DNA of 44,481 bases, taken from a virus (Duplodnaviria; Caudoviricetes). The DNA lies in the IMG/VR virus record IMGVR_UViG_3300037780_000052, positions 1 through 44,481 of that record, one strand, 5' to 3'. The notes under the pieces are model-generated. The model searched no databases. It saw only the letters and a program-made list of their open reading frames with translations, and had not been told where the DNA came from. The translations under genes and the position numbers were made by a program. How positions within the stretch are numbered: position 1 is the stretch's first letter; each line of letters opens with the position of its first letter. Shown here piece by piece: positions 1 through 44,481 of the stretch.

Positions 1-1771
1 AATCTTTTTCACTGTCTGTAAAAAACAATACAATACCATTTATTTTATGTAATCTATCTGATAAAAGTCTTTCTGCAATTTTAATAAAATGTTCGGCATC
101 TTTTACTGATGTCGTATACTCTGCAGTTTTCATTGTTAATTCTAAAGGATTCTGAAAATTACCAAATATTGCTTTTTTAATAATAGTTTGCTTCTTTTCA
201 TCGCCAACGTCAACGCCTTTTCTTGAACCAATACGTTTTGTTCCTGTAGTGACTGGACGTTCAATAATACGTGCCATTGTATACCCAGGAGGAACAGCAG
301 CCTCATCAAGATTATTTTCTCCTATTTTTTTACAACTTCCTTTTTCACCTCGTGTTTTTCCTGGCACTTTTCGATATCCTTTCCAGCATTTATCATAAAT
401 TTTACTATTGCCATGGCGTTCGCCTTCTTCAATTTCTTCTTCTGTTAAACCTAGTGTACGCCAGCTTGGGTTACCGCATTCTTCACAGACATCGCCAAAT
501 TGTCCCATAATGCCTTCAAATGCTGCTTCTAGTTCTAGTTCTTCTTTAGTCTTTTTGTATTTGTCTTTGATAGCACCTAGTTCTTTTTCATTAGCACCTT
601 CACGTCCAGCTTTAGCTAATGCTGCCATACCTTCTTTGCCGTATTTCTTTTTACCTGTGTAATATTGTAAACCTGATTCGTCTATTTCTTTTTTATACTT
701 TTCAGGATCGCCTGTTCCGCCACAATCTGGACAACTCTTTGGACAAGTTTCGTCGCAATCGCTTGCTGCTTCACCTAATAGATCATCGGGGCCCAGTTCT
801 TTGGCTTTTGTACCTTCTTTAACTAAATTGTAAATATATGGAAAAATATCCTGTAGTTCTTCGTTGAATTGTTTTATAGTTAATTCGTCTATCCAGTTTT
901 CTTTCACATCGTCAGGAACTTCTTCGAATACAGGTGTTTCAAATCCATCGATGGCTTCCCTGTAATGAGTTGGTTTTTGTAGATTTTCTATTGTTTTCTT
1001 TACCGTAGAAATACGTTCTTTGACAATGTCCATATAGCCTTCTAGGCTTTCGGCCATCACTGATGAACGACCTACATAATTTTTGAACTTGCGCAGCTTT
1101 GACATTTCTTCACTTAGACCAGTAATGTGCGATCCGAAGTCATCGTAAGGGACACCACCTTCTGCTACGTGACGAGCCATTGCTCTTGCACCACTCAAAT
1201 GTTTATAAGGATATTTGAACCGTTCTCCCTCTTCGCTTTCAATGTATATTGAGTCAATGTTTCTTGTTCTTGAACTCGGTATCTCAGGGTTAACTGATTC
1301 ATTGTGCTTAATTACCAATCTAGCATTGTCAAAATTTTGATAACTTATGCGCCCTGTTCCATATAATTTTGATTCAGTCATTGTGTTGTCTCCGGTGCGA
1401 TTTGCTGCTAAAAATTTATAATCTCTTTTTGTGAGATTTGATTTTTTAATATCTCTTACACTGAACCCTAACATACGTTTTTTACTAAAAGATCTCAAAT
1501 CTCTCAAGAAATCGTACCATTGTTCTTGTGTCATTTTGTTTTGATCTTGAATAAAATCTTTTGAAAAGATAACAGCTAGGCCCTCGTCTTCTAATATAGT
1601 TATACTTACTTTGCCTAGAGATTTTTTTCCAACAGTATAATCAAAATCGAAGAACCGACCTTTTTCAGGTTCGTTGGTGATATTACCATCTTCGTCTCCT
1701 ATGGTTACACTAGGAAAACGTCCGCGTATCTTGTTAAAAAGATCTTTTGCTATTTGATCTAAACTTATCAT
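1..1771 (-). CDS. Conserved phage protein, probable internal head/prohead-processed protein (3'-partial, runs off window start, about 590 aa visible)
   Basis: Missing from the ORF track because no stop lies in the window. Manual translation from ATG at 1771 gives MISLDQIAKDLFNKIRGRFPSVTIGDEDG...ESEEGERFKYPYKHLSGARAMARHVAEGG..., open to position 2. ATAAATA lies 4 nt upstream. Many (L/I/M)-x-E sites. Confidence 0.85.
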   Translation of the reverse strand, partial: MISLDQIAKDLFNKIRGRFPSVTIGDEDGNITNEPEKGRFFDFDYTVGKKSLGKVSITILEDEGLAVIFSKDFIQDQNKMTQEQWYDFLRDLRSFSKKRMLGFSVRDIKKSNLTKRDYKFLAANRTGDNTMTESKLYGTGRISYQNFDNARLVIKHNESVNPEIPSSRTRNIDSIYIESEEGERFKYPYKHLSGARAMARHVAEGGVPYDDFGSHITGLSEEMSKLRKFKNYVGRSSVMAESLEGYMDIVKERISTVKKTIENLQKPTHYREAIDGFETPVFEEVPDDVKENWIDELTIKQFNEELQDIFPYIYNLVKEGTKAKELGPDDLLGEAASDCDETCPKSCPDCGGTGDPEKYKKEIDESGLQYYTGKKKYGKEGMAALAKAGREGANEKELGAIKDKYKKTKEELELEAAFEGIMGQFGDVCEECGNPSWRTLGLTEEEIEEGERHGNSKIYDKCWKGYRKVPGKTRGEKGSCKKIGENNLDEAAVPPGYTMARIIERPVTTGTKRIGSRKGVDVGDEKKQTIIKKAIFGNFQNPLELTMKTAEYTTSVKDAEHFIKIAERLLSDRLHKINGIVLFFTDSEKD

Positions 1772-1775
1772 ACTG

Positions 1776-1782
1776 TATTTAT
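1776..1782 (-). promoter_or_regulatory. T4-like late promoter core ATAAATA
   Basis: cATAAATAcagtATG in the 12-nt gap between the terminase stop and the next ATG; matches the T4 gp55-type TATAAATA core. Confidence 0.7.
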
Positions 1783-1783
1783 G

Positions 1784-3364
1784 TCAATAGTTTGAACTTA
1801 CGAAGATTGGCATCGGTGGTTCATAATCATCTTCAGCTTCTGCCTGAACAAATGTATCATATACTCTAGGATCCCAGTCTCTCAACACAGTCATCATTCG
1901 TATGGCCAACAATGCAGCACTGATTAGGTCATCTGTAGATCCTAATTTTGCTTGAAAACTACTACCGGTTGCTATAAAGTTTTTGAGTTCTGATATAAAG
2001 GGTTTCGAATTTACAATCATTTTATCGTTTTCTATCATTGTTTTTAAACGACTGCACGCAGATATTTTCGGAGCATGTGTTGTATTAAACCCTTTGCGAA
2101 ATTTTCTCACATGTCCTTTTCTAATAGGTTCACTAACAAATAGACCTGGTATGTTTTCTTCACCTATGTCATTGATAACAATCAGAGCTGCTTCACCTAA
2201 CCCATTGTTTTCCACACTCCAGTAGATATTGTTAGAAGATTTTGTAGTATCAGCAAGATAGGTACAGATGTCCCTCAAAACTCTTATTTGTCCAGGTATA
2301 GCAGTTGTATTATGTTGCCATTCTGCTACTTGTTCATAAGTTGGTAATTCAAATACCTGTATAGCCGCGTTGTTGCCGCCTGTTCCCATACTCGGATCTA
2401 ATGCTACTACATAGGTGTATTTAGAACTAGGTTTTTTATACCAACGAGTTTGCCCCATGTTAATAATAGGAGTATTACCTTCCATTGAAGCCAATTTTAT
2501 AGCACTGATCAATGTTTCATCAAAAACAAGAAATTCTATTCCGTATTCACGACGAAACTTTTCTTCGCCTATGCGACCAATCTCAGCTGATTTCCATTCT
2601 TCATCTCTGTCTGGATGTTCCCACCACATAGATTTAAATGCATGAAATCCGTTTCTTCCTATCTCTTGCTCGTTTCCGTGCTCATCAAATTTATCTTCCG
2701 CTTGTTTCCAAATTGTAGCAAATGTATCTTCATCTGAATTCGGAGTCGAAGTTATAATTGCTCTACCACCAGTTGCCAGTGTAGGTGAAATTGAAGTCCA
2801 AAACTCTTCAGCAATATTTGGCTGAACAAATGCAAACTCATCGCAGTATAATAATGAAATTGACATACCGCGTCCTGTATTACCTGTTGTTGTTTGCGAT
2901 ACAATACGCGATCCGTTTTCAAATTCTATACTACCTTTGTTATAACTGGTTACGCCTGCCCTAATATAATCAGGACAAAGCTCGTACACGTATCGTATTC
3001 TCTGCATGATTTCTTGTGCACCGGTGTATTTGTGTGCAGCAATAAGTATGGTTTGATCTGGGTGAAACATAGCATACCATGCGAGATAGATAGCAGCACA
3101 AGTGGTTTTGCCAGACTGGCGCGGCATCATGTTGATATTAAAGCGATAATTGTGATAACTATGCATCAACCGTTCTTGGAATTCATATGGTGCAAACAAC
3201 AATTTACCTTTGACAGGATGTTGAATATAAGCAAATTTTTTTGCAAAATGAAGGTAACCGTTGTCAGGATCCATACATTTAACTAGATCCTCTATCTGCT
3301 TTTCTGTGTAAGTTTCTTGTTGGTTAGCCTTTTTTGTTAAGACACCATCTAATGACTTTGACAT
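1784..3364 (-). CDS. terL: Terminase large subunit (T4 gp17-like)
   Basis: Walker A MPRQSGKTT, Walker B LYCDEFAF, coupling motif TSTPN, C-terminal RNase H-like nuclease (ALDPSMG...DDLISA). No intein. Confidence 0.97.
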   Translation of the reverse strand: MSKSLDGVLTKKANQQETYTEKQIEDLVKCMDPDNGYLHFAKKFAYIQHPVKGKLLFAPYEFQERLMHSYHNYRFNINMMPRQSGKTTCAAIYLAWYAMFHPDQTILIAAHKYTGAQEIMQRIRYVYELCPDYIRAGVTSYNKGSIEFENGSRIVSQTTTGNTGRGMSISLLYCDEFAFVQPNIAEEFWTSISPTLATGGRAIITSTPNSDEDTFATIWKQAEDKFDEHGNEQEIGRNGFHAFKSMWWEHPDRDEEWKSAEIGRIGEEKFRREYGIEFLVFDETLISAIKLASMEGNTPIINMGQTRWYKKPSSKYTYVVALDPSMGTGGNNAAIQVFELPTYEQVAEWQHNTTAIPGQIRVLRDICTYLADTTKSSNNIYWSVENNGLGEAALIVINDIGEENIPGLFVSEPIRKGHVRKFRKGFNTTHAPKISACSRLKTMIENDKMIVNSKPFISELKNFIATGSSFQAKLGSTDDLISAALLAIRMMTVLRDWDPRVYDTFVQAEAEDDYEPPMPIFVSSNY

Positions 3365-3369
3365 ATTAT

Positions 3370-3376
3370 TACTTAT
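3370..3376 (-). promoter_or_regulatory. Variant late promoter ATAAGTA upstream of terL
   Basis: gATAAGTAataatATG, one mismatch to ATAAATA, between a terminator hairpin and the terL start. Confidence 0.5.
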
Positions 3377-3377
3377 C

Positions 3378-3406
3378 AGAAAAGTAGGGCCCTAATGAGC
3401 CCTACT
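3378..3406 (-). terminator. Rho-independent terminator
   Basis: Minus strand AGTAGGGCTC-ATTA-GGGCCCTACT followed by TTTCT, just downstream of the 430-aa gene stop. Confidence 0.8.
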
Positions 3407-3413
3407 GAAAATA

Positions 3414-4706
3414 TTACATGCGCTTTTTAGCTCTGTTTATACCAGATTCATTTTTTTTAAACTGCGGAGGCACTTTGCCTTTTTTAGCTTTGCCGCCTTT
3501 GTCCTTGATGGCTTTTTTCATTGGCTCTTCTTTGTCGCCGTCGCCGTCCATATCTAAGAAATCGGGTTTTGCTTTCTTTTCTTTTAACGACCGAAGAAGC
3601 TGTAATTTAATACTTTCGCGCATTTCTTCCTCGGAATCTTCAAAACGCTTCCCCCAACTTGAACCCATGGCGTGTTTTCCTTCGGCTCCAAGAATAAATG
3701 TGTTCCAAAGAAGTCCTATGAGATTTTTTACAGTGCGAGAATTTTCTGTGTTTCTCAAAAGTTCCATTTTCTTTGCTTTGTTCATTTTGGTACTTTTAAC
3801 AAGATCGTATACTTCTTTTTTAAGAACATCGATATCGTTAATTTTTGATAATTCTTGAACTTTTGCTATTATTAAAGGATCAGCTTCTTTTTCATTTACA
3901 GCCATTGCATTATCACCGTCTTGTGCAGCAGCATATGAACCTTTGCGACGATTTATGCCACCGCCATCTGGTAAAGACATATATTGTTCATCAGGTTCAT
4001 TGTCATATTCTTCTAATTCTTCTTCACTCATTCCCACTGCATTGTTTTGAATCCACGACATCAACGGATAAAGTGTGTTTACAATTTCATTGCCAAATCG
4101 TGCGTCTTTACCTGAGCCCGGTTGCAGTTCCATGCTTTTTGCTTTTTTACGAAGTTCGATTACAGGGGCTATGATTTGCTTGTATTTAGGATCGCTTGTA
4201 TCTAGATTGCTTTCTACCCAATTGACAACATCATATACATCATTAGCATACATGCCTGCTAGATTACCGTCATATTCGCCCCGTCCCTGTTCAATGCTTT
4301 TGCCTATTTTGCGAAGATTACCAAGTGTGTCAACAGCATCTTTTGATGTTTTGACATATGCTTCTTCTAATTCTTCATCATCAGTGATAAGTTCATCTGA
4401 TTCCATTTCTGACTGACGCATGATAGAAGTTAACCGATCCATGTCTTGACGCATCGGCATCATATCAGGGCCTACAGGTTTTGATTTTCCTAGGCCTGCA
4501 GCTTTCATCATTTGAAGCAAGTCGTCGACATGTTCTTTACCGCTGGCATTCATTGTAACACTCATAGTTACAGGATTGCCCGGATTGGTTTGCTGTGCTG
4601 GCATTTGAGTATCACCGCATTCATCAAACACTGACTCGTTCAACTTTTTTGTTTTTTCTTGATCTTCGATCTCAGTCATCTTCTGGATCATTTTTTTCAT
4701 ATCCAT
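3414..4706 (-). CDS. Probable internal head / prohead core-like protein (430 aa)
   Basis: Highly charged; repeated LNES, LEEA, LEEY, VNEK, MRES, LKEK sites resembling T4 gp21 cleavage sites; EF-hand-like PDFLDMDGDGDKEEPMKKA near the C-terminus; GGAG RBS. Confidence 0.6.
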   Translation of the reverse strand: MDMKKMIQKMTEIEDQEKTKKLNESVFDECGDTQMPAQQTNPGNPVTMSVTMNASGKEHVDDLLQMMKAAGLGKSKPVGPDMMPMRQDMDRLTSIMRQSEMESDELITDDEELEEAYVKTSKDAVDTLGNLRKIGKSIEQGRGEYDGNLAGMYANDVYDVVNWVESNLDTSDPKYKQIIAPVIELRKKAKSMELQPGSGKDARFGNEIVNTLYPLMSWIQNNAVGMSEEELEEYDNEPDEQYMSLPDGGGINRRKGSYAAAQDGDNAMAVNEKEADPLIIAKVQELSKINDIDVLKKEVYDLVKSTKMNKAKKMELLRNTENSRTVKNLIGLLWNTFILGAEGKHAMGSSWGKRFEDSEEEMRESIKLQLLRSLKEKKAKPDFLDMDGDGDKEEPMKKAIKDKGGKAKKGKVPPQFKKNESGINRAKKRM

Positions 4707-4708
4707 TT

Positions 4709-5266
4709 TTAGCTCCCTATTGTGCTTTTTGAGTTGCTCGAGTCTTTTATATCCGACGATTTACCTTGCGGTGCACCGGCAGCAGGATCGTGATTTCGTT
4801 CTTTTCTTGCTGTCTCTAACTCTTTTAGTAAATCCATGACTCTGTTTGATCCTACTTCATCCTGTGAACTTGAACCTTCCATGTTTTCTTTGGTTAACAG
4901 TGGTTCATAGATTTCTTTTTCTTTTGTTTCTTGATAACGTTCAAGATTGTCGTCCGGAGTTCTTACCATTACATGACTTGCATGAACTGAACAGGTTTGG
5001 CTTATATATTCACCCAGTACCTGAGGTGTTGTAGGGTAATTTACTTCTACATCAAAATAATGCACATCTATATTTTCTAGATTTGGAAAATCCAGAGGTC
5101 GTTCTTGAATTGGGGTTTTTTTAGGTGAACTTAAACTTTGCACACTGAATTTTTCTAACATAGTTTTAAGTCTATTAGAAAAATCTTTAGGCAACTCGCC
5201 TGCGATCCCGATTTTAAAGGGGTAGGTTTTTTTTGATTCTGTTAATATATCACTAAATGATCTCAT
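4709..5266 (-). CDS. Hypothetical virion protein with capsid-targeting-like N-terminus (185 aa)
   Basis: Begins MRSFSDILTE-S, resembling the T4 internal-protein leader MKTYQEFIAE. AGGA RBS and ATAAATA (5293-5299) upstream. Confidence 0.6.
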   Translation of the reverse strand: MRSFSDILTESKKTYPFKIGIAGELPKDFSNRLKTMLEKFSVQSLSSPKKTPIQERPLDFPNLENIDVHYFDVEVNYPTTPQVLGEYISQTCSVHASHVMVRTPDDNLERYQETKEKEIYEPLLTKENMEGSSSQDEVGSNRVMDLLKELETARKERNHDPAAGAPQGKSSDIKDSSNSKSTIGS

Positions 5267-5291
5267 TATATAACGATCCTATATTGTTATA

Positions 5292-5795
5292 TTATTTATC
5301 TTTATCTAGACCTTTTAGCCGTTCTAATAAACTATTTCTATCAGTAACCACATAACCCTCGCCATTGATTATTCCAGGGTCATTTGGATTTGACTCTTTG
5401 TCTTGTTTTTCCTTTTTAAGCTGTAGATCTACCATTTTTAATTTTTTATCTAATTTAGCCACCTTGGCATCTAAACTGGTTTTCAGCATACTGCCTGCAA
5501 CTTCCATTACTCTGCCGGCGTATCGTGCTTCAACATTCATACCAAGATCCATTAGATCTTCATAGGCCTTCATAGCTTTGTCTGCCACCTCATTGAGTTC
5601 TTTGTCTGCCATTTCGCCCAATCCCTGTACTACAGGTAATGCCGCTGATATTTTGTCAAATTCAGCTATATCTCTCATAGTTTTTTGAGCTTGTTTTTCT
5701 TCATACTTTTTTTGGGCCCGCTCTTGCTTTTCTGCTTTTGCAATTATGTCTTTAGATTCGGGCAATCCCAAAAGATCTTCAAGTTTTTTAGTCAT
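5292..5795 (-). CDS. Putative terminase small subunit (T4 gp16-like)
   Basis: 167 aa, helical; YAGRVMEVAGSMLK resembles the gp16-family R-x-x-E-V-x-x-x-L-x-K segment; C-terminal DRNSLLERL; near terL. Confidence 0.6.
   Translation of the reverse strand: MTKKLEDLLGLPESKDIIAKAEKQERAQKKYEEKQAQKTMRDIAEFDKISAALPVVQGLGEMADKELNEVADKAMKAYEDLMDLGMNVEARYAGRVMEVAGSMLKTSLDAKVAKLDKKLKMVDLQLKKEKQDKESNPNDPGIINGEGYVVTDRNSLLERLKGLDKDK
5293..5299 (-). promoter_or_regulatory. Late promoter ATAAATA embedded in the final codons GAT AAA TAA
   Basis: Motif overlaps the D-K-stop of the upstream gene, 26 nt before the next ATG. Confidence 0.65.
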
Positions 5796-5819
5796 ATTAA
5801 ATCCATTATGTGCTAATAT

Positions 5820-5826
5820 TATTTAT
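5820..5826 (-). promoter_or_regulatory. Late promoter ATAAATA overlapping a stop codon
   Basis: AGA TAA ATA at the end of the head-completion gene, upstream of the 167-aa gene. Confidence 0.65.
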
Positions 5827-6260
5827 CTTTTACGACCTTGGTGAAAGATATCTTCCTCTGTCACTATTCTAAAGAACATACCTTTTTGTTTACAGAACGC
5901 CCGGGCGGCACTCCACTTGGCTTTATTAACTATCCATGCTGCTTGATTAGATACACTTCGACCAGTTCTTTCTTTAAGTGCTTGATTACTTGGTTTTACT
6001 TCAACTAATTCCACATGTTGTTTTCCGTTTTTATCTGCATATACAACAAAAAAATCAGGAACATATATGGTCTGTTTTCCTGTAAGTGGATTTCGATAAG
6101 GTATACGTATAGATTCACTAGCCCATTGTGTTACATTAGGATGTTCGTCACAGAATTTCATAAAAGCAAATTCCCATCCTGATCGATATGTAGGAGTTCG
6201 ATTTCCTATATATTTTTCTGGATTTTTTAGATTGAATTTACCTTGTGCAAATCTTGCCAT
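5823..6260 (-). CDS. gp4: Head completion nuclease (T4 gp4-like, TnsA N-terminal PD-(D/E)xK fold)
   Basis: KNPEKYIG, YRSGWEFAFMKFCD, WASE, IPY, YVPDF, VEVKP and KAKWSAA are family motifs. Confidence 0.9.
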   Translation of the reverse strand: MARFAQGKFNLKNPEKYIGNRTPTYRSGWEFAFMKFCDEHPNVTQWASESIRIPYRNPLTGKQTIYVPDFFVVYADKNGKQHVELVEVKPSNQALKERTGRSVSNQAAWIVNKAKWSAARAFCKQKGMFFRIVTEEDIFHQGRKR

Positions 6261-6628
6261 TATGGTAATATATTTCTCTGATCAAATAGTTCTGTGGTAG
6301 GTGATATTCTATAACCTACCCTGCTGGTCTTAGGTCGATTGATATTCAATACCTGTGCTACAACATTACTGAGCTGTACATCAGTTAGGCCTTTTAACGT
6401 ATCAATTAACTCAGTTACCGAAATATCATCTTTTGATGATTGTTCTAAAATAACAAGAGCTACATTGACTGCGCTGACTCGCTCAAAACCTCTTTTTAAA
6501 AAATATCCAATTACAGCATCAACTTCACTTGCATTATAATTGACTACATTTTCAAATTGTCTGTTAAAAAGTTTTGAATTATTGTCAACAGTATCTAAAT
6601 CTAAATTAGGTAGGTTTGATTGATTCAT
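6260..6628 (-). CDS. Hypothetical protein, probably baseplate/tail associated (122 aa)
   Basis: Intact ORF with AGGA RBS; TAATG coupling to the gp4-like gene; function from context only. Confidence 0.7.
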   Translation of the reverse strand: MNQSNLPNLDLDTVDNNSKLFNRQFENVVNYNASEVDAVIGYFLKRGFERVSAVNVALVILEQSSKDDISVTELIDTLKGLTDVQLSNVVAQVLNINRPKTSRVGYRISPTTELFDQRNILP

Positions 6629-6647
6629 TTGTAATTCCTAAATTTAT

Positions 6648-7886
6648 TTAATTTCTTGATTGTATTGCAGAGTTAGCCAATATTATTATTTTTTTATCAT
6701 TAGAATTTATTCTATCGATAATCTGCTGTTCAGCAGCATTTCTCTCAGATTCTGATAAACTTGTTCCGATATCAAAGGGACCTTGATCAGAAGACAACAA
6801 TCCGGTTCCTATGGCTTTTGATACTAAGCTGTCTAAAAGATCTGGATCATTTTCTAATTTCTGAATTATAGCATCAGAATCAAAAGATCTTCTAGTTGTG
6901 GCCAATGTTGAAGAAGTTGACGAATTTCTTGTGTCTGTAAAAGGAAATAAAATTTGCTGTATTCCGGTATCAGAACTGGTATTGAATTGTGATATACTTG
7001 TAGATTCTGCCGAAGTAGATTTAATTATGTTAAAAAGACTTTCTTGTCCGGGAGGAGTATATAGTTCAACTAGTCTAGGTGAAAATCTTTCAGCTTCGCT
7101 TCCGATAATGCCTTGGCCGTATGTGCTTTCAACGGTGTCGAGGGGGCTGTGTATTTGATCGTAAGCTGTTTCTTGATCTGCAAATCCTGCAGGATCTCCA
7201 TTTTCGTTTATATCTCCAAAATTGTATAATACACCTTCATAAGCAACACTCATAGAATTTTCCATGGTTTGAGAATCACTGTAATCCAAAGTGTCATGCC
7301 CCCAGGAAGTAAGTATAGGATTTATCAATGTATAACTATGCCATTTTTGTCTACTTAATTGAAAAATTTTAATGTATCCAAAAAAAGGAGATCTAACATT
7401 GTTGTTGTCCATACCATATTTGTGAGACAGTCTTCTATAAGTGTCTCTTGATGCGAACCCCAACGGAAACCCTCTTCCATCATTTTTGTTGCCATCCATA
7501 AAGTAATATCTATAATATTCTTCTAACAATGCTCGAGTAATACCAACATTGTCGTCATGAAATTTCATACTTATTTCATCGTAGTCAATACGTGTTTGAA
7601 CATTCTTTTTTCTATTATATTGTTGTTTTACATCAACCTGTGCTTTAAATGCAGGTAAGTCAACAGATTTTGCAAGAACTGCAATTTGTTTTTTGTACTG
7701 ATTTGTGTTGGCTGCACGCTGACGAACAAACTCATCTTTTAAATCAAAAACAACATGATAAAGAAATTTTACTTTTGGAGAAAATGCATGATTGTGCTGC
7801 ACATAAAAATTGTGCGCATGACGAGCATCACGTAAGTGTAGTTCGTCGTTTCTGTTGAATAAAAATTCCGGATTTACTGTTACCAT
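6648..7886 (-). CDS. Tail-tube-like baseplate protein (gp19/gp48/gp54 superfamily); start revised to 7886
   Basis: AKSVDLP...QYNRK...YDEISMKFHDDN...LINPILTSWGHDTLDY...MSVAYE is a tube-fold pattern. The ORF-track start at 7919 lies upstream of the ATAAATA promoter (7892-7898), so ATG 7886 (MVTVNPEF) is preferred. Confidence 0.7.
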   Translation of the reverse strand: MVTVNPEFLFNRNDELHLRDARHAHNFYVQHNHAFSPKVKFLYHVVFDLKDEFVRQRAANTNQYKKQIAVLAKSVDLPAFKAQVDVKQQYNRKKNVQTRIDYDEISMKFHDDNVGITRALLEEYYRYYFMDGNKNDGRGFPLGFASRDTYRRLSHKYGMDNNNVRSPFFGYIKIFQLSRQKWHSYTLINPILTSWGHDTLDYSDSQTMENSMSVAYEGVLYNFGDINENGDPAGFADQETAYDQIHSPLDTVESTYGQGIIGSEAERFSPRLVELYTPPGQESLFNIIKSTSAESTSISQFNTSSDTGIQQILFPFTDTRNSSTSSTLATTRRSFDSDAIIQKLENDPDLLDSLVSKAIGTGLLSSDQGPFDIGTSLSESERNAAEQQIIDRINSNDKKIIILANSAIQSRN

Positions 7887-7891
7887 AATAA

Positions 7892-7898
7892 TATTTAT
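7892..7898 (-). promoter_or_regulatory. Late promoter ATAAATA
   Basis: cATAAATAttattATG, directly downstream of the tail-tube terminator. Confidence 0.7.
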
Positions 7899-7919
7899 GT
7901 GATAAAGTAAACTACGCAC

Positions 7920-7951
7920 AAAATAAAACAGGGGTTTTTACGCCCCTGTTT
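7920..7951 (-). terminator. Rho-independent terminator after the tail tube gene
   Basis: AAACAGGGG-CGTAAAAA-CCCCTGTTT followed by TATTTT on the minus strand. Confidence 0.85.
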
Positions 7952-7973
7952 AAAGTAGAATGCCTGTATTAGA

Positions 7974-8645
7974 TCACTGATTTCCTGCGTTAGTACCGCC
8001 AGTTGCTTGTGTGCCACCCGGTGCTTCAAGCAATGCTCTAGTAGTATCTTCGCCAACACCGACAAGATCAGTTCCGTCAGCACCATATTGTATTGCGTTA
8101 TCATAACGAATAGTCAATGCAATAGTTACCGGATCATTGGTCGAATAATTGAGTGTGTTGTAATTTGCTGATTCGACATAGCAGCCTACAAGATGATAAC
8201 GATCGATTACATTTGCTGCATTGTTTGATCCGTTACCACCATCTAGTATTTCGATTCTTGTCTGGAACTTATATGTTCCGCCTGCTACTGCACTTGCCTG
8301 TTCAAAAAAGTCAAACTGGCGTTGCAATTGCTGACCAACAATCTTTTGAATATTGTTGTTAGCATCCTCACGTACTGTAAGTGTGATTGGTTCCCATGTG
8401 TGCTTGCCTGCAAGATAAGTTCTTGAATTGTAAGCATCAATTGTAATTTGTTCAAATGTCAAATTTGGTCTTGTTACATCAACCACTTGACGAGTTATTT
8501 CTCTCACGCCATCGGCGCCACCTGTAGTACCAAACCCATCCAATAACACCCTAAAGCGATATTGCAGCTTAGGCATTAACATTGTAGAGTTTGTGCCAGC
8601 TTCACCTGTCGGAATTGAAAGGTTTTGTAATGTTGTAATTGGCAT
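7974..8645 (-). CDS. gp19: Tail tube protein (T4 gp19-like)
   Basis: PKLQYRFRV, RPNLTFE, YLAGKHTWEPITLTVRED, LNYSTNDPVTIALTIRYDNA; directly follows the sheath gene; AGGAGA RBS. Confidence 0.92.
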   Translation of the reverse strand: MPITTLQNLSIPTGEAGTNSTMLMPKLQYRFRVLLDGFGTTGGADGVREITRQVVDVTRPNLTFEQITIDAYNSRTYLAGKHTWEPITLTVREDANNNIQKIVGQQLQRQFDFFEQASAVAGGTYKFQTRIEILDGGNGSNNAANVIDRYHLVGCYVESANYNTLNYSTNDPVTIALTIRYDNAIQYGADGTDLVGVGEDTTRALLEAPGGTQATGGTNAGNQ

Positions 8646-8667
8646 TCTATTCTCCTAATACGTAATG

Positions 8668-8674
8668 TATTTAT
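8668..8674 (-). promoter_or_regulatory. Late promoter ATAAATA for the tail tube gene
   Basis: gATAAATAc, 22 nt upstream of the ATG, with AGGAGA in between. Confidence 0.7.
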
Positions 8675-8676
8675 CT

Positions 8677-8707
8677 TTTAGGGGACTCTTTAAAAAAGCC
8701 CCCTAAA
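8677..8707 (-). terminator. Stem-loop between sheath and tube genes (terminator or mRNA-stabilising hairpin)
   Basis: TTTAGGGGGCTTTT-TTA-AAGAGTCCCCTAAA; long stem with G-U pairs but no U-tract on the coding strand. Confidence 0.55.
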
Positions 8708-8710
8708 TTA

Positions 8711-11700
8711 TTATCCTAATGAAGCAATTTCACCTGTGTTCTTAATTCTCAATGGAATGTAAATAAATTCGATTGCCTTAACTGGTTCAATCGCAAGATC
8801 AACCCATAGCTCATTTCTATCAATTCTAGCCGGTGTATTGTTTGATTCATCACAAACAACCAAGAAGTCATACAGACCTCTTAGACTTACCAGTTCTAGA
8901 CAGAATGCATCGGCTGCTGCTTTGACCTGATCTCTTGTGATTTTATCATTCGGTTCAAATAGGTATGGTTTTACCAATCTTTCTAATTGAACTCTCATAT
9001 ATACAATCAATCGAGCAACATTGATTCTATCAAGTGCGCTGGTATTTCTTGCACGAGTTTTTTGACCAAATACAACCAATCCTGAACCAGTTAGGAAAGT
9101 AATTGGGTTAATGCTGTTCGAGTACAATACATCTCGTTGACCGACATTTAGGGAAACTGGTACAAATTCACCTTCGCTGCTGATATAACCAGTACTGGTT
9201 GCATTGGTTACACCACCACGTCTTGTACCTGCAGGAGCAAACCAAGGAAATGCCACCTGATCGTTTAGGATGATTGTTCTCAATGCCATATGACTCGGCG
9301 GAACAACTACATTATTGCCTGCGTTGTCACTGGTGAATCCCCATGGATAATACATCCCTAGATATTCATTAAAGCTTACTGCGCCCTGATCATTGTCTTC
9401 TACAGCACGTCGAACATTGGTTGCCCATTCATTAAGTGATGTAGCATCCGGTGTTAGTCTTGCAGGAGTATCTCCGACAATGAATGCTGTTAGGCGACGG
9501 TCAAAATTCAGTGTTATCATTTCGTTAATCAATTCAGGATAACCTGGGCAAGCCATGACATTGAAGAATCTTGATTCTTCATCTCGGATATCTTGATTTG
9601 AATTAACCATAGCCTGTAGAGCTTGCACAACACTTTTACGCTGTGCTTGGCGCCCAAAGGTACCTGATCCGTCTTGATTATTACCACTGTCAGTTACCCA
9701 ACGGTGTGGATAATAATTTTCCATTGCCTGATCTTCACCTTGTAAACTGTAGAAATCATTACCATTTTCTGTTTCTACTGTGAATCTAACATTGTCTTGT
9801 GCAGTATTGATGTAGTTAAGTTCAAAACGTTTTACATTAAAACCACTGCGACGTAGATTCCAAAGCAGCATGCCTCTTGGATATAGGTTTGGATCTGGTG
9901 CATCTGGATCTTTGTAATTACTTGTTAACAGTACGTCAATATCAGCTGCTTCAGAATTAGATCCTGCATCACTCCAACGCACATCACTGAAAACAATACC
10001 GTTTTCAGTTGTTTGATCTGTTTTATCTACCTGTATCCAATCCGCTAGTGTTGCATTATAACGATAGATAGTTGGAAAGTTTTCTATATCACTGGTATCA
10101 ACCCAAATATCATTGTCAACAAGTGGTGTTCCGTCTAATTGGGTTGTCGGTGCACTTCCGCCTACACTCGGACCTGCTGGATCTGTATCCGGGAACGCAG
10201 TGCTGTCTCTGTAACCTACCCAGTCATCACCGTTGTGATATAGAATATCAACTTCGTCGATTACACTGTTGTACCATAATTCACCGTCTTGTGGTAAATC
10301 TAAAGGTTCATCATTGCTTGCAACGTAAGTCAACACTCTCCAATTGCTAGCGGTATATGCCGCAGGTACAGTGGTATTGTCTGTGCCGGCTGTGTAATAT
10401 AGATTGCTAGTAGTTGAAGAATCTGTTGGATCAAAAGGAACAAATCCCATTTCAGTGAGTGTTCCGTCAGTGTCAATTATTCTAATTTCACCGCCGGTTC
10501 TGTGACTTATTTCAACTCTGTTTTGTGCATTTACTTGAGCCCTAATGTTAACAAATCCTGCACCATTGATTGCTGCCGCCAACGCTTGTGCATCTGTTGA
10601 TGCACCTGTAGTTGTAAAGCTGATTGTTTTTGGATTGGCAAAAGTTGAATTGTTAACTAATGTTTCTTGCATAGTAAATTCATTGTTACTTGATCCCAAT
10701 TCCAGCGTACCTGAAACAATTTTTTTACTTACAACAGTTGTTGCACCATTTGCAACACGACGGTAAATTTTATAATTTGCAATCTTAGGATCAGATTCAT
10801 CTACGTTTGCTTTTACATAAAGATCCCCAATCTGTAGATTTGCTCCGCCGCCGGATCTATCTAAGTTAAAAATTGCTTCTGCATTTGTTTCATAGATAGG
10901 AGAAGAAATTCTTTCCCATAGTTGTGTTTCTTCATTCCAACGTTTTACACTAAAGTTTGCGCCGCCATTTGGTGTTGTTGTTTTTAGCCATAATGATCCA
11001 GTTGGATACGCACTAGCACCAGTAACTGGACTGATAGTCAGCGAATCGGTATCTAGAATTTCGTCTGTGACTTTGAAACGAGGAACAACAGTATGAGGAT
11101 CTATATTTAATCTAGGTGCAGCATAACGTGTACCTCCGTCAGTTAGGCCATCGCCTGCTTCAGTAGCAGTAATTCCTATGTCTGAAAGTAAACTGCCGGT
11201 ACCGCTGCGAATATCAAGAAGCCCATCTGCAGTCACACCATCTGAAGCTGACTGGCTGTTTACATAAATTTCAATCGATCCGTCAACTGCCTCGGCACTT
11301 ACACCTGGTATAGACAAAGCATTGATATTGCTAGCTAGATCTGCAATTGTCGTACCGGATAGAACTACAGTTTGATCATTTACAATAATAGTATTACCTG
11401 TAGTTAATTCTGGATTTGATGCACTTCCTCTCACAGTCGGCCAACTCCACTGCCATTCGTCAGAACCAACCTCGACCCAGTTACCACTGGTGTTTTTATA
11501 CCAAACACGGTTCATAGTAGTTGTTGCATCTACAGCGTAGTCGCCTACTCCACCTATTGAAAGCAGAGGACCGCTAGTAGCTTCGTCAATATCTGATGTT
11601 TCTGTTATACTGATAGGTTCAATAATAGTAAAACTTTGACCACCTTCGGTTGTTACTGGGGCTGCATTCCACTCTAACAAACCAAAATCAGTTACCTGTG

Positions 11701-12115
11701 TATCAAACCAGTATGTTCCATCTGCAGGAGCACCTCCTGGAGGGAAAGCACTAGGTGCAAGTTTTGCAACATCAAGATCTGCTCTTGCTACAAAAACTCT
11801 ATTTGTAACACCGAGTAGCGAATAAGCAGTTTGCAAACCGTACTCGTTTAATTCTGAGCCATGAATTGGATTGTTGTTGTTGTCAGTATAAAATGTAGGA
11901 TCACCAAACAGTTCTCCTAATTCTCTTTGACTGGTTATTAGGTATGGTCTACCTGCGTTTGCTTTAAGCGTTCCTTCTGCAACGCCAGTTCCGCCAGCGT
12001 TTGTTTTGTTCTCAGCAGAAGCAACGAATATCATTGGAACGGTGCCTGCAGCGGCAGGTGTGTAAAAACTTTCGTCAATTACATTTACCTCAACACCCGG
12101 TGATATTAATGCCAT
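8711..12115 (-). CDS. gp18: Contractile tail sheath protein (T4 gp18-like) with large internal insertion domains (1134 aa)
   Basis: N-terminal LISPGVEVNVIDES; C-terminal YYPW, VPPS, PWFAPAGTRRG, NSINPI, GQKT, ALDRINVARL, FEPND, VCDESNNTPARIDRNEL, IEPVKAIEFIYI. Confidence 0.97.
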   Translation of the reverse strand: MALISPGVEVNVIDESFYTPAAAGTVPMIFVASAENKTNAGGTGVAEGTLKANAGRPYLITSQRELGELFGDPTFYTDNNNNPIHGSELNEYGLQTAYSLLGVTNRVFVARADLDVAKLAPSAFPPGGAPADGTYWFDTQVTDFGLLEWNAAPVTTEGGQSFTIIEPISITETSDIDEATSGPLLSIGGVGDYAVDATTTMNRVWYKNTSGNWVEVGSDEWQWSWPTVRGSASNPELTTGNTIIVNDQTVVLSGTTIADLASNINALSIPGVSAEAVDGSIEIYVNSQSASDGVTADGLLDIRSGTGSLLSDIGITATEAGDGLTDGGTRYAAPRLNIDPHTVVPRFKVTDEILDTDSLTISPVTGASAYPTGSLWLKTTTPNGGANFSVKRWNEETQLWERISSPIYETNAEAIFNLDRSGGGANLQIGDLYVKANVDESDPKIANYKIYRRVANGATTVVSKKIVSGTLELGSSNNEFTMQETLVNNSTFANPKTISFTTTGASTDAQALAAAINGAGFVNIRAQVNAQNRVEISHRTGGEIRIIDTDGTLTEMGFVPFDPTDSSTTSNLYYTAGTDNTTVPAAYTASNWRVLTYVASNDEPLDLPQDGELWYNSVIDEVDILYHNGDDWVGYRDSTAFPDTDPAGPSVGGSAPTTQLDGTPLVDNDIWVDTSDIENFPTIYRYNATLADWIQVDKTDQTTENGIVFSDVRWSDAGSNSEAADIDVLLTSNYKDPDAPDPNLYPRGMLLWNLRRSGFNVKRFELNYINTAQDNVRFTVETENGNDFYSLQGEDQAMENYYPHRWVTDSGNNQDGSGTFGRQAQRKSVVQALQAMVNSNQDIRDEESRFFNVMACPGYPELINEMITLNFDRRLTAFIVGDTPARLTPDATSLNEWATNVRRAVEDNDQGAVSFNEYLGMYYPWGFTSDNAGNNVVVPPSHMALRTIILNDQVAFPWFAPAGTRRGGVTNATSTGYISSEGEFVPVSLNVGQRDVLYSNSINPITFLTGSGLVVFGQKTRARNTSALDRINVARLIVYMRVQLERLVKPYLFEPNDKITRDQVKAAADAFCLELVSLRGLYDFLVVCDESNNTPARIDRNELWVDLAIEPVKAIEFIYIPLRIKNTGEIASLG

Positions 12116-12148
12116 TAGATTCTCCTTGTGAGTTGTATTTCTTAATAG

Positions 12149-12155
12149 TATTTAG
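12149..12155 (-). promoter_or_regulatory. Variant late promoter CTAAATA for the sheath gene
   Basis: aCTAAATActatt upstream of the AAGGAGA RBS of the sheath gene. Confidence 0.5.
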
Positions 12156-12233
12156 TTAAATGTCGAGAAAATAATTGATTTACTGCCCAAAAAAGAGACA
12201 GAAATACAAATACAAAGAAACAAGAAAAATCTT

Positions 12234-12752
12234 TTATCTAATGAGTGTACGAGAAGAATCGATGTAATTCATAAGCTGATCGACATTGAATCGCAATTCT
12301 TCTAAATTACTGTTGTTGTCGATAGTAAAGTCAGCCATCCATTGTTCAAGACTCATAGATGTTTTTGGTTCCGATGGCAAATGATTGCTTCGATCTACCC
12401 AAATAGCATAATCGAATACTCCGGTGTTTCGCATGGCATGATATTCACGCTTGTTTCTCAAACCGCAGTAAATATCGTGCGCAGCAAATATTTTTCTTCC
12501 CAAGAGCCCGGCGTCAGGGACATTGTACGCACAGATAGCATCATACCATTCTTGACGATGATTGTGTCTGTCAGCATAACATTCTTCTTCACAGGTGTAG
12601 CCGTATTTGTTTTTGAGTTGATCGTAGATGAACAATCGACTGCAAAAACGGCTGCTGCTTTCAAAACTATATCCGTAGTGGTCTCTCAGTATTTCACATA
12701 CTGTGTCTTTACCATGGCGACCATGACCAATTACCAATAACTTTAATTTCAT
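12234..12752 (-). CDS. Deoxynucleoside monophosphate kinase-like P-loop protein (T4 gp1-like)
   Basis: N-terminal LLVIGHGRHGKDTVCEIL P-loop, GLRNKRE, IWVDR, ADFTIDNNSNLEEL. Confidence 0.75.
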   Translation of the reverse strand: MKLKLLVIGHGRHGKDTVCEILRDHYGYSFESSSRFCSRLFIYDQLKNKYGYTCEEECYADRHNHRQEWYDAICAYNVPDAGLLGRKIFAAHDIYCGLRNKREYHAMRNTGVFDYAIWVDRSNHLPSEPKTSMSLEQWMADFTIDNNSNLEELRFNVDQLMNYIDSSRTLIR

Positions 12753-12758
12753 AAATTT

Positions 12759-12787
12759 ATATTATGATAAAATTACAAGTCTGTCAA
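12759..12787 (-). promoter_or_regulatory. Sigma70-type promoter for the dNMP kinase gene
   Basis: TTGACA (12787-12782), 17-nt spacer, TAATAT (12764-12759), then 6 nt to the ATG. Confidence 0.7.
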
Positions 12788-12794
12788 CAGTAAA

Positions 12795-13553
12795 TCAGCC
12801 TATCAAGAATCCATAACCGGTCCCGCCGGGCACTGCTTCTTGTACATCTTTTTCTAGTTTTTCCATATCGGCTTGTGCTTCTGCTTTTAGGGCATCACCA
12901 TTAAGTGTTGATCCTCCCTGTGGACCGGCAATTGTAGCAAATTTACTGCGGGCTTCTCCTAGCATGTATTTACAAGCCGCCAAAGTATAATCCTTGATCC
13001 ACTCTCTTGCTAGATAATCTTGCAATAGTTGACTGTCAGGACGATAATTGTAAACATACAAAAGTACTTCTTCGTTTGCTCTAGGACGCTGTAAAATGGT
13101 AAGTTTTTTAGTTGTTGAGTTCCATTTGAATTCAATAAAGCTTCCGAACATGCGACCTACCAATTCTTGATATCCTGCAAACATTTCGTAAGTTGCCAAC
13201 CCTCCCATGTTTGAACTACTTAGTAAATAAGTGTTAGTGTAAGCTAAATTAAACGGTTCAAAGACAGTTCCGCCATCGCCGCCGCCAGTTCTTGAACCAA
13301 TGGTTCTGCGAAAAATTTTACGAACTTCAATTACTTCTTTTGGTAGAAAATATTCATTTTGATCAATCTCTAGAGGTAAAAACAAATAACTTTCTTCTAC
13401 ACTGTTATCCGAACGTTGTCTAAATTTACCCAATGCTTTTGTTAGTGCAGTTTCATAATGGATAGGATCTAATTCAACGTCTACCATTCCGCCGCCTAGC
13501 ATTGTGCTAACATAATCGAATATTTCTTGCTTTTGAGTTGCTAAATCTACCAT
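12795..13553 (-). CDS. gp13: Neck protein (T4 gp13-like head-tail adaptor)
   Basis: LGGGMVDVELD, WIKDYTLAACKYMLGEARSKFATIAGPQGGSTLNGDALK, C-terminal FLIG. Confidence 0.9.
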   Translation of the reverse strand: MVDLATQKQEIFDYVSTMLGGGMVDVELDPIHYETALTKALGKFRQRSDNSVEESYLFLPLEIDQNEYFLPKEVIEVRKIFRRTIGSRTGGGDGGTVFEPFNLAYTNTYLLSSSNMGGLATYEMFAGYQELVGRMFGSFIEFKWNSTTKKLTILQRPRANEEVLLYVYNYRPDSQLLQDYLAREWIKDYTLAACKYMLGEARSKFATIAGPQGGSTLNGDALKAEAQADMEKLEKDVQEAVPGGTGYGFLIG

Positions 13554-13570
13554 ATGTGCTCTCCGTATAG

Positions 13571-13592
13571 TATTTATTCTCGTCGATAAATA
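13571..13592. promoter_or_regulatory. Back-to-back divergent late promoters
   Basis: TATTTAT at 13571-13577 (ATAAATA on minus, towards gp13) and ATAAATA at 13586-13592 (plus, towards gp14), 8 nt apart. Confidence 0.75.
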
Positions 13593-13616
13593 TGTATAAT
13601 TACAAGGAGAATAGAG

Positions 13617-14777
13617 ATCCCTCGCTTAAGTTTATATAAACCAGATCGTGGTAATGACTATGAATTTCTTGATCGTCAGATTGAAGAAATGTTTACCATC
13701 GGCGGTACAGATATTAATATTCACAAATACCTAGGAGTTGAGGGTGCAGCAGAAGGTCAAGGAACTGCTGATCAGCCTAGCTATGATTCTGTATCGGAAA
13801 CTAATATTCAAGATTTACTGTTTTTAGAAAACAGAGACAGAAAATATGATCCCGATGTTTATACTCATAGAGGCATATACAATGTTCAAGATATAGATTT
13901 TGATCTAAGTCAGTTCGGTTTGTTTTTGAGTAATGATATACTATTTTTAACTGTTCACATTAGAAGTATTGTAAAAACATTAGGGCGTAAACCTATATCA
14001 GGTGATGTAATTGAATTACCGCACTTGAAAGATGAATATGCTGTCAACGACTACAGTTTTGCACTCAAACGGTTCTATGTTATAGAAGATGTTAATCGAG
14101 CAGCAGAAGGATTTACGCAAACTTGGTATCCTCACTTGTATAGATTAAAATTAAAACAAATCTACGATGGTCAAGAATATGCAGAAATACTGGATTTACC
14201 CGCAGGTGAAGATACTGATACCACGCTAAGAGATATTTTCAGCACCTATGAACGTGAAATGCAGATCAACAATGCAGTAGTATCACAAGCAGAAGCTGAC
14301 AGTCCTAGAAGTGGATTCAATACCAAACACTATTACACAGTAGCACAGAACGAAGATGGAACCACTGCATTAAGAACTGTAGACGAACCTATCGATGCCA
14401 GTACATCTAGTCTCACTGCTGACGCACAATTTGATACTCCGGGCAGAGAAGCCTATAGAGGGTATTTAATGAATTACGGAGACGGTGATCCGCCAAATGG
14501 TGCCCCGTATGGTTTTGGTATAAGCTTTCCAGCCAATTCTTACAAAGGTGATTATTTTTTACGTACAGATTTTATGCCAAACAGACTATTTAGATATGAC
14601 GGAACTAGATGGATCAAGGTAGAAGATAATTTACGCATGGATCTATCAAATTCCGACGCAAGAAATACCCATCGTACTAGCTTTACAAATAATACAAATA
14701 CAAACACCATAAGTGGCGAAGTTGTTCCGGAACGACAAGCACTTTCTAAAATACTTAAACCAAAGGCAGATAATTAA
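13617..14777 (+). CDS. gp14: Neck / head closure protein (T4 gp14-like); probable ATC start 24 codons upstream of the ORF-track start (13689)
   Basis: IQDLLFLENRDRKY, DLSQFGLF, LGRKPISGDVIELPHL, FYVIEDV, WYPHL. AAGGAGA at 13604-13610 sits 6 nt before an in-frame ATC CCT CGC TTA AGT TTA TAT. Confidence 0.8.
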   Translation: MPRLSLYKPDRGNDYEFLDRQIEEMFTIGGTDINIHKYLGVEGAAEGQGTADQPSYDSVSETNIQDLLFLENRDRKYDPDVYTHRGIYNVQDIDFDLSQFGLFLSNDILFLTVHIRSIVKTLGRKPISGDVIELPHLKDEYAVNDYSFALKRFYVIEDVNRAAEGFTQTWYPHLYRLKLKQIYDGQEYAEILDLPAGEDTDTTLRDIFSTYEREMQINNAVVSQAEADSPRSGFNTKHYYTVAQNEDGTTALRTVDEPIDASTSSLTADAQFDTPGREAYRGYLMNYGDGDPPNGAPYGFGISFPANSYKGDYFLRTDFMPNRLFRYDGTRWIKVEDNLRMDLSNSDARNTHRTSFTNNTNTNTISGEVVPERQALSKILKPKADN

Positions 14778-16324
14778 TGGAATTTTTTTACGACGGTCAA
14801 ATAAGAAGATACATTACTCAACTTATGAGATTGATGAGTAACTTTCCTGTTCAAGACGGCAAAGGTAATACCAAACCTGTTCCAGTGATGTACGGTGATT
14901 TAACACGACAAGTTGCAAATATCATTCGCGAAAATTCTGAAAATAAATTGCCCAGTGCTCCGAGAATGAGTGTATATGTAACTAATCTAGAACAGGATCG
15001 TACTAGAACATCGGATAGTACTTTTGTAAGCAAATTAAATATACGCGAAAGGGCATTCAACCAAGAAACCGGTGAGTATGATAACTATCAAGGTCGTAAT
15101 TATACTGTAGAGCGCTTGATGCCTACTCCATATACACTTACAGCCAATGTAGATATTTGGACTACCAATACTGATCAAAAACTTCAAATAATGGAGCAGA
15201 TATTGGTTTGGTTTAATCCTAGTTTAGAAATACAAACCACAGACAACTTTGTTGACTGGACCAGTTTGAGTGTAGTTAATCTAGAAAGCATTACATGGTC
15301 AAATCGCAGTATACCTGTGGGGGTAGATTCAGAAATTGAGATAGCTACGCTTACTTTTAGTATGCCCATCTATATCAGTGCTCCGGCAAAGGTAAAACGA
15401 ATGGGCGTCATTACAAACATTTTAACCAGCATGTTTGCTGAAGAAACTGGAACAATAGAAAGCGGTGTAATAGGCGGTAACAATTCAGTTTACGATGATG
15501 CTTATGTTGCAGGACCTGTCTCTGATGTATCAGACGTATTTACAGGAGGGCCATTTATACCCGGTGCTCCTGGTTTTGGCAGTGTAGGTGGTGCTCGACC
15601 AGGTGCAGGTGATGGATCAGATGGTGATAGAGTCCGAGTTCAACCTATTATACCGTTCGAGTCTGTAGTAAATCTCACCGTTCAAACTCTCACTGTAAAC
15701 TATGACGAATACTCCATGTATTTAGAAAACAATATAGGAACCATAGTAAACAACAGAGGAAGATTTGAAAACATAAATTGGTATAGTGTCATTGATGCTC
15801 TTCCTGGCCAATATCAACCAGGAATCAGTAGAATTTATGTTTCAAACAGAAACGATGGAAATTTCAGTGCAGGGACATTTAGTATTAATCCACTTGACGA
15901 AAGAGAAATTGTCATAGACTGGGATACTGACAGTTTTCCTGATGATACGCCTATCGAAGGACCTGCAGGCACAAGAACCACAATAGATTATATTATTGAC
16001 CCGATACAACGAAATCCTACATCATTGAAAACGCCAGGAGTAAGAATTTTACTATTGCACGACATCGGAGCAGAAATAAACATAGATGGTGCCGATGCAT
16101 GGAAAAGCACCAGTGGTGAAGATTTGATTGCCCAAGAGAATGATATAATTGAATGGGACGGCAACGAGTGGAACGTAGTATTTGATGCTGATCAAGCCGA
16201 AGACACTGTTTATATCACTAATTTGAAAACAGGCATCCAGTATAAGTTTGAAAATGGTGCATGGATCAATTCAATCGATGGCGAATATCCAATAGGAACT
16301 TGGGGGATGAACCTAGAAGGATAA
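14777..16324 (+). CDS. gp15: Tail sheath stabiliser / tail terminator (T4 gp15-like) with C-terminal extension
   Basis: FFYDGQIRRY, VPVMYG, PRMS, MPTPY, QKLQIMEQILVWFNP, ATLTFSMPIYIS; TAATG coupling to gp14. Confidence 0.88.
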   Translation: MEFFYDGQIRRYITQLMRLMSNFPVQDGKGNTKPVPVMYGDLTRQVANIIRENSENKLPSAPRMSVYVTNLEQDRTRTSDSTFVSKLNIRERAFNQETGEYDNYQGRNYTVERLMPTPYTLTANVDIWTTNTDQKLQIMEQILVWFNPSLEIQTTDNFVDWTSLSVVNLESITWSNRSIPVGVDSEIEIATLTFSMPIYISAPAKVKRMGVITNILTSMFAEETGTIESGVIGGNNSVYDDAYVAGPVSDVSDVFTGGPFIPGAPGFGSVGGARPGAGDGSDGDRVRVQPIIPFESVVNLTVQTLTVNYDEYSMYLENNIGTIVNNRGRFENINWYSVIDALPGQYQPGISRIYVSNRNDGNFSAGTFSINPLDEREIVIDWDTDSFPDDTPIEGPAGTRTTIDYIIDPIQRNPTSLKTPGVRILLLHDIGAEINIDGADAWKSTSGEDLIAQENDIIEWDGNEWNVVFDADQAEDTVYITNLKTGIQYKFENGAWINSIDGEYPIGTWGMNLEG

Positions 16325-16332
16325 TTATTGTT

Positions 16333-16776
16333 ATGAACAATATTGTCTGTAGTGGTGCTCTGTTTTACACACTAGATACCAAAAGATTTCTTTTTCTTTA
16401 TCGAAAAAGCAGCAAACGCAATAACCAATGGGGCATTGTTGGCGGAACTAACGAGTCTTACGAATCGCCATGGGAAGGACTTCGTAGAGAAATAGAAGAA
16501 GAAATTGGTGTGTGTCCTGACATTATAAAAACTATTCCACTAGAAACATTTATAAGTTCGGATCAACATTTTCAATTTCATACCTATCTCTGCGTAATCG
16601 AAAAAGAATTTATCCCTGTTCTTAATTCAGAACATGACGGATATGCTTGGGTAGGATTTGACAATTGGCCAAAGCCATTACATCAAGGTTTAAGAAATAC
16701 ACTTTCGAGTAAAATAAACCGAGTTAAATTAGAAACTGTGTTTAATATGATCGACTTGTTAAAGGAAACAATATGA
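16333..16776 (+). CDS. NUDIX hydrolase; start revised to 16333
   Basis: Complete Nudix box GTNESYESPWEGLRREIEEEIGV (GX5EX7REUXEEXGU) and LNSEHDGYAW. ATG 16333 avoids a 64-nt overlap with gp15. Confidence 0.9.
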   Translation: MNNIVCSGALFYTLDTKRFLFLYRKSSKRNNQWGIVGGTNESYESPWEGLRREIEEEIGVCPDIIKTIPLETFISSDQHFQFHTYLCVIEKEFIPVLNSEHDGYAWVGFDNWPKPLHQGLRNTLSSKINRVKLETVFNMIDLLKETI

Positions 16777-17132
16777 AATCTTCAGGAGTTACAAAAACAA
16801 ATTACGGTTATGAACTGTTGTGGGCATCTGATGAAACTTATTCAGGAAAGATTCTTACTTTTGAAAAAGCAGGTACATGTACCGATATGATTTTTCATAA
16901 AGAAAAAAGAAAAAGCATTTTTGTAAATAACGGTCAAATAAAACTGAGATGGATTGATACTAAAACAGGAGAATTAAAAGAAGCAATTCTAAACGAAGGC
17001 CAAACAATAAATATTGTCGAATTGCAACCACATCAATTTGAAGCTATAACAGATAATTCTAGTCTTACAGAAGTGGGATCTTCGGAATTAGAAAATGATA
17101 TATTCATCGTAAGTACCGGTTCTATAAAATAA
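16773..17132 (+). CDS. Cupin-fold protein (mannose-6-phosphate isomerase-like), metal site apparently degenerate
   Basis: YGYELLWA...YSGKIL...MIFHKEKRKSIFVNNG...LNEGQTINI...PHQFEA...LTEVGS; ATGA overlap with the NUDIX gene. Confidence 0.75.
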   Translation: MKSSGVTKTNYGYELLWASDETYSGKILTFEKAGTCTDMIFHKEKRKSIFVNNGQIKLRWIDTKTGELKEAILNEGQTINIVELQPHQFEAITDNSSLTEVGSSELENDIFIVSTGSIK

Positions 17133-17151
17133 TATAGAAAATCTATCAAAA

Positions 17152-17991
17152 TTAATATATATGCACCCAAATTTGAGTAGCATCATAAGAACCGCTATTG
17201 CCTACTTCGATAGTCCATCTACCTTCTCGATAAAATTGATCAGTAGTTACTTTTCTAACAAAGCTTCCTAGATTGATATCGATACCTTCGTCTGTCTGTT
17301 GACTGAGATATGAATTAAAATCAACTATATCAAATTTTAATTCAGTGTTGAATCTCGGAGTTGCTCCTGAACCAACTATAAAACCTTTGTCACTGTTAAG
17401 TTCGTACAAGGTAGATGTGTTGCCACTATTTGTAGGTATATTTGTATTACTGTCGTTAGTTGAAAAAACAAGTTCCGCTGTGGTTACATTTCTAAAAATA
17501 AACATTCTACCAACCATAGCTTCATTTGTATTGTTTTGTACATCGCGCGGTGTGTCAAACGGATCTAAATCACTATCGACTTCTAATATTTTATACCAAA
17601 CATAATGAGAATGATCAACACTATCATCACCGGTACGCCTTTGTACTCGTGTCCAGCCCGGCCAGTCGGTCCAATTTTGCCAACTGTTGCTGCTCTCGCC
17701 ATGTGCCAAAACAACTACTGCAAGATCGTTTATTTTTGCTTCTAGATCTCGAGGATTAAACCCTAGTTGGGCAAAAAAGTTAGTGTTTTCTGTCGCAGGA
17801 ACTGCTTGATCGCCTATAAATCGCGGAACAAGTGGATTTTCGTCCAGATCCCCAACAACAGATAATCTATTAAATTCTAGTGGATTGGCATCAGGAATTG
17901 ATTCAGCATTTCTAGAAACTTCTACTAGACCTTCTTTCACAGGTCTAGTATTTTTTTTTATTTCTAAAAATTTAGCTGGATCAAACCACAT
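17152..17991 (-). CDS. Hypothetical virion protein, possible distal fibre/receptor-binding component (279 aa)
   Basis: Intact ORF coupled (TAATG) to the 942-aa gene; beta-rich composition; last gene of the fibre block. Confidence 0.6.
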   Translation of the reverse strand: MWFDPAKFLEIKKNTRPVKEGLVEVSRNAESIPDANPLEFNRLSVVGDLDENPLVPRFIGDQAVPATENTNFFAQLGFNPRDLEAKINDLAVVVLAHGESSNSWQNWTDWPGWTRVQRRTGDDSVDHSHYVWYKILEVDSDLDPFDTPRDVQNNTNEAMVGRMFIFRNVTTAELVFSTNDSNTNIPTNSGNTSTLYELNSDKGFIVGSGATPRFNTELKFDIVDFNSYLSQQTDEGIDINLGSFVRKVTTDQFYREGRWTIEVGNSGSYDATQIWVHIY

Positions 17992-20819
17992 TAAATGTAT
18001 TCCTTGATATTCACTAGAGTTGTTATAGTGTATGGAGTATCTGATCTAAGTTGTATATTGTATCCTGCTGGAACATAATACAGATCAGTTGTTCTAAATA
18101 ATCCTGTGTCTTCTGATATGATTTCAATCTCTTGACCATTATTTAGGAAGAAATCTGTGCCGGCGCCGTCGTTCAGTTTTAGATAGAATCTAACAATATC
18201 CGGAATACCTGCTACAAGATGTGTTTCATCGACAGTATCTGCAAAAATTTGAAAACTCTGTTTTCCTGTACGATAAAGTGTTGCCCAGCCGCTGCCTTCT
18301 GCGCCTGTTGAAGTAGATTCCGGAGTATCAATATCGTTTTTATTCCATACCCAGATAGGCACTTCTTGATCCACCGTACTTGAATTTTGAAATGCAAATG
18401 CATATGCATATTTAGACACTGCTGCTTGGAAGTTTCGATTGTTTGAGTATGATTCGGCTGCATCGTGCGTCCATCCACGTACATAATTTAGTCTACCGTC
18501 AATGGATGTCCATACATCCATTCTTTGATATTCTTCGTTGTATTGTCCTGCAACTTGAATGCCTGCATTTTTGCCCGAACACGCCTGATACATTGATATA
18601 CCATATCCTAATGTATCATCTGTGTTTGATATTTCGTTTTGTGTAGTATTCATACTACCGAACGAACCTTCTGCATATGCATCGCTGATACCATTACGCT
18701 CATAGTTGTTTTGACTGTTATATGCATAGCTTCCTACTACACGCCACTGACCCGAAGGATATGCTAAACTACAAGGAGTATCTTGAATTAATTTAAAGTT
18801 TGGATGCCAACCTTCTAACCAACTGTTACTGCTGGTACCACTTACACCTGTATTGCTTTCATTTTGCCAATTTTCTCCATCAAATTCCCAGATGTGCAAT
18901 GATACATTGCCCTGAAATCCTAAAGCAAATGCTCTTTCTGTAGTAGTAGTTTCAGTAGTTTGTTCTGTAAATGGTACTATGTTACAAATGAAACTATTGT
19001 TTGTAAGGTTTCTTGGTTCTTTCTGTAGTTTTGTTTTGTTTAGTTTTGCACCATCAGTAACAGGATCAGTAACACACCAATATGTTGTAGTACTAGTGCT
19101 CCAGCGTCCAGATGTTGTGTAACTATTGTTAATTAAACTACCATAGCCGTATATAGTAGCAAATAAAATTCTACCACTCGGTGTTACAGTTAGATCTGCT
19201 ATTCTATAAAGATAACCAAATATCTGCGGAGATAGATCATATAAGCTAACTTCGCTTAGTATATTACCATCTACATCTAATGCATAAATTCTTCCATGGT
19301 AGCCTACAATCCAACAATTTGCTGCTTCGTTCCATGCATAGCATTTTCCTCTATCATGACCCATAGGCAGATAGTTTCCTAAACGATCAAGTTCACCAAC
19401 TCCTTTTGGATCAACTACGTTCTTTCTCGAATAATATTGCGGAACATGATCATCACTTCTTTCATTAGTATCGTAACGATTATAAAGTGGTCTACTGTCA
19501 AATGGATACCATTGTTGTTGGCCGCGTTCAGTTCTAATCGATTCTTCTGATGGAATCAAGTTAGTGTATACACCGTCACTGTCATAAACAACACAAAGTT
19601 GTGCATCACCAATAAATACTGCTCTTTCATCTCCCCAACGGAAACTCTCACTCAATGATTTGGTTGTAGTGTGTTGAAGTGTTAGAGTTGCCTGATTATT
19701 AAGAGCTTGGCTTCCACTGTTTTGTCTATAGAAAAACATATTTTGAGAAGTACTTGTCTGAAGAGTAGCAACAACAGCAAGTTCATTTGTTCCAGTACTC
19801 AGGCATTCACACTGTATACCTGCCCAGCTTCCGATTGTTTGTGCCATCGAAACTGCCGAACCTGGAATATCCCATGTATTTGTACTACTATCATAGGTCA
19901 TAGTTATAATTTGGCCATCATTCCCGTCAGTAGCTGCTGCGATTACATAAGGTGTAACATTTCCTGTTGGGGTTTTGACCATTTCGCACATTGAGAAATG
20001 ATAGGTTGTAGAACTAATTGTTGTACTTGTTAAACTAGTTGCACTGCTTAGTATTCCAGTATCTGGAATATTAAATGCCTGTACGCTCCAATTACTAGAT
20101 GCCCAGCCACCTACTATTACTTGATCCGAATCACCAGGAACAATTGCCAAATCATATGCATAATTATTAGTGGTATTAAAAAAACTTGCACCGGTTAGAT
20201 CAAGATTTTGTATCGAATGATCTACAGTGTTATCTGTTATAGTAAATCTCATCAATCTAAATTGATTTCGAATACGATATGCAGCAACAACTTTAGTAGG
20301 ACTTAAAGCAACTGCTCTGAAATTAGGTTGATTATAGCTTCCAGATAAATCATTTGGTTCTGACCATAAACTATAATTTGTGTCAGAATAAGGAGCGGTA
20401 GGAAGTTGATGGTTTGAAATAGGACCAGCTCTATATCTGCCATTGTCGTATTCTAGTATTTGACAGTGAATGGTGTTGCCGCCCATAAAGTCAATTCTAC
20501 CGCCTCTGTGTTGCCAGTGCGGAAGAAAAAAGATTAAAATTCTATCTTCATCAATCCTAACTGGATACGGAATACCAAAACCATAACCGCTTTGATCACT
20601 AAATTGATATGGAGGAATCGTATCTGCACCAAAATAGGCCCATTCGTCGGCGCCTGTTCCGGATATAAATCTTGTGTCATCAGCAGTGCCATTGATATTA
20701 ATTCCCGTAATTTCTGCAGCGGCTCCTGTAGTATTATTATATACTGTAGTAAATGTACTAGGTACATCCTCAGTAATAATTGCTCTATTAGTTTCTATGT
20801 TTGTAACACTTCTACCCAT
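17991..20819 (-). CDS. Large beta-rich virion protein, probable receptor-binding protein (942 aa)
   Basis: S/T/N/Y/W-rich, propeller-like strand pattern; termini resemble the ~110-aa small-protein family; AAGGA RBS. Confidence 0.6.
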   Translation of the reverse strand: MGRSVTNIETNRAIITEDVPSTFTTVYNNTTGAAAEITGININGTADDTRFISGTGADEWAYFGADTIPPYQFSDQSGYGFGIPYPVRIDEDRILIFFLPHWQHRGGRIDFMGGNTIHCQILEYDNGRYRAGPISNHQLPTAPYSDTNYSLWSEPNDLSGSYNQPNFRAVALSPTKVVAAYRIRNQFRLMRFTITDNTVDHSIQNLDLTGASFFNTTNNYAYDLAIVPGDSDQVIVGGWASSNWSVQAFNIPDTGILSSATSLTSTTISSTTYHFSMCEMVKTPTGNVTPYVIAAATDGNDGQIITMTYDSSTNTWDIPGSAVSMAQTIGSWAGIQCECLSTGTNELAVVATLQTSTSQNMFFYRQNSGSQALNNQATLTLQHTTTKSLSESFRWGDERAVFIGDAQLCVVYDSDGVYTNLIPSEESIRTERGQQQWYPFDSRPLYNRYDTNERSDDHVPQYYSRKNVVDPKGVGELDRLGNYLPMGHDRGKCYAWNEAANCWIVGYHGRIYALDVDGNILSEVSLYDLSPQIFGYLYRIADLTVTPSGRILFATIYGYGSLINNSYTTSGRWSTSTTTYWCVTDPVTDGAKLNKTKLQKEPRNLTNNSFICNIVPFTEQTTETTTTERAFALGFQGNVSLHIWEFDGENWQNESNTGVSGTSSNSWLEGWHPNFKLIQDTPCSLAYPSGQWRVVGSYAYNSQNNYERNGISDAYAEGSFGSMNTTQNEISNTDDTLGYGISMYQACSGKNAGIQVAGQYNEEYQRMDVWTSIDGRLNYVRGWTHDAAESYSNNRNFQAAVSKYAYAFAFQNSSTVDQEVPIWVWNKNDIDTPESTSTGAEGSGWATLYRTGKQSFQIFADTVDETHLVAGIPDIVRFYLKLNDGAGTDFFLNNGQEIEIISEDTGLFRTTDLYYVPAGYNIQLRSDTPYTITTLVNIKEYI

Positions 20820-20841
20820 TTGATTATCCTTTTAATTCTTC

Positions 20842-21165
20842 TTATGTTGTTGAAGTTTCAATTCCGTATGCTATTGCGTTTACATCAGTAGTAGACGATC
20901 TTACAACTATTTTTCTTCCTGAATCTAATATAATACCAGTGCGTTCTAGTACTCCATTTGCCGAAACATTAACGTCATATTCTATCCATTCGGCATTACT
21001 AGGAGCATCTGTGGTTGCGATAGCTATTCTAATCTGAGCCGGACTAGTACCTCTATTACAAATTGAAATACTAGCAACTGTAAAAGTATTCGAAGGACAG
21101 GTATAGAGCGTTGCTAATGTGTTAGCTGCTAAATCTGTCGGTGTTCCTAAAATACCTGATGCCAT
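20842..21165 (-). CDS. Small virion protein, ~110-aa family member 1
   Basis: TLYTCPSNT...SICNRGT...IEYDVNVSANGVLERTGIILDSGRKIVVRS; paralogous to 31966-32295 and 38933-39265; GGAGA RBS. Confidence 0.75.
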   Translation of the reverse strand: MASGILGTPTDLAANTLATLYTCPSNTFTVASISICNRGTSPAQIRIAIATTDAPSNAEWIEYDVNVSANGVLERTGIILDSGRKIVVRSSTTDVNAIAYGIETSTT

Positions 21166-21185
21166 TTAATTGTTCTCCATTTACA

Positions 21186-21208
21186 TATTTATTATAACAG
21201 TATTTATA
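21186..21208 (-). promoter_or_regulatory. Tandem late promoters
   Basis: Perfect TATAAATA at 21201-21208 and ATAAATA at 21186-21192, upstream of the 107-aa gene. Confidence 0.7.
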
Positions 21209-21220
21209 TTAATTATCCTT

Positions 21221-24200
21221 TTAAGATGATAAAAAATAATTCATAGCTACAGGAACTCCATCTACTCCATCTAGAAAATTCATTTTTTGTTCTACATTAA
21301 TTTGTGTTCCAGACGTAGTGCTAATTTCTTGTCCTGTAATAAAGATTTGACCAATTGTTATACTGTTAACATTAAGTGTCCCAGCGCCGCCGCCGATCTG
21401 CGAGGTAATATAAGTTTTAATAGCTTTCTGAGTAGGCACAATATTATCACTGTTTGCAGTAAATGTTCCATCTGCACTAAATTCTGTAACAGTTGCACCA
21501 GTGCCACCTAGTGAAAGTTCACCCAATGACAGTTCTTGCAAACCACTGATGTTAAACGCATCGGCATTTAGAGTAGCAACACCTGTTGATTGTTCTACAC
21601 TAAACAGATCACCGACCCTAAAATTACCATCTTGGTCAGTACTCGTATAGAAAACTCGTCCGCCTCCGGATTCTTGTGTTTCTTTTTCTTCATCAGGTTC
21701 AATCAATGGTAGCCCTGGGTAATTTGTATTTTGAAAATTACCAGTACCTACACTTAAAAAGTCATGCCCTGTTAAACGAACCTGAGAAAATCTCAATCTT
21801 AATTCCAAACCTTCAGCGTGTTCGGGCGCCTCACTGATTGTAAGATCTGGACTAATTTGTAGTTGAGCACTATACAGACCTGTGCCAATATCCTGTTCCA
21901 GATCGCGTACAACAACCAATTTGAAATATCTATCACTTAAACTGTCAAGAGTTAACGTAGATCCTGCAATAGGTTCTTCGGTGAGATTTTCAACTCTTAA
22001 GAATCCGCCCGGTTGGTATAAATCTGCATAGCCGTCGCCTGTTACTTCTACACTTGCTGTTGTAAAACCTGTGCCTCGATCAGTCCATGTTGGCTGAGCA
22101 AGCACGCCATCACCTATTCTTACTTCGTATGGTACATCTATTATATTATTAGGATCTATTAATGTAACTGTAGGAGCACTTGTGTAACCTTGACCGGGAT
22201 CCCATATAGTAAATTTAGTAATAGTTTCATCTTCTACGTAAACTCTACCCTTTGCGGTATTTGCATAGCCGCCGCCACCTTCTGGTGCACTAAATATTAC
22301 TCTTGGTTCTACTCTATAAGTAGTGGTTTCATCCAGTTGTGCTTCTATAGAAGCGTTTGATACATGATCCCAACCAGCTGTTCCGTCACTGTGTTTATAA
22401 ATTTCAGCAACTTTTGTACCACTATTGTATGAATTAATGTATCCATATTGGCCTGCACCTGTTCCCGAAATAATAAAAATACTCATTCCTGTATACTGCC
22501 CACTTGTTGCATTGTCTGTGTTTGACAATGTTATAGTCGTAGTATCACCCGATTGAGCTACATTTTCATTTGTTAAATATCCTGATCCACCTGTATCTGG
22601 TGTACTATCCGCATCAAGGTCAGTATCTAATAATCTAACTTCAAAAACACTGCCATTTTTCACAGTAGGATTATCAATACTTGCGCCGAATCCTTCACCT
22701 GTAATAACAAAAGATGTACCTTCAGCAGTATAATTTACACCAGCATTTAAATATTCAAATATTAGAATATCATCACCATCTGTAAACACATTATCGACAA
22801 TTGCTTCAAATGCTTGGTTTGTGACTGTACCTATATTTGGAATTTCTGTATTGTCAACGCCTTCAGCAACAGTACCAAATGTACCGTATGATGAATTACC
22901 ATTTGTAGCACGTATCTTACCGCCATTTTCTGCAAGATAGCCTATATGTGCATAATATGAGAATACACTAACAAGTTCTGCTCTACCTAAATTAGTTACC
23001 CATGCACCAATACCGTCACTAATTACTTGTGTAAAGTCGTTTGCAACAATACTATCATTGCCGCCATTGTGCAGATCTCCGTCAACTTTCATACCTATAC
23101 ATGCTGTACCAAAAGTTGTAACATTTTGTACGTATGGCGATCGAGTAGTGATCCATACTCTTTGGTCATCAGGTCCCCATCCTGGATCTAATGAACAATA
23201 TGCCCCTGCTGTCGGACGTTTTGTTCCGAATTCATTTTCATTACCTAATGTGCCTGTTAGTCCTGCTACAGTGCAATTTCTTAAGCCTGTAGCATTTCTC
23301 AGATAAAACATATCTTCTGTTAATGATCCAGTTACAGCATTCACATAAAATTTTGCAGCCATTAATGAATTATAATTGCCTCCGGCTATTAGATCATATT
23401 GCACTGCATCTAGATATCTATTAACATCTCTACGGCACCTATCTTCATTATAACTGTAAGCAGGATACGTATCTGCAATGTAAGCAATTACTTCTTCTAC
23501 TAAAAACGTTCTATTTTTCTCAATTGCTTCAACTGCATATGTGTATTCTGTGCTTGTTCTAGGTGTATTAGATCCTTGCATCTTAGGCTCTGTAGAATCT
23601 CCTGTTACACCATTTACGCCCCAATCAATATAATCATATATTTGTCGCATCAGATCCGATGCTTCACTTGCACTTGTACTGTCACCTAATACCGGTGAAG
23701 TATCTACATAGTTTTCTAAATTGCTTGCGCTTTTACCTATATCGTCCGCGCCTGTGATTACTTCGTTAATAAACGGTATCAGATGTTCAACTGCTGCTAA
23801 AGTATACGGAGTATCTGCACTATCAACAAGCTGTCCTGCAGGCTCGATTCTAGCCGAACGTAGTTCGTCGCCCACAACTGCTGTTTTCTGCGGTATTCGA
23901 ATCGGTAGTACCTCATTATATAGGCCAGTTTTTACAAATATAGTATTGTTTGGAATTCTCTCAGCTGGTATACCAGCATCTGTTCCTGCTGTAACAGCAT
24001 CTGTTATAATTGCTAACAATCCTTCAATTAAACCTTGTGCATCACTTTCTTCTTCTAAACTTGCGTCGCTGTATCTTGTTATACTCCCATAAGTAACGGC
24101 AGGAGCCAGGTTACTTATTACTGCATCAATTACTGTTGACATGTAATTAATAGCCGCAACCAGTTGCTCGTCTTCGTCTGCAATAGCAGCTATTAAACTT

Positions 24201-25858
24201 CCGCCATCAAAATACGTCAGTGCCGCAGCTCTTGTTTTTTCGTTTCCACCGTGTGTTATATCATAAACAACAGCATCGAGTATTTGACCCATATCTCTTC
24301 GGCATGTTGTTTCACTGTCATTCGTGAATCCTGCCCAAATACCGGTACCTCCGGCAATCTGTGCATTTACCCACTCAACCGTTTCGTCTGTAATATATGC
24401 TCTGTTATTTTCGATTAATTTTCTAGCATTGGGGCGCAGAGGACCTTTTTCAATTTCTTCTGCTGCGTACCTAATTGTTTTCCATGGCTGATCAATATTA
24501 GATCCATATACAGGTGCAGGCTCGTCTACTCCAGTTTGCGATTCGACATAGTAGACATTATAAATTTCACCCCAATATTTCCATTCAGGTGCAGTTCCCG
24601 CTGCATTTACTACTAAACTTTGACCTTTTTTACCGATAGGTAATCTAGTAGGTCCTGAACCACTATAAAATAACAAATCGCCTTGTGTAGTAAGATTTGA
24701 TTCTTCAGGGCCTGCTGCTATTAAATTCCAGAAATTACCTACTAGATCTTGATCTGGTCTGTTTTGAGCAATAACTTCGTCCGATGTATGAGTTTGTATA
24801 CAAATATAACTATTGACATCGTATCTTATCAAGTCTCCTAGTTGATAAATTGTAGCATCAGTCCATTCACCTTTCCAATCTAATCCACTATTTAATTGAG
24901 CCCAATAGGTTTCGTTTGGTGGTGGGAATCCATTGTGAGTTTTGACACACAAATATGTGTAACCATTTAATCTAACAACATCACCTGTCAAATAATCTTG
25001 ATCGGAACTGTCTTCTGCATATTCGCCAGCCCACCTAAAACCTGTACTAAAAAGATCCCAATCGTCCAAAACCTCACTAGGTTTAGACCCCTGATTAAAA
25101 GTTTTTGCGATATATGAATATCCACCATAGGTGACAAAATCACCCGGTTGATAATTGATGTTTGCTCTCCAACTATCTTCAAATTCTAAACCATCAACAA
25201 ATTGATTCCATTTAGATTCGTCATCAACAAAGGATCCTTGACTAGTATGATGCTGTATACAAATCCAAATACTTCCTCCATATTTTACTAGATCATTTAC
25301 ACGGTATCTAGTAGTAGGGTTCCAGTCTGCTTTATAATTAACTCCTGCCGTAAATGTTTCCCACTTGGCTTGATCAGCTTCTAGCCCATCTGTTTCTGTA
25401 ACAGAACTTATATGAGATTCTATACAAACATAAATTATTCCACTATATCTAACTAAGTCGTTAATTTTATATTTTGTGCCAGTTGTCCAATCTGATTTAT
25501 AATCAAAACTTGTTGCAAACTCTTCCCAATTAGCAATATCATTTTCAAGACCCGCTGTTTCTGTATCGGCACTGGTATGTGCATCAATGCAGATATATAT
25601 GTTACCGCCATATTTTACTAGATCATTTACTGCATAATGTGTTGAAGTAGACCAATTTCCTCTCCATTGCTGGCCATCGCTTATTTTATTCCAATATGCT
25701 TCTTGGTCGTTTTCAAAATACGTTGTAGAATTATGTCCTATAATACAGACAAATGTATTACCACCTTGTCTTACAACATCGTCTTTATAATATCTTGTAG
25801 TAGCAGTCCAGTTGCCTTTCCAAACAAATCTAATTCTACCTAATTTAAATTCAGCCAT
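21221..25858 (-). CDS. Large fibre/appendage protein with 7 N-terminal CBM5/12-like repeats and beta-helix region (1545 aa)
   Basis: Seven W-x-G-x-W-x5-Y-x3-D-x-V-x-Y-x-G-x2-Y-x-C-x3-H-x-S repeats, then YYVES...PWKTIRYA, IFVKTGLYNEVLPI, VVGDELRS, RSPYVQNVT, SIVANDFTQV, RLTGHDFL, FYTSTDQDGNFRVG. Confidence 0.8.
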   Translation of the reverse strand: MAEFKLGRIRFVWKGNWTATTRYYKDDVVRQGGNTFVCIIGHNSTTYFENDQEAYWNKISDGQQWRGNWSTSTHYAVNDLVKYGGNIYICIDAHTSADTETAGLENDIANWEEFATSFDYKSDWTTGTKYKINDLVRYSGIIYVCIESHISSVTETDGLEADQAKWETFTAGVNYKADWNPTTRYRVNDLVKYGGSIWICIQHHTSQGSFVDDESKWNQFVDGLEFEDSWRANINYQPGDFVTYGGYSYIAKTFNQGSKPSEVLDDWDLFSTGFRWAGEYAEDSSDQDYLTGDVVRLNGYTYLCVKTHNGFPPPNETYWAQLNSGLDWKGEWTDATIYQLGDLIRYDVNSYICIQTHTSDEVIAQNRPDQDLVGNFWNLIAAGPEESNLTTQGDLLFYSGSGPTRLPIGKKGQSLVVNAAGTAPEWKYWGEIYNVYYVESQTGVDEPAPVYGSNIDQPWKTIRYAAEEIEKGPLRPNARKLIENNRAYITDETVEWVNAQIAGGTGIWAGFTNDSETTCRRDMGQILDAVVYDITHGGNEKTRAAALTYFDGGSLIAAIADEDEQLVAAINYMSTVIDAVISNLAPAVTYGSITRYSDASLEEESDAQGLIEGLLAIITDAVTAGTDAGIPAERIPNNTIFVKTGLYNEVLPIRIPQKTAVVGDELRSARIEPAGQLVDSADTPYTLAAVEHLIPFINEVITGADDIGKSASNLENYVDTSPVLGDSTSASEASDLMRQIYDYIDWGVNGVTGDSTEPKMQGSNTPRTSTEYTYAVEAIEKNRTFLVEEVIAYIADTYPAYSYNEDRCRRDVNRYLDAVQYDLIAGGNYNSLMAAKFYVNAVTGSLTEDMFYLRNATGLRNCTVAGLTGTLGNENEFGTKRPTAGAYCSLDPGWGPDDQRVWITTRSPYVQNVTTFGTACIGMKVDGDLHNGGNDSIVANDFTQVISDGIGAWVTNLGRAELVSVFSYYAHIGYLAENGGKIRATNGNSSYGTFGTVAEGVDNTEIPNIGTVTNQAFEAIVDNVFTDGDDILIFEYLNAGVNYTAEGTSFVITGEGFGASIDNPTVKNGSVFEVRLLDTDLDADSTPDTGGSGYLTNENVAQSGDTTTITLSNTDNATSGQYTGMSIFIISGTGAGQYGYINSYNSGTKVAEIYKHSDGTAGWDHVSNASIEAQLDETTTYRVEPRVIFSAPEGGGGYANTAKGRVYVEDETITKFTIWDPGQGYTSAPTVTLIDPNNIIDVPYEVRIGDGVLAQPTWTDRGTGFTTASVEVTGDGYADLYQPGGFLRVENLTEEPIAGSTLTLDSLSDRYFKLVVVRDLEQDIGTGLYSAQLQISPDLTISEAPEHAEGLELRLRFSQVRLTGHDFLSVGTGNFQNTNYPGLPLIEPDEEKETQESGGGRVFYTSTDQDGNFRVGDLFSVEQSTGVATLNADAFNISGLQELSLGELSLGGTGATVTEFSADGTFTANSDNIVPTQKAIKTYITSQIGGGAGTLNVNSITIGQIFITGQEISTTSGTQINVEQKMNFLDGVDGVPVAMNYFLSS
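21618..21654. repeat. 37-bp perfect direct repeat, copy 1 (copy 2 at 26299-26335)
   Basis: ctaaaattaccatcttggtcagtactcgtatagaaaa is identical in both paralogous fibre genes. Confidence 0.95.
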
Positions 25859-25881
25859 TTATTTACTCCAGCACTTTAGCT

Positions 25882-25888
25882 TATTTAT
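25882..25888 (-). promoter_or_regulatory. Late promoter ATAAATA
   Basis: gATAAATAagct upstream of the GGAG RBS of the 1545-aa gene. Confidence 0.7.
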
Positions 25889-25895
25889 CTGCATT

Positions 25896-28800
25896 TTATG
25901 CTCCTCCTGCTGCAAAATATTGTGCAGCCAAATAATCTCCGTCAATGCCGCCTTTCATATTCATTTTATTAACAATCTGTATTTCTAAATCTGCACGATT
26001 TGTAATTAAGTTTGTCTGCATTTGAATTTGACCTGCTATTAACACATTTGTTTGTGCATTTGAATCACCACCTGCAACTCTATTTGCAATATATGATGCA
26101 ATTGCTCTTTGAGTAGGTACAATATTATTACTATCAGCTAAAAATCTCGGATCTTTGCTAAATTCTCTAACAATAACATTTGTACCGCCTAATTGAATGC
26201 CTCCTAGAGAAATTTCCTCCAATCCGGTCAAATTAAACTGACTAGCATCAATTGTAACAATGCCCGTGGACTGTTCAACTGCAAAAAGTTCACCTGTTCT
26301 AAAATTACCATCTTGGTCAGTACTCGTATAGAAAATTCGACCACCACCGTTAGCAACAACTTCATTGAACGGTTGTCTAGGATTAATAGATGATTCACCT
26401 TCTAGATATAGATTAGGATAATTTGTATCTTCGAAATTTCCAGTTCCGATATCTAGAAAATCATGTCCAGTAAGTCTAATCTGACTATATCTTTCTCTTA
26501 TTACAACAGGAGTTAAATGCTCAGGACTTTCATTAACTCCGATCTCAGGTCTAATTAAAACTTCTATTTCAAAAGGACCAGTGCCTGTTACCGAATTTAT
26601 TCTAACAATATTAATCTGTTTATCAATACCGTTTATAGATAAGTTTGCTCCAGGTCGAGGCGCTCTAGTTACAGAAGTTAATTTAAGAGTAGTTCCTATT
26701 TGAAAAAGTTCTGCAAATCCGTCGCCTGTTATGGTTGCTGTTGCACTCAAATATCCTTGACCTCTATTAGTCATTTCGGGCTGAGGAAGAACACCATTTT
26801 TTACAAAAACATCAAAAAATACCGGCAAGGTAAAATTATTATCAATAACTTCGACAACAGGATTTTCTGATAAATTACTACCTGGATCATATATTATAAA
26901 TTCTGTGATTCTTGCAGCTTCTACTTTTGCTCTAATTATAGGTCTTGCTCCGGTTTCAATACTGTTCCACAAAGCACTATTATTTTGAACTACTATCCAT
27001 TTTCCGTCATTATAAGCAGAACTTTCCCAAGAACCAGTTGCTGTGGTTGTATATGCAGTACTATCGTTGTCGAACGTTTTCCAAACTTTTCCGCTGGCAG
27101 ATTTTGCTACAAGATTTCCCGGTCCTGTTGCTAAAAATACTCCTGCGCCGTATGATATTCTTGTAAAATCTCCAGTTTCGATAAAACTTTCATACCAAGT
27201 TATTCCATCAAAACTATATGCGGTTCTAGTTAATCCTTCTGTGCTATCGATAGATGAATCTGCAATAGCAACGAATCTACCATTACCATATGTTATACCT
27301 GTCCATGTAAATTCGCTTAGTGCTGAATTAATCACAGTCCATGATGCACCATTGTCACTGCTATAAGCTACTGCACCAGTGCCTTCTGAAATTGTAACAA
27401 ATTTTCCATTGCCAAATGCAGAAACTATCCAGTTTTCGCTGCCATTACCTATTGTAGATGTGTTCCAGGAATTCCCATCGTCGGTGCTATAAACTACATT
27501 TTGAGAACCATTAGCTGCAATTATAATAGCATTTCCTGCTTTATCAGATGCAATTGGTCCCCAATTATCTGTTGTAGGAAGGACAACATTTGACCAAGAA
27601 ACAGCAGCATTAGTTGATCGGGCAACTTGATTTGTAGGTGATCCCGAAACTGATTCTTTTGATACTAACAGATTACTTCCAGTATATACTATACCAGAAG
27701 CTATAGCACCAAAACCTACTAAATTAGGATCCTCCCAATTAGTTCCATCCGTACTATAAGTTGCAAAAACATCCGGTCCTTCATTTATTGCAATAAATCT
27801 ATCTTCGGCATAAGTTATATACTTCCAATCTAAAACACTCGGTCCGGTAACAGCTGAATTTGTAAAAATCGGTTCTTCTACAGAAACTCTCGGTTCTATA
27901 GCATATCGAGAAGTTGAATCTAATTCTTCTTCAATCGGCCAGCCTGGCTGAAAATGATCAAAACCTAATTGTCCGTCTGATTCCCTACTGATAATACATA
28001 CTTTAGTTAAAGGATCATATGCAGTAATTTCTCCGTATTGTCCGACACCGGTTCCGCTTTGGATTACTAATCTTTGTCCTATGATATCTTCTGCCGTAGC
28101 AGTTTCTGCCTGAGACAGAGTTATAATCCCGTCATTACCGCCTTGGAGAGAATTAACAATAAATGTATAGTTTAAACCTCCTACAGGAGACGAATCCTCA
28201 AGGTCGATAATCCTTATTCTTGATATAGCATTTTGCCTAAATTCGTCGTAATAACCAACTGCTCCTGTTCCCGATCCGTCAAATGTAATGCTTGCATTTG
28301 TGTAATTTTCACCTGCATGCGAATAACCAATAGCAAGAAAAGCTTGTTGATTAAAACCAAATGTGAAGGCCTGAGAAAATTGAGCTTGATTAGACCTATT
28401 GTCAATTAAACCAGCTATAGGTGCTTCTGTTGGATCAACTCCCTCGGCAACTGACCCAAAAGTACCGTATGAATTATTACCATTTGTTGCACGGAGTATG
28501 CCCCCGTTAGTTGACAAATATCCAATATGACAATAGTAGGTAAAAACTGAAACTAATTCTGATCTTCCTAGATTGTCTGCCCAATAACCTATACCGTCGC
28601 TTAGTACCTGAGTAAAATCATTAGCAACAATTGACCTGTTACCACCGTTGTGAAGAGCGCCATCGATCTTCATCCCAATACAACCTGAACCTGATGTAGA
28701 AACATTCTGAACATACGGAGATCTTGTTTGTATCCATACGCTAGTATCGTCGGAGCCAGTTCCTGGGTCTAAACTTACATAGGCTCCTGCCGTTGGTCTT

Positions 28801-31580
28801 CTAGTTAAAAATTCATTTAAATCTCCCAATTCGCCATTTAAACCAACCAAGGACATGTTTCTCAAGCCAGATCCATTTCTTACGTAAAACATATTAGATG
28901 TTTCATATCCAGCTGCTGGAGCAACAGTTGTGCTTCTTAATTCTTCTCCAACAACTGCACAATTTTGCGGAATACTAATAGGAAGTATTTCATCGTAATA
29001 TCCTGTTTTTACAAAAATAGTTGTATTAGGAGGCGTAGAATTTAATATACTATAATTTACTTCACTAACAACAATATATTCATCTACAAATAATTCTGTA
29101 TTGTAACTAATATATTTAACTAATTCATTAATTAAATTTTTTACTGATATGTTTGTAATTGTGTTATTAAAATATTTTTGTATTTCATTTGAATCAGTTA
29201 TCGTAATTCCAGATGTCGATAAGTCAACATCGCCCCATGCTCTTCCTGTTTTTTCATTTGTAGATCTAAGAAAACTAGATAAATTTGGAAATGTGCTAGT
29301 ATCGCCATCTGCAATAATAGTTTCTAATGCAATCTGTAATATATATTTTCCGCTTATTACTGATGTATTTAAAGTACCTGGAATGTTATTTCTCACATAA
29401 TCGCACGCATATTTTACAGTTCTAAATGGTGAATTTTCATTTTTTCCGTATCCATCGGCATCTTGGCCTTGATTTGAAACATAAAAGGCTCTAGGTATAC
29501 TTACTAACGATTTCCATTGAGGTAATGTACCATCTGTAGTCAATTGATCATTTATATTTCCAATTGCAAATCTTTCGTCTATATCAAGATCATTTCTAAT
29601 TTTTAGATCGCCTTCCTCTTGTAATACAATTGTTTCTGCACCCTGTATTAAAAGATTCCAGTAATCTTGATCTGTTTGAAGAACATCTATATCGGGCCTA
29701 CTGTCAGAAGCTGTAGAAAAATGTCGTTGTATACAAACATATGCTGTTCCTAAAAATGTAACAATATCTCCTAAGAAATATTCTACATCATCTTGCCAAT
29801 TTCCTCGAAATTTATTTCCTTCTACAAGTTTTTGCCAAATAGTAACGTCACTGTCTGGGTAAATTGCAGTGTTATCGTCTAATGCAATATATAGATATCC
29901 ACCGTCCCTTACTAAGTCTCCAGTTTTATATACTTCATTGGAATTCCAATCGCCGGTCATTCTATAACCGTTAATTAATAATTCCCAGTCTCCTATATTT
30001 TGATCTTTTCCATTGACACTAGGAACACTGTTTAAATTTGACTGAAGTGCAATATATGAATATCCGCCATAAAGAACGACATCACCTATTTGATATCTAG
30101 TGTTAGAATTCCATAATTCATCATACGCAAGACCGGGAACATAAACTTCCCAGTTATCAATGTCATTTCTTTGATAACCTAGTAATTCGGTTACCGTGTA
30201 TCCGTTTGCTTCTATATAAGGATATAATACGTTGCGTATAAACTCTGTAATAGTTGAATTACTAGCTGATCCTGTAGAATTATATAATGCTATTTCTTGT
30301 GCATCTAATAATTCTATATTGTTATTTCTGTCTACATCAGCATACGAACCTGCATAATATCCTAACACAGGATCATCTTCTGTAAGTAAACCTGATTCAG
30401 GATCAATTAATAATAAATTTTGTAATTCTGCATCAAATGGGGCATCACGCGAAGCAATTACAGAAATTGCATCTGCTAATGTATCATGAGATATGGTGGG
30501 TAATATTATAGATCCGTCTGTTTTTTCTAACACATACCTAATCGGTGTAGCTGTATGTCCAGTGGTAGCTCTCCAAAGTGTAGGACCATTTTTAACAAGA
30601 TCACCCTCTTTATATCTAGTTCCGCTAGTCCATTGGCCTTTGTATTCTATACCATATGAAACAATTTCCCAGTTATCGATGTCATCCTCTAAACCAAGTT
30701 CTTCTGTTTCGGCACTTGTGTGAGGATTGATACATTTATATACTATTCCTCCATATTTAACTAAATCATTTAAAACATATCTAGTTGATGTACTCCACTC
30801 AGATGTCCATCCCTCAACAGAAGATAAAAGTATCCAATCAGAGTTGTTCGCTTCTAGACCATCACTAATAGTTTGAGCCGAAGTATGTGAATTTAAACAG
30901 ATGTACACCGAACTATTATATTTTACTATATTTCCTTCAGAGTAAAACCTATTTGTTGTCCATTCTGAATTCCAAGATCTTCCATCAAACATAAGTTCCC
31001 AAAAACTATCATATTTGGTATTGAATTTTCCTCCTATGTTAATATTGTTAGGACTAAAATAATACAATTCATCAGAAACAATCGAAGGAACAATTAATTG
31101 AATTTGACGAGTTTCACTGTTTGTAAAATTTTCTACATAATTTTCATGTGTAACTTCAATATCATTTAAAAAATATGTCACCCCAACTGTAAACACATTA
31201 AATCCATTTAGAGTACCATTTTCGCCTGTGCTAAACAGTAATGGATTTTCACTTCCATTAAAATTTATGTTTGTTTCATCAGATTGATCAAAGATATATG
31301 TTTTACCTTTAATCAAATTTATTTCAGCTGATTCGATTCCGTTTATATAAAAATTTCCAGATGCTTTACCATCAACTGTATCTGTTCCTACTGTTACCGA
31401 ATAAGTTAATGTTTCTTGTCCATCTTCGTCTTCGTAAAAATTTTGGCTTGCTACATGTCCCTGTAAGCACACATATGCTTTACCATTATAGTAAACAATA
31501 TCATCTTTAATATAAGATAATCCTGATGTCCAGTTACCTTTCCAGCGATATTTTAATCTATCAATTTTAAAATCAGCCAT
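25896..31580 (-). CDS. Large fibre/appendage protein, paralog of the 1545-aa protein with extra inserted domains (1894 aa)
   Basis: Same N-terminus (MADFKIDRLKYRWKGNW), 7 CBM5/12-like repeats and the same beta-helix motifs. Adds a cupredoxin-like insert, dockerin-like motifs and S-x-D-G-x-x-W Asp-box repeats. Confidence 0.8.
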   Translation of the reverse strand: MADFKIDRLKYRWKGNWTSGLSYIKDDIVYYNGKAYVCLQGHVASQNFYEDEDGQETLTYSVTVGTDTVDGKASGNFYINGIESAEINLIKGKTYIFDQSDETNINFNGSENPLLFSTGENGTLNGFNVFTVGVTYFLNDIEVTHENYVENFTNSETRQIQLIVPSIVSDELYYFSPNNINIGGKFNTKYDSFWELMFDGRSWNSEWTTNRFYSEGNIVKYNSSVYICLNSHTSAQTISDGLEANNSDWILLSSVEGWTSEWSTSTRYVLNDLVKYGGIVYKCINPHTSAETEELGLEDDIDNWEIVSYGIEYKGQWTSGTRYKEGDLVKNGPTLWRATTGHTATPIRYVLEKTDGSIILPTISHDTLADAISVIASRDAPFDAELQNLLLIDPESGLLTEDDPVLGYYAGSYADVDRNNNIELLDAQEIALYNSTGSASNSTITEFIRNVLYPYIEANGYTVTELLGYQRNDIDNWEVYVPGLAYDELWNSNTRYQIGDVVLYGGYSYIALQSNLNSVPSVNGKDQNIGDWELLINGYRMTGDWNSNEVYKTGDLVRDGGYLYIALDDNTAIYPDSDVTIWQKLVEGNKFRGNWQDDVEYFLGDIVTFLGTAYVCIQRHFSTASDSRPDIDVLQTDQDYWNLLIQGAETIVLQEEGDLKIRNDLDIDERFAIGNINDQLTTDGTLPQWKSLVSIPRAFYVSNQGQDADGYGKNENSPFRTVKYACDYVRNNIPGTLNTSVISGKYILQIALETIIADGDTSTFPNLSSFLRSTNEKTGRAWGDVDLSTSGITITDSNEIQKYFNNTITNISVKNLINELVKYISYNTELFVDEYIVVSEVNYSILNSTPPNTTIFVKTGYYDEILPISIPQNCAVVGEELRSTTVAPAAGYETSNMFYVRNGSGLRNMSLVGLNGELGDLNEFLTRRPTAGAYVSLDPGTGSDDTSVWIQTRSPYVQNVSTSGSGCIGMKIDGALHNGGNRSIVANDFTQVLSDGIGYWADNLGRSELVSVFTYYCHIGYLSTNGGILRATNGNNSYGTFGSVAEGVDPTEAPIAGLIDNRSNQAQFSQAFTFGFNQQAFLAIGYSHAGENYTNASITFDGSGTGAVGYYDEFRQNAISRIRIIDLEDSSPVGGLNYTFIVNSLQGGNDGIITLSQAETATAEDIIGQRLVIQSGTGVGQYGEITAYDPLTKVCIISRESDGQLGFDHFQPGWPIEEELDSTSRYAIEPRVSVEEPIFTNSAVTGPSVLDWKYITYAEDRFIAINEGPDVFATYSTDGTNWEDPNLVGFGAIASGIVYTGSNLLVSKESVSGSPTNQVARSTNAAVSWSNVVLPTTDNWGPIASDKAGNAIIIAANGSQNVVYSTDDGNSWNTSTIGNGSENWIVSAFGNGKFVTISEGTGAVAYSSDNGASWTVINSALSEFTWTGITYGNGRFVAIADSSIDSTEGLTRTAYSFDGITWYESFIETGDFTRISYGAGVFLATGPGNLVAKSASGKVWKTFDNDSTAYTTTATGSWESSAYNDGKWIVVQNNSALWNSIETGARPIIRAKVEAARITEFIIYDPGSNLSENPVVEVIDNNFTLPVFFDVFVKNGVLPQPEMTNRGQGYLSATATITGDGFAELFQIGTTLKLTSVTRAPRPGANLSINGIDKQINIVRINSVTGTGPFEIEVLIRPEIGVNESPEHLTPVVIRERYSQIRLTGHDFLDIGTGNFEDTNYPNLYLEGESSINPRQPFNEVVANGGGRIFYTSTDQDGNFRTGELFAVEQSTGIVTIDASQFNLTGLEEISLGGIQLGGTNVIVREFSKDPRFLADSNNIVPTQRAIASYIANRVAGGDSNAQTNVLIAGQIQMQTNLITNRADLEIQIVNKMNMKGGIDGDYLAAQYFAAGGA
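26299..26335. repeat. 37-bp perfect direct repeat, copy 2
   Basis: Identical to 21618-21654; encodes FYTSTDQDGNFR on the minus strand. Confidence 0.95.
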
Positions 31581-31581
31581 A

Positions 31582-31956
31582 TTATTCTATTCCTTCTGAG
31601 GACAAATTATCATCATATGCGAAGCTTTCATTTATTCTAACTACTAATTCGCCTTCTTCATTTATATAATAAAAAATGTTTCTATCATCCCATCTAAATT
31701 GTTCATAATTTAAATTTTTATAAACTAAATTGTGATTTGCATCTCTTCCTTCGAAAAAATCCTGACCTTCTTGAAAGTTAGAAAAATTATTTTCAGGATC
31801 GCCCGGATTGTTGATACTGAGGTCATCTGTCTTTTTTAGTTGATCTACTTTTCCTAGAAATAATTCACCTTGATCAGTTCTACGCAGACCGTAAAAGAAT
31901 CTATTTGTTACGGAGTTATAAATTTGATCTGGACTTATACCTATATAATTTGACAT
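31582..31956 (-). CDS. Hypothetical virion protein (124 aa)
   Basis: Intact ORF with AAGGA RBS; MSNYIG...FFYGLRRTDQGEL...YEQFRWD...YYINEEGELVVRIN. Confidence 0.7.
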   Translation of the reverse strand: MSNYIGISPDQIYNSVTNRFFYGLRRTDQGELFLGKVDQLKKTDDLSINNPGDPENNFSNFQEGQDFFEGRDANHNLVYKNLNYEQFRWDDRNIFYYINEEGELVVRINESFAYDDNLSSEGIE

Positions 31957-31965
31957 TTAATTTCC

Positions 31966-32295
31966 TTATACAATATCTACATAACTTATCACGGCATCCA
32001 AAGCTGCATCCTCGTCAGCTTGTAGATAAAGTGTGTTGTTAGGTGCAAGAATTAATTTTTCCCCTGCACTTAGGGCTCGAAGACTGGTATTTGGAGGGAT
32101 CATTACATCTTTTAGATAAAATCCCGATACACTAGTGTCATCACCTATTAACACTGTTGCATAGACTGCTACTTCTTTTAAATTTGACAAACTTAAACCT
32201 ACAATCGTACTTCTAGTTGCCGAATCAGTTCCTAAGGCTAATACAGGAAGTACTCCTATTTCTTTTACTACTTTATTTTTGAAATCTGTTGCCAT
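31966..32295 (-). CDS. Small virion protein, ~110-aa family member 2
   Basis: MATDFKN...STIVGLSLSNL...YLKDVMIPPNTSL...GEKLILAPNNTL...LDAVISYVDI. Confidence 0.75.
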   Translation of the reverse strand: MATDFKNKVVKEIGVLPVLALGTDSATRSTIVGLSLSNLKEVAVYATVLIGDDTSVSGFYLKDVMIPPNTSLRALSAGEKLILAPNNTLYLQADEDAALDAVISYVDIV

Positions 32296-32299
32296 TTGT

Positions 32300-35200
32300 T
32301 TATCCCAGTGTTAATACATATTCTATTGCAAGATTTTCAGCTTGATTGAAGTTAATTGAACCAGTAGAACCTGCAACTGATACCCAGCTGGTTCCGTCGT
32401 ATATCTCTACATACTGTTGATTTATATTATACCTCATCATACCAGTTTCTAAAAAAGGTGCAAGTGGCCTTTGAACATCATTGCCTACCGGTATAACCAT
32501 GCCCCCAGTACCTTCGAATTTAAAATATCCAGAACCAGTATTTCTTATAAGTGTAATACCGTTTGGTGAAATATTTGTAATGCTCGAATCCTTAAAGGCC
32601 AAATCATCTATCACCACACTGCCTGCGCCATTTGCAGTTAATTGAAGATCATTATTAGTAGAAAGTGTACCAATAACATTTCCGTCAATATATACTTCAT
32701 CAACTTCGATTCTATTTGTTCTAAATCTATCTTGGTCTAGATCTGCTACTAAAACATCATCTGCATAAAATCTAATAACCTTGTCATTTGCACCGGGAGT
32801 CAATTCGGCTGTAATACGTGTGTTTCTATCTAAATCATAAACACCATTCAGTGCTAACCAACTACCGTTATACCCTTCAAATAAATTATCATCTGTGTTA
32901 TAACGTATCATACCTAATTCAGGTGACACTGGTCGTTCTGCTGTTGTTCCTGTAGGAAGATTTAGTGCGCCTGTCGAATCTATTCTAACTGTACCACTAG
33001 CAGCTTCAATATTAATATCTCCACTTAAACTTTCAATAGTGTTTCCGCTTATTCTCAAATTTCCGGTATCTATTTTTTCACCAGTGATATTAGTTGTACT
33101 ACCATTAGTTGTAATACTAATACCATTGCTAGTTTCAATATTAAAATCAGAGTTAGTAAATGTTATTTCACCAGTTTCTTGATTTACATAGAATAGATCA
33201 CCGACTCGGAAGTCTCCTTTGTGGTCTACTGAGCTGTATCTTATCTTAGCATCATTTATTTCAACAACTTCGTTGTCTTGTAAAACAGACGTAGGATCAT
33301 TATTAGAATCTTTTCCATTTCCGATATATGCAAAATTTTGACTAATAAGGTACATCAATACTCCGGGTCCATCGCCGTAAGCACCAATGTTACCATAAAC
33401 ACTGGCGCTGGCTATACTTCTTATCTCACCGCCAAAGTCTGTAAAGTCTGCTAATGTAATAAAATTAGCAGTAGCGCCGCCCGAAAATCTAATATCTTGT
33501 CGTATGTTAGCATCATCAACTATAACACTAGAACTATCGTCACCGTCGAGATGTAACAACAACACAGTTTCTTCATCGCTAGTGAAAGCACTGCTTGGTA
33601 CTGCAAAATTTCCAGTATATCTAGCAACACCTTTAGATATTCTTATTTCATCTAACCAGCCATCCCAGTAATTATTTAAACCATCAAAATTAGATCCAAT
33701 CGCAAGCGATTTAGCTGTTCCATAATCTGTGTTGTCTGTCCAAGAACCAACACTTTGGCCGTTGAGATAAAGCGTTCCAGTGGAACCTGATCTTACATAT
33801 GCAACATGATTCCATTGATTTAAATTAATATCAGAACTACCGGTAACTCTAACACTTCCTAACACATAAACTCTAGGAGTAAGTCCGTTTACTTCCAAAG
33901 TTAATGCATTATTATTAGTAGACCCTACTCTAAAATCTAAAATAGTCTCTAAACCTGTTGATGAAGTTTTGTAAATCCACGATTCAACTGTAAAATCACC
34001 TGTGTTAAAACCAAAATTGTCACTGGAAGCAATTTTTAAATAATCTCCGCTACCATCTAATTTTAAACTAGTTGACCCAAATTGCTTTTGATCATTATCG
34101 AGATATGCATTACCGAAAATCGAAACGATTTTACCGAGGCGTTCATCAAATGTTTCGAAACCTGTTTGTTTTCCGTTTATATAAAATTTTCCATCTGTAT
34201 CAACACTATCAATAGTGCCTGTTGCTAGAACGGTTGTGCCATCTGTATCGTAATAGGTTACAGTTTCTCCTGCGAGATATGATCCTGTAACACCTTCTAC
34301 TCTTAGAGAAGTTTTACCTGCGCCTTTGAGACCTGTTGCTCCATCAAGTGCAGTAAGTCCTCTATTAGCAAAATATGTAAAACAGTTTAACCATTCCACT
34401 CTCGTACCGTTGGTAATAACAACAGCATCGACACCCGGTGTAATAAATGTTACACTGTGAAAAAGACAAGCTGCTTCTCTCGAACTTGCTGTTGCTACTG
34501 CACCATCTAGGTAAGCGCCGCGACCGGCATCACCTTGGTCAAAACCTCTAGGATCTGAACTGCTCGTTACACTTCCGGCGGTGATTACACTGATGTTTTT
34601 AATATAAGGCGAACGACTAGTTACTGTAAATCCCGGTGCAAACTTAAATGCATATCCCGGAGAAAAGAAATTTCTTATAGTAACATCTTCAATAGTTACT
34701 TCACCGTTTAATAAAAATGCATCATTGTTTTGAGTTGCAACTGTAGGTTGTATGTTTACACTTCTTAAACTATGTCCTTTAAGTGTGACTCCCACAGGAA
34801 CAGTTATAGGAAATTCTTCTGTATAAACACCAGGATAAATGTGTACAGTGTCACCTGCACTTGCCTGGCTTAATGCATATTTAACACTTCCAAAAGGATC
34901 ATTGGGATGATCTCCTGAATAGGTATCATCACCATTTTCTGCAACGTAGAAAATATTACCCTGTCGTAATGCAAGATCAACACCATCTACTTCCAGACCA
35001 GTTGTGTTTATTGTACCTGCAAAAAAGTTTTCTACCCAAACATCTTGCCACTGTTGTCCAATTTTTCCTAAACTATATGTGTTGGTTTGATCAGGAATAA
35101 TATCACTGGTTATTTCTGCATTAAATGTTACATTATCGGTATTTGCATCACCAATAGTAATATTGCCTTCTGCAATAACACTTCCAGTTGCAACAATATC

Positions 35201-35629
35201 TCCATAAACATTTGTATCGGCAAAAATTTCTACAGTGCCGGTACCGTTTGGATTTAATTCTAAATTAGTATTAGCACCATTGGTACTAATAACATTAGAA
35301 TCAATATGACCTATGTCAATACTGTCTACAGTTAATTTATTTTGATAAACAACAGTATCAGCTGTGCCAAGAGTAAGAACAGGTTGACTGGTTTCTATCG
35401 TGCTGCCAGTAACAGTTATGTCAGCTATATCAGCAAGTGTACTAACTTGAAGTCCAGTACTTCTAATTACTCCATTTACATCCAACTCGTATTGAGGTGA
35501 AGCAGTATTAATACCGATTCGGCTGTTTACAACATCTAAATATAAAAGATCAGTCTCAAAAGCTAGATTAACTCCTTCACGCAGGAGATCTGCCTTTAAG
35601 AGCGGACCTGATATGCGACCAATAGCCAT
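32300..35629 (-). CDS. Fibre/baseplate-associated protein with beta-helix region and LamG/concanavalin A-like domain (1109 aa)
   Basis: MAIGRISGPLLK; FYVAENGDD...IYPGVYTEEFPI; LamG segment SLKLDGSGDY...GDFTVESWIY...WNHVAYVRSG...GWLDEIRISKGVARY; two P-x-G-x4-RP...GM-x-RYN motifs. Confidence 0.8.
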   Translation of the reverse strand: MAIGRISGPLLKADLLREGVNLAFETDLLYLDVVNSRIGINTASPQYELDVNGVIRSTGLQVSTLADIADITVTGSTIETSQPVLTLGTADTVVYQNKLTVDSIDIGHIDSNVISTNGANTNLELNPNGTGTVEIFADTNVYGDIVATGSVIAEGNITIGDANTDNVTFNAEITSDIIPDQTNTYSLGKIGQQWQDVWVENFFAGTINTTGLEVDGVDLALRQGNIFYVAENGDDTYSGDHPNDPFGSVKYALSQASAGDTVHIYPGVYTEEFPITVPVGVTLKGHSLRSVNIQPTVATQNNDAFLLNGEVTIEDVTIRNFFSPGYAFKFAPGFTVTSRSPYIKNISVITAGSVTSSSDPRGFDQGDAGRGAYLDGAVATASSREAACLFHSVTFITPGVDAVVITNGTRVEWLNCFTYFANRGLTALDGATGLKGAGKTSLRVEGVTGSYLAGETVTYYDTDGTTVLATGTIDSVDTDGKFYINGKQTGFETFDERLGKIVSIFGNAYLDNDQKQFGSTSLKLDGSGDYLKIASSDNFGFNTGDFTVESWIYKTSSTGLETILDFRVGSTNNNALTLEVNGLTPRVYVLGSVRVTGSSDINLNQWNHVAYVRSGSTGTLYLNGQSVGSWTDNTDYGTAKSLAIGSNFDGLNNYWDGWLDEIRISKGVARYTGNFAVPSSAFTSDEETVLLLHLDGDDSSSVIVDDANIRQDIRFSGGATANFITLADFTDFGGEIRSIASASVYGNIGAYGDGPGVLMYLISQNFAYIGNGKDSNNDPTSVLQDNEVVEINDAKIRYSSVDHKGDFRVGDLFYVNQETGEITFTNSDFNIETSNGISITTNGSTTNITGEKIDTGNLRISGNTIESLSGDINIEAASGTVRIDSTGALNLPTGTTAERPVSPELGMIRYNTDDNLFEGYNGSWLALNGVYDLDRNTRITAELTPGANDKVIRFYADDVLVADLDQDRFRTNRIEVDEVYIDGNVIGTLSTNNDLQLTANGAGSVVIDDLAFKDSSITNISPNGITLIRNTGSGYFKFEGTGGMVIPVGNDVQRPLAPFLETGMMRYNINQQYVEIYDGTSWVSVAGSTGSINFNQAENLAIEYVLTLG

Positions 35630-35740
35630 CTCTTTTCCTCAATACGGGGATCCTGTCCCTCCAACCAAATTCTCAGCTCGCGCTCTTTGCTGGTTGACCA
35701 CAGTTTGTCCTGAGGTAGTTTGGTCAACTTACCCTCATTA
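35630..35740 (-). ncRNA. Putative structured cis-regulatory 5' leader RNA
   Basis: About 110-nt GC-rich leader in an AT-rich genome between the ATAAATA promoter and the start codon; several stems including a perfect 8-bp GUUGACCA/UGGUCAAC pairing. Confidence 0.65.
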
Positions 35741-35744
35741 ATAT

Positions 35745-35751
35745 TATTTAT
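35745..35751 (-). promoter_or_regulatory. Late promoter ATAAATA
   Basis: gATAAATAatatt immediately 5' of the structured leader. Confidence 0.7.
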
Positions 35752-35764
35752 CAAAAAATAATGA

Positions 35765-38356
35765 TTATCCTAGTACGAGTGTGTAAATATCAACCAATTC
35801 GGCGAAAACATCTTCAGTGACTACTTCACCGACACCCGCTGCTCTCTGCCACCCAGTGCCATTCCAAACTTCGAGATATTCTTGATCTGTATTCCACCTA
35901 GTATCACCTGTTTCAGGAGCAGAAGGTTGTTGATCATCGCTACCATAAGGAACAACAAAGCCTAAATTTGTATCAAATTTAACATAACCTCTGTCGGTAA
36001 CAAATAAACTTAAATTATCATTTTCAAAATTTTCTATGATATTTGAATATAAAAACAAACTTTCTATCTGTGTCAAACTTGATCCATTTGGTGTTAATTC
36101 TAAATCACTATTAGAAGTCGTAGTTGTAATTATATTGCTTTCAATGGATATATCTCCATTGGAAAATTTATTTAATTCTATGTTGCCAAACTTACCTTGA
36201 CTACTGTCATCTAAATTAACTGCGTTTCCTGAAAATCTTGCAACTTCTGTATCATCAATTGTAAAAATTATATCTTTCTGAGTATTATTTGCAGTGACTC
36301 TGGTTCTTGTGTTTTCTGAATATACACCACCGAAAGTAATATTTGCTGTGGTATATCCTTGAAACAAATCTGTGTCCGAATTATACCTTATATCTGATTC
36401 TTCATTTTTTCTTTGAGATTGTGACCCTACAGCAATTCTAAAATTTAAATTATTATCAAGATTTACAAATCCTGAATCTAATTTCCAAATAACATCTCCT
36501 GCGAGACCAATTATACTATTTCCACTAAATCTGATATTACCAATGTCAATTCTTTCACCGTCAATGTAAGTGATATTTCCACCATCGTTAATGAATATAC
36601 TGTTTATCCCAGCAAAATTGATACTATCTATGTCAATACTAGCAGTACCATCTTCAAAATTTACGTAAAATGCATTACCTATTCTAAAAGTTCCATCGGC
36701 ATCAGTTGATGTAAAATAAATTTTACCTTGATTTATTTCTTGAATTTCTTGATCAAATAACGTAAGTGTTCTATCATTCGATGAATTTTTTCCAGAACCA
36801 ATATAAGCAAAATTATGTCCTATCAAGTACATTAAAACATCAGAACCGTCTGCTACTGCTCCGAAATTACCGTAGATATTGGCACTGCCTATTGATCTTA
36901 GTTCTATTCTTGTATTCGAAAAAGCATCGCCGCCTTCTAGAATATTATTTGATTCAGTATTTGCATCACCTGCATCATAGGTTTCTGTGATTGTTCCTGT
37001 GACAGCAAATTCTGCGTCAAAATTATTTTCATCAATAAATGCATACAACCCCCTGTTAGCAAAATATGTAAATGAATTTAACCATTCTACTCTAACCCCG
37101 TTGGTCATTGAAAGTGCATCTACACCAGGAGTAATAAAAGTAACACTGTGAAACAACATACTAGGAGTAAGAGTAGCCTCGTTTACAACAGAACCGTCGA
37201 CCAAAGCCCCTCGTCCTGCATCCCCTGTGTCAAATCCTCTAGGATCAGATTCACTTGTAACTGTACCTCTAGTGATTACACTCACGTTTCTTACGTATGG
37301 TGATCGTTCAGTAATTATTGCATCAGGTGCAAAGCCAAATGCATAGCCGGGACTGTAAAAATCTGTAACTGTTAAATTTTCAACTGTACAATTTTGATTT
37401 AAATAAAAAGCATCACTGTTTTGAGTGGCTACTGTGGGTCTAATAATAACATTACGGATATCTTCGCCGCTTACAGTAACACGCTCAGGTAATGTCAACG
37501 GAAATTCTTCTTCGTATTCTCCTGGGTAAATATGAATTGTAACAGGTCCTTCGGAACTTGCATCAGCAACACTGAGTGCATGTTTTAGTGTTCTAAATGC
37601 ACCGTGCTGGTGATCACCTGTGTTAGTGTCATCGCCTAGTGTACTTACATAAAAAATATTTCCTTGTCTTAGTGCTAAACTAGTATCACTTACAGTTAAA
37701 TCATCGACTGTTATCTGTTGCCCATTAAGAAGATTTGAATATAAATTCAGCCATTTTTTGGTATCAGAGCCTAGATCAAAAGTATTATTTGTGTCTGGTA
37801 TAATGTCACTGTTTATGTCTGCATTAAACTCCACTCCATCAGTATCATCGTCTCCCAATGTTAATGCAGCGTTAAAAGTTATATTACCGGTACTGTATAA
37901 AGATCCGGTGATGTTTGTGTTAGATTTTATATCAAGTATACCCGAACTAGGTCTCAATTCTAAATTAGTGTCAGGAGTGTGTGTAGAAATAGTATTTTCA
38001 TTGATAGTTATGTCATCTGTTTCGAGATGACTTACATTAATTCTATCACCTGCACGAAAAATTAGATCTCCGCTATTACTGACAATTTCATTTCCGATGT
38101 TAGAACCGTTGTTTGTAATATATTGTAAACTGATATTACCTATATTAGCATATGGAGAGATCAAATTCGTGCTAGCCACAGCACCATTTATTTCAAGAAC
38201 ATCATTCGGGCTTTCAGTGTTAATACCTATTTTTCTGTCTGTAACTTCTAGATGAAGTAAAGCAGTATCACTTACTGTGTTTTTGAAATTTAAATTTGAT
38301 GTTCTTAAAAGGTTGTCTTTTAAGAGCTGTCCAGATATTCTACCTATTTCTGACAT
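35765..38356 (-). CDS. Fibre/baseplate-associated protein, paralog of the 1109-aa protein lacking LamG (863 aa)
   Basis: MSEIGRISGQLLKDNLLR; shares LALRQGNIFYV, RSPY, SDPRGFD-x-GDAGRGA, FHSVTFITPGVDA, RVEWLN-x-FTYFANRGL and C-terminal L-x-LG. Confidence 0.8.
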   Translation of the reverse strand: MSEIGRISGQLLKDNLLRTSNLNFKNTVSDTALLHLEVTDRKIGINTESPNDVLEINGAVASTNLISPYANIGNISLQYITNNGSNIGNEIVSNSGDLIFRAGDRINVSHLETDDITINENTISTHTPDTNLELRPSSGILDIKSNTNITGSLYSTGNITFNAALTLGDDDTDGVEFNADINSDIIPDTNNTFDLGSDTKKWLNLYSNLLNGQQITVDDLTVSDTSLALRQGNIFYVSTLGDDTNTGDHQHGAFRTLKHALSVADASSEGPVTIHIYPGEYEEEFPLTLPERVTVSGEDIRNVIIRPTVATQNSDAFYLNQNCTVENLTVTDFYSPGYAFGFAPDAIITERSPYVRNVSVITRGTVTSESDPRGFDTGDAGRGALVDGSVVNEATLTPSMLFHSVTFITPGVDALSMTNGVRVEWLNSFTYFANRGLYAFIDENNFDAEFAVTGTITETYDAGDANTESNNILEGGDAFSNTRIELRSIGSANIYGNFGAVADGSDVLMYLIGHNFAYIGSGKNSSNDRTLTLFDQEIQEINQGKIYFTSTDADGTFRIGNAFYVNFEDGTASIDIDSINFAGINSIFINDGGNITYIDGERIDIGNIRFSGNSIIGLAGDVIWKLDSGFVNLDNNLNFRIAVGSQSQRKNEESDIRYNSDTDLFQGYTTANITFGGVYSENTRTRVTANNTQKDIIFTIDDTEVARFSGNAVNLDDSSQGKFGNIELNKFSNGDISIESNIITTTTSNSDLELTPNGSSLTQIESLFLYSNIIENFENDNLSLFVTDRGYVKFDTNLGFVVPYGSDDQQPSAPETGDTRWNTDQEYLEVWNGTGWQRAAGVGEVVTEDVFAELVDIYTLVLG

Positions 38357-38376
38357 ACAATATCTCCTTGATATTG

Positions 38377-38383
38377 TATTTAT
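38377..38383 (-). promoter_or_regulatory. Late promoter ATAAATA overlapping a stop codon
   Basis: AAA TAA ATA at the end of the 183-aa gene, then AAGGAGA RBS. Confidence 0.65.
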
Positions 38384-38931
38384 TTGTCAAAGTTATGTAA
38401 AACAGTTACCTCTTTTCCTACAGGAACAGGTGTAGAAAATTTTAAATACCAGCCGTCTGCATATGGAGAATTAGGACCTGTTAAGCTTCCGCTCGAACTT
38501 TGTTCGAGTGTATAGTTGGTATTAGATATTTGAAAAACATTTTCAATAAAAACTAAAACATTTTGTGCAGCAGACGGAATTGGAAAATCACTGTCTCCGC
38601 TGTCTAAGGGACCAAACACAGTTTCTACATCATCTCCAGATCCTAAATTTTGTTGTACAATTCCAGGATTCTGATTGGGCTCTTTAAATCTCAAACGTTT
38701 CCAGCTACTGTCATAATATGTTTCAAAACCTATAATTTCACCGTTGCCGTCTGTTGAAGTATTAAATCTAATGTGTCCGTTATTTGGAAACTGGGGCCTC
38801 TGTGCTGTTGTGCCTTTAGGGATAAGCATTACATTATTACTATCAACAATGACTTGATCATCGATGTCATACTGCACACCTTTCCCAACAATATTTCTGA
38901 GATTTGTAGTTTGACGTTTGATTAATCTCAT
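38380..38931 (-). CDS. Virion structural protein (183 aa)
   Basis: IPKGTTAQRP...GHIRFNT motif shared with the 1109- and 863-aa proteins; C-terminal VLVFIENVFQ...Y...LKFSTPVP domain typical of myovirus baseplate-associated repeats. Confidence 0.7.
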   Translation of the reverse strand: MRLIKRQTTNLRNIVGKGVQYDIDDQVIVDSNNVMLIPKGTTAQRPQFPNNGHIRFNTSTDGNGEIIGFETYYDSSWKRLRFKEPNQNPGIVQQNLGSGDDVETVFGPLDSGDSDFPIPSAAQNVLVFIENVFQISNTNYTLEQSSSGSLTGPNSPYADGWYLKFSTPVPVGKEVTVLHNFDK

Positions 38932-38932
38932 A

Positions 38933-39265
38933 TTATACTTCCAAATAACTTACAGTAGCTGATAAATTTGTTAGATTGGCACCGATATCAGGTTCTGCTA
39001 CGAATACAATTTTATCACCTGCTTCTAGTATTATTCTTTCAGAATCAAATGTAAATGTTTCTCCTCCGGGTAATTCCAAATTGTTTATTACCCGTGTAAT
39101 TGCATTGTTTTTCGGTTGTCCGCTTAAAAAGTGTAAGTCAAAACTTGCAGTATTTGACGAACTGTTATTACATACTAAAATATTAGTAATAGCATAAACT
39201 TTTTCTGCCGGGACCGTTAATATTTCTAAATCAGTTGTTGTAAGTTGTGCATTTACTATTGCCAT
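38933..39265 (-). CDS. Small virion protein, ~110-aa family member 3
   Basis: ILTVPAEKVYAITNILVCNNS...NLELPGGETF...ERIILEAGDKI...SATVSYLEV. Confidence 0.75.
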   Translation of the reverse strand: MAIVNAQLTTTDLEILTVPAEKVYAITNILVCNNSSSNTASFDLHFLSGQPKNNAITRVINNLELPGGETFTFDSERIILEAGDKIVFVAEPDIGANLTNLSATVSYLEV

Positions 39266-39274
39266 TTTCTTTCC

Positions 39275-40252
39275 TTAAAAAATCATACTAAAAATCAATG
39301 CTCTATTTCTACTTATAACTTCGTCTCTTGTTTGATTCTGATTAACGAAATATATACCTGTATTACCTGTCGATTCATTTGCGATGTAAATTTTTACTCC
39401 GTCTGCAGGAACCGCAGGAAATAATGTAGCATCATCAACACTGGGTACACTGTTTATCCTAAGTGTATCGTCTATTACTATTTCACCAGTTCCCGGAGCA
39501 CTTAATGTTAGATCTTCATTTGATGTCAGTGTTTCTATAGTTGTACCTATAATTCTTAAGTCACCTAATTCAAATCTATCACTATAAAAATTTCCTATAT
39601 TGATACTATCAATATCAAAATTTATTTGACTTTCTGCAACAGCAGATTCTTCTATATCCCTCACTGCAACTCTAGTCGGTGATATAGTTCCTTCACCAAT
39701 CTGTGGTAAAAGAACTGTAGAAAATGCAGTATCAATAGAATCGTCTACATATTTTTTGTTAGGAATATCGTCGTCGTCTTGAACTTGATTTTCGTAGTTA
39801 TTTGTTCCTGTTACACTAACTACACCATTGCCGCTGTTAATTAAAAATAAATCAGAACCTCCTGTTGAAATACTGTTTGTTCTTAGTCCAACAAGAGTTC
39901 CTGATCCATTTCTAATAACAAATGCACCATTTTTTGTAGTGGATGTAGCAGGGTCAGCCCACTGAATGCCTTCATCGAACAAGAAAAATGCATCCGGTTC
40001 GCTTCCCCTATCTACTTGTATCCCAGCAATATCTAAAGTTATTCCAGGTCCAGTTTCGCCATCATTAACAACAATAATATTATCTCTTACAACAAGATCT
40101 TCTGATTGTACAGTAGTAGTATTTCCACGAACTTCAAGATCTCCCGTTACAACAACAGTTCCCTGCTCGAGACCTGTATCTAAGGTGATAACACCACCTT
40201 GTTGTACTTCAATTTTATAATCACCATTGGGTATTTTTAAAAACTTAGACAT
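39275..40252 (-). CDS. Fibre-like virion protein (325 aa)
   Basis: VTGDLEVRGNTTTV...VRDNIIVVN...AGIQVDRG, DIPNKKYVD and DLTLSAPGTGEI are trimeric fibre shaft motifs; hydrophobic C-terminus ALIFSMIF. Confidence 0.7.
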   Translation of the reverse strand: MSKFLKIPNGDYKIEVQQGGVITLDTGLEQGTVVVTGDLEVRGNTTTVQSEDLVVRDNIIVVNDGETGPGITLDIAGIQVDRGSEPDAFFLFDEGIQWADPATSTTKNGAFVIRNGSGTLVGLRTNSISTGGSDLFLINSGNGVVSVTGTNNYENQVQDDDDIPNKKYVDDSIDTAFSTVLLPQIGEGTISPTRVAVRDIEESAVAESQINFDIDSINIGNFYSDRFELGDLRIIGTTIETLTSNEDLTLSAPGTGEIVIDDTLRINSVPSVDDATLFPAVPADGVKIYIANESTGNTGIYFVNQNQTRDEVISRNRALIFSMIF

Positions 40253-40268
40253 ATTGAGATCCTGAATG

Positions 40269-40294
40269 AATTATGGGGATTGCTCCCCATAATT
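40269..40294 (-). terminator. 11-bp hairpin with GCAA tetraloop (terminator or stabiliser)
   Basis: AATTATGGGGA-GCAA-TCCCCATAATT directly at the stop of the 149-aa gene; weak U-tract. Confidence 0.7.
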
Positions 40295-40742
40295 ATAGTG
40301 CAGTTAAAACTAAAACAGTAGTGGTTGAATCGTCTTGTATTTCCCAAGTATAACGATTGTTTGAAAAATCTCTACAAGTTCTGTTGTAAAACTTTTTAAT
40401 TCTAATAGTGGTGGTAGAACTATCTTCATCAAAAAGTATACCTTCAATAATCATTTCATTAGCTGCTAGGGTACCTGGTGTTTTGTCTACCAGTTTGCAA
40501 ATTCCTACATTACCTTGAGCTCCGGTATCACCCAAGTCATCATTGGTGCCTGTTTTTACATCATTTACCAAAAATTTTGTAGTGCTACGCTGGCGAAGAA
40601 TATAAGCTTCATCAGTTTCGGTGTTTGCGCCTACTTTGGCACTAATTGTAATATTATAAAATGTATCATTTTTTGGTGCAAATCTTGAATCATCTGCATC
40701 TGGTAATCTACCAAACCATCTTTTATTAAGTGGACGTCCCAT
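40293..40742 (-). CDS. Conserved virion protein following the major capsid gene (149 aa), possibly head-associated
   Basis: MGRPLNKRWFG...YILRQRSTTKFLV...GICKL; strong AAAGGAGA RBS, own promoter and structured leader. Confidence 0.7.
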   Translation of the reverse strand: MGRPLNKRWFGRLPDADDSRFAPKNDTFYNITISAKVGANTETDEAYILRQRSTTKFLVNDVKTGTNDDLGDTGAQGNVGICKLVDKTPGTLAANEMIIEGILFDEDSSTTTIRIKKFYNRTCRDFSNNRYTWEIQDDSTTTVLVLTAL

Positions 40743-40826
40743 TTGTTTTCTCCTTTGCTAGACGTTCTAGGTCATACGCGGTGGGTTGATTCCGCATAAG
40801 TCCTCATTGAGGCGCAGTTTATGACT
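40743..40826 (-). ncRNA. Putative structured cis-regulatory 5' leader RNA
   Basis: GC-rich leader with stems GUCAUA/UAUGAC, CCUC/GAGG, UAUGCGG/CCGCGUA and CUAGA/UCUAG between promoter and RBS. Confidence 0.6.
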
Positions 40827-40830
40827 ATAA

Positions 40831-40837
40831 TATTTAT
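40831..40837 (-). promoter_or_regulatory. Late promoter ATAAATA
   Basis: gATAAATAttata downstream of the capsid terminator. Confidence 0.7.
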
Positions 40838-40850
40838 CAAAACACTGCTC

Positions 40851-40877
40851 ATAAAAATAGGCCCCGAAGGGCCTATT
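40851..40877 (-). terminator. Rho-independent terminator with cUUCGg tetraloop after the major capsid gene
   Basis: AATAGGCCC-TTCG-GGGCCTATT-TTTAT; UUCG-loop terminators are typical of T4-like phages. Confidence 0.92.
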
Positions 40878-40897
40878 AATTTTTATTTTATTAAATA

Positions 40898-42091
40898 TCA
40901 GCTGAAGCTGACGTTACCGCTTGTGATGTCAACTGTTGCCAAGTAATCAGCTGCGTTACCAAGTGATGACGCAGTGTTTGTTAGCTCAACATAACCGTAA
41001 CGAGTCATAAAGCTAACTACTGGTTCGAATGTTGACGGATCAAGTACAACACCTGAGCTCATTAGTGGGATATATGGGCAGTAGAACGCTGCTGCGTCTG
41101 ATTCTGCTGAACCTTTATAACCGATTAGAACTGCTGTGCTGTCAGATGCATATGTGTCAACATATACACGCATTGCATTGTTTAGAGTACCAACCATCTT
41201 AGTGTTAGTTGGTGCTTCAAAAGTACCTTCAGTTGTACGAGCGAACGCTGAAGTAGTTGCTGACTGAAGAATTGTAAGCGCGAATGGCGATACAACTGCC
41301 CAGTTACCAGCACCACGACGTGTACGCTGTGCGATTAGGTTTGATGCACGGTTGATTTGAACTGCTAGAGCAGCATGTTCATCACCAACGAAAGTTGCAG
41401 TACCGCTTACGCCTGCTTGGTCGTAAGTTTCAACTGCTGTGCCACCTAGCGCACGAAGTGATTGAAGTACTTCTTGGTCGATTTCAGCAGTGATTTCTTG
41501 AGCTAGAGCAGCCATGATTTCTGCTTCTATGTCGATGCCATGCTGCGACTGTGCGTCTTGTGCAGCTTCGAAGGTCCAGCGTGCGCTGAGCTTACGAGTT
41601 TTAGCTTCAACAGTTTGCTTCAAGATCTGAATGCTAAGTCTGTTACCTACTTCACCTTCTAGGTTAGCAGTTTGAGCAGCACGACCTGTGTCAACAAGAC
41701 CATTGTTGTATGACTGACCTGAATATGCTTCAGCAATTTTGAATGGGCTAAGAGCCTCTTCACCTGCTGTTGCTCCAGCGATACCAGTACCGGCGGTGTC
41801 CGAATAACGAACACGTAGAGTATGGATCTGACCCACTGGACCAGTCAACGGCTGAACGCCTACGATTTCGTTTGCAATCACTGTTGGCATTACACGACGA
41901 ATAACTGGTAAAATAACTCTGTTTAGAGTTGCGACATTACCGGCAGAAGTAGCACCAGCTGTTGCAGTTTCTGCTAGATACTTGCGAGTATTTTCTAGCG
42001 TAGCTGCCATAACTGACTTTTTGTTGCCTTGTAGGCCTTCAAGAAGTGCTGTCTTCGTGTCCTGCCAGCGACTTTCTAGTAGTTCTGACAT
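40898..42091 (-). CDS. gp23: Major capsid protein (T4 gp23-like)
   Basis: ILPVIRRVMPTVIANEIVGVQPLTGPVGQI, VEAKTRKLSARWTFEAAQD, EITAEID, GYKG, DAAAFYCPYIPL, FEPVVSFMTRYG. Confidence 0.98.
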   Translation of the reverse strand: MSELLESRWQDTKTALLEGLQGNKKSVMAATLENTRKYLAETATAGATSAGNVATLNRVILPVIRRVMPTVIANEIVGVQPLTGPVGQIHTLRVRYSDTAGTGIAGATAGEEALSPFKIAEAYSGQSYNNGLVDTGRAAQTANLEGEVGNRLSIQILKQTVEAKTRKLSARWTFEAAQDAQSQHGIDIEAEIMAALAQEITAEIDQEVLQSLRALGGTAVETYDQAGVSGTATFVGDEHAALAVQINRASNLIAQRTRRGAGNWAVVSPFALTILQSATTSAFARTTEGTFEAPTNTKMVGTLNNAMRVYVDTYASDSTAVLIGYKGSAESDAAAFYCPYIPLMSSGVVLDPSTFEPVVSFMTRYGYVELTNTASSLGNAADYLATVDITSGNVSFS

Positions 42092-42101
42092 TATTATCTC
42101 C

Positions 42102-43205
42102 TTAATTTAATCCAGCTAGACGACGGAGTTCTACAACATTCTCATCATCTGCTTTACTACTAACGTTAGTTTGTGAATTTATTTCACGGTTGCCTGTTAT
42201 TTCTTTTGCCTCTGCTAATACTGCCTTTTGCTTCGCTGGACTTTTACCATCGATAACCGCTGGTAGATATTTGTCAAACGCAGACTGTAGTCTATCGGTT
42301 TGAACACTTTCCAGTAAGTCTGTCATGATTTCTCTCTGCTCTTTACCCAATGGAGTAACAAGATCATTTAGAATTTTTTCACGCTTTGCTTCTGCAAGGA
42401 TTTTTTTGTTTTTTAATTCCTGTGCTTCTGCAAGTTTTTTAGCTTTTGCAGCAAATGCTTTTGCTTCTGAAAGTTGTTTGTCTTTTGAACTAAGAACTTT
42501 CAGAAGTTTTGCCGTTTCTGACTTTTCGTTTAGATAACTAGTGCCATACTCTGATGCAAATGCTTCAAATATTTTACGACCGAAGTCGTTTCTGCGTGCT
42601 GTGTCAATATCTTCTTTGAGTGCAGTAATTTCACTGTTAAGTTGCTTACTGATCATTTCAGATACTAAATCAGCACTTCTTTCGATAAAGTCTTTTTTGA
42701 CTTTAGCGAAGTGTGTTTTAGCTTCACGTACTAGTCGTACTTTTGTTTCAGCTAAATCTTTTTTATCTTCGTAGAATTCTGCAATTTCGTTTGATAGGGC
42801 TTCTACTACAAACTCTTCGAGCTTGGCGTAGTTTTCGGCCATTACTCGTTTGTCTGCACGCAGTTCTGAAATTTCTTTTTGTAGTTGTTCTACAACAAAA
42901 CCTTTCAGTAGATCTGCATTTTCACGCATTGCTACCGCATATTTTGCTTTTGCTTCTGCAAGTTGTTTGCGATCTTCAGAAAATTCTTGAATTTCTTCTG
43001 CTAAACGTTCACTTAGTAGTTCATCAATTGCTTCTACCATTGTCTGCTTATCATGCTCGTACTTTTGTGCAAATTCTTCACGTAGTTCGGCAGTTGCAGC
43101 ACGACGGTTTTCAGCAATCTTTGCTTCCCAAGCTTCTTCAATCTGAGCCCTGATCTCTTCGTTAACTACATCATTTTCAAAGAGTGTCTTCAGTGCATCT
43201 ATCAT
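42102..43205 (-). CDS. gp22: Prohead scaffolding/core protein (T4 gp22-like)
   Basis: 367-aa E/K/A-rich coiled coil between protease and capsid genes; many L-x-E sites; AGGAGA RBS. Confidence 0.85.
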   Translation of the reverse strand: MIDALKTLFENDVVNEEIRAQIEEAWEAKIAENRRAATAELREEFAQKYEHDKQTMVEAIDELLSERLAEEIQEFSEDRKQLAEAKAKYAVAMRENADLLKGFVVEQLQKEISELRADKRVMAENYAKLEEFVVEALSNEIAEFYEDKKDLAETKVRLVREAKTHFAKVKKDFIERSADLVSEMISKQLNSEITALKEDIDTARRNDFGRKIFEAFASEYGTSYLNEKSETAKLLKVLSSKDKQLSEAKAFAAKAKKLAEAQELKNKKILAEAKREKILNDLVTPLGKEQREIMTDLLESVQTDRLQSAFDKYLPAVIDGKSPAKQKAVLAEAKEITGNREINSQTNVSSKADDENVVELRRLAGLN

Positions 43206-43219
43206 ACTTTTCTCCTAGT

Positions 43220-43843
43220 TTATTGGAGTTTGTTGATTATATTAATCAACGATTCCTTTAGATACTTTTGTGCCTTGTCATCATGTTTTGTTGCCTGTGC
43301 CATTTCGTAAGCCTTGTACCCTCCACGTGTGTTCATTAAATGTTCATAAATTGGTGTTGGGTAAGCACCAGGGGCGCTGGGCTGTGCCACAACGTCCACG
43401 GTGATAATTTCAAAATCAGAAACGGTATTAGAACCGTCTTCTGAAACATTTCCGCTACCTCTCGATGAGACACCCAGTTTCACTCCGCTTTCCAGCATTG
43501 TTCTAACCAGTTGTCCCATCGGTGTTGGTAGGATTTTCATCTTTCCGTAACCGTTTGCATCATCCATCCACATTTCTGTAATCATATGACTTACACGGTC
43601 TAAGTTAATATTAAGTCCCTCTGGATGATCAACTTCTCCGAGAACACTATATCCTCCGCTTATCTGATCATTGAGAGTTTTGACAGCCCTGCCAATTTCA
43701 TTTACAGGATACACTCGCTGATTAGCGTTGCGAACGCCTCCTTGAATACAAATACCTTTCATGTAAAGGTCTTTGCCTTCATTTGCGTTTTCTACAACCA
43801 TTCTAGCTTGGTCGAATGTCAAATGCTCTCGTAAGTTTCTCAT
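43220..43843 (-). CDS. gp21: Prohead core protease (T4 gp21-like)
   Basis: GICIQ...NANQRVYP, LGEVDHP, INLDRVSH, ILPTPMG, LGVSSRGSG, DVVAQPSAPGAY. Confidence 0.96.
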   Translation of the reverse strand: MRNLREHLTFDQARMVVENANEGKDLYMKGICIQGGVRNANQRVYPVNEIGRAVKTLNDQISGGYSVLGEVDHPEGLNINLDRVSHMITEMWMDDANGYGKMKILPTPMGQLVRTMLESGVKLGVSSRGSGNVSEDGSNTVSDFEIITVDVVAQPSAPGAYPTPIYEHLMNTRGGYKAYEMAQATKHDDKAQKYLKESLINIINKLQ

Positions 43844-43864
43844 TCAAACTTCCTTAATCTTGCC

Positions 43865-44481
43865 TTACTTTGCGCGAGTGCTTACTTTGTTAAGTGTGCT
43901 AGTTGCGCTCTTGTCAGCAGTGTCTGGCTTACCTTTCTTTTCGGCGCCATGTCCTGGCTCAGACTTTTTAAATGCAGTCTTGCCAGCTTTACCTCCTGGG
44001 ACATTAATATTTTTTGTACTCATGTCTTTTGGAGATTGGTTTGAAAGTGACGAGCCTTTTAGCTTTCCTTTGTTAGCTTCAACACCTTGCTCAGTATCAG
44101 TACGCAGAATGTTTTGGCTGGTTCCGCCCATATCATTTTTACCTGCTACTGCGCTTTTAGTGTTTGCGCCGTTGTCGCCCATTTTACCGTATTGGTTGTA
44201 CTGTGCGCCGCCAACTTTTTCTACGTATTCACGCATTTCTTCGCCAGCAGTTTTTTTAGCTTTTTTGTCATCTTTCTTCATCTTTTTTGATTCATAAGCA
44301 AAAGACTCTTTCGACTCTTCGTCATTATCCATGTCCATGTCATCGTCATCCATGTCATCATCATCCATGTCGCCATCATCCATGTCCATGTCGTCATCAT
44401 CCATGTCCATGTCATCGTCGCCCATGTCCATGTCATCGTCTGACATTAATGCTTCAAATTCTGCTTTTAGATCTTCAATTG
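43865..44481 (-). CDS. Acidic prohead core-like protein (5'-partial; frame open to window end)
   Basis: Frame continues upstream of the ORF-track start as ...IEDLKAEFEALMSDDDMDM...; D/M-rich tract, MREY site and basic low-complexity tail; directly upstream of gp21. Confidence 0.7.
   Translation of the reverse strand, partial: IEDLKAEFEALMSDDDMDMGDDDMDMDDDDMDMDDGDMDDDDMDDDDMDMDNDEESKESFAYESKKMKKDDKKAKKTAGEEMREYVEKVGGAQYNQYGKMGDNGANTKSAVAGKNDMGGTSQNILRTDTEQGVEANKGKLKGSSLSNQSPKDMSTKNINVPGGKAGKTAFKKSEPGHGAEKKGKPDTADKSATSTLNKVSTRAK
44325..44446 (-). repeat. In-frame low-complexity tandem repeat encoding (D)2-4-M / DDDMDM units
   Basis: Repeated gtccat/gtcatc/gtcgtc units such as catccatgtccatgtc; translation MSDDDMDMGDDDMDMDDDDMDMDDGDMDDDDMDDDDMDMDN. 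Confidence 0.9.

Follow-up and report, generated by a model that had tools for sequence, protein, structure and literature searches.

Control of the late virion genes of T4-type phages is usually ascribed to promoters and simple ribosome sites. Among the structured leaders described in these phages is that of gene 32 in T4, T2 and RB69, which a 2010 review considered possibly the only viral pseudoknot used in translational autoregulation; in the review's account, no T4 riboswitch was known (PMC3014915). It also describes start-site hairpins in the T4 genes e, soc, 49 and I-TevI, in which the late promoter lies inside the structure and the late mRNA escapes it (PMC3014915). In bacteria, comparable elements include the S4 operator (rpsM, in the E. 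coli alpha-operon) and the S15 operators of rpsO in E. coli and mycobacteria, the latter requiring a U-G/C-G motif (PMC10931766). Here we describe a leader RNA ahead of a fibre gene in a clade of uncultured jumbo phages. On balance, and from sequence comparison and analogy, we lean towards reading it as a conserved late-mRNA leader whose helices are predicted to cage the ribosome-binding site and likely repress initiation, probably under a phage assembly protein that binds its invariant core.

The window (the whole 44.5-kb stretch of DNA that was analysed) is a piece of a T4-like jumbo phage, an uncultured giant phage whose capsid protein is 68-71% identical to those of Sinorhizobium phage Phosso, Vibrio phage 2.275.O and PA5oct-type phages. 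All features discussed below are on the minus strand unless stated otherwise. The leader lies in a 135-nt gap between two paralogous virion genes, with a GC content of 41% against 37% for the window. At its upstream end stands the T4-type late promoter-like sequence GATAAATA (35745..35752), for which T4 precedent as reviewed in PMC3014915 suggests a promoter function, and the motif NNTAAATA is found upstream of 301 of the 304 leaders that we compared. The gene that would be regulated (paralogue B, 32300..35629) encodes an 1109-aa virion protein resembling fibres and baseplate wedges, with a LamG domain (PF13385) at residues 525-666 and a PHROG match to a baseplate wedge subunit (E 8e-215). Modelling of its N-terminus gave a low-confidence monomer (pLDDT 66) that had no PDB match at E<=0.001; the best results of a fold search were weak matches to Bdellovibrio fibres (E 0.46 or worse), and an Atlas search matched nameless viral clusters only. 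The products of this gene and of the two small genes downstream are acidic (pI 4.2-4.4), and no RNA-binding domain was found in any of the three. The upstream paralogue A (35765..38356) encodes 863 aa beginning with MSEIGRISG, has its own late promoter and lacks the RNA, and we used it as a control. Gene order is fixed, with the capsid gene followed by a freshwater-2 RNA, four genes and paralogue A, and then by the promoter, the RNA and paralogue B, which places the RNA just past a late promoter and ahead of fibre genes that extend over ~10 kb. A 183-aa-type gene immediately precedes the RNA in some of the phages. The preliminary description of this locus had suggested that the leader might choose between the paralogous fibres, and we found nothing to that effect, as the order of the genes is fixed and each paralogue has its own late promoter.

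Several other features of this region are worth recording. In several V2 phages (L073 2787-2789, L097, L224 and L324), paralogue A has neither promoter nor Shine-Dalgarno sequence (SD) and starts 0-2 nt past the previous stop, which suggests translational coupling. One lineage (L063, L068 and L072) carries a second, simpler structured leader, a small hairpin GGUAC..GUACC located after the late promoter and 45 nt upstream of the paralogue-A start. The freshwater-2 RNA is an Rfam match at 40740-40813 (53.5 bits), behind a late promoter; it precedes a 149-aa gene with a basic N-terminus directly after the capsid gene and was found in four of five related genomes, so that the motif can be assigned a definite place in these jumbo phages, within the region for late morphogenesis. 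A further hairpin, UUAUGGGGAGCAAUCCCCAUAA (40253-40292), lies in a 40-nt gap without a U-tract upstream of a 325-aa gene that has no clear SD. The head protein at the end of the window contains an Asp/Met-rich repeat (DDDMDM, 44319-44458). On the plus strand, a 362-aa open reading frame annotated from 13689 probably starts at ~13600, as 13554-13688 holds an open frame with an SD-like GGAG, ahead of which lies a late promoter at 13586.

Gene-anchored searches and DNA-pattern scans gathered at least 304 distinct leaders, 182 of which were found without the core pattern and form an unbiased subset. The loosest pattern also returned at least nine chance matches without promoter, P3 or gene, which a stricter parser removed; this parser missed five true leaders that stand outside the 304 (L588, L554, L475, L565 and L610). 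All 304 listed leaders directly precede an M-x-GR[IV]SG fibre gene, with no metabolic or transport gene downstream of any, and the RNA occurs only before the second paralogue (B), being absent from 47 RNA-less paralogue starts. With a covariance model of the RNA, a single copy was found in the window and in each of five phage records, of which one is complete, and none in Sinorhizobium phage Phosso or Vibrio phage 2.275.O. No cultured relative was found by tblastn of the fibre-gene N-terminus against 50,697 phage records, and the leader itself was matched by blastn only over 30 nt at its SD end. In lineage L525, the fibre gene is present and the RNA is absent. Some contigs of the clade (L520-L532) lie inside metagenome-assembled genomes of unrelated bacteria and archaea (Crocinitomicaceae, Marinimicrobia, Rickettsiales and others) and are probably mis-binned, so that the host cannot be read from these bins. 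Spacing differs on the two sides of the RNA, as the end of P3 lies 16-17 nt upstream of the start codon in 258 of the 304 leaders, whereas the distance from promoter to core varies freely between 8 and 63 nt.

Against Rfam 15, neither the window leader nor the leaders of 17 related loci had a match at gathering score, a check that had been proposed from the outset; a scan of 35500-35900 returned only mir-379 (E 2.7), and 13 further loci gave no match at E<=1. We found no description of this RNA in the literature compared, outside of which lay the alignments of Fremin 2023 (PMC10690425) and the supplement of Weinberg 2017 (PMC5737381). It is plausible that it was already listed as an unnamed candidate in the former, because IMG/VR was screened there (PMC10690425).

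Alone, the window leader folds no better than its shuffles, with a z of -0.65 and an equally good fold in 55 of the 200, and it is comparison with relatives that shows a real conserved structure despite this unremarkable single-sequence folding. The element spans 35744-35598, ~150 nt reaching ~32 nt into the gene, and consists from 5' to 3' of a hairpin (P1, with loop GACCA), an H-type pseudoknot core (S1 and S2), the hairpin P3 and the SD. A structured leader had been claimed for this locus from the window alone; the leader is real and covarying, with a different wiring and an extent that continues to ~35598 inside the gene. Every sequence, coordinate and complementarity that had been listed is present in the window, among them GUUGACCA (35728-35721) with UGGUCAAC (35700-35693), CAACCA with UGGUUG (35667-35662), GGGA with UCCC, and CCUCA (35715-35711) with the UGAGG at 35641-35637. 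Of these pairings, P1, the CAACC/GGUUG stem and GGGA/UCCC proved conserved, and the proposed covariation check on leaders of MAIGRISG-type genes found S1, S2 and P3 compensated.

P1 (35711..35737) is a variable 5' hairpin, UGAGG..AGUU / AACU..CCUCA, that folds at -8.2 kcal/mol in the window and has a median z of -2.6 against shuffles over 299 leaders; L524 and L677 lack it wholly. Its loop GACCA (35721..35725) is the putative kissing strand, with GACC in 252 of the 304 leaders and ACC inside the hairpin loop in 212 of 251. The core begins with an unpaired AC (35703..35704) that is invariant in alignments A2 and A3, partly owing to the search patterns, and for which no covarying partner was found; a helix of this AC with the GU of the P3 tail is complementary in 289 and 303 of 304 and never compensated, with a third pair in 94 of 304. 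S1 (35688..35702) comprises three base pairs, UGU/GCA (U35702-A35688, G35701-C35689 and U35700.G35690), and covariation links the base at position 3 of ACUGUGGU to the third one of GCAA. This first pair is U-A in 272, C-G in 25 and A-U in 7 of the 304 leaders (162, 13 and 7 in the unbiased 182), and on a tree of 296 proteins all 12 changes of this pair are double. The U.G beside the G-C is kept in 294 of 304, with C-G in 8 and U-A in 2 (position 5 of ACUGUGGU). We rejected a palindrome or dimer reading of ACUGUGGU, which some variants fitted, as its position 3 covaries with GCAA and the A-U forms break the palindrome.

Between the S1 strands lie L1 (GG, 35699-35698) and the 5' strand of S2 (UCAACCA, 35697-35691), which pairs with 35668 and 35666-35661 in a helix of 7 bp with one bulged base (S2, 35661..35697). 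Paired cells make up 93.4% of the S2 alignment, compared with 81.7% when shuffled and at most 42.8% when slid, and there are 107 double changes against 31.5 in shuffles, with C-G to U-A swaps in L588, L475 and L565. S1 crosses S2, giving an H-type pseudoknot with GG as L1; such a fold had been proposed from the window, where it was built from the 8-bp helix of GUUGACCA and UGGUCAAC rather than from UGU/GCA and S2. L3 (35687-35669, inside S2) holds a UGNAA-like segment and a hairpin, AGC-GCGA-GCU (35684-35675), with 37 gains or losses on the tree; the CAGC/GCUG hairpin reported earlier corresponds to it, its AGC/GCU part being conserved where present and the whole being optional and missing from the short forms. 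In five similar leaders, L079 and L332 among them, an extra hairpin is inserted in the middle of the UGNAA segment, which is therefore probably not a closed T-loop. Resemblances to other folds (a TPP-like T-loop, SAM-II and hatchet) had no Rfam support.

Downstream of the core, P3 (35644..35659) is the hairpin GGGA-CAGGA-UCCC with a conserved tail (C)GU, and it occurs in compensated forms: GGGA/UCCC, GGCA/UGCC (23 of 304) and CCGU/ACGG (97 of 304). GGGA/UCCC and CCGU/ACGG were written into the parser, whereas the G-C/C-G swap was left free, and the third pair shows 8 double changes on the tree. The SD, GAGGA (35636..35640), begins 6-7 nt past P3 in 253 of the 304 leaders. Outside these helices, AC, GG, A-N-G, AA and the GU of the tail hardly vary, and no base covaries with them. 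RNAalifold recovered S2 only, because it misses pseudoknots and because MAFFT did not align P3 between V1 and V2. In a nested-only ensemble of the window, S2 has a probability of 0.23, below the 8-bp loop helix (0.7) and another alternative (0.76).

Comparison suggests that the partner of the P1 loop lies in the gene itself, at GGUC in codons 4-5 (Gly-Arg, 35617..35620). All 252 leaders with GACC have GGU-C at Gly4-Arg5, whereas GGUC occurs in 8 of 47 RNA-less paralogues, and GGA (12 of 52) and AGA (9 of 52) are found at these codons only where the loop is not GACC. GACC is absent from those 52 leaders, two of which have no P1 altogether, and pairing between the codon and the last of the five loop bases holds in no more than 171 of 251. 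The codon bias alone proves little, because GGU is favoured at the second Gly as well (269 of 304) and CGN at later Arg codons (252 of 307). Four leaders with a GUCC loop have GGA-C at these codons while the core keeps GGU, with two separate origins of GUCC:GGAC and one reversal. The earlier proposal that the P1 loop pairs with UGGUCAAC in the core conflicts with this, as the change in the loop is compensated in the codon.

A second predicted contact with the coding region is the start-site hairpin P4 (35598..35634), in which AAGAG-A-UGG (35634-35626) pairs with CCGCUCUU (35605-35598, codons 9-11). These codons, CCG CUC UU, are rare here and pair over the region of SD, spacer and AUG. At codons 9-10, CCG accounts for 252 of 281 Pro codons and CUC for 240 of 297 Leu codons. 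The corresponding counts are 8 of 16 and 2 of 22 for the paralogues, and 46 of 266 and 25 of 575 for eight large genes of the window. P4 pairs 7.1 bases compared with 4.7 after synonymous recoding, while the paralogues show no excess (3.2 against 3.1, in a set of 53 that includes five mis-parsed leaders); only 12% of 193 leaders beat all 20 recodings. In swap tests on 193 leaders below 90% identity, cognate spacer:codon duplexes had an energy of -7.82 kcal/mol, compared with -7.35 +/- 0.07 when swapped, and 0 of 300 swaps were as good. The advantage held within V1 (0 of 300), the larger class, in which comparison thus argues for P4; V2 taken by itself showed no covariation, with 179 of 300 swaps doing equally well. 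Of 66 non-consensus cases, 20 had a weaker pairing than their swapped counterparts. V2 forms pair CCGCUCUU with GGAGAGC, and ACAAUGG-type spacers go with CCGUUGU. The register slides between SD and AUG (76.8% of cells paired), with at least two AUG bases paired in 88 of 193 leaders and at least two SD bases in 93 of 193. The GGUC target of the P1 loop falls in the P4 loop region, so that the two helices can coexist. The strand predicted to cover the ribosome site is accordingly CCGCUCUU and not CCUCA, which had been put forward as an anti-SD; CCUCA occurs in 3 of 304 leaders, and the P1 region contains sequences complementary to the SD less often than shuffled versions do. We rejected an ON state in which AAGAGC of L3 pairs with CGCUCUU (probability 0.76 in the window), as 76 of 300 swaps were as good and the pairing is absent in short forms.

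Sequence comparison thus supports S1, S2, P3, the loop-codon helix, P4 in V1, a fixed start spacing, one copy per genome and strict linkage to one gene, and the view of the preliminary description that this is a cis-regulatory pseudoknotted RNA outside the Rfam families, tied to the fibre gene and probably acting on translation, is borne out at this level. Our inference is that in vivo the helices fold at the same time and reduce translation, with the balance set by a protein. The predicted pairing with the gene's own first codons likely keeps translation down until a partner acts. On the late mRNA, the pseudoknot core would fold, P4 would cover the SD-AUG region, and the P1 loop may lock P4 by pairing at +10 to +13. 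The locked cage might then block or trap the 30S subunit, as described for the S4 and S15 operators (PMC10931766), with a factor likely bound to the invariant core deciding between the locked and the open form. The purpose would likely be to match the output of a low-copy baseplate or fibre subunit to tail assembly. A phage assembly protein is favoured as the controller by analogy with gp32 (PMC3014915) and with the scaffolding protein of P22, whose free form is described as limiting its own synthesis (PMC5529062). Two proteins of 149 and 183 aa, whose N-termini are basic, are further candidate binders, while autoregulation by the 1109-aa protein or its two small neighbours of 109 and 124 aa is weakened by their acidity and by the lack of an RNA-binding domain among them. 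A search for RegA in five genomes gave no match, with a control query equally matchless.

Other explanations share much of this evidence. The same fold could be a ligand-free attenuator that sets a low, fixed or delayed rate of initiation and that only the ribosome itself opens, for instance by means of its protein S1. Neither P4 nor the loop-codon helix requires a partner, the searches yielded no candidate RNA-binding protein, T4 has start-site structures that inhibit without a ligand (PMC3014915), and pseudoknots are described as high-affinity targets of S1 (PMC10931766); however, a plain hairpin would do for this purpose, and a covarying pseudoknot surrounded by near-invariant, unpaired AC, GG, A-N-G, AA and GU indicates a surface for specific binding, which leaves an attenuator rather unlikely. 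Such a surface might instead be the aptamer of a small-molecule riboswitch, with P4 and the loop-codon helix as the expression platform and fibre output tied to a host metabolite or ion. A covarying, aptamer-like domain is indeed present in the 5' UTR: the pseudoknot is compact, many of its loop bases do not vary, the hairpin at its periphery is optional and a helix at the start site lies next to it. Its architecture presumably resembles those of the SAM-II, preQ1-II and guanidine-III riboswitches, with which it was compared through Rfam only. We nevertheless regard a riboswitch as unlikely: every one of the 304 listed leaders precedes a structural fibre gene and none a metabolic or transport gene, Rfam returned no riboswitch at E<=10, and there is no conserved strand exchange between core and P4, with an L3:codon pairing that lacks covariation. 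Of the two folds that an expression platform would alternate between, the OFF helix (P4) has support, and no conserved ON helix was found. In its broadest form, this would be a riboswitch or assembly-checkpoint RNA of a new fold on a phage virion gene, whose ligand-binding H-type pseudoknot would act by way of the kissing helix between loop and codons and of a hairpin at the start site encoded in synonymous codons. A host metabolite or an unassembled tail intermediate would thereby switch fibre and baseplate synthesis in a large uncultured jumbo-phage clade, and this too we hold to be improbable.

A compact pseudoknot with invariant bases directly after a promoter could also be a self-cleaving ribozyme, or could stabilise the late mRNA by blocking nucleases at its 5' end. 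Rfam gave no pistol, hatchet, twister, hammerhead or HDV-like match, a pistol-like CUGU/ACAG pairing is broken by the ACCGCGGU forms, the RNA occurs as a single copy in one gene context, and neither role accounts for the selection on codons 4-5 and 9-11, all of which makes these roles very unlikely. The location just past a late promoter with ~10 kb of fibre genes downstream would equally suit a put-like cis-acting transcription antiterminator for a long fibre operon, yet it is the distance to the start codon that is fixed and not that to the promoter, the pairing extends into codons, and only two weak 5-pair terminator-like sites lie inside the gene on the minus strand; we consider the chance of this to be close to nil. 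Hardly more credible is the switch proposed in the preliminary description, in which the 8-bp pseudoknot of GUUGACCA and UGGUCAAC alternates with CAACCA/UGGUUG and CCUCA serves as the anti-SD. Its duplexes have energies of -12.2 and -7.4 kcal/mol in the window, and a loop-core pairing of 3-4 bp, (A)CCA/UGG(U), is possible in most relatives, with at least four Watson-Crick pairs in 224 of 304. The full 8 bp, however, occur only in the window (1 of 304; 182 leaders have 4 pairs and 39 have 5), and covariation is absent, as 65.7% of cells are paired in alignment A3 and the number of double changes was reached by 125 of 500 shuffles. As a family mechanism the switch is thus largely refuted; being thermodynamically strong here, the 8-bp helix may form in this phage as a competing fold.

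If the caged late-mRNA leader that we favour is correct, giant aquatic phages of a widespread clade place one of their structural genes under a conserved and doubly knotted control element, and an RNA shapes the synonymous codons of its own fibre gene. Its length of ~150 nt and the natural compensatory variants of most helices make it directly testable by probing and reporters, and the invariant core is a ready target for ligand discovery.

Among the systems introduced above, freshwater-2 (RF02980) is likewise a structured leader of late mRNA in these phages, at a distance of 5 kb and before the gene that follows the capsid gene; it differs in sequence, fold and gene, and the model of the fibre-gene RNA does not match it. 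The start-site hairpins of e, soc, 49 and I-TevI likewise hold the SD and/or AUG in a helix as described for T4 (PMC3014915), but here all strands are downstream of the late promoter motif, so that the late mRNA itself would be locked. Relative to the S4 operator (PMC10931766), this RNA has no Rfam match, belongs to a late virion gene of a phage, and combines a separate compact H-type core upstream with a hairpin of codons 9-11 over the start. The rpsO operators offer a pseudoknot upstream of or embracing the start site (PMC10931766); S1 has a U.G beside G-C, replaced by C-G or U-A in 10 leaders, and the gene here is non-ribosomal and the topology another. The regulated genes here encode acidic fibre- or baseplate-like proteins, and no nucleic-acid-binding repressor was found among them. 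The gene 32 leader is also from T4-type phages, and its H-type pseudoknot, too, stacks two stems ahead of the start, with likely translational repression (PMC3014915). Judged from sequence comparison, the fibre-gene RNA places its pseudoknot at or around the ribosome-binding site with fixed spacing, and it belongs to none of the families compared and likely functions like a translational operator pseudoknot.
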